DNA of 41,054 bases from Catajapyx aquilonaris (taxonomy: Eukaryota): NCBI GenBank assembly GCA_000934665.2, contig KZ538906.1, forward strand, positions 1-41,054, in the 5' to 3' direction. The translations under genes were made by a program, and so were the position numbers. Within the stretch, counting starts at the first letter, position 1; each line of letters begins with the position of its first letter. The notes beneath the pieces were generated by a model. That model worked only from the letters and a program-made list of their open reading frames with translations, was not told the origin of the DNA and searched no databases. Positions 1 through 41,054 of this stretch are shown one piece after another.

Positions 1-12
1 TAGTATGTTTAC

Positions 13-168
13 CTCCTAACTAGTCCAAACAAATCCCTGAGGTCAATTCTTGCCGTCCCGTCATTTCCGTCTACACCCCCTTCATTGCCTGGACTATAAG
101 TAATAAAATTCAAATCGGGATCATAAACCTCGGGGGCTTTTGCACTGGTGTGTGGCTCAGATGTTCCT
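13..168 (-). CDS. Possible internal coding exon of a gene extending left of the window
   Basis: Open frame GTSEPHTSAKAPEVYDPDLNFITYSPGNEGGVDGNDGTARIDLRDLFGLVR, bounded by an acceptor (tttctgggcAG) and a donor (AG|GTAAAC), phase 2-2. No homology recognised. Confidence 0.35.
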
Positions 169-1139
169 CTGCCCAGAAATAAATAGGCATTCAATTATCT
201 CGTGTGTTTGTGAGAAAATTATTTTCTTCCAAACCATGTTTTGCGAAGTTAACAATGTTCAACAATGGCTCCACTGTTTACCTTTGACTTCAAAGCTTAA
301 CAAAGCCGATAAGTAGAGAGGGTATGAGTTGTACTCAAAGTCTACATGTTTCATTTGCCCACAAATATTTTTTTGCAAAGATTTTTTTTGCGAAAACTGC
401 TAAAATGTCGTAAAACAGCATTTTTGCCAATTTTTTGCGCGGTTGCTAATTATACATTCGCAATTATTTTATATCGAAAATTCAGACCTACGTAGGCAGT
501 TGTTCCATTCCAAATTTGGTTTTTCGGTAACGTATAGGAAAATTGGTACACGCGTCCACAGTTGAGAAAAAATGAACTTCAAGAAATAGCAGATTTGGTA
601 CCCCTGCGGTTATGATTTTTTTCAGGGCAAATAAAAAATGAGACTGAAAAATAGCCAGTGTCATTCGTCATCATTTCGACAGCGGTACTTCGTGTAATTT
701 TTCCGTAATAATCGGAGACCAAGCCCTGACAACTTTTCTCGATCTGGCCTGATTTGAAATGAAACTGCCCATATACTACAGCCTGAATACAGTATGCTAA
801 TGAATGTTCTCAGCTCAAGAAGCTCTCTCTCTCTGCCCTTGGCCACCTCACGGGCCTGTTCTCTACATGAAGCCACTTCAGAGTCACATGTGAAGGGCCA
901 CGGTAGCACAGAAGCCCTCCAGCCTTACAAGCCCAGTTCACAAACCAGTGCATCCTTGGCACACAGGCTAGTCTCAAGTGCTCTTGGAATGAGAATCGAT
1001 GCCCCTCCAGGAAAGAGAGAAGATGATCTAACCGAGGCAACTCAGATGAGAGGCCAAAGGTGACTAGCTGCCAGTTCTAACTTTTGTGAGTGAATGTTAT
1101 GGTCAAACTTAAGAGTACATTTAGGGTTGGTTTATGAGT

Positions 1140-1557
1140 GATTTTTTTATTTTATATTTTATAGATATACCCCGTGCTAGGTCCATGGGCCCTCTTAGGG
1201 GAGTGGATTTCCACTATCGTGCAGGGATAGGATAGGGATAATGAGGGGGGGGGACACTGGTGCAAGTGCAATGTCATAAAGTTGGGGGTTGTGTGCAGTC
1301 CCTCAGGGGGACCATTCGCCAAGATGAGGCCCTAGATGCGAGTCAGAAACCCCCTCTGACCCGCACCTCCTCCAGGGCAGGGAAAGGAAGGAAGCGGCTG
1401 TGGCCTATTTTATGGTACGATCCCGGAAATTTTTCCTGGGGCGACCTTGGGAAACCACAGAAAACCAAGGTCAGGATCGCCGGCCTCCGGGATTCGAACC
1501 CAGGACCTCCCGATTAGCAGTCGGACACCGTATCCACTCCACCACTACTGCTTCGGT
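1140..1557 (-). mobile_element. tRNA-derived SINE, family A head with extended chimeric body
   Basis: A/B-box head (gtggtggagtgg...gactgctaatc...ggttcgaatccc) matches copies at 19087 and 23168. Body has GACATTGCACTTGCAC. 3' end is cccctaagagggccc...cctagcacggggtat plus an A-rich tail. Confidence 0.8.
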
Positions 1558-2312
1558 TGGTCATGAGCGATTAATCATATGTGAATGACTTGACCTGGGA
1601 TGAGTACTCTTCTTGCTTAGAAGTTTACAAGCTGGCCATGATTTATGCAGTAGGTTACACCTAGCTGTCACATTAAAAGTTGTATGGTGATGCTGACTTT
1701 TGGAGCTTACACTCGCATGTATTGATTGATTGATTGAGTGGACTTTTAACGGTGCGGCTATTCTGCGCCAAATATATGCTACATTGTTTTCCCATATCGA
1801 TCGTTGTTTTCTGGGCATGTCAACAAAAGCAATAAATCAAGGTATCACTGCAGTTTAGCATGATTAAGGTCATACATCCAACATTGTCCTAACACTTGTG
1901 TCACAGCCATGGCTCTGTCCCAGAGGAAACTGTCAGGAGCCTGTCACCTGCATGCAGACCTCGTTATGAGTAACGTACACATTCCAACAATGAGAACAAG
2001 TTGCCTGCGTAATTCATCCATCCAGAGAATGGGAGTGATGTCACAAGAATTCAGTTGCTAGTTTAAGGACAGACATTGTTGAGCCACTGTTGCCCATTGC
2101 AACATTACCTATATTCTCCCGCTGAATAATGAGACTGCTGGACTGAATATTTAACATATCCCAAATTTAATTCATACATATGTACGTAATTATGCACAAC
2201 TCGAAATATTAATTTCTACGAACAAATTTACAATACCAGGAAACTCAAATTTAAAAAAAAAAAAAAACGGACGCCATCTTACAAGGGTTCGTTACACCTC
2301 CATTCAGCCGAT

Positions 2313-2333
2313 TCAGGCTTTGTACTGCAGTGC
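2313..2333 (-). CDS. Ankyrin-repeat protein, terminal coding exon (ALQYKA*)
   Basis: Strong polypyrimidine acceptor ccctctctctcttgcAG (2335-2334); phase 0 matches the donor GTGAGC at 2460; TGA at 2315-2313. Confidence 0.65.
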   Translation of the reverse strand, partial: ALQYKA

Positions 2334-2460
2334 CTGCAAGAGAGAGAGGGAAACCTTTGTCATATTATAACTGAACTCTGTCGAGCAATAAATTTATGTT
2401 CATTCACGAGTCTATTCTTCTGTTAGGTTAAAACGTTAAATGGTCAGTGGACAAGCTCAC

Positions 2461-3030
2461 CTCCAGATACTGCACAACGTGTGCCTGGTTCTTAATCCTG
2501 GCGAGGTCGAGGGCCACGAGGCCACCAGTATCCTTGGCGGAGATGCTGGCCCCCGCCTCCACCAGGAATTTGACCACTTCTAGGTGGCCTTGTTTGGCAG
2601 CATGATGTACGGGAGTGTAGTTTAGTAACGCTCCATTATTTATGCTGGCTCCTTGGGACACTAGGTACTTTACCACGGCCACATGGCCTTCCACAGCCGC
2701 ATAGTGAATGGGCTCATCATCGTCCACATCTTGAGCATTCACTTCCGCCCCTCCGCGGATCAATAAGTCGCAGGTGGATGGATGCCCTCTCATCGCAGCC
2801 AGGTGAAGGGGAGTGTCCTTGGCCAGTCCCACTTGGTCAACTGGCCATCCTTGCCTGATGAGATAGGCGACTATCTCATCGTGGCCTTTGTGGGCGGCCA
2901 GGTGGAGCCCGCTCCAGCGATACTCTTCTTCGACGAGGTACACGAGCTCTGCGACTCCACCTAGCTTCTCCACCATGCCCCGCACGTCCTTCAGGCTTCC
3001 CGTTTCACAGGCCTTCAAAAACGGGTAGCT
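2461..3030 (-). CDS. Ankyrin-repeat protein, main exon (~5 ankyrin repeats)
   Basis: Repeated ANK consensus (SGLHLAAHKGH, TPLHLAAMRGH, EPIHYAAVEGH, TPVHHAAKQGH, ALDLA). Acceptor tttcctctAG at 3032-3031, donor GAG|GTGAGC; 570 nt, phase 0-0. Confidence 0.92.
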
Positions 3031-4197
3031 CTAGAGGAAATATTGGAGGTATGACTCCTTGCACATGAACAATTAATTCTTGGCAGCTCTGCCGCATCAT
3101 ACGCACAGAACAGACGAACTCCGGACTCATTGCACTCTTTAATTGCTATGGACCCTTATGTATAATTAAGAGTAAAGAGCATACTTTTGCTTGCCATTGT
3201 TAACATGAAATCTGATGGCATACAACTGGGGATTTACAAAGTTGTTCTCTGCAACCAATGGGTGCCTTGCAGTGTAATTGAGGGGTTCTCTGCAGAGTAG
3301 GTAAGTAGGTTAAGTGGAAAAACCTACTTTACAGGCTTTTCACCTTAAAACGCAGGAAAATATTCAACCAGACCTACTGCAGAGATCTCTAAGGCCTATG
3401 TGGCAAAAAGGCTATAATCACATTAGTCTTGCACCTGAATCTGCTCATAGTGTACGTAGATAATGCTGTAGTCTTAGTAGACTAGGTAGATGGTGATGCC
3501 ACCGTCTCCACAAAACTGTTGTCCATGTGAGATCATACAAAACAATTCAAAAGATCACCCAACATGTTTCTATGAAACCGAAGTTTGGAATTTACAGTCG
3601 AATTTTGTCAAGCTCTAATAAGCAAGATATTTTAAAAACCCGCTAGTGCCCATAGGTGACGAGCAAGGGCGAGGTCAAAAATGGGGACTCTCATTCCATT
3701 TTGATACCGGTACTTACAATATCCCTATGATTTCAGTAACTGTGCATCCCACATACAAGCAAAAGGTGGGCTTCAGTTCTAAAAGGTATACAACAATAAA
3801 TTATTGATGATAACAAAAAAAAAAATCAGATTAAAATTACGTGTCATTTAGGCAGGTAGAAATTCGTGACCCTTGACCTCACAAACCTAATAAACCTGAA
3901 AATTCTGAAAGTTTTGCATTAATCTCACAATGGTCAAAAATGGAACACGCGAGGGTCAGTGACCTCAACAATTTTTCGGAAGCTTGAAGAATATGATTTC
4001 CAGGTCTGATATTTTGACCCCAAGGAAAAGTATGCTCTAAAAATTCAAGTGTTCGAAAGACATGATAGAAATTAGACACACCGGGTTCTCCCAGAAACAG
4101 TGTGGGTGATGTACTGCACAGAAACAGGGAATGGAAATGTACTTTTCTCAGCAAACGGAAAAGTACCTAAAATATTTAAAAAAAGGGTTGTACTGAC

Positions 4198-4254
4198 CAC
4201 GTCCATCTCCTCATCACTGCCCATGCCACTCCACTTGCAGACAGTGACGGGCAT
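4198..4254 (-). CDS. Ankyrin-repeat protein, first coding exon (MPVTVCKWSGMGSDEEMDV; start could be the ATG at 4224)
   Basis: ATG-initiated frame ending GTG|GTCAGT, a phase-0 donor that joins in frame to SYPFLKACETG of the main exon. Confidence 0.65.
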
Positions 4255-5852
4255 CTTCGTAGCTTTATCGTAGAGCGTGGTAAAAAACTTTGGTAAAAAG
4301 GCAGAGGAATTGTATGTGTGCTCTTCTCTCCTGAGACCGTGATCTGAATGGAACAGGGAACAGCACCAGCGTTGCCAACCTCGCGGGAGAGCAGGATTGC
4401 CAACCTGACGCCTACAAACTACCGTACCACTAGAATTACCATATTTCGCCTGAATTTACCGCACATTTAAAAACATGACATTTTTTAAAATAAACACTAG
4501 GGGAAATATTAGTAGATGCCCGTGAAAATGTCGTGTAAAATGTGTTCCTTACACGTCCCCTGAAATATTTTCTGGCAATTTCTGCAACTGACTTGTCTAC
4601 TGTATTCACACGCGCTCCCGCGGGAACTATTCGGGGCAAAAATAACTAAAGTTCGCTTCGAAACGCGCCTGCCGCATTTTTGCTACTGCCCCGCCTTAAT
4701 TGGGGATGATGTACCGAGTAATGATGGTTGTGGGGATATTAATAGTAAGAAGGAAGTTGCAGCTGCTATTTCAGAACTATATATTATGCAAATACCATGG
4801 GGTTGATGCACGGGTTGATGCCATTTCTTCGGAAATGGCGAGGTGTGGCGGTGATGATGTAGTTACTCGTATTTATTTGGCTATTATATATAGGGTTTCT
4901 TTTGAGAATGGTGTAGTTCCTAGGGATAGGAGGGATGCTATTATAGTACCTCTGTAGAAGGGTAAGGGAGATGTGTGTGACTGCGAGAATTATCGTGGCA
5001 TTAGTTTGTTGAGTGTACCAGGAAAAGTGTATGTAAAGGTTCTGATAGAAAGAGTTAAGAGGGTCGCACGTCAGAGAATACTGAATATTCAGAGTGGGTT
5101 TATGTCGGGTAAGAGTTGTGTAGATCAAATATTCTGTATGAGACTCGTGATAGAAAAGTATTTAGCTGTAAACTAAAAGGTTTATTATGTTGCCTTTGAA
5201 GACCAAGAGCTAGACTTAGAGAAAGCATATGACACAGTAAGCAGGGATGGTTGTGGGAAGTTCTGAGTCTCTATGGAGTGAAGGGCCGCCTGCTGGAGGC
5301 TGTAAAGTCATTGTATGAAGAGTACGTCGAGCTTGTGTTAGAACTATAGTGGGGGTTTCTCTGACTGGTTTAACATTAGTGTTGGGGTTAAGCAGGGTTG
5401 TGTCATGTCTCCCTGGTTATTTAACTTGTACTTAGATGCATGTGTAAGGGAAGCAATGATTGAAGGTGTAGGAGTACATTTTGGTGACGAGATACTAAGT
5501 TGTTAGTCACTTGCTGTATGGAAATGATTCTGCCCTTCTGGCGGAGAGTGAGGTTACAGTTTATCCTATGCTCATTAGACAATGATGTTTGTGAGAATAA
5601 GGGCATGCAGATTAACGCAGATAAGACTAAGGTATTGGTATTTGAGAAAGGACAGCAGGTTTCTCCTTGTATGCTGCAGGAACGAGGAAAACCTGTTGGG
5701 CAGGTGAATCTGTTTGTATACCTGGGTAGTGTCCTTGAGAGTAATGGTAGAATGGATGGGGAGATAGACAGGAGAGTTCGTTCGGGGTTGAAAGTGATAG
5801 GTGCCACAAGTAAGTTTTCTAGAAACAAGGACATCTTATTCTGCCTATAGGT

Positions 5853-6294
5853 CAGGGGTATTCAACTAGTTTATGACAAGGTCCAGTATTTACCTTTCCT
5901 GGGCCATTGAAGGTCCGCCCNNNNNNCCCCCCCCCCCGGGTACAGATATGGATTTTATATGGTACAACAGGGTTCATTTTTGAAAATAGAAACATGTGCA
6001 GCAAGGGTAGAAGGGCTTATTAAGACATTTTCGCCCTTTATGAAGTCCTGTACAGGCGCGTAGGCAGATTTCTTTTTCGGAGGGGCGCCGAACAAGCCGT
6101 AAAGGACAGAGAGCCAGCCACCCGCAGACGAAATTTTTTGTACGGGTTCAAGGAGATTTGAAGCACTTTTTCCATAAAATCATGAATCAGTAATTTCTAA
6201 TGCTATTTCAAACTGTCATGTATATTGTCGCGGTCCAGACAAAATTGCGTCGCGGTCCGGATGCGGACCGCGGTCCGCCAGTTGAATAGATCTG
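5853..6294. mobile_element. Non-autonomous hAT element inserted in the RTE
   Basis: Imperfect TIR CAGGGGTATTCAACT / AGTTGAATAGATCTG; perfect 8-bp TSD CTATAGGT (5845-5852, 6295-6302); GC-rich subterminal palindrome cgcggtccggatgcggaccgcg. Confidence 0.88.
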
Positions 6295-6852
6295 CTATAG
6301 GTTGTCTGTCTATTCTCACGTTAGTGTTCCTTCACTTATGTATGGTAGGCCTAGTGAAGTGTGGGTTTGGTCAGATAGGCATAAGAGTAGGGTGTTGGCT
6401 ACAGAGATGCGTTATCTCCGGGCTGCTTGTGGGGTTACCAAGTTCGATAGGATTAGGAATGAGGAGATTTTGGAGAGGTGTAATGCTAAGGAGACTGTTA
6501 AAGATAAGGTGTGTAGGTCTACTCTAAGGTGGTTTGGCCATGTGGAGAGGATGAAGGAGGAGGAGATTGTGAAGAAGGTTTATTTGGGTGTAGTAGTTGG
6601 TAAGAGGGGCAAGGGTAGGCCTAGGAAGACATGGTTGGACCAGGTGGGTCAGTGTCTTAAGGGTGTTGCTAGTGTTAAGCCGAGACGTTCTTGTGTCAAT
6701 AGGACCATGGACGTGGCTGAGGCTAGGGTTGTTTCTTTAGACAGGTGTAAATGGCGTAGGTTGATTAATGGGGGTGAGTAATAGCTAGAGGAGGAGGGAG
6801 GTACACAGGGAGGGGGTAGTTTATAGTTTTATTTTGACAAGTTTTAATTGAA

Positions 6853-7095
6853 GGGTGGACAATGCGAAGGTCCTAAGTGCCAAAAAATCCGGATTTGAGT
6901 TATGAGTGTCAAGGTATCCTATGTGTCATCGCCAATGTTGGGTAGAAGTCACAAGTGCCAGAAAAATCAGTAAGGTTCTGCATTTGGCCAGTAGATGGGG
7001 AGGTTGCCCATTTTGTTTTGTTTTGTTGAGGAGACAGAAACGTGCATAACTCAAAGTCAGGGTTTTGGCACTTAGGACCTTTGCATTGTCTACCC
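6853..7095. mobile_element. MITE with ~30-bp TIRs in the RTE 3' region
   Basis: gggtggacaatgcgaaggtcctaagtgccaaaa versus ttttggcacttaggacctttgcattgtctaccc; flanks TGAA/TTAA (possibly a mutated TTAA TSD). Superfamily uncertain. Confidence 0.7.
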
Positions 7096-7189
7096 TTAAA
7101 TTGAGTTCATATATGGAGTTAACTTGCGTCTCCCTTCATCGCTGACTACCCCTTATAGGGAAATGTCATGAAGGTGTTGCTGTTGTTGC

Positions 7190-7600
7190 AGGGAGGCGAA
7201 ATGGCGCTTTGGTAATGCACGTGCCCATGGATGTTGAGGTCCCGGTTAGATCACAGCCCGGGGACACCCCCTTCATCTCGTGCAGAGTTCAGGGTCACCT
7301 CTGGCTTCGTCTCGGGTGGTATTTCCAACAGCCTAAACCACCCGGGGAGTTCACTAAAAATGGCCACACAAGGACATTGCATTGCGTCTGCACCTTGCAC
7401 ATCCCCTCCTGTCACCCTGCCGATGGGCCCGGGCACTTCGTCAAAGGTTCCAATTGTGTACGTTGCACAAGTTAGTAAATAAAGGTCCGTGAAATACCCC
7501 AAGAGGGGTCCAAGCACTACCCGGATTTATTACTATTTATTATTATTTATATTGTTGTTGTTGTTATTATTGTTATTATTATTATTTTTATTTTTATCAT
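7190..7600 (+). mobile_element. tRNA-derived SINE, family B
   Basis: Similar to copies at 21231, 23610, 27047(-) and 37735 (ccttcatctcgtgcagagtt...ccacccggggagttcac...ttgcacatcccctcc); (ATT)n tail. Confidence 0.85.
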
Positions 7601-7789
7601 TATTAACTTCCACTTGTGCAGTGGCATAGCGAGGGTTAGGAGTGCCCGGGGCAGATCTAAAATTTGCCCCCCCCCCTACAATTACCATTTAATTTCATTA
7701 ATTGCAGGCAAAAATTTTAAGATCAAAATGCTAGTATTGGAAAAAGGTCAAGTAAAGGTGTCATATGTTTATTTCATACAGTATATTCA

Positions 7790-8668
7790 TTGCCACGGCC
7801 CCGAAGTGGTCGGCCACGATCAGTCGTGACGGAGGAGAACACAGCGGCTGTGGCGTCTGCATTTGCCAGCAGTCCAGGCAAGTCCACTCGACGTGCTTCA
7901 GCAGAGCTAGGCATCAAGGAAACCTCCTTTCGACATATCCTGCGCGATCTGGGACTGAAACCATTCAGGCCCACCTTGGTTCATGGCCTGCTTGAAGATG
8001 ATTACGATTGCCGTGTTGAGTTCTGCCAGAAGTGGCTACAGAAGCTGGAAGATAACTCAGAGTTGCAGGACCTGATTTTGTGGAGCGACGAGTGCAGTTT
8101 CCAGCTCAATGGACACGTTAATCGACACAATTGTGTTTATTGGAGCACTGAAAATCCGCACCGTCTGCTGGAAGTTCCAATGAAATGTCCTGGTGTCATG
8201 GTATGGGGAGGAATGTGGTCTGGAGGCATTTTGGGACCCTTCTTATTCCCAGATGACAAAGTCACTGGCGAAACGTACCTGGCCATGCTGGACAATGAGA
8301 TGCTGCCAGACTTGACTGCTTCAACGGATGTTGAGAAGATGTGGTTCATGCAAGACGGTGCACCTGCCCACTACGCCACCATCGTCAGGGATTTCTTGGA
8401 CGATACTTTCCTGGGGCGTTGGCTTGGCCGGTGTGGCGCGGTGGACTGGCCACCACGATCCCGCGATCTGACGCCTCCAGATTTTTTTGTGTGGGTTGTG
8501 TTGAAAGAGAAAGTATACGCCCAGAAGCCCAAAACTCTTCCACAATTACGGGAGAAGATGCGGGAGAGCTTTGCAACAATTTCTCTGGACTTGTCTGCCA
8601 AAGTGTGCAGGTCTGTCCAGGGTCGACTCCGTGAGTGCCTCGGCAGTGATGGCAGACAAGTTCTGTGA
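7790..8668 (+). mobile_element. Tc1/mariner-superfamily DD41D (rosa/Visitor) transposase, N-terminally truncated
   Basis: GRPR linker, WSDE, HNCVYWSTENPH, MQDGAPAH and WPPRSRDLTPPDFF; 41 residues counted between the 2nd and 3rd Asp. Frame open for 292 codons but the first HTH and 5' TIR are missing; a hAT-like end (cagtggcatagc, ~7619) lies upstream. Confidence 0.9.
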
Positions 8669-8740
8669 CCTCCTGTATAGTCAGACATCACAGCATCAGG
8701 TTTGAAAAATACCTGTATGAATTACACTAATACGCAAGGT

Positions 8741-10530
8741 TTTGTTGTTTTGAAATGGAAATGTCTATCTGAACGGATTTTCTCTGCAGATTACGAAAAT
8801 GACATTGAAAATCTCCTACCACGTCAAGTTTTCGAGTTACAGGGTGTGTCATAAATTCACGTGGGTATGTCCACATGTCCAGCGCGTGACGTGGATGGAG
8901 TTGACCTACAGCAATGTCCTTACACCACATTGTCCTGACACTCATCCTTGTTACTACCACCAAGTTTCATTCCGATTTCATCATTCCACTGGGAGTTATG
9001 CACCTCAGAACGTGTAAAAGTGTGGGTCGGAGGTGCATATCGGTGAATTCGCTTTGCCCCCCCCCACACCCCGCCCGCGGGGCTGCGCCCCACTTGCACG
9101 CCTGCGGCGCGAATTGGTCCGCTCCCATGCATGTCCCCCTCGGTCTCCGTAACTCTCCGAGGCCCAGTGCACCCGGCCGCCCCACACTTACCCCACTCTC
9201 CGATGCGAACAGAGGAAGTCTTTTTACGCAAACAATGGGTCGCAGCGGGGTGGCATTCGTTTACAGAACCCGTGACGTCATCGCTAAAGGTGTTGAGTAA
9301 GAGAATGTGCCCTAGCTGACGTATGGTGAGAAAAGGCACTGAGGTGGGATTAGAGTAGATCCAGATTGTCAGCATCTGGGGGGAGGGAGCGCTGGAGAGG
9401 GGCTATTGTTCTCCGGCGGCTTAATGAGGAGCTGATGGGCAAGGTGGCATGTGCAAAATTCGACTTTTTGCCAAGTCCAAAACGGCTAGGAATTTTGCGA
9501 TTATGAGGAATTTTGGCATTGCTAAACCGGAGGCAAGAAATCCAACGGAATTTCGACCAGAGCTCTACGACCTTGGGAAGTGCGCAATCTTTTCCATCCT
9601 CCTCCTCCTCCTCCTCGGATAGGGGCTTTATATATATTAGACTTGCGGGCATCAAATAAAATCGTCATTATGTAATTAATCGAGATAACATTAATTGTGA
9701 TATTTTACAAAGAGTAGGTGGCGATGCTCTATCAACGCCATCATCAAATAAAGTGCACGACAATTCAAGATGGATCAGGAGCATCTGGAAGAGACCCCCA
9801 CCCATCCACAAAATGTGTAGTGTTGCATACGAGGGTTGAGTCAAAAGTCATGGCGCGTATTTTTTTATTCAAAACGGCAACACATACAGAGATGACCTTT
9901 GTTGAGTTTTGAAGATCAGCCGATTACAATTTTTTCTGACACATAGATGTCGCCCATATCGCAAGGGGGGAGGGGAAACAAACGGGGAATGTGACCCCCC
10001 CCCACCGCACCATCGCCGTAAGACTGACCGAGCCCGCCGCGTACGTTGCGCCTTCCCGATAAATTGCCTTTTGTGCATGGGTGGGGGTATCTTTCAAACG
10101 CTTCTGATCCATCTTGAATTGTCGTGCACTTTATTTGATGATGGCGTATGATAGAGCATCGCCACCTACTCTTCGTACAATATCACAATTAATGTTATCT
10201 CGATTAATTACACAATTATGATTTTATTTGATGCCCGCAAGTTCACAGATGTGCACCTCCAACCCACACTTTTACACCTTCTGAGGTGCATGACTCCCAG
10301 TGGAATGATGCAATCGGAATGAATCTTGGTGGTCGTAACAAGGATGAGTGTCACGACAATGTGGTGTAAGTCAACTCCATCCACGTCACGTGCTGGACAT
10401 GTGGACATACCCACGTGAATTTATGACACACCCTGTAACTCGAAAACTTGACGTGGTAGGAGATTTTCAATGTCATTTTCGTAATCTGCAGAGAAAATCC
10501 GTTCGGATACACCTGTTTATTTCAAAACAA
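8741..10530. repeat. Long interrupted inverted repeat downstream of the DD41D ORF
   Basis: 8741-9047 pairs with ~10242-10530, and 9642-9812 pairs with ~10068-10241. The left arm is split by a ~594-bp insert. A rosa-type end (acttctggcacaccctg|TA) follows at 10651-10669. Confidence 0.85.
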
Positions 10531-10961
10531 CGGAAAAAAAGTCAAAAAATGCAGATCAGTGTTATCAGAGTATGTGCTATTGTGTGATTAATTCAGTTTC
10601 AAATTAATAAATCACCGCACCAAGAAAAAAATTCCCGAATGTGTTAGACTACTTCTGGCACACCCTGTATGTCATAAAATATACTGTATTACCTTACCCA
10701 TAATTAATGATTAGTAACAGTTTCTATCAGTTTGAATATTAATATTGACATAATTTTGTCACAGTGAATTACTGTTATCATTTTATCTTCACTAAAACTG
10801 TGACAGCATGAGTCTGTTTTAATTAAGCTATAGAAATGACATGATCTCACTTCTGATTTTTCAACTATTAGAATATATTCTCTCTCTAATTACGCCCCTA
10901 CATGGAATACATTCTTTCCACAACCACCTCCACATCACTGAAAGTAGAAAATGTTACACTT

Positions 10962-11520
10962 ACATGCATTTGAAATTGTCCTGGGTTCGACTTCCACTGC
11001 AGATGCCACAGTCGTCTGTGATGAATTTGTCATAGACAACATGCTGACTGGTCCTTCAAAACTTATAGTAGCAGGCCTCGTCTCTCTTGGCTTCACTGTG
11101 AAAATATATTTTGAAGTTAATATATGGAAATGTAAACAAATCAGTCTTGGTTGAAGATAAAATAGAGGGGCAGTTCAATAGTAGATTATTATTAAGAGAC
11201 TGCTGCCATCTCTGGAAAACAACTTCCCCATTAACAGTAATCACAGAAATTTTTCACCCACATTTCAAATCAGAAACTTGACATTGACAAACATGGAATG
11301 GCACATAGGCTGTTGAATATTAGACTCATCAAAAGTCATGTAAAAAGATTCATTACACGTACATCCACGATCATGCTTGTCATTTTTGTACATCTTATTT
11401 TTCTTTGGAGCTTCATCCTCTCAATATCGGGTGTTGGGCTTCCTTTCTTCTTTTTTCGCCTTCTTCAGCTGACGTCTCTTCCGTCCATGTAGATCTATCC
11501 TGGGCCTTACTTGCCATTAT
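10962..11520 (-). pseudogene. Decayed spliced ORF remnant, possibly a DUF4806-like accessory gene of a DNA transposon
   Basis: Exon-like segments with clean splice sites: tttacAG|..DNFARAKIMASKAQDRST..(shift)..RKPNTRY, and ttcacAG|..KPRETRPATISF..ISNA|GTAAGT. Resemblance to DUF4806 N-termini is from memory only. Confidence 0.3.
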
Positions 11521-12462
11521 TTTTGCTCTTGCAAAATTGTCTGTAAATTAGGAAATATATCAGTCTTACATACTAATAAATATTTTATGACCAAATAGAC
11601 ATGTTAAACTCGTCACTGAATAGTTTTGACCAGGGCATTTTCATAGCAACAAACTACAGACTAAAGCACATAATGCAAGAAATTCAGTGACACTTAAACT
11701 AATGTTATAATTTTATCATTTTTTAACAATGAGAAAATAGCGGAAATTAGTCTGGCACTGCAGAGCTTACAACTATATCCTTAAATGAATAGAGCATATT
11801 GTCGTCACCAAGCTCGTCACACAATTGAAACACACTAACTCCAATTTTGGTGGTTTTGATTTATTTACACCAATAAACAGCATTTCTTTTACACTATCAC
11901 CTGGCAAGGTCCGTTTAGTCCTAAAATTTCATAATGAGCCAGACAGCCATGATTTTCCGTCATAACTGACATGTAAACATGTGTCATTGGGTTTATGAGG
12001 TGTGAAAAAAAGGGTTTGAAATCCATTTTGCAATTTTTCTGTTCACTGTCGTGTTCGCTTTGGGTGAACCGTGTAAATAGAATAATATTTGTTTCATCCA
12101 ATGAATTCGTTTTGGGGCATCATACGCAGTATCAACCTGGGGGACAAGTGTAAAAGCGCCTTTATCCGCTTATCCTATATTCGTCTTAGAACTTTAAAAG
12201 TGCAACGAGAGTTCTCCCAGAGAACTCATAGAAGTTTCGCGCCATCTAACACCAGCCGGTCTCTCCAGGTATCATAAAACTACTTGCCGCTTGAAAACAC
12301 GAAACCTTGAGGCCAGACTTCACCCGAATGCTACCATGCATACCATGCTCACTTGCTACGTGTCGGTCCGCTTTCAATCCAACGACGGTGGTCACCACAC
12401 CACTGTGCAGTCTATGTATACAGCCTCATGGTCTAAGGACCTAAGATGCATTCGTGTAGTCA

Positions 12463-12549
12463 TGGTTTTATACCCTCATGGGTATGGGTTTTATACCCAT
12501 ACCTTTTTTTGGGTTTTATACCTATGCCTACTACGGGTTTTATACCCGT
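12463..12549. repeat. Four spaced copies of GGTTTTATACC
   Basis: Copies at about 12464, 12487, 12512 and 12536; one sits in the hairpin ggtatgggt-ttt-atacccatacc. Confidence 0.7.
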
Positions 12550-12689
12550 CAAGGCGTCAATCCGTGCACACCATGCCGCCCGGCGCCCACGTGATGCCAT
12601 GCCGCCTCACGCGCTCACGGATGACGGCTCACGCCAAACAACCACAGCCATGGATTTTTCTTATAAGTCTTAGGAGCAACGAGTAACAT

Positions 12690-12825
12690 GTGCAAGCGGA
12701 CGCCTACCACGCATGCGCTTCAAATGTTTTCCAGTTGCCATTGGAGACTTTGCTTTTTAACTGCTTCCTAATTGGTCTATTTTTAAATCCCCCTCTATCC
12801 GACTGACCGAAAGATGGCGCTAATT
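12690..12825 (+). promoter_or_regulatory. Candidate promoter (possibly of the CIP2A-like gene)
   Basis: CpG-richer patch with GCATGCGC (NRF1-like), two ATTGG (reverse CCAAT) and AAGATGGCG (YY1-like). The first coding exon has an acceptor at 15788, so an upstream UTR exon is needed. Inference only. Confidence 0.25.
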
Positions 12826-13438
12826 ATGATACAATTTAATATGACAATTTGGTCACGCATTTATCACTATTGTATTTTCATTCCAATTTTATCAATTTCC
12901 ACATTAAAAATATAAATAACCAATTTGTAATATGCAGTTAATAAGCAGCGTGGTGCTCACCTGTACTATATACTTGATCTCTGACTGTGCCCGATGTTCC
13001 ATTCAAACTTTCTGAAACGGTCATCGGTCATGGTGTCAGCAAGTTCCCCCTGAAGACGCTGTAAAAAGCTACTGCCACTCGTGATATCTATTTCCAGTGA
13101 TATTTGGGTTAGGTGTGATCAGGTGCCTGCGCAAGTCCGCTCTGATGATAATTTTCCTACTTCAAAAGATATCACTCTAGTGGTAAGCGCTTTTAGTCAT
13201 CTTAGATTAAACCTGGGGTCACAATAGAGGAGTTGCCTGTGAATTTGGGTGTTGTGATACGCAAATCAAAGCGGCTGACTGGGGGATACTATCGTGAAGG
13301 AATAGACAATGACACACGTATAAACTCAGCTTCACTGTTCTGCTTAATGGTCAAGAACGAGGGCACTCAAATGAACACTTCCAGGACTTATTTTGCAGTG
13401 ATCCATGTTAGTTTAAGTGTAAGTTATTCGTAACAATA

Positions 13439-13674
13439 CAAGGGGTTGCCAGTATCAGTCATTTTTAGCCATGAATAATATTACTTGATTTTTTGTGTAG
13501 CCTATCTGGTTGCACCTCTATCCAGGTACCCAATATTGTTCCTAAGTGGTCAGAAATAGCAGTTGCTATAATTATAATAGGGCACCTGGATTGGAGTGCA
13601 ACACGCTACACAAAACAACAACTTCGAGTAAAATATCCTATCGCTGAAGGGACCCGAATACTTGGAACACCCTG
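13439..13674. mobile_element. Degenerate Tc1/mariner-type MITE
   Basis: TA|CAAGGGGTTGCCAGTAT ... ATACTTGGAACACCCTG|TA; internal palindrome; related pieces at ~15150-15249 and ~30177-30410. Confidence 0.6.
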
Positions 13675-14104
13675 TATATGTAAAAGTGAACTAGGTTTTT
13701 GTGTCGTTTTAGTTGTTGGCCGTACTCCCTGACAGAAAAAGAACCCAGAAGGGGCAACACACCCAATTAATAAAAACCCCTCCTGAAAATAATTCATATT
13801 GCTTATATGCCACATCTCTAACCTTTACTACTTGTGATTTGGTGGGTGGGGGAAAACTCAGTGCCCAGGAACAACTCAAGACAGACTGAACACTCAGCCT
13901 TCTCAACAATGGCAACTGTTTATGTTGAGTTTAGTATACATTTCTAAGGCCAGTGAGGCCTAATACCTGGGATCCTACCTCATTACTAGGTTGGTCCCTC
14001 AACATTTCTCCTCTCTTCTTTCCCCCNNNNNNNNNNNNNNNNNCCCCCCCGCCCCCCACGTTTTTGACTTGTTTCGGGCCAAGGAACTGCCATTGGACCT
14101 ACTA

Positions 14105-15124
14105 CAGTGAAACCTGTGTGTTGCGGAATCGCACGGGACCCTCAAATTTTTCCATAATGGGCAGGTTTCCGCTATATTCAGATCAAGGACGTTACTGAGA
14201 TTTTTTGCCGGTGAGAAAGGGAGGAATTTGGGGAGATCAAAAATAAGCACCTTACTTCAATATGGTTCAAATTCAGTCCATATGATACATAAAGTACTTA
14301 CAGTTAGACCCTTAAGCATTGCTGTGAGGCATTTTTGTGGAATGGCCTGGTGTGTACCCCACCTAAAAAGGGGGCAGTTTCCTTGCAGTTGGAAATGTCC
14401 TCCTTGGAATAGCCCGAACAAACGCTCCCCACCATCTCCTTCCAATTTTCTACTTAGCTTTGAGATTCACGACACTTGCATCACCACACAGTTTCCCACG
14501 AAATTCTGATCCTGTTGCAAAAACTTTCCCGCTACCCATTTGAAGCACTAAATTTTGCCACACCCAAGTTTTTGGGCTATTAATATTGCCTGCTCTATTA
14601 GGCCATCAGCCGGACATGGCCAATATGTTGAGCCTGTGTCAACTCCTTCCTCTTCTCCAACCTTTTAAAACTGGACTGAATGGTGAACTAAACTTGAAGG
14701 CAGGGCACCTACGAATCACGAGTCATGATCTTTTTGGGCCTCTCGCTAGCCCTCTCCGTATTCCAGTCAAAAATAGTCTCCTTTTCCTCACCAATACTTC
14801 TGTTTTCAAGGCCACAAGCCGGAAGCAATTCCAGCAATTAGGAGACAGTATGGTGTCTGACGGTCCCAAAAGGGTTACTCCTAGGAGGGCCGAGAGTGAA
14901 CCCAACTGTAGTTTGTATTTTTGGGACTCGCAGGAGATTTCTGTTATGAACAGAGATTTTCTCTGAAGGGAGCCAAAAATCCTGACCGTTTCCGCATTGG
15001 GCAGGTTCCGTAATATCCGTCTGAAAATGCATTGCAGGCCCTATGCATACGCCCGTTGCCAGAAAAAATCTGCAATTGATAGGTTTCCGCTATACCCAGG
15101 GTCTGTAATGGTCAGGTTTCACTG
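14105..15124. mobile_element. pogo/Tigger-like non-autonomous element
   Basis: TA|CAGTGAAACCTG ... CAGGTTTCACTG|TA; recurring aggtttccgctata subterminal motif. Confidence 0.75.
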
Positions 15125-15252
15125 TAGTATGAAGCACTCTGAATAACATGGGACCTGGATTGGAGTGCAACAAGCTACAAAAAAAATAACAGCGGAGCAA
15201 AATTATGTCTTGTAACTGAAGGGATCTGGCATGCTTGGAGCAGCCTGTATTA

Positions 15253-15572
15253 CAGTGGAGCATCGATTATCTGAACAGAGTCTGCCCAGGGGGTGTTCGG
15301 ATAACTGATTGTTCGGATAACCGATCATTTACGGGGAAAAATTGTACCTGTGTCATAGGAGCAATATGAAACTAAGAAACAATGATATTAACCACAAAAC
15401 TGTATATTTTCTGTCACAGGCACGTCTTTAAAATACTGTGCATATACCTTACTGTCCTTACATGAAGTACTTCTACAGTTTAGGGGGAAAAAAGGCCAAT
15501 TTTTGCCGACCCGAAAACGTTCGGTAACCGATGGTTCGGTTGATCGGTGTTCGGATAATCGATGCTCCACTG
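15253..15572. mobile_element. pogo/Tigger-like MITE
   Basis: TA|CAGTGGAGCATCGATTATCTGAAC ... GTTCGGATAATCGATGCTCCACTG|TA; repeated gttcggataa motifs. Confidence 0.88.
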
Positions 15573-15795
15573 TATTTAATTCAATGGCCCAATATTAGCA
15601 GATAATACTTTTGATCACTGCTTAAAATAAGTAGATCAGTGTCTAAAAATTGCTAACAAAGAAAGACATTTCGAATGTAAACCCCCAATTTTTTAAGCTT
15701 CTCGCTAATATTTATTTCCATCATCAATCGATTTTGGATTATTATAATCTCTCAAGAGTTACTGCTGAATTTAACTTTGTCCATGCAGGTACAAA

Positions 15796-15897
15796 ATGGC
15801 TTCTGAGCACCTGATGAAGGCCTACATTTCAACTTGCCGACGATATGCAAGGTTTGAGCCAACGACAAAGGAGAAAATGTTCAGCGGATTACTTGAG
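15796..15897 (+). CDS. CIP2A: CIP2A-like protein, coding exon 1
   Basis: aaaATGG start; 34 codons MASEHLMKAY...SGLLE align with the CIP2A N-terminus as recalled (MDSTACLKSL...LRHLE); donor GAG|GTATGC, phase 0. Confidence 0.8.
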
Positions 15898-16490
15898 GTA
15901 TGCAATTGCATGCTTCCACATGGGAGACAGTTGTCCTTGTTGTGGTCCATCTTATACAAGGAGCGTACAAATATGAACAGCAATTTGCTAATTATTACAG
16001 AAGCAAAAAGATAAACTGACCTATGTTGGTCATATCATCATTCAACCGAGTCCCTCTGCTTTGCAATTCCTGTGCGCCACAGCGATGCACACTCGGTTGT
16101 GTTCTTATATTGACCCATCTATAAAAGGTTGTACACATTCCGGAGCATCACCTGATGGGTACAGCTTCCGCATATGCATTGTTGTTTGTGCGAGAAATTT
16201 AAATTGCTGTTCATATTTGAACGCTCCTAGTATAAGATATTAATATGATGATAATAATTCCAATATAACATAAAGAGTGCAATGACAACAATATACAGTA
16301 CTTCCATGGTATAGCCTACTCCTGTACATGTATAAATATCTATTATATGCTACAGTTATGTTCTTCATTTACCCCTATTTTTAAATGCATTAAGTCAAGA
16401 TGAGACCTGTCAATTAACTCTTGGTCTCAAAATTTACAATAGTGGGTGTGTGACATGTGTCCTATCGAGTTCTTGGAACCTGGGTTTAGG

Positions 16491-16925
16491 CAGGGAGCAT
16501 ATACTACATAAGAGGCGCAAACATTCTATTTTTGCGTCTCTCTGTTTATAGGCGTTGCCAAGGCTGGCGGCCATTTTGAAGTGTGTGGTGTGCCAACGAG
16601 GTATAAATAGGGTACAGGCAGGCCGTCAAGGTCCGCGGGGGTCCGCCATCTTTGATGGTTTTGGCTGCCATGGCAATAACAATTTACTTACCCATTCCAA
16701 TATCGAATTCAAATTCGCGCGTGTTCTTGCCGTGTAGTTGCCATGGCCGCCAAAATCATCAAAGATGGCGGACCCTATTTTTGCCTGTACCCTATTCATA
16801 CCTCGTTGGCGTACCACACACTTCAAAATGGCAACGCCCTATAAACAGAGAGACGCAAACAGAGAGACGCGAACATCAAAGACGCCGACAGAAGTTTGTG
16901 CCTCTTATGTAGTATATGCTCCCTG
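16491..16925. mobile_element. Fold-back MITE (P-like or MULE-like)
   Basis: CAGGGAGCATATACTACATAAGAGGC.. / ..GCCTCTTATGTAGTATATGCTCCCTG, largely palindromic. TSD reads as 7-bp GTTTAGG or 9-bp GGTTTAGGC depending on the terminus chosen. Confidence 0.85.
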
Positions 16926-16939
16926 GTTTAGGCATGTGT

Positions 16940-17285
16940 GAATATATTTTTATTTTTATTTTTACCTCATTCGTCGCTCTTTAGGAGGATGGAATACCAC
17001 AATTTTTTCATTTCTATTTTCTGAAATTTTTCTTCTAACACTGTAGAGGAGAAAGGGAAATGGGGAGGGGAATGGGGATTTGTTGAGGAGGGGACACAGG
17101 TGCAAGTGCAATGTCTCAAACTGGGCCATGTGCAGTCCCCCAGGAGGTTAGCTTGCCAGACACCTAGGCACAGGTCAGAGACCCTCCCGACGCAGGTAAA
17201 AGGGAACTCCCAGACGGGGATAGAATCTGGGACCTTTCGCTCAGCAAGCCGAGACGTTACCATATCGGCCACCACACATCCCCAG
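16940..17285 (-). mobile_element. tRNA-derived SINE, family C
   Basis: Head gtggccgatatggtaacgtc...ggtcccagattctatcccc; shares gggactgcaca..gacattgcacttgcacc with the 1140-1557 copy; A-rich tail. Confidence 0.65.
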
Positions 17286-17466
17286 GCATGTGCCAATATA
17301 TAACGTTCTCTTGGTAGGATTTTAAAATTGCGCATTCAAACAATGTGTGGAACAGTCTCCTCTATATTTGTATCCACACCACAAGTTGATTTTTTTGGCA
17401 TTTATCCTGATATGTGGTTAGCCTTATGTAATGGTACACACCTGTGCAGTAGTAAGTGTTAGAGAG

Positions 17467-18062
17467 GGGTGTGGGTCATTTCACCGACACCCACCCGGCC
17501 GATAGGCCATTTCACCGACATACCCATTCCACCGACAAGCCATTTCACCGACAAGGAGGTTCCCCGATAGGGCGTTTCACCGACAGTCATTTGATCGACA
17601 AATTTACCCACACAATTCCCATATGAAAACCATCCAATCACTGGAGAGACGGGGTCCAGATCACACTTCATTTTTGCAGCGCCCCTTATGGAAGGAACCA
17701 CCTGACAGATGTCTCCCATTTCTATAAAATATAAATGGAATATACAGTTCATTTCCAATTACATTGCATGGATGAAATACCTGTAGTCAGACACCCGGAC
17801 AACAACTGCTTACTGGGGAAGCTGTAGGTGACGACCTGATTCGCTAAAAGATATTCTCGTGGGAAACGTGAAAATGAGGTGTGATCTGGACCCCGTCTCT
17901 CCAGTGACTGGATGGTTTTCATATCAGAATTGTGTGGGTAAATTTGTCGATCAAATGACTGTCGGTGAAACGCCCTGTCGGGGAACCTCCTTGTCGGTGA
18001 AATGGGTATGTCGGTGAAATGGCCTGTCGGCCAGGTGGGTGTGGGTGAAATGACCCGCTCCG
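17467..18062. mobile_element. MULE-like fold-back MITE
   Basis: ~200-bp inverted arms with tandem ttcaccgaca motifs; perfect 9-bp TSD GTTAGAGAG (17458-17466, 18063-18071). Confidence 0.85.
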
Positions 18063-18361
18063 GTTAGAGAGACAGTGAGGAGGGAAGAGGAGCAGTCCAG
18101 GGGTGTAGGGGTTCGCCTTGGCCCTTGTTGCTTTGTAAGCAATAATATGCATGAAGTTTTTTTTCATCCTCTGGACCAATGCTTTGCAACTAGGCCTTTC
18201 CCACCAAAATTTTATCCCATGTGAGGAAAAGACAAAAGTTGTGAAGGAAGCTGCTGTGATTTAAGAAATATCTTGCAACCAATGAAGCCAAACTGCTGTA
18301 AATATGACACTTGATGCATAATTTATTGCATTATGTATACAACAGTATCTTTGATATACAA

Positions 18362-18621
18362 CTAGCAGGTTACCTGGCATTGCCCAGGTATGTTGGGGTG
18401 CTGGTAAAGGTAGGGGGTTATTTGATATTTATGTAAGTTAATTGTTGAGGCCCTAGAAGTGAGAAGATTCGGGAATATGCGTATTGTGGGAGTTAGGTCC
18501 ATTTTCGGAAGCTGAAACATGCGGCGTAAGATTCCTTGAAAAATGTAACCCCCGATATGCTAATTAAAGGCGGTGTAGGGGCCTTCCCCCGGAAACAAAC
18601 AAACTCATTTATAGATATAGA
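18362..18621 (-). mobile_element. Non-autonomous Helitron (short copy)
   Basis: Minus strand reads A|TCTATATCTATAAA ... cctgggcaatgccagg hairpin ... CTAG|T; no TSD; same ends as 20698-21780. Confidence 0.85.
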
Positions 18622-18626
18622 TTATA

Positions 18627-18997
18627 CAGGGTATATGTTACTAGTCCAGCATGCTGCATTCAGCGTATTGCGTGGCCCAAACCATGTCTAAAATGTAGGG
18701 AGGATCAATGTCAAGGGACCAACCGTTAACGAGGTAGATGACCAGAAACATTGGCCAGTAGTATCCTAGGGAGCAGGATATGAGTGTGATAATAATCGCA
18801 CTGTTGAGATTTGTGAGATCACCTCTTTTACAGTGTAAATGATTATCACCGCTCATATCCTGCTCCGTAGGCAACCACCGACCAGTGTTTCTGGTCATCT
18901 ACCTCATTAACTGTTGGTCCCTTGACATTTCTCCCTCCTACATTTTCGACTTGTTTAGGCCCAAAGAATACCCTGATGTCCATTGGGCATACTACAG
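18627..18997. mobile_element. Palindromic Tc1/mariner-type MITE (same family as 31952-32355), right end damaged
   Basis: TA|CAGGGT..TTACTAGT start; central ggagcaggatatgag / ctcatatcctgctcc inverted pair. Confidence 0.7.
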
Positions 18998-19086
18998 GGT
19001 GGACAGAAAGTTTCGGACACCCCCCCCCCCCCCCNTGGGGTTCTAATGTGTCTCCTTGAGGCAGATGTTCTGAATATGGAAATGTA

Positions 19087-19385
19087 CCGAAGCAGTAGTG
19101 GTGGTGGAGCGGATATGGTGTCCGACTGCTAATCGGGAGGTCCTGGGATCAAATCCCGGGGCCGGCAACTCTGACCGTGGTTTTCTGTGGTTTCCCACGG
19201 TCCTTCCGGAGTTGCTTCCGTCATTAATAGGCCACAGCCGCTTCCTTCCATCCCTATCCTATCCCAAAGAGCACAGTAAAATGAAAACCACAGAGTTTCA
19301 ATCAAAACAAACTTCCCCTCTAAAGAGCCGAAAAAGGCTGATAACGGGGTATGAATTATTAATGAATTATTAAAAATTATTATTA
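19087..19385 (+). mobile_element. tRNA-derived SINE, family A
   Basis: Head ccgaagcagtagtggtggtggagcgg...gactgctaatcgggaggtcctgggatcaaatccc; tail gagccg..ggctgataacggggtatgaattatt. Confidence 0.85.
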
Positions 19386-20697
19386 AAAATATGGAAATGT
19401 GTCGTGTTGATTAATTTACCAGGATAGAACTGTCTGCTGGGCAATTCCACGTGAACGTGATCACCTTTTGCACGAAAAAATTTGCCCGTCGATGAGTGTG
19501 AGATATGTTTAGGTCCAGGTCACGTTAGGACCTTTCCCATAAGGATTTGGTCCGCCGATGCATGGTTGCCTATCTACAGGCGCTAATTGCACTTGGATCA
19601 CAGTTAGAGGCGCCCCCCTATTACATTTACATGCCAATGTAAATACATGTTGTAATACGTGTTTCATGTGTGAAATTTTCTCCTCTTTCCAACAAAAATA
19701 GTCACTTTCCGATAGCTGTGCAAATTCATGTCAAAATGCGACATTTTTGCAAACAAATGACATTTTCAAAAAAGTGCCAAAGTCAATTGTCATCACATTG
19801 ATATCAAAATACACCTCAGTGTCCTCTACCAGTGATACAAACGGAATTTTGGAATACGAAATGGTTACGGAGCTATAGGTACTGACGTGGAGCGCTGCGC
19901 TAGTGGCCACGCCCCCAGAATGAAAAGGAGCAGTCCACCTAGGTCCGTCTTCATGTCTCAGGTAGTGTACGCTTGTCCTTTGTGTTTAATTCACTTAAGA
20001 AAATAGTTTTTTGCAGATGCACATGGGTTCAAAATAACCTAAAATTCGAAATCAGCTACCCCGAAAACATGGGGAGACATGTTTTTTTACGTGCTTAAAC
20101 AGATTACTTGAGGAGCTATCAATTTCGATCGCGTTTTTTCTGATAACATTGACATTTTAAAAAACCACGTGAAAAAGGGGGGGGGGGAGGGGGGGGGTTC
20201 CAATGGATACCACGGTCGGTCACTGGGGGGGAGGGGAGGAGGGGGTCAAAAAGTGCCCGAAAATCGGTCACGTGGTATATGGACGACCCTTAATGGGATG
20301 TAACTTTTCTGTACCTGCCTCTACCTATACACTCACAAGGAAGTGTGCTTTGCACTACAGTTAAGTTTTAATATCTAGAATAGCGAAGTAGCATGGTTGT
20401 ACCGGTTACGGCCACTTTTAGAGAAATTCTGACTTTGAAAACAGTCTGACACCATAACACTTCCAATTCATGGTTAAAATAACATCAGATTATTGTTGAT
20501 TGTAATCAGTATTCTACTAATTTATCATGGCTAGCTAGAGAGGGTTTGCTGTATTTTTTGTCAAATTGTGATTTGTCATTTGTGGCCACAAGTGGTGCAT
20601 AGGGTGCTCTAGTTCTGGCCACCAAAGGTGGCCACAAATAAATGGAGCATTGGTAATATTTCAGTACTGGTTGTGGCCACATGATCTATCATTACAA

Positions 20698-21780
20698 CTA
20701 GCAGGTTACCCGGCGTTGCCCGGGTATGTTGGGGTGCTGGTAAAGTTAGGGGTACATATCTGTGATAGATTACCTGCTTGTCTTATAGTCGATACAGTCG
20801 ATACAGTCGACACAGATATTCTGATTGGATGTGTAAAAGGAGGAATGCGGATGGAGTAGGCCCAGGAAAAGACTGCACAGCCATGTGTTTTTTCCCCTGC
20901 ATTTTTGACCCCTTTACCCCCCCCCCCCCAACCCCACTTCACACCCCCACCTCGTTCCATATGTTTGCTCTGAAGAACTTTAGAAATGTACGTACAGATG
21001 TATGATGGGAAATTATGTTTTCAACACTGAGTAATATTTTGCAAATACTGTATTATTTAATTGTATTTACCTTGTCTGGAAGTCTAGTTTCAAATCCCAC
21101 AAAATCCCGGAATTACCGGTACCATAAGATACGAAGTCACGTGAGGTGGCCAATTAGCGTAATTGGTGGATGCTCTGAATTTACGGAGATGGTTTAATTT
21201 GCTAGGTATTGTGGCATAAGGACATTTCCTAGGGGAGACAAAGTGGCGCTGCGGAAACGTCGGGTTCGATCCCAGCCCGGGGTTCCCTCCTTCATCCCGT
21301 GCAGAGTTGGGTCGTCTCTGTCTTCGTTTCGGGTGGAATCTCCTCAGACTAATCCACCCGGGGGAGTTCACAAAATATACCTTTTGAGAATTTTCCTTGC
21401 ACCTTGCACATCCCCTCCCAGTCACCCTGCCCGTGGGCCCGGGCGCTACGTCAAAAAGGTTCCATCAAGACAAAATAAAGGTTCCCTCCCTGCGGTACGA
21501 TGCAGGGAGGTAAATAGCTAAAAAAAGAGAGGCATTTTCATGGGAATGCAAATTGATTTATTGTTATTGATATAAGCTTATTGTTGAGGCAGGAATATGC
21601 GTGTTGTGGGAGTTAGGTACATTTTCGGAAGCTGAAACATGCGGCGTTAGATTCCTTGGAAAAAGTAGCCCCCGATATGCTAATTTAAGGCGGTGTAGGG
21701 GCCTTCCCCTGGATTTCTATAAGGGACAAACAAACTCTTAAACAAACTAACAATCAAGCTTCCTTATTTATAGATATAGA
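20698..21780 (-). mobile_element. Non-autonomous Helitron (long copy) with a nested SINE B
   Basis: A|TCTATATCTATAAA 5' end; 3' hairpin cccgggcaacgccggg then CTAG|T; SINE B at ~21231-21525 inside. Confidence 0.85.
21231..21525 (+). mobile_element. tRNA-derived SINE, family B variant
   Basis: ggggagacaaagtggcgc...gggttcgatccc...ccttcatcccgtgcagagtt...ccacccgggggagttcac. Confidence 0.8.
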
Positions 21781-21794
21781 TTATGTCTAATATA

Positions 21795-22721
21795 CGAGGA
21801 GTGATCAAAAAGTAAGGTCTCCAAGGCTGTAACCTTTATTCTGTATGAACACAAATGACGAAACTTACAGGGTACATGAGGACAATGGACATCTACTTTA
21901 CTACATAGTTTCCACACCGAAGAACGCACTTATCCCATCACCAGACCAGTTTCTCAATCCCTTCCGAATAGAAAGGGGTGCCCTGTTGACAGCACCAGTC
22001 ACGCAGCCTTCTTCACCTCATCGTCGCTTCGGAAATGCTGACCTGCCATGTCTGCTTTCAGGGCTCTGAATAAGTGATAGTCTGTGAGGGCTAGGTCGGG
22101 ACTACAGGGTGTGTGAGGAAGAACTTCCCAGTCGTATCCATTCAGCAAAGCCATGGTGTCCCTCGATGTGTCCGGACGGGCGTTGTCGTGGAGAAGGATG
22201 ACCCCAGATGTGAGCAATCCTGGAAGTTGCGACTATCAATTCGGAGCGCAGTGACACTGGCGAAGTTGCAGAAGGCCATCAGGTGGAAACGACCAGGATT
22301 GCTCACTGCTGGGGTCATCCTTCTCCACGACAACACCCATCCGGACACATCGAGGGACACCATGGCTTTGCTGAATGGATACGACTGGGAAGTTCTTCCT
22401 CACACACCCTGTAGTCCCGACCTAGCCCTCACAGACTATCACTTATTCAGAGCCCTGAAAGCAGACATGGCAGGTCAGCATTTCCGAAGCGACGATGAGG
22501 TGAAGAAGGCTGCGTGACTGGTGCTGTCAACAGGGCACCCCTTTCTATTCGGAAGGGATTGAGAAACTGGTCTGGCGATGGGATAAGTGCGTTCTTCGGT
22601 GTGGAAACTATGTAGTAAAGTAGATGTCCATTGTCCTCATGTACCCTGTAAGTTTCGTCATTTGTGTTCATACAGAATAAAGGTTACAGCCTTGGAGACC
22701 TTACTTTTTGATCACTCCTCG
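21795..22721. mobile_element. Fold-back mariner (DD34D) derivative made of two inverted 3' halves
   Basis: TA TSD; 429-bp arms (21795-22223, 22293-22721) with a 69-bp spacer. Each arm encodes LLHDN..PHTPCSPDLALTDYHLF (34 residues between the Asps) and ends in the CGAGGAGTGATCAAAAAGTAAG TIR. Confidence 0.95.
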
Positions 22722-22839
22722 TATTTAAGGCATTGCAACATAAGAATCTAACAGCCTAAAATGTCAAGATTTTAAAAATACAGGGCGAAGGGAAACGCGC
22801 GGATAATCGCCAGGTAGACTGATAGTACTCGTAAAACTA

Positions 22840-22844
<5 letters not shown>

Positions 22845-22894
<50 letters not shown>

Positions 22895-23168
22895 TCATAC
22901 CCCATTATCAGCCTGTCGGCTCTTTAGGGGGGAAGTTTTGTTTTGCCTGGAACTCTTTGCTTTCATTTTACTGCGCTTTTTGGGATAGGATAGGGACGGA
23001 AGGAAGCAGCTGTGGCCTATTAATTACGGAAACAACTCCGGAATTTTCCTGGAAGGACCGTGGGAAACCACAGAATACCACGGTCAGAGTTGCCGGCCCC
23101 GGGATTTGATCCCAGGACCTCCCGATTAGCAGTCGGACACCATATCCCCTACTCCAAACTGATTCGGT
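22845..23168 (-). mobile_element. tRNA-derived SINE, family A, with (ATT)n tail
   Basis: Reverse-complement match to 19087-19385. Confidence 0.85.
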
Positions 23169-23609
23169 TGTAAGACTAATATAGGATGTGCAATTAGTTT
23201 TGGGCTCTGTTGCGTAGTTAATGCGTACGGCGCCGTCAAAGTTTCGTGACGTCACATCCGTTCCGCCAGCTTCTAAGAAGCAAAAGTCAGTTCGAGAGCA
23301 TCCAGTCCCTGGCCTTGGTCCCCTAACACATTGTCCATGTGCAAAAGGCGATCAAATCCTGTCAGAGTAAGAATCTGGGTACGACACCCATGCACTTTGA
23401 CGTTTTGGCCTCATATTCCACCATCCGGCCCACTACACTTTGACGGCAAACTAATTGCACATCCCTATATTAGTTTTGCAGTACTATCAGTCTACCTGGT
23501 GATTACAGGCGAGTTTCCCTTCACCCTGTATGTATGGTTGAGCTGTTTGTGTACAAATTACCCAAATACCAGGCCAAGGCTAGGACCCCATTGAGTCACT
23601 ATTTCGTTA

Positions 23610-23847
23610 ATCGTGCAGAGTTCAGGGTCACCTCTGGCTTCGTCTCGGGTGGTATGTCCACAGACTAAACCACCCGGGGAGTTCACTAAAAATGGCCATG
23701 TTTAAGACATTGCACTGCACCTTGCACATCCCCTCCTGTCATCCTGCCCGTGGGCCCGGGCGTTACGTATAAAGGCTCCAATGTACACGACAAAAATAAA
23801 TAAAGGTCCGTGCTACATACCTCTGATGAGGTCAGCACTACCCCGGA

Positions 23848-23912
<65 letters not shown>
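23610..23912 (+). mobile_element. 5'-truncated SINE, family B, with long (ATT)n tail
   Basis: Near-identical to 7277-7525. Confidence 0.85.
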
Positions 23913-23913
<1 letters not shown>

Positions 23914-24238
23914 GTTAATTATTATTGTCATTATTTTGGTCAATATTTTATAACTATAATTTTTTTTCTCATTTCTTATTGACAATATGTTAAGAAAATG
24001 CAACAGGAACTGACATTGTGTTACAAACTTTTTCATGGATCTCAGGAGGATATAAGGCCTGTGTATTTGGATATAGGAAACCTTGGTTTTAGGACACTGA
24101 TTTCTGCTGTCCCTTGAAGTCTCTCATATCAGGAGTTGACTGTACTATAATGCCACCTTGTTGATAATGAATGTAGTTATGCTGCATTTGCACACCATTT
24201 TTGTGGCAATGTTGTACTCACTGAGTTCATTGTTTCAG

Positions 24239-24802
24239 GACCTATGCAAAAATGCAGATCAGGTGTTGTTTGACTCGGCTGAGCCAAACATGAGGATTCA
24301 GTTTTATGCCTCCTTGCATGAAGCCCTCTCAGAATGCACAACTGACTCGTCAATAACCTGGAAGGTTATCGCACTGCTGGAGGCTGCCATTCAACATGAT
24401 GCTGCACTGACGTCAAAACTGTATGATACTCGCTTGATACCATCACTTGGTAACATATTACAAGAAGACCTAGAGGTGGAGAAGGCAACACGTATCCTTT
24501 GCCTTCTGACCCACATGACTGGGAATATGATCGTGGAGTGGCGTCATGTTTGGGTGTCCTCCTTGATGGAGACCCTACTGAGCCTGTACTTGCTGAAGGA
24601 CGAAATATCCGAGGAGCAGCATGACCTGGCTGTTGCTATTTTATTCAACTTCTGCTGTGGGAATAATGTTGCAGGTTATGAATTGATCCGCATTATTGGT
24701 GGAAAGGCAAAAGTAACTCTGCTAGAGAACCTCACAGAATCGGGACGGAGAGATGTGGAAGTGGAGGTCAGGTCAAACATGTTGGCCCTTGCCATTGAGG
24801 AG
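24239..24802 (+). CDS. CIP2A: CIP2A-like protein, coding exon 2 (armadillo-like helical repeats)
   Basis: tgtttcAG acceptor, GAG|GTATGC donor, 564 nt, phase 0-0. AVAILFNFCCGN resembles CIP2A CLGLLANLCRHN as recalled. Confidence 0.85.
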
Positions 24803-25083
24803 GTATGCATTTTCTAGGTCTAGAAAATACCGGGTATTACTTAAAGACATGTGAGAAGATTACATGCTTGATATTTAGTGAAGAAACATTTGCATTGGGA
24901 TATGTAATGCTGGTTTTCGTAATATAAATTTTTTCAGATGCTGTTGCAAGGAGTTAGTAATCAAGTATTCCAGCAAATAAGATAGATAACACTACCCTGG
25001 AATGATTTTTGAAGCACGGGATTTGATGGGTGAATGTTACCTACATAAATAAAAATTACTGGATAATAAAGCAATTAACCTAA

Positions 25084-25829
25084 TTAGCGTATCCGCAAAG
25101 TAAGGCCTGTTATTTCTTTTAAAAACCACAATGCGCCCCCAAAATTTTTATTTACGCATCTGAAATCAACAACTGTCTACCTTTTTTTCAGAATAGTTTC
25201 CAAACAAATCGAGGCATTTTTCATTGAGTTACACCGGATTTTGTGTCATAGAGGTGTGCCGCCAGCCATTTGCGCTATCCCTGAATGCTGGATTGCAACT
25301 CCTCGTCATCGTCAACCTTCTGCTTTGCAAGCCATTTCTTCCTGTCCATGGACAGGTGGTAATTGTTAGGCTCTAAATCCCGGGTGATCAAACAATTCGT
25401 ACTTGAATTGTTGCGGCAGGGTTCCGGTAAGCAAGCAGAGGCAGTAGGCAGACAGGCATTGTCGCGCAAAAAAACCACCAGGAACTCAACATGCCGCTAC
25501 GCAATAATGCAAGTGCGAATTGTTCGATCATCCGGATTTAGAGCCCAACAATTACCACCTGTCCGACAGGAAGAAATGGCTTGCAAAGCAGAAGGTTGAC
25601 GATGACGAGGAGTTGCAATCCAGCTTTCAAGGATAGCGGAAATGGCTGGCGGCAGATCTCTATGTCATAGACATTCAAAAGCTTGTGTAACTCAATGAAA
25701 AATGCCTCGATTTGTTTGGAAACTATTTTGAAAAAAAAAAGTAGACAGTTGTCGATTTAAGATGTGTAAATAAAAATTTTGGGGGTGCATTGTGGTTTTA
25801 AAAATAACCTTACTTTCCTGATACACTAA
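25084..25829. mobile_element. Second, older fold-back mariner derivative (duplicated 3' halves)
   Basis: ~340-bp imperfect inverted arms with remnants DLEPNNYHL..KKWLAKQKVDDDEELQ..KCLDLFGNYFEK; TIR differs from the 21795 element. Confidence 0.8.
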
Positions 25830-26430
25830 TACCAAAAAGGAAAAAGCGTGGAAAAACATACCTAGTGAAGCGAGTGTACTAGGGACATAAATATTTTTCA
25901 CAAAAATAATAATCAAGGTTAACTATTGGAACTCTTTGGCTGCACACCCTAAATTAGTGTTTTTGGCATCTCCTCGTTAATTCAAATGAAGCCTATGACT
26001 TACATTTGTGATCTCTGTGAGGGTTATTTCTCGCTAAGCACTAGCAGTCATCGGCCATGATTGGAACATCCCAATGGTCTTAAGAAGGTACGATAAGGAA
26101 AAATTGAAAGTAGATCTGAAAGGTCAGATTAGGTTAGGTCACCTATCAAATCCCAATGCGCAGAAAATTTTTAAAGGGATCTTTTTCAGGATTGCTTTTG
26201 CTGTGTGGCATAATGATTTTTATTGGAAGTTGTTCCAAATAATATTAGATGAAAAAGTGAAACAAGTTTTTATATATGTATTGTCTGAGTAGTGAAAACC
26301 TGCCATTGAAAGTGGAGAATTTCCCAATTTTTTGCATTGAAAATGGCCAAAGAGACCCTAGAAACTTTTCAGAACAGGGCAGGCGCTTTTTCATAAACAA
26401 CCTCTCTGAATTATGCTCTTTCAAACATAT

Positions 26431-26960
26431 ATGAGGGTTGGATTTTAAATAGTGGCAACCCTGTTCCCTTTGCACATGGAAATGGGGTTGTGGCTTCTGT
26501 GCAAGAAGGGAGATGAAGACAGATGTGGGGCTTGTTCATGTCATATTTGGACCCGATTGTGCTACTGGTGATGGTGACAGGGTAGTTCAAAGGGGCCGCA
26601 TCCTCATGCACTGCTCTAAGCCATGGCATTGAAGTTAGAACAGCGTTTTTGGTTGGAGATCAAAGTGGTGAGGGGCCATGACAATGTCCACTATACCGCA
26701 ACTTGGAACATCATATGAGACCAGTGATATGACGCAAGCGACCACACTTCCTGAACACCAGCCCCATGACCAGCCCTTTCGTGTTGCCATGTCGCAGCTG
26801 CAGTGAGAGGATTGTTGCATCGTTGGCAATGGGGAAACACTGAAGCACCCTCCCTACTCTCCAGATATGACCTGTTGCAATTTTGATTATTTTGTTCCCA
26901 AAAATGAAGAAGCCAGTGCAAGGAAATGTATCCAGAGAATTGAAGCGATAGTACATGCAT
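26431..26960 (+). mobile_element. Decayed mariner fragment
   Basis: TA(T)GAGGGTTGG-type end; remnants HDNV and WETLKHPPYSPDMT. Confidence 0.65.
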
Positions 26961-27046
26961 TAGGGTGGGGTGATTGCAGATTTTTTTTTTTTTTTTTTTT
27001 TNNNNNNNNNNNNNNNNNNNNNNNNNNNNNNNNNNNNNNNNNNNNN

Positions 27047-27256
27047 CTCCAAGGGTGGGTGGGAGGGGATGTGCAAAGTGCAAGTGCAATGTCTCTAATC
27101 GTCATTTTGTGAACTCCCCCGGGTGGCTTAGTCTGTCGGAAATTGCCACCCGAAACGAAGCCAGAGATGGCCCAACTCTGCACGAAAGAAGGTGGGAACC
27201 CCGGGTGGGGATTGAACCCGGGACCTTAACTTCCGTGGGCCACTCCGTCTCCCTCG
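27047..27256 (-). mobile_element. SINE, family B (3' part lost in an N-gap)
   Basis: Reverse-complement match to family B head and body. Confidence 0.75.
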
Positions 27257-27516
27257 GTGATTGCAGATATTAACAAACATCACTCTGCTGATCCCACATG
27301 TCTGGAAAAGGGTCATGGAGTGCGGGGACGACTACAATGAAAGAATGTATATAACAAATCTGTTAATTAAAGCTTTCTTTTGAAACTATCGCAGCGTTGC
27401 CACTATTAAAAATCCAACCCTCTTATTTTACATTGTGTCTTGGAATAACTTGAAACATGCCTTTTGATTTCTTTAGTTGCAAAACAAGGTATAAAGATGC
27501 ATCCATTTTTGTGCAG

Positions 27517-28012
27517 GTTTACCTTGACAAGAAAGATCACTTGGAGCAAGTAGAGGCATTTATACCAAACTTGACCGTTGGAGCATCTCTGGCAGTAGAT
27601 TCGGGAAATGCTAGTTTACTGAACCACATAGTCAAGTTCACAACACAGCTGGAAGCAGATATGTTCAGCAAGCTTTGTGGTTCCGCCTTCCAGAATCTTA
27701 CTGAGAAGATTCATTCTGGCACCAACCCCCAAGTCGCTTCATGTATATTTCAGTTACTGGGCCTGCATACGACAGGCATTAAGCAAAAGTTTGTATCAAC
27801 AGCCAGGGCACTCATTGGTTGGATTGGGCATGCATTGGTTGGAGAACATGCATGCTTGGCACTTGTGCAAATTATCATCAACCGGGGTATGGATGAGTGT
27901 GAAGGGTTTGTGGAAGTGGTGAAGGATATTGTCACAAAGTTAATGGAGCAGCAGCCAGAGATGAGCCCACCAAAATGCAAGTTGCTCAGTGCCCAGATCA
28001 AACTCATCGAAG
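27517..28012 (+). CDS. CIP2A: CIP2A-like protein, coding exon 3 (ends at the U12 donor)
   Basis: tttttgtgcAG acceptor, phase 0; ALIGWIGHALVGEHACLAL resembles CIP2A [21 protein letters not shown] as recalled; ends GAA G|ATATCCTTT. Confidence 0.85.
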
Positions 28013-28219
28013 ATATCCTTTGGCATATTATTTTACTAACATTTCAAACATCACTTAGAACATGATACCATACTATTTGCAGTAATATAAGGTTCCGTCA
28101 AATGCAAGGTATTATTCAAGGTGGTGGGAAAGTTTCTTGTGGTGGTTTTAAAAATATAAATGCAGAATTGTGGACACATTGACATAGTGATGAATGGAAT
28201 AATGAAAATAGCTCTAGCC

Positions 28220-29392
28220 CAGGGGTTCCCAACCCTAGGGTTGCAACCCAAAATAGAGTCGCCAACCCAAACTAGGGTCGCCAACATGTTTTAACCATTT
28301 GTCTCCTGTGCGATTCTGAACTCTTCGGGTGGGGGTTTAAAAAGAGCGCCCTAGGTAAAAATCACTGGATTTGGCACCATTGGTTTCACTCTTGATTCAT
28401 ATACAAGAGAGGGCTGAACATTGCGAGACATACCAACCTACGCTGCATATCGAGAGAGGGCAGCAATGGCCTCATAAACTATGCACAAGACGGTGACGTC
28501 ATCCTATTACGTCATCTACGCGGTTTTTCAAAGGTGGGTTCTACCCCTCTAATAAATCCAAGATAATTCTATATGGTTGCCCAGTCTCTCTGATGAATTA
28601 TGAAAACATCAGTGTCAGTTTTAAACAATTTAAAAGGTCCGATTTAAATGGAGGTAATGTGTTCTGCCGGTTGTAAAAAAAAAAAGCCGGCTCAAGCATC
28701 AAGCGGACAACGCCCAGAGCTCGGAGCAGTCCGCCCGGCCAATTAGGTGCGAGGATGCTTTTTACGACCAAAATGGTGCTGGGTGAGATTGCCTACCCTT
28801 CACGGATCGTTCTGATTTTTTACTCGGCGAAAAGTAAGTTGCAGAATTTCGAGATTGTTAAAAATTGTTTTCAGCTAGACGTCCACATACTGGGAAGTAA
28901 GTGACAGGGAGCTATCTCTATTTAAATTTGTGCAGTAAGTGTTCGTTTAGGGTTGTTTACAATGAATGAAACCTTTGGGTTTTGACGTCGTGCCATTAAA
29001 AATATCACTTGAGTGGTGTAAATACTCATGAACATAGAAACTGTGAGCATTTCCTAAGGCTATGGTGAAAGAAACTTCCATCAGGGTTATACCAGTGAAT
29101 TTTAAAAAGTTATTTTGTTTGGTTGTATTATAATACAGCGAAATCGGGCCGCAGGAGACAGGGTTAAGGGTCACGGGAAGACCGGAAAAAAGGATTAGAT
29201 ATTTTAAGAAGAGAAGAAAAAAATTAGGCAAAGAAGGAAAATTTTGGAAGGAAATTAATCTCTAATCTACATAAGCATTGCACTGTACCTAGTTGAAGGT
29301 TTTGGTAATAAAATGGGAAGAGTCATACGGGTCGCCAGGTCGAGAAAAGGTGGTAGATAAGGGTGGCAATGAAAAAAGGTTGGGAACCACTA
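28220..29392. mobile_element. Non-autonomous hAT element
   Basis: TIR CAGGGGTTCCCAACC / GGTTGGGAACCACTA; perfect 8-bp TSD CTCTAGCC (28212-28219, 29393-29400); gggtcgcc subterminal motifs. Confidence 0.88.
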
Positions 29393-29446
29393 CTCTAGCC
29401 TGATAGTGTCAAAAATGCTGCATTCTAAAGTCAGGCTGAAGGTTAA

Positions 29447-30021
29447 CCCTCCAACGGTGATGTGGGCACTTTTTGTGACCATGCCACTATTTTCGCTATA
29501 ACATTGACAATCTACCACATATGAGCTTCATCTTTTAGGAAATCTTAGTTTGATTCCTTTTGTGATTAATGGCATTTAGTTTTAATTTTTAGAGTAAATT
29601 AGTACGATCAGGAAGAAAATAATTATGTACCGATGCATAGTTGGGGCCAAGACTGCATTCCATCACTTCCTGCTTTACAGAGGGAGGACCTGAGCTTATC
29701 AGTACTGGAAAGCATAGTGATTCATGAAGCCAGCTCTGGTTTTGGGCTTTCAAAAGGAAACCTGTTCGGCCTAGGTGACACACGCACATTATGGCCACAA
29801 ATACGCATCAGTGCATAATTGATTTTTTAACGATCTTACTATCTACTAAAAAATTATAAACTAAATGCCAATCATCACAGAAAGAATCAACCCAAGATTG
29901 TTTCCAAGATGAAGTCCAAATGTGCTATATTTCCCAAGTTATAACAAAAAATGTGACTTGGTCACAAAAAGTGCCCACGTCACTGGAGGAAGAACTTCTT
30001 TCACATGTCACTGTTGCAGGG
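29447..30021. mobile_element. piggyBac-like MITE
   Basis: TTAA|CCCT ... AGGG|TTAA; long imperfect inverted arms (gtgggcactttttgtgacca / tggtcacaaaaagtgcccac). Confidence 0.8.
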
Positions 30022-30623
30022 TTAAGTGGACGGGAGTGTACTGCATTTGCACCACATTGGTGCTTCATGTATGGGCTAAAGAGCCTTCTCCACTATGATG
30101 AGCCATGACTGCACAAAAAATTTGCAACTTTTGCTTATGTGATAGTACCAAGAGGTTTAAGGAAGTCCTCAATATCAGGGTGTTACAAGTATATTTGTAC
30201 TTTTAGTTATATGAAATTTTGCTTGAAGCTGTTATTTTTTTGTAGCTTGTTGCACCCCTAACCAGGTGGCCTATTCTATTGAAACCTCCTATATTCGACC
30301 ACCTGGGAGTAATGGGGCTTCTGGATCAGGGTGAAACAAGCTACACAAAAATACCTATTTTGGGCGATATTAGTGATAGCTAAAAACAATCCGCGAACTT
30401 GGAACACTTATCTCTTGGAAACTAGGAACTTGGATATTTAATTCATTAAAAATAGGATTTTGAGAAATGATACAGTTCTGCTGCAAACCCTATGTAATGC
30501 AAATGCTGCCCAACTGTGTTGGCAAGTGATGTCCTTTTACTAACTTGGTGCAATAATTCTCATCTGGATGTGTGAAGTGTGTACAAACTAGTGCAGTGAT
30601 GATCTTTAACCCAGGTTCTCCAC

Positions 30624-30948
30624 TGCTCTGCAGCATTTCCGCGATTAGTGAACTTATCTTGGACGTAATGAAAACGGAATTCTTCACCTCCATCCTTGAA
30701 CCCTTATTAGCTGCTGCGGAAGGTGGGGGAAAGGTCTTCGATGATTTAGACCTGCCACAGTGCTCAAGTGTTGTGGTGGAGTCCTTGTCCCTGCTGTCCA
30801 TTTTGGCTTGCCAAGGAGCCGATTGGTTTGATGTCTATTCCGATGTCTCAGGCCATGTAGGAGTATCAAAGTACATGGCAGATGCCCTGGTGTCTGGAGA
30901 TGTAGATGTGAAGCAGAAGGTGCTGGATCTGGCAGGAAATACAGAGAG
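30624..30948 (+). CDS. CIP2A: CIP2A-like protein, coding exon 4
   Basis: Starts after the AC acceptor (phase 1); MADALVSGDVDVKQKVL resembles CIP2A LAFALTSDNREQVQSGL as recalled; donor AG|GTACAG, phase 2. Confidence 0.85.
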
Positions 30949-31589
30949 GTACAGTGCAAGGCACTCTTTCATTGTGATTATTTTTGTGCTGATTATAATG
31001 AATGCTTCATTTTGGTAAATGATTATTTTCTGTATATTAACTAGTACCAAAATGCAGGTACATGAAAAATGATATATTTTGCCAGAAAAGTTGCAGAAAC
31101 ATTGTGTAACATTGCAGTAATTTAAATTTGAAATACTTCTCATGCTCTCATGCTTCCCTAAATTATGGCATTCTTGGGGACGGAAAAGGTCATAAGTGGG
31201 TAGGTTTTTTCAGTTAAGGTAATAAGTGGTTGGCTTTAAGCTAGATATGAAGTGAATGATGAGCCAGAAAAGTATTGAGTTATTGTTTTTTGAAAGGCTG
31301 CTTAAAATTTGGGAAAGGTGCCAAGCTCCACCAAAAATGTCAGTGATTCAGGAAATACCCATTTCTAAAGCTAGAGGTGCAATTTAGCCCAATAACTAGT
31401 AGTAGTGTGCACTGCAGCCAGCAGCCAACCTAACTTTAGGGAAAAATCAATTTTTGGTACAAGCCAATTAACTGAATCCTGTTTCTGTTTATCGTAGTGC
31501 TATAATTTCTCACGTTATAGAAAAAACCTCCCTTCAGCTTATACTAGATTAGAATTATGACATTCTACATGCAAATAATAATTTTTTAT

Positions 31590-31880
31590 TTATATATTTT
31601 TTTTATTGTTACCCCGTGCTCGAGCCATTGCGGCTCGTTTTGGGGGGAGGGGGAAGGTTCCCAAGGGGGGGCATCCACAGTTTATAGTCACTCACGACTC
31701 TCTCAGATCACCAGACCTTTTCTCTGGCCCCGGGCAGCTAAGGGAGTGCAATGCTGCCCCGGCGTGTCGGGTGAAAAGCGGAAAAAGACCCGGCCAAGCA
31801 GAGGTGACGGGGACGGGATTTGAACCCCGGCCTCCCGCTGGGCTAATCAGTGGCGTAACCACTAGACTACCACGCCTCCC
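31590..31880 (-). mobile_element. tRNA-derived SINE, family E
   Basis: Head ggcgtggtagtctagtggttacg...ggttcaaatccc; 3' end gagccgcaatggctcgagcacggggtaac plus A tail. Confidence 0.7.
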
Positions 31881-31951
31881 TTGCAAATAATAATTAAGTT
31901 GGTACTGAAGTTTCATAGCTCTGGAATAGCTGATCCTCTCGGCTGTCAATA

Positions 31952-32355
31952 CAGGGTGTTTCTTACTAGTAGGTCAACCCGAACTCAGCGTATTCCTTGG
32001 GCCAAAACAAGTCAAAAATGTGTGTGTGTGTGNNGGGGGGGGGGGGGGGGGGGGTGAGAGAGAGAAATACCAAGGGACCAACCTTTAATGAGCTGTAGAT
32101 AACCAGAAATATTGGCCAGTCATTCCCTAAGGAGCAGGATATGAGCAGTTAGCATTTGTGAGATCACCTCTTTCACAGAAGAGAAATGATCACTGCTCAT
32201 ATCCTGCTCCTTAGGCAACCATTGGCCATTTTTTCTGCTCATCTACTTCATTAAAGGTATTTCTCATTGGCATTTCTTCCCCCTTGGATTTTCAACTTGT
32301 TTTGGTCCCAGGAATACACTGACTTCAGGTTGACCTACTAGTAAGAACCACCCTG
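31952..32355. mobile_element. Palindromic Tc1/mariner-type MITE
   Basis: TA|CAGGGTGTTTCTTACTAGTAGGTCAACC ... GGTTGACCTACTAGTAAGAACCACCCTG|TA. Confidence 0.88.
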
Positions 32356-32922
32356 TATAAACAAGTGGTGCCATTGCCAATAATGCTCGAATGCAATTCA
32401 AACTTGTGCAACAGTTCTCTTGCCTTCAGTTGTGGACATCTCAAGATTTCAAGGCTAGTACTATTATTGAAGCAGGAATTCCAGAACTAAAGGGGAACCA
32501 AGAAGAGACTGCTGGGATTAGGTGGGTTTTTCCAACTTTTCAGCCCACCTCCCCAGTCCCTATGTTCACCATGAAGATAAGTAGATCATCCAGGTGGGGA
32601 TTTCCCCCTCCCCCCCACCCCCCAAGGATGTGGGGGTATTGCGGGTTCCTTTTGCGTCTGGCAACTCTACTTCAAAACCCCAGAAAACCCATGCAGTCTT
32701 TTCCTGGAAGGCCTTGCAAAAAATGCTTTTTTTATTGAGTGGAAGGAGGTTATGATGGGTTGCTTCCTTTTCGATCACGTGATGTGACACCTGCTCCCAG
32801 TAGATGCACCTGCGCATATGTATCGTTTTCTTTAAGGTTATCCCTGCCAATTGGTGTTATTGCCTGTCCCATAGGTTTTTCACAATAAATTAGGCTCGTT
32901 TTTTTATTGACTGCACCTTATA

Positions 32923-33326
32923 CAGGGTGGACCAACTTCAAGTGTCGTTTTATAAGGGCTATTAATAGAAGCGCTTTACGATTGATGTAGCAGCGACTTG
33001 TAAAACGGCCCACTTCGGCGCCATCGAAAAATTAGCTGCCAATAGCAGCACACATATAATGAACCCTGTGCAACCACATGCGGCACCAATGCCAATCTGG
33101 TGCCTTGGGCGTCACCCATTTCACCCAGGCGCATCGCAGGTCATGTGTGCACCTCCTTTTTTCCAGGTCAACCCAGCAGTAGGGTTGATTACATGTGTGC
33201 TGCTATTGGCAGCTAATATTTTCGATGGCGCCGAAGTGGGACATTTTACACGTCGCTGCTACGTCATCGCAAAATCACTGCTATTAATCGCCGTTATGAA
33301 ACGACACTTGAAGTTGGTCCACCCTG
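32923..33326. mobile_element. Tc1/mariner-type MITE with ~140-bp TIRs
   Basis: TA|CAGGGTGGACCAACTTCAAGTGTCGTTT ... AAACGACACTTGAAGTTGGTCCACCCTG|TA. Confidence 0.9.
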
Positions 33327-33365
33327 TAGTTAGCACCACAGGCTTTCACCTCTAGGGTCTTGTGT

Positions 33366-33377
33366 ATGATAATAATG

Positions 33378-33419
<42 letters not shown>

Positions 33420-33665
33420 TTGGATACCCCGTGATAGGTCTCTTTGGGCCTCTTACGGGATCATCTTTTCTTGAACTGTCTTTAATAATTTCCTGCGCTG
33501 TGATGGATTTTGATTGTGGCTGGAAACGGAAGAACCACGAGAAAACTGATTCAAACACAGAGAGAACCTATCGAAACTATCCACATAAGTATCCTCTGTC
33601 CGATCCGGGGATCGAACTCTGGACCTCAGAGGTGGAAGGCTTTGGCGATAACCATTACACCACTC
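33366..33665 (-). mobile_element. tRNA-derived SINE, family D, with (ATT)n tail
   Basis: Reverse-complement match to the 36561 and 39062 copies. Confidence 0.85.
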
Positions 33666-33773
33666 TAGATCTTGTGCATGATCTTCAGGTCAGACAGAAT
33701 TTTTCATGTTAGAAAAGTTTTGGTGGGTTTTCCCTCTGTTTGTGTGGGTTTTTCTTGGGAATCTCCTGTTTAA

Positions 33774-34412
33774 CACCTTCGCTACCAGATAGGCCTGAAT
33801 CACGTAGAATTCGGCTTGCGCCTACTCCAAAGATACGGACAAGATATTTTACCAATAATAACAGCCATACTTACCAGATCTGGGAAAACACTATGGATGT
33901 GTCTGGAACAATTTTACTCGTCTAGAAGTCCCTAAATTAATTTCCAAAAAAGGGCTATAAAAACACTGATTTAGAGTACTGCCGACCAACTGTTAGGATG
34001 ATTTAAGTATGAAATGCGTGAAAATACGCGGAATAACAACCTTGAGGACCATGCAAGACGAAATTGGTGAAATCGTCGTACTTTGCGAGAAATAAATTAA
34101 TGCTTATTTGTGGCTTTTTGGCACTTCGGAAAACTCACATTTACTTCTCATGAAGTGTCAAAAAGTGGCAAATAAGTATTAATTTCTCGCAAAGTACGAC
34201 GATTTCAGAAAATTCTGCTGGGATGGTTCTCAAGGTTGTTATTCTGCATATTTTCACGCATTTCATAATTAAATCAGCCTAACAGTTGGCCGGCAGTACT
34301 CCAATTTCGAGTTTTTATAGCATTTTTTGAATATTAATTTAGGGACTTTTAGAGACTAGTGAAATTGTTCCAGACACATTCATAGTGTTTTTCCTGAACA
34401 TGTAAGTATAGC

Positions 34413-34470
<58 letters not shown>

Positions 34471-34561
34471 TGTAAAATATATTTTAAATATATTTTAAAT
34501 ATCTTCGTAGTACGTGTAAGCCGAAATCTACGTGGTTTGGGCCTATCTGGTAGCGAAGGGG
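33774..34561. mobile_element. piggyBac-like fold-back MITE
   Basis: TTAA|CACCTTCGCTACCAGATAGGCC ... GGCCTATCTGGTAGCGAAGGGG|TTAA; nearly all palindromic; (ATT)n expansion in the right arm only. Confidence 0.88.
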
Positions 34562-35381
34562 TTAATCCCACAGTAACCATCAGCATCTCCAACAACCATG
34601 CAGTGGTGTTTAAAACATTCCCTAAAAGGCCCCAGTCAGCCTATCATGGATTATCCTTTAGATTAGCAGCATATGATGCTCTCAAAATTGAAAGTTTATC
34701 ACTATAACACAGGACATAATATGATATGTTTGTATTACATTAAGACAAGCTCAGAAATTGTATTCCGTATGGTAGCAACTTTTCCAGGGCCTAATTTTTA
34801 GTTTGATGAAACTGCAAATGTCAACTACACTGCTTATATTATTTTTGAAATTTACTATATAAATTCATCTCATCCACAAGTTCTTTCAATAGCTCCCATT
34901 GAATACTGCTTTCTTTTGGCTCTACTTTCAAAAGAATTTTGTATGGTCTCAGTAACCAAGACTTTTCAAAGTTACCTCTGTGCACAAAATGACCCAGACC
35001 AACATTGCTCTTGTATTTAAAATATCTTGCACTGCCCTCCCTGCCTGAAAACCTGGGAATTTTGCTAAAGGTTCCCTGATGTACAGACCTAGAAGAGTAA
35101 ATTAAGGCCTGTGCTTAAACCTTCGAGGAGGTCAGCATTACCCAAATAATTATTAAGGCATTATGAAGGTATAAAGTTGTCTTCGTGTAGGTACCATCCA
35201 GTCAGCTAAAACTTGTTGCCTAATTACATCTAAATTGTGAATTGCACAGCAAATGTAAGCATTGTAACTGGCCTTTAATAGATTTGCTGCGATGTGAACT
35301 ACATTTTACATGCATGGCATTCTGACATATTTGTAAGAAAAACTCATGAACAAAACCAGAAATGTGACTGTTATTTTGTAG

Positions 35382-35727
35382 CAAGCATCGTTTGGCATCA
35401 GCCCTCCTTGAGCAGTCGTCAAACAACCTATTCCAGCCGAAGGGAAACAACAGCAACTGTTACACCAGCCCCCTTCCAGAGAAGACCAACAATAATTTTT
35501 CCCCTCAGTCTATTCTAAGTGAAACCCAATGGAAGAGGGTGAGGAGTCTGATTAAAATACTGGAAAGGACAGACCCCAAGACCTGGAAGTCCTCTTCCAT
35601 CACAGAATTGTATGAGTGCAAAATCATGATCCTTGACGACAAGCTTCAGGTATCAAAGGATATGCTGGAGAGGGAGCAGAAGCTCACCGCCCACCAACAG
35701 TCCCTGATTGGTCACTTAGAAGCTGAG
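35382..35727 (+). CDS. CIP2A: CIP2A-like protein, coding exon 5
   Basis: tttgtAG acceptor, phase 2; SITELYECKIMILDDK..KDMLE resembles CIP2A SDIMDVYEMKLSTLASK..QDLLE as recalled; donor GAG|GTATTG. Confidence 0.85.
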
Positions 35728-35799
35728 GTATTGTTTTTTGTCTAATATTTTCCTAGTAATGCAGTGTGAGTGTTCTTTTTTAAAATGCCTTAATTGCAG

Positions 35800-36082
35800 T
35801 CAGTAACCCTTAGGCGCATGTTGTCAGACAAGCATGTGGTGAATGAGGGCTTGGAGAGCATGAAAAAGGGTTTGCAGCAGACCCAAAAACACCTGGAAGC
35901 AGAACTCAGTGCCGAGAAAAGGGCATCCAGTGAGCTGGAGAGAGCCTTGGTTGAAGCCGACGAGAAAATAATTGAGACTCTGAAAACAAAAGCTCAGGAA
36001 ATAAAGGAGATTAAGGTGCAGGCAGAGAAAAGGATACGGACCTTAGAACTTGCTATGGAGGAAGAACGAGCAAAGGCTTTAG
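35800..36082 (+). CDS. CIP2A: CIP2A-like protein, coding exon 6 (coiled coil)
   Basis: Follows a 72-bp intron, ttgcAG acceptor, phase 0; E/K/L-rich heptads; donor G|GTCAGT, phase 1. Confidence 0.85.
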
Positions 36083-36560
36083 GTCAGTAACCAAGGACCC
36101 TATTGACTGAAACTGCTTTGTTTTGGGTAGGAGAATAAGGGTGATAGGAAAGTGATTTACAATGGCTGCGTAAAGCACATGTGAACTGATGTTAGGGTGA
36201 AGTGGGTCCATAGTAATTGACAAGTAACTTCATGAAAAATAGTTGCATGCTGATCTACAAAAAACGTGGCATCCACATGACCTATAGTTGACCCAGAAAA
36301 AGATTGAAAGATCCCATGGGTTTTTTCCTAATTTCCAGCTCCCCAGTCTTCCACCCTACCACCTCTTCCCCTATGTTTACCCTGGAGGAAATGTATAGAT
36401 GCCAGGTGGGAAATTTTGTTTTCACCCTGGCTATGGCATATTTTGCGTTCCATATGCATCTGGAAAGTCTACTTCAAAGCCCCAGAAATCCTGTGCAGTC
36501 TTTTCCTGGACCAACTATAGCATATCTTCATGCATTATTTTATTTATAGTGGAACTTCCA

Positions 36561-36832
36561 TGGGGCGACACGGTGGCGGAGTGGTTAGCGCCGCAGCCTT
36601 CCACCTCTAAGGTCCCGAGTTCGATCCCCGGGTCGGATGGAGTATTTTTATGTGGATAGAGTTTCGATGGGTTCTCTCAGTGTTCGCGTGGGTTTTCTCG
36701 GGGTTCTCCCGTTTCCTCCCACTATCAAAATCCATCACAGCGCAGGCAATGATTAAAGTCGGTTAAATAAAAGATGATCCCCTAAGAGGCCCAAGGAAGC
36801 CTAGCACGGGGTATCCAATTAATTAATTAATT
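36561..36832 (+). mobile_element. tRNA-derived SINE, family D
   Basis: ggtggcggagtggttagcg A box, gagttcgatccc B box; tail cccctaagaggccc..gcctagcacggggtatcc(aatt)n; flanking direct repeat tagtggaacttccat (TSD-like). Confidence 0.88.
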
Positions 36833-37734
36833 AGTGGAACTTCCATAACTTGAACATCCGTAAGTCAAAGTTCTCTTCAAGTGGGAAAAAGTTACGTTAC
36901 TGCTTGGTAACAATGTAAAGTAACAGGAATTAAATGTCTAAGGTGAATTTTTATTTCTCAAAGTTTTCAAAAGCTCAAACTGCTGGCAATAGATGTAATT
37001 TATGCATTTAAAAAGTTTCCACAAGTTGTGAGTTTGTGCCACAATTGAATATATTTCGCCACTATATTGCCTAAGGGTTAAAGACAGCTCAAATCTTGCG
37101 AATTGCATCATGAGAGGGAGAGCCAAGTGATGTTTTGCATTGTTGTAGTAACAACCCAAAATAATTTATTAGGAGAGGACTGGGAGAGGACATAATATTG
37201 TCAAAGGACTGTCACAGACTTGATTCTCAAAAAATGCAGTTTTGTGCAGCAATACTTGTTAAAACTTTTCTAACTTGATCTTCCAAACTTGGAAGTTCTT
37301 TTCTGGTCCGTGGGAGACTCAGGTTATAGAAGTTCCACATAACTTTTTGTTTATATGTGCTGCCACAGTACATTTTTTAAAGATATGCATCTATTTCTTG
37401 TTCATGGTGGTAAGTGAGGCTGGGCGCAAACAGGGGAATTGGGGGGTGACTTGTTTCCCACCTGGAGGCACCGATGGCCTGGCAATAAATTTCTCACCAG
37501 CAAGAAACATTGGGGAAACCGGAATTCTCGGGTAGGGGCCCAGGCAACAGGTTACTCCCCAATTCCTACGTTTGCAGCAGGCGAGATGTTCATGAATTAT
37601 AGTTGCCACTGTGAACAAAGAGTGGAAATTTCATGTCCCAGGGATACTCCCTCATCATTTTGATAGACAGTTTTTCTGACAAGGTAAAACCTTGTTTGGA
37701 GAACAGTGGTAATAACACAGCTTACTAACAGTGT

Positions 37735-38067
37735 CGGGGAGACGGAGTGGCGCCGCGGTAATGTGCTCCCACGGATGTGAAGGTCCAGGGATCATATCCC
37801 GCCCAGGGACACCCCCTTCATCTTGTGCAGAGTGTGGGTCGTCTCTGGCTTCGTTTCTGGGTGGAATATCCTACAGACAAATCCACCCGGGGGAGTTCAC
37901 AAAATGACCTCGTACAGCATTGCACTGCACTTGCACATCCCCTCCTGTCATCCCCTATCTCTCGCGGTACCCGGGCGTTACCGAAAAGGACCAAAAATGT
38001 AGCTGTACACCTAAAAGCAAATAAAGGTACCATGCCAGATGCCCATCAATGGGTGGTGCACTAGCCC

Positions 38068-38126
<59 letters not shown>
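37735..38126 (+). mobile_element. tRNA-derived SINE, family B, with (ATT)n tail
   Basis: Family B head and body; flanked by the direct repeat ttactaacagtg. Confidence 0.85.
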
Positions 38127-38127
<1 letters not shown>

Positions 38128-38226
38128 TAACAGTGACAAATTATAAGCTACTAGCACTAAGCCTGTCTCTGAGAGGAGATTATTGATGTTACAACAGAGT
38201 TGCAAAAAAAGGGCTTATTGAATATA

Positions 38227-38819
38227 CAGTCACGGATGGATAAAAGTCACGGACGGATTAAAAAGAAGCAGCATGAGAAACATTCCCCTGGACATGCTGG
38301 AGCGCGTTATGAAGGGTTTTGCCCGGCGCTTGGAGGAATAATGTGTTGCCTGCTGAGGACATGTGGCGAACACCAAACAAACTAAAAGTCAAGTGTTTCC
38401 TGGGCGGGTCATTTTGAGATTTGGGGACATTTCATGTCAGCCGCGGTCGCCGGATTCGACCACCCCCGACGACTTCTTATGGGAGTATCTGAAGAGTTTG
38501 GTGTTCGCCACATGTACTCAGTCATTGGCTGATCAGATAAGATCAGAAAGAGGATAAGATAAGACACGCCATGAGAAACATTCCCCTGGACATGCTGGAG
38601 CGCGTTATGAAGGGTTTTGTCCGGCGCTTGGGGGAATAATGTGTTCCCCGCAAAGGTGGACATCTATCCGGTGTTGTTATCAAAAAGTGACTTTTTTGGA
38701 CCTCGATCCATAAATGGCATATCTTTCTCTGTGTAGTGTAATTTTTTTTAAATATAATTGTTCGTTACTTACGCCATGCTGCGTCTTTTTAGTCCGCCCA
38801 TGACTTTTGCCCCACCCTG
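38227..38819 (+). mobile_element. Internally deleted rosa/DD41D-like element
   Basis: ~45-bp imperfect TIRs, TA flanks; remnant VFPGRVILRFGDISCQPRSPDSTTPDDFLWEYLKS; ~75-bp internal direct repeat (38272, 38570). Confidence 0.75.
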
Positions 38820-39061
38820 TATGAGGGCATACACACTACCATCCCTCCTGCCATCCCACTTACCCCTTTGCTATCCCTGCTTCCAACCCCCTCATGGTGG
38901 CCAAATCTATTTTTTAATGATGTGCCATAACTGGCCCTCCTACCCAAAATTCCATCAGTGTCAGAATTCTTGACACATTTACACCATCCGTAGAGTGAGA
39001 GTGTCAAGTTTCACCTCACTACCTCATCGGGAACTTGAACAGACAGATATACACTGCATGG

Positions 39062-39312
39062 CAGGCAGCATGGTGGTGTAGTGGTTAGCATCACAGCTCT
39101 GAGGTCCCGAGTTCGATTTCCGGGTCAGGCGGAGGATACTTATGTGGGTAGAGTTTCGATGAGTTCTCTCCGTGTTCATGTGGTTTTCTCTGGGCTCGCC
39201 CGTTTCCTCCCACAATCAAAATCCATCACAGCACAACCAAGTGATTCAAGATGGTTAGAAGAGATTCTCCCCTAAAAGGGCCAAGGAGGCCTATCATGGG
39301 GTATCCATTATT
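39062..39312 (+). mobile_element. tRNA-derived SINE, family D
   Basis: Similar to 36561-36832. Confidence 0.85.
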
Positions 39313-39342
39313 AAGATATACACCACATGGCTTTTTTATAAT

Positions 39343-39553
39343 GGGCAATTCCACGAAAGGCGGCCATATTGTCTGTACGTAACGCAGGTTTTGCAGACAT
39401 GTACTAGCGTATTTTATTGTAACAATACCCACACATTACATGAAATGGATTAAGCATGCAGTGCATGCATCCTGGCATTGTTATAATAAAATACTCTTGT
39501 GCACGTAGGCAACACTTGCGTTACGTACGGACGGCTGCGCCATGGAATTGCCC
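39343..39553. mobile_element. Small MITE with 4-bp TSD (Sola-like)
   Basis: TAAT|GGGCAATTCCA ... TGGAATTGCCC|TAAT; the same terminus occurs at ~19439. Confidence 0.65.
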
Positions 39554-39799
39554 TAATATAGGATAACTCTCTAGCAGCATATGGTAGTGTACTCAGAACT
39601 ATTGGTCACTTCGGCAACATTATTATGTCCATGAACTGAAATGACTTTCACATCACCCTCTAATAATATATTCAAAGTTGTAGTTTATGATGTTGATTTT
39701 GTTTGGTTCCATGTAAAGTATGCTGTGTATATCAAATATTACTCTACTTTTCTAACAAGTAAGCATTTTCTGTGAGAGTAATGAATCCTTTTAATGCAG

Positions 39800-39915
39800 A
39801 TCTTCGGGACCAAATAAAGAAACTAGAGGACCAGCTGCATGATCAAGAAGATGCATCTGCACGTCTACATGGAATGATGGACAAGCTCAGGAAGAAGATA
39901 GCCAATTTACAAAAG
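39800..39915 (+). CDS. CIP2A: CIP2A-like protein, coding exon 7 (gene continues beyond the window)
   Basis: aatgcAG acceptor, phase 1; coiled-coil DLRDQIKKLEDQL..IANLQK; donor AAG|GTAATT. Confidence 0.8.
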
Positions 39916-40577
39916 GTAATTGAAGCGCAACACAGTCAAACCAAAGAGCAATAATATGATGTTGTATTCAGCCCCACCTCCACCCGGCTCTTCCCTCCTA
40001 TCATGTCCACAAATTGCTCTGCGAGCATAGTAGCATACTACTGCGCATACTCAGAAAACACAGCTGGTGTGGCGTCAGATCATCCTTTGATTTAAAGGAC
40101 TACAGTCAGATTCTCGAGTTATTGCACACCACATGATTTATTTCATCACCTTACTGCAACCGTTTTGGAAATGTGACGGTATTGGTTTATCATTTTTACT
40201 GCATTCTATTGCATGCTATTTTCCATTGTCACATTTGTTGTTGGAAGGCTTGTTTCCAATTCTTCAATACAGAGTGGTCAAAAAAGAATGCCCCGCTTCT
40301 AAAACCCTATAACTCGGAAACTTGTAGACATATCTAATTAAGTTATAAAATGCTAACAAGGGAAGGTCACGGGGTGATAATGTCGGATCTTGATGAAATT
40401 GGACGTGCTAATACAGGACAATATATGATGCCCAAAAATGAAATATTTCGTGCTGACGTCCATATTTGCAAAAGTTAGGACGTCTTAAAGTTCCAAAAAT
40501 AATACATTTTCATACTCCATGGGATTACATTAGCGACCACATATAATGACATTGAAGTGTGTAATCAGTTTCTAGAC

Positions 40578-41054
40578 CTTTTCTCGTCGGAAAAAAGTCC
40601 TACAGAACTGCTCTGGCCGTCCGTCCGTCCGTCTGTGGACAGGTATAAAGGCCTAAACCATAAGAGATAGCGACAAACGGTTTTCATATTCGGATTGAGA
40701 GTGACCAAAATAGGTTTCATGGTCAACTTCTGGTGACCCGCCACTTCCGGTCTTCCGGGTTCACTCTATCCGCACAAGTCTATACTTTACGGGCGGGTTA
40801 TCGTTGGATTTCGAAGTTAGTTTCCGTGTATTCCTGACCGTGTTTTTCGGGGATTTGCTCCGGGTTTTATCTGACTCTCTGGCACAGGGGCAGGGGAATT
40901 TATTCCTGACGTTGGACATGTTTGCAATGAGCGTCATCGGCCGCCATGATGTTATCACCCAAGCCGATACTGGAATCGATATGTTGCCTAGGTTACGATA
41001 TATCGATTCACATGCTCCCTGAAAGAATGAGAAAAGGTCTCATCGAATCACGCT
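40578..41054 (+). mobile_element. Helentron/DINE-1-like non-autonomous element (partial)
   Basis: T-rich start, short stem-loop, then a (CCGT)n-ctgt microsatellite at 40615-40636, the layout known for DINE-1/HINE elements. Confidence 0.55.

Follow-up and report, generated by a model that had tools for sequence, protein, structure and literature searches.

This locus raises the question of how a coding exon that ends at position 28012, with no GT donor close by, is joined to the next coding exon 2.6 kb downstream. We have analysed the window, i.e., the whole stretch of 41,054 nucleotides, in which a sequence-only reading had proposed an intron of the minor spliceosome within a CIP2A-like gene. 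The coding exons that could be recognised are as follows (here and below, a slash marks a splice boundary).

24239..24802, plus strand: exon 2, the upstream coding exon, with 188 codons and phase 0 at both ends
27517..28012, plus strand: exon 3, ending at the putative AT-AC donor, with 165 codons plus one base
30624..30948, plus strand: exon 4, the downstream coding exon, whose initial TG completes the V codon
35473..36063, plus strand: probable later exons (linker and coiled-coil part), with colinear but weak profile matches

Exon 2 is flanked by an ordinary GT-AG pair (acceptor ttgtttcag/G, donor GAG/GTATGC), and it matches residues 35-181 of the Daphnia carinata protein P0014 (tblastn E 1.2e-11) and positions 33-181 of profile A2 (E 2.4e-13). 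Exon 3 follows the acceptor tttgtgcag/G, and its final G is the first base of the split GTG (V) codon. Exon 4 ends in GAG AG/GTACAG (phase 2) and is matched both by tblastn (E 3e-8) and by the profile (E 1.7e-12), the tblastn matches of P0014 and P0016 beginning exactly at 30626. As judged from these similarities, the window gene is a homolog of a Daphnia-type (cladoceran-type) protein family, with only about 26-30% identity between the window exons and the Daphnia-type proteins. In the probable later exons, the profile matches cover positions 537-594 (E 1.4) and 703-767 (E 5.8), accompanied by weak tblastn matches, and none is significant individually. Colinear, weak coiled-coil-like reading frames are found at 35.4-36.1 kb and at 39.8 kb, and the gene probably runs beyond the end of the window.

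Protein searches with single exons were less productive. With the exon 3 reading frame, the search for longer homologous proteins gave none at E <= 0.001. The search of protein representatives with exon 4 gave 11 matches, comprising five short true relatives and six long ones; two of the long matches were inspected and rejected as relatives, being bacterial repeat proteins matched by composition. The other four long matches are multi-stretch.

The sequence scan shows no GT dinucleotide between 28012 and 28082, so the earlier observation that exon 3 lacks a nearby GT donor holds. If left unspliced, the exon 3 frame meets a TGA at 28063, and the closest upstream GT begins at 27989. What directly abuts the exon end (...ATC GAA G at 28012) is a different kind of donor, which belongs to the following set of signals.

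28013..30623, plus strand: putative U12-type AT-AC intron, 2611 nt, phase 1, 40% G+C
28013..28021, plus strand: U12-type 5' splice site ATATCCTTT, agreeing with the RTATCCTTT consensus at 9/9 positions
30603..30610, plus strand: branch-site motif TCTTTAAC, with one mismatch against the core of the TTCCTTRAY consensus
30622..30623, plus strand: terminal AC of the intron, reading ...CCAC/TG

The consensus sequences RTATCCTTT and TTCCTTRAY for the U12-type donor and branch site are used as quoted in PMC8848931. The intron would thus run from AT (28013-28014) to AC (30622-30623). In TCTTTAAC the second A is at 30609, at a distance of 14 nt from the final base of the intron, and 13 nt (30611-30623) separate the motif from the intron end, whose last letters are CAC; the 5' site at 28013 and the branch motif 13 nt before a CAC end are therefore located as had been claimed. 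In donor, branch motif, closeness of the branch to the 3' site, and termini, this intron is like U12-type AT-AC introns in general, and it shows no apparent departure from the class. Inside the putative intron there is also an inverted repeat, whose arms span 29450-29599 and 29841-29990.

Joining 28012 to 30624 gives ...KLIE-V-LCSIS... in frame and without a stop, with the V codon split as G/TG (phase 1), and the predicted spliced junction reads ...ATCGAAG/TGCTCTGC.... That is, AT..AC splicing does keep the frame and yield KLIE-V-LC, as the first reading had stated. Altogether 172 frame-keeping, stop-free splice pairs of the GT-AG, GC-AG or AT-AC type were listed. Among them the donor at 28012 has five AC ends, of which only 30623 adjoins the branch motif; no other AC or AG end beside the branch motif keeps the frame with the 28012 donor. 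In the protein scoring of isoforms, the AT-AC form reaches 82.6 bits, while seven alternatives reach 78.5-82.0 bits, a slight separation.

One of these alternatives is a GC-AG intron of the major spliceosome at 28023-30633 (donor TTG/GCATAT, acceptor ...ctctgcag/C), which would give ...KLIEDILC-ISAIS... and make ATATCCTTT and TCTTTAAC coincidental. It keeps the frame with a product of the same length as the AT-AC form, scores only 2.4 bits lower in the profile (80.2), and ends in a good major-type acceptor, ttctccactgctctgcag, at 30633, 10 nt past the AC end. The GC donor at 28023, however, is weak, and besides the G at -1 it agrees poorly with the usual major donor pattern. Using it would also place the intron in phase 2 and three codons further downstream; in the orthologs described below, by contrast, a phase-1 intron immediately precedes the conserved L. 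Moreover, it offers no account of the perfect U12 donor, of the branch motif, or of the AC end at the right spacing, and we regard this alternative as very unlikely.

Could the motifs of the putative AT-AC intron simply be there by chance? RTATCCTTT-type motifs alone are not rare, since the two strands of the window together contain seven copies of RTATCCTT, and with a loose branch pattern we can observe 46 combinations of donor, branch, and terminus in the window within 20 kb. A further pair, GTATCCTTT at 24492 and TCCTTGAT at 24560, was considered and rejected as U12 signals; it is a chance coding occurrence inside the conserved open exon 2. It is the placement, rather than the motifs themselves, that exceeds chance, because the donor lies exactly at the end of a coding exon, the AC end is its sole in-frame partner beside the branch motif, and the AT-AC introns of the orthologs interrupt the same codon in the same phase. 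From the motif frequencies in the window (8.5e-5 and 5.6e-4 per position), a rough estimate for the three signals falling at fixed positions by chance is about 1e-7 to 1e-8.

The orthologs are two cladoceran-type genomic contigs, L002 and L003, whose introns at 1242-1326 (85 nt) and 1237-1333 (97 nt), respectively, both read A/ATATCCTTT...TTCCTTAAC...CAC/AG in phase 1. The family profile aligns with the window without a gap from 33 residues before the junction, across the junction, and into exon 4, placing the split V of the window on the split K of the Daphnia-type family. The window intron and the cladoceran-type introns hence share the codon (V in the former, K in the latter), the phase, the ATATCCTTT donor, and the CAC end. 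The next downstream intron also agrees: the GT-AG intron after 30948 in the window has the position and phase of the L002 GT-AG intron after ...GFSSD. Apart from the AT-AC intron, the three L002 introns inspected are all GT-AG. The differences are in the branch motif, which is a perfect TTCCTTAAC at 20-21 nt from the end in L002 and L003 but in the window carries a single mismatch, at a distance of 14 nt, and in the intron length, 2611 nt in the window against 85 and 97 nt.

In addition, the join itself can be seen in the family. The intron-free, cDNA-like contig L001 reads ...CTACAAA/AGCTTTAC... at nt 981-1007, and this is exactly the L002 exon ends joined at the AT-AC sites. Among 26 further family fragments, nine genomic exon fragments reach the exon end, and all nine read through as LQIL[QK]-NIL-[L/F/Y], which is the translation of the A/ATATCCTTT donor; the uninterrupted family proteins have LQILQK[L/I]YK (5/5). 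With the signals in place, L002 and L003 carrying AT-AC introns that match it in codon and phase, and the join visible in L001, the proposal of a U12-type AT-AC intron is borne out.

Nevertheless, a major-spliceosome solution with a cryptic upstream GT donor has also to be weighed, in which 27988/GTGCCC is paired with the acceptor at 30615, or 27905/GTTTGT with that at 30634, at the cost of part of exon 3. The frame is kept by several of these pairs, and the Daphnia sinensis model P0013 takes this kind of solution: it lacks precisely the 28 residues that lead up to the junction, an example of the failure of gene predictors that had been anticipated here. P0013 is the exception, however, as five other proteins spanning the region read straight through. 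The donors are weak, the removed part contains 8 to 36 family-aligned residues (...C[KR]xL...IxxL...), and the profile alignment then stops extending upstream of the junction. Such splicing in the window gene is improbable to a high degree.

It could also be argued that the gene is a decaying or unexpressed copy, or that minor splicing has been lost in the lineage, so that the motifs are unused relics. Losses of this kind do have a precedent in crustaceans, since PMC10639083 reports two copepods without conserved minor introns and without most minor snRNAs. In the window, though, the three well-supported exons all have open frames and run colinear with the family, the donor is intact at 9/9 positions, and the adjacent introns are bounded by ordinary GT-AG sites, which leaves little room for relics.

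Overall, we conclude with high confidence that 28013-30623 is a U12-type AT-AC intron, in phase 1 within a valine codon, in the armadillo-repeat part of an invertebrate gene that is probably of the CIP2A family. Pairing of the U11 and U12 snRNPs, branch attack, and distance-based choice of the 3' site are the established mechanism of minor splicing. For this intron, the U11 snRNP would pair with the ATATCCTTT donor and the U12 snRNP with TCTTTAAC, the branch adenosine would attack the donor, and the AC 14 nt downstream of the branch would be chosen as the 3' site by its distance, joining 28012 to 30624. The host organism should then use the junction 28012^30624 and produce the minor snRNAs; within the window, there are no Rfam matches at gathering thresholds.

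The assignment to CIP2A, which the sequence-only reading had also made, has indirect support: the window exons are similar to the Daphnia-type family, and this family in turn is CIP2A-like by fold, by Atlas features, and by domain labels. The model of the homolog P0017 (pLDDT 76) has a Foldseek TMq of 0.69 to 5ufl_B, compared with at most 0.52 for the other matches listed, and its VIA-align superposition on the same chain of the CIP2A core structure 5UFL gives a Z of 24.2 (rmsd 5.1 over 399 residues), the next best being 20.5. For P0014, the top three Atlas clusters are all named CIP2A, each with a score of 0.98. The precomputed label PF21044.5 (PF21044 is CIP2A_N) is found on 14/32 homolog matches, all of which are N-terminal exon fragments. 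P0014 and P0016 also have the CIP2A-type layout, i.e., an armadillo domain and then a long C-terminal coiled coil.

Direct searches with sequences gave much less. The N-terminal exon profile A5 matches 5ufl_A weakly (E 0.13, positions 6-162 against chain residues 45-203), and the PDB searches with profiles A1, A2, and A6 found no CIP2A match. PDB sequence searches gave no match for exons 3 and 4 and only designed armadillo proteins, no CIP2A, for exon 2. By hmmscan against Pfam, PF21044 was found neither in the window exons nor in nine family proteins. The predicted fold of exon 2 alone (pLDDT 68) gives generic armadillo matches with a top Z of 12.0, and 5UFL is absent among the best 50 matches listed; the Atlas search with this exon likewise returned generic armadillo clusters only.

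As for vertebrates, the earlier statement that human KIAA1524/CIP2A has a minor intron proved correct. According to PMC6717393, human CIP2A and mouse Cip2a are both minor-intron genes with the 5' splice site TAAATATCCTTT, and PMC11347168 (Table S6) classes the CIP2A intron as 'minor' and as responsive to minor-spliceosome defects. The mouse Cip2a minor intron is given as phase 1 in PMC12956336. The catalogued MIDB introns are chr3:108566639-108568154 in human (ENST00000295746) and chr16:49005848-49007049 in mouse. The two vertebrate introns have an AT-type donor whose 9-mer ATATCCTTT is identical to that of the window, and the mouse phase is that of the window intron. The branch motif of the human and mouse introns is of the ...TCTTAAC kind, as in the window, and in both cases the host protein combines armadillo repeats with a coiled coil. 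On the other hand, the window protein resembles human CIP2A too little for sequence searches (best E 0.13), the intron lengths differ (2611 nt in the window, 1516 nt in human, 1202 nt in mouse), and the last three exon bases ahead of the donor read AAG in the window but TAA in human and mouse.

The intron is apparently old, since a cladoceran-type AT-AC intron is found in the same codon and phase, and vertebrate CIP2A has an AT-type phase-1 intron with the same donor 9-mer. The earlier suggestion of an ancestral intron thus stands as far as cladoceran-like crustaceans, while the vertebrate data (donor 9-mer, mouse phase 1) are only consistent with it. We put forward tentatively, as an idea that falls a little short of being probable, that one minor intron ancestral to Bilateria has been retained, with the same codon, phase, and ATATCCTTT donor, from vertebrates to crustacean-type lineages, despite the loss of most minor introns reported for Pancrustacea. 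Such ancestral retention, if true, would point to selection, and not to neutral survival, as the reason why CIP2A, a gene of proliferation and the germline, stays under the control of the minor spliceosome. In the papers returned by our literature search, some of them judged by title or abstract, we found no description of a CIP2A minor intron in an invertebrate.

The window intron belongs to an already known class, and knowledge of minor introns is unchanged by it. Its practical consequence is that annotation restricted to GT-AG introns will get this CIP2A-like gene wrong, and that metagenome gene callers read through the AT-AC donor. For the organism, the intact signals would imply a working minor spliceosome in its lineage. 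For the family, the CIP2A minor intron is responsive, in human cells and in mouse tissue, when the minor spliceosome is defective, and the locus provides a deep comparison point for this one catalogued minor-intron gene, which reaches from the invertebrate of this window through cladocerans and probably to vertebrates.

The signals, the reading frame, orthologous AT-AC introns at the same codon and in the same phase, and a spliced join in a relative all argue that 28013-30623, between exons 3 and 4 of the CIP2A-like gene, is a U12-type AT-AC intron. The sequence-only reading had placed it exactly. On inspection of the sequence, the donor ATATCCTTT occupies 28013-28021, directly after the + strand exon end ...ATC GAA G at 28012, and the branch-site motif TCTTTAAC lies at 30603-30610 of the window; 13 further bases lead to the CAC end at 30623, and the next exon starts with TG CTC TGC. 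When the exon 3 frame is read on past 28012, a TGA is met at 28063. No GT is present between 28012 and 28082, and the closest upstream GT begins at 27989. The 28012^30624 join yields ...SAQIKLIE-V-LCSISAISE..., and since the GTG codon of V is split, the 2611-nt intron is of phase 1. The splice sites read at the surrounding exons indicate that the neighbouring introns are ordinary GT-AG introns.

Exons around the AT-AC intron (a slash marks the exon boundary)
24239-24802, + strand, exon 2, upstream; acceptor ttgtttcag/G, donor GAG/GTATGC
27517-28012, + strand, exon 3; acceptor tttgtgcag/G
30624-30948, + strand, exon 4; donor GAG AG/GTACAG

The window contains short N runs, i.e., small assembly gaps (5921-5926, 14027-14043, 19035, 27002-27046 and 32033-32034; 71 bases in total), one of them in the intron immediately upstream of exon 3. 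Downstream, around 35.4-36.1 and 39.8 kb, there are weak, colinear coiled-coil-like frames. No family C-terminal motif was found within the window, and the gene probably continues beyond the window end.

By themselves, U12-like motifs do not exceed chance in the window: RTATCCTT occurs 7 times over the two strands together, and 46 donor/branch/terminus combinations are found with a loose branch pattern. A further candidate, GTATCCTTT at 24492 with TCCTTGAT at 24560 (24492-24567, 68 nt apart), lies within the conserved open exon 2 and was rejected as a chance look-alike of U12 signals in coding sequence. We also enumerated every frame-keeping, stop-free GT-AG, GC-AG or AT-AC pair around exons 3 and 4, 172 in all. 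The GT-AG alternatives remove 8 to 36 codons, and the only pair giving a product as long as the AT-AC one is GC-AG 28022/30634, whose acceptor is good and whose donor is poor. Against the profile of the Daphnia-type family (proteins of Daphnia carinata, P0014, Daphnia sinensis, P0013, and metagenomes, P0012 and P0015-P0018), the AT-AC product ranks top, with 82.6 bits vs 78.5-82.0 for seven alternatives. This margin is slight, and therefore the protein alone is not decisive.

It is the comparison with relatives that decides for the U12-type intron. P0012-P0018 were found with a profile built from exon 4 and short relatives. P0014 matches both exon 2 and exon 4 in tblastn (E 1.2e-11 and 3e-8, respectively), its exon 4 match beginning exactly at 30626, and the family profile detects the same exons at 2.4e-13 and 1.7e-12, respectively. 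The AT-AC product aligns to the profile without gaps from 33 residues upstream of the junction through the junction, which sets the split V against the family K in LQILQ-K-LYK. For this gene, branchiopod crustaceans provide the closest detectable relatives, with identities of about 26-30%. A single scan of a metagenome collection gave three loci, L001, L002 and L003. L002 and L003 are genomic with short introns, and both carry A/ATATCCTTT...TTCCTTAAC...CAC/AG in phase 1, exactly at the family K codon.

AT-AC introns in the metagenome contigs
1242-1326, L002, 85 nt
1237-1333, L003, 97 nt

The three other L002 introns inspected are all GT-AG, and the one after ...GFSSD equals the window intron after exon 4 in position and phase. 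L001 lacks introns at all compared positions, and its nt 981-1007 give the exact AT-AC join, ...CTACAAA/AGCTTTAC...; the evidence is transcript-like and comes from a relative rather than from Catajapyx aquilonaris. The last homolog search added 26 family exon fragments. All nine that reach the end of the exon before the junction read LQIL[QK]-NIL-[LFY], that is, A/ATATCCTTT translated; the remaining 17 cover other exons or end at an earlier intron.

P0013 lacks exactly the 28 residues preceding the AT-AC junction and picks up again at LYK (804 aa vs 832 aa for P0014), as a GT-AG-only predictor would be expected to produce. The D. carinata record P0014 is flagged LOW QUALITY PROTEIN, and the non-GT-AG intron has probably misled the annotation of both proteins.

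As to the identity of the family, Pfam assigned none to the window exons or the family proteins scanned, and searches of PDB sequences, whether by exon or by profiles A1, A2 and A6, retrieved no CIP2A match. A profile of the N-terminal exon matched 5ufl_A (Protein CIP2A) weakly (E 0.13), in a single long colinear stretch (profile positions 6-162 vs chain residues 45-203). The evidence other than these direct sequence tests is the stronger. A precomputed PF21044.5 label, named CIP2A_N in the Atlas result, is attached to 14 of 32 family matches, all 14 of them N-terminal exon fragments; fresh hmmscan of four of these 14 at E <= 10 did not reproduce it, and there seems to be a difference between the two Pfam copies or in their thresholds. 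Against the CIP2A core 5ufl_B, the AlphaFold model of P0017 (pLDDT 76) reaches TMq 0.69, the other matches listed having at most 0.52, and 5ufl_B also leads in VIA-align (Z 24.2, rmsd 5.1, 399 residues aligned; runner-up Z 20.5, rmsd 10). The three Atlas clusters nearest to P0014 are all named CIP2A (arthropod, chordate, arthropod), at 0.98 each with 222-228 shared features, and the next family follows at 0.91. Window exon 2 folded alone gave generic armadillo matches only. Overall, the Daphnia-type proteins are very probably CIP2A orthologs, and the window gene would belong to CIP2A through its homology to them.

As the sequence-only reading had it, human CIP2A (KIAA1524) is a minor-intron gene: in their supplement, Olthof et al. 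2019 (PMC6717393) list Cip2a/CIP2A as such in mouse and human. They give the 5' splice site TAAATATCCTTT in both, branch sites TGTATCTTAACC (mouse) and TATATCTTAACA (human), and lengths of 1202 and 1516 nt, respectively. Table S6 of PMC11347168 classes both introns as 'minor' and as responsive in some minor-spliceosome-defect datasets. The mouse intron is of phase 1, and its retention after U11 loss was validated (PMC12956336); according to PMC8848931, which states the consensus U12 motifs, the Cip2a donor fits its consensus perfectly. Judged from these sources, the window intron and the vertebrate one have the donor subtype and the donor 9-mer in common, and the phase agrees with that in mouse. 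Minor-intron loss is described as pronounced in the Pancrustacea ancestor, with apparently complete loss in two copepods (PMC10639083).

The intron measures 2.6 kb here vs 85-97 nt in the cladoceran contigs, in part because of an inverted repeat within it (29450-29599 and 29841-29990; arms of 150 nt, 76% complementary, 241 nt spacing), which looks MITE-like. Just upstream of the gene, a near-perfect inverted repeat (21783-22233 and 22283-22733; arms of 451 nt, 97% complementary, 49 nt spacing) has the look of a foldback-type element, or else of an artefact of assembly. Long arrays of (TAA)n/(TAT)n trinucleotides occur at five places (22838-22894, 23848-23935, 33369-33419, 34413-34470 and 38068-38126). 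Several adjoin dispersed repeat copies, direct or inverted, that recur through the gene's introns, which suggests an interspersed element family with trinucleotide tails. At about 5000-7000, G-over-C skew is strong (0.33-0.37), and one frame near 5200-5240 reads ...LDLEKAYDTV..., resembling a reverse-transcriptase motif of non-LTR retrotransposons. A weak minus-strand tblastn match of P0014 at 4781-5158 (E 0.038) is probably chance.

We infer that the 28012^30624 junction would be used in Catajapyx aquilonaris and that minor snRNAs would be present there. The window intron belongs to an already known class, U12-type AT-AC introns; it is useful for annotation, and adds a point of deep comparison for CIP2A, a minor-intron gene already catalogued.
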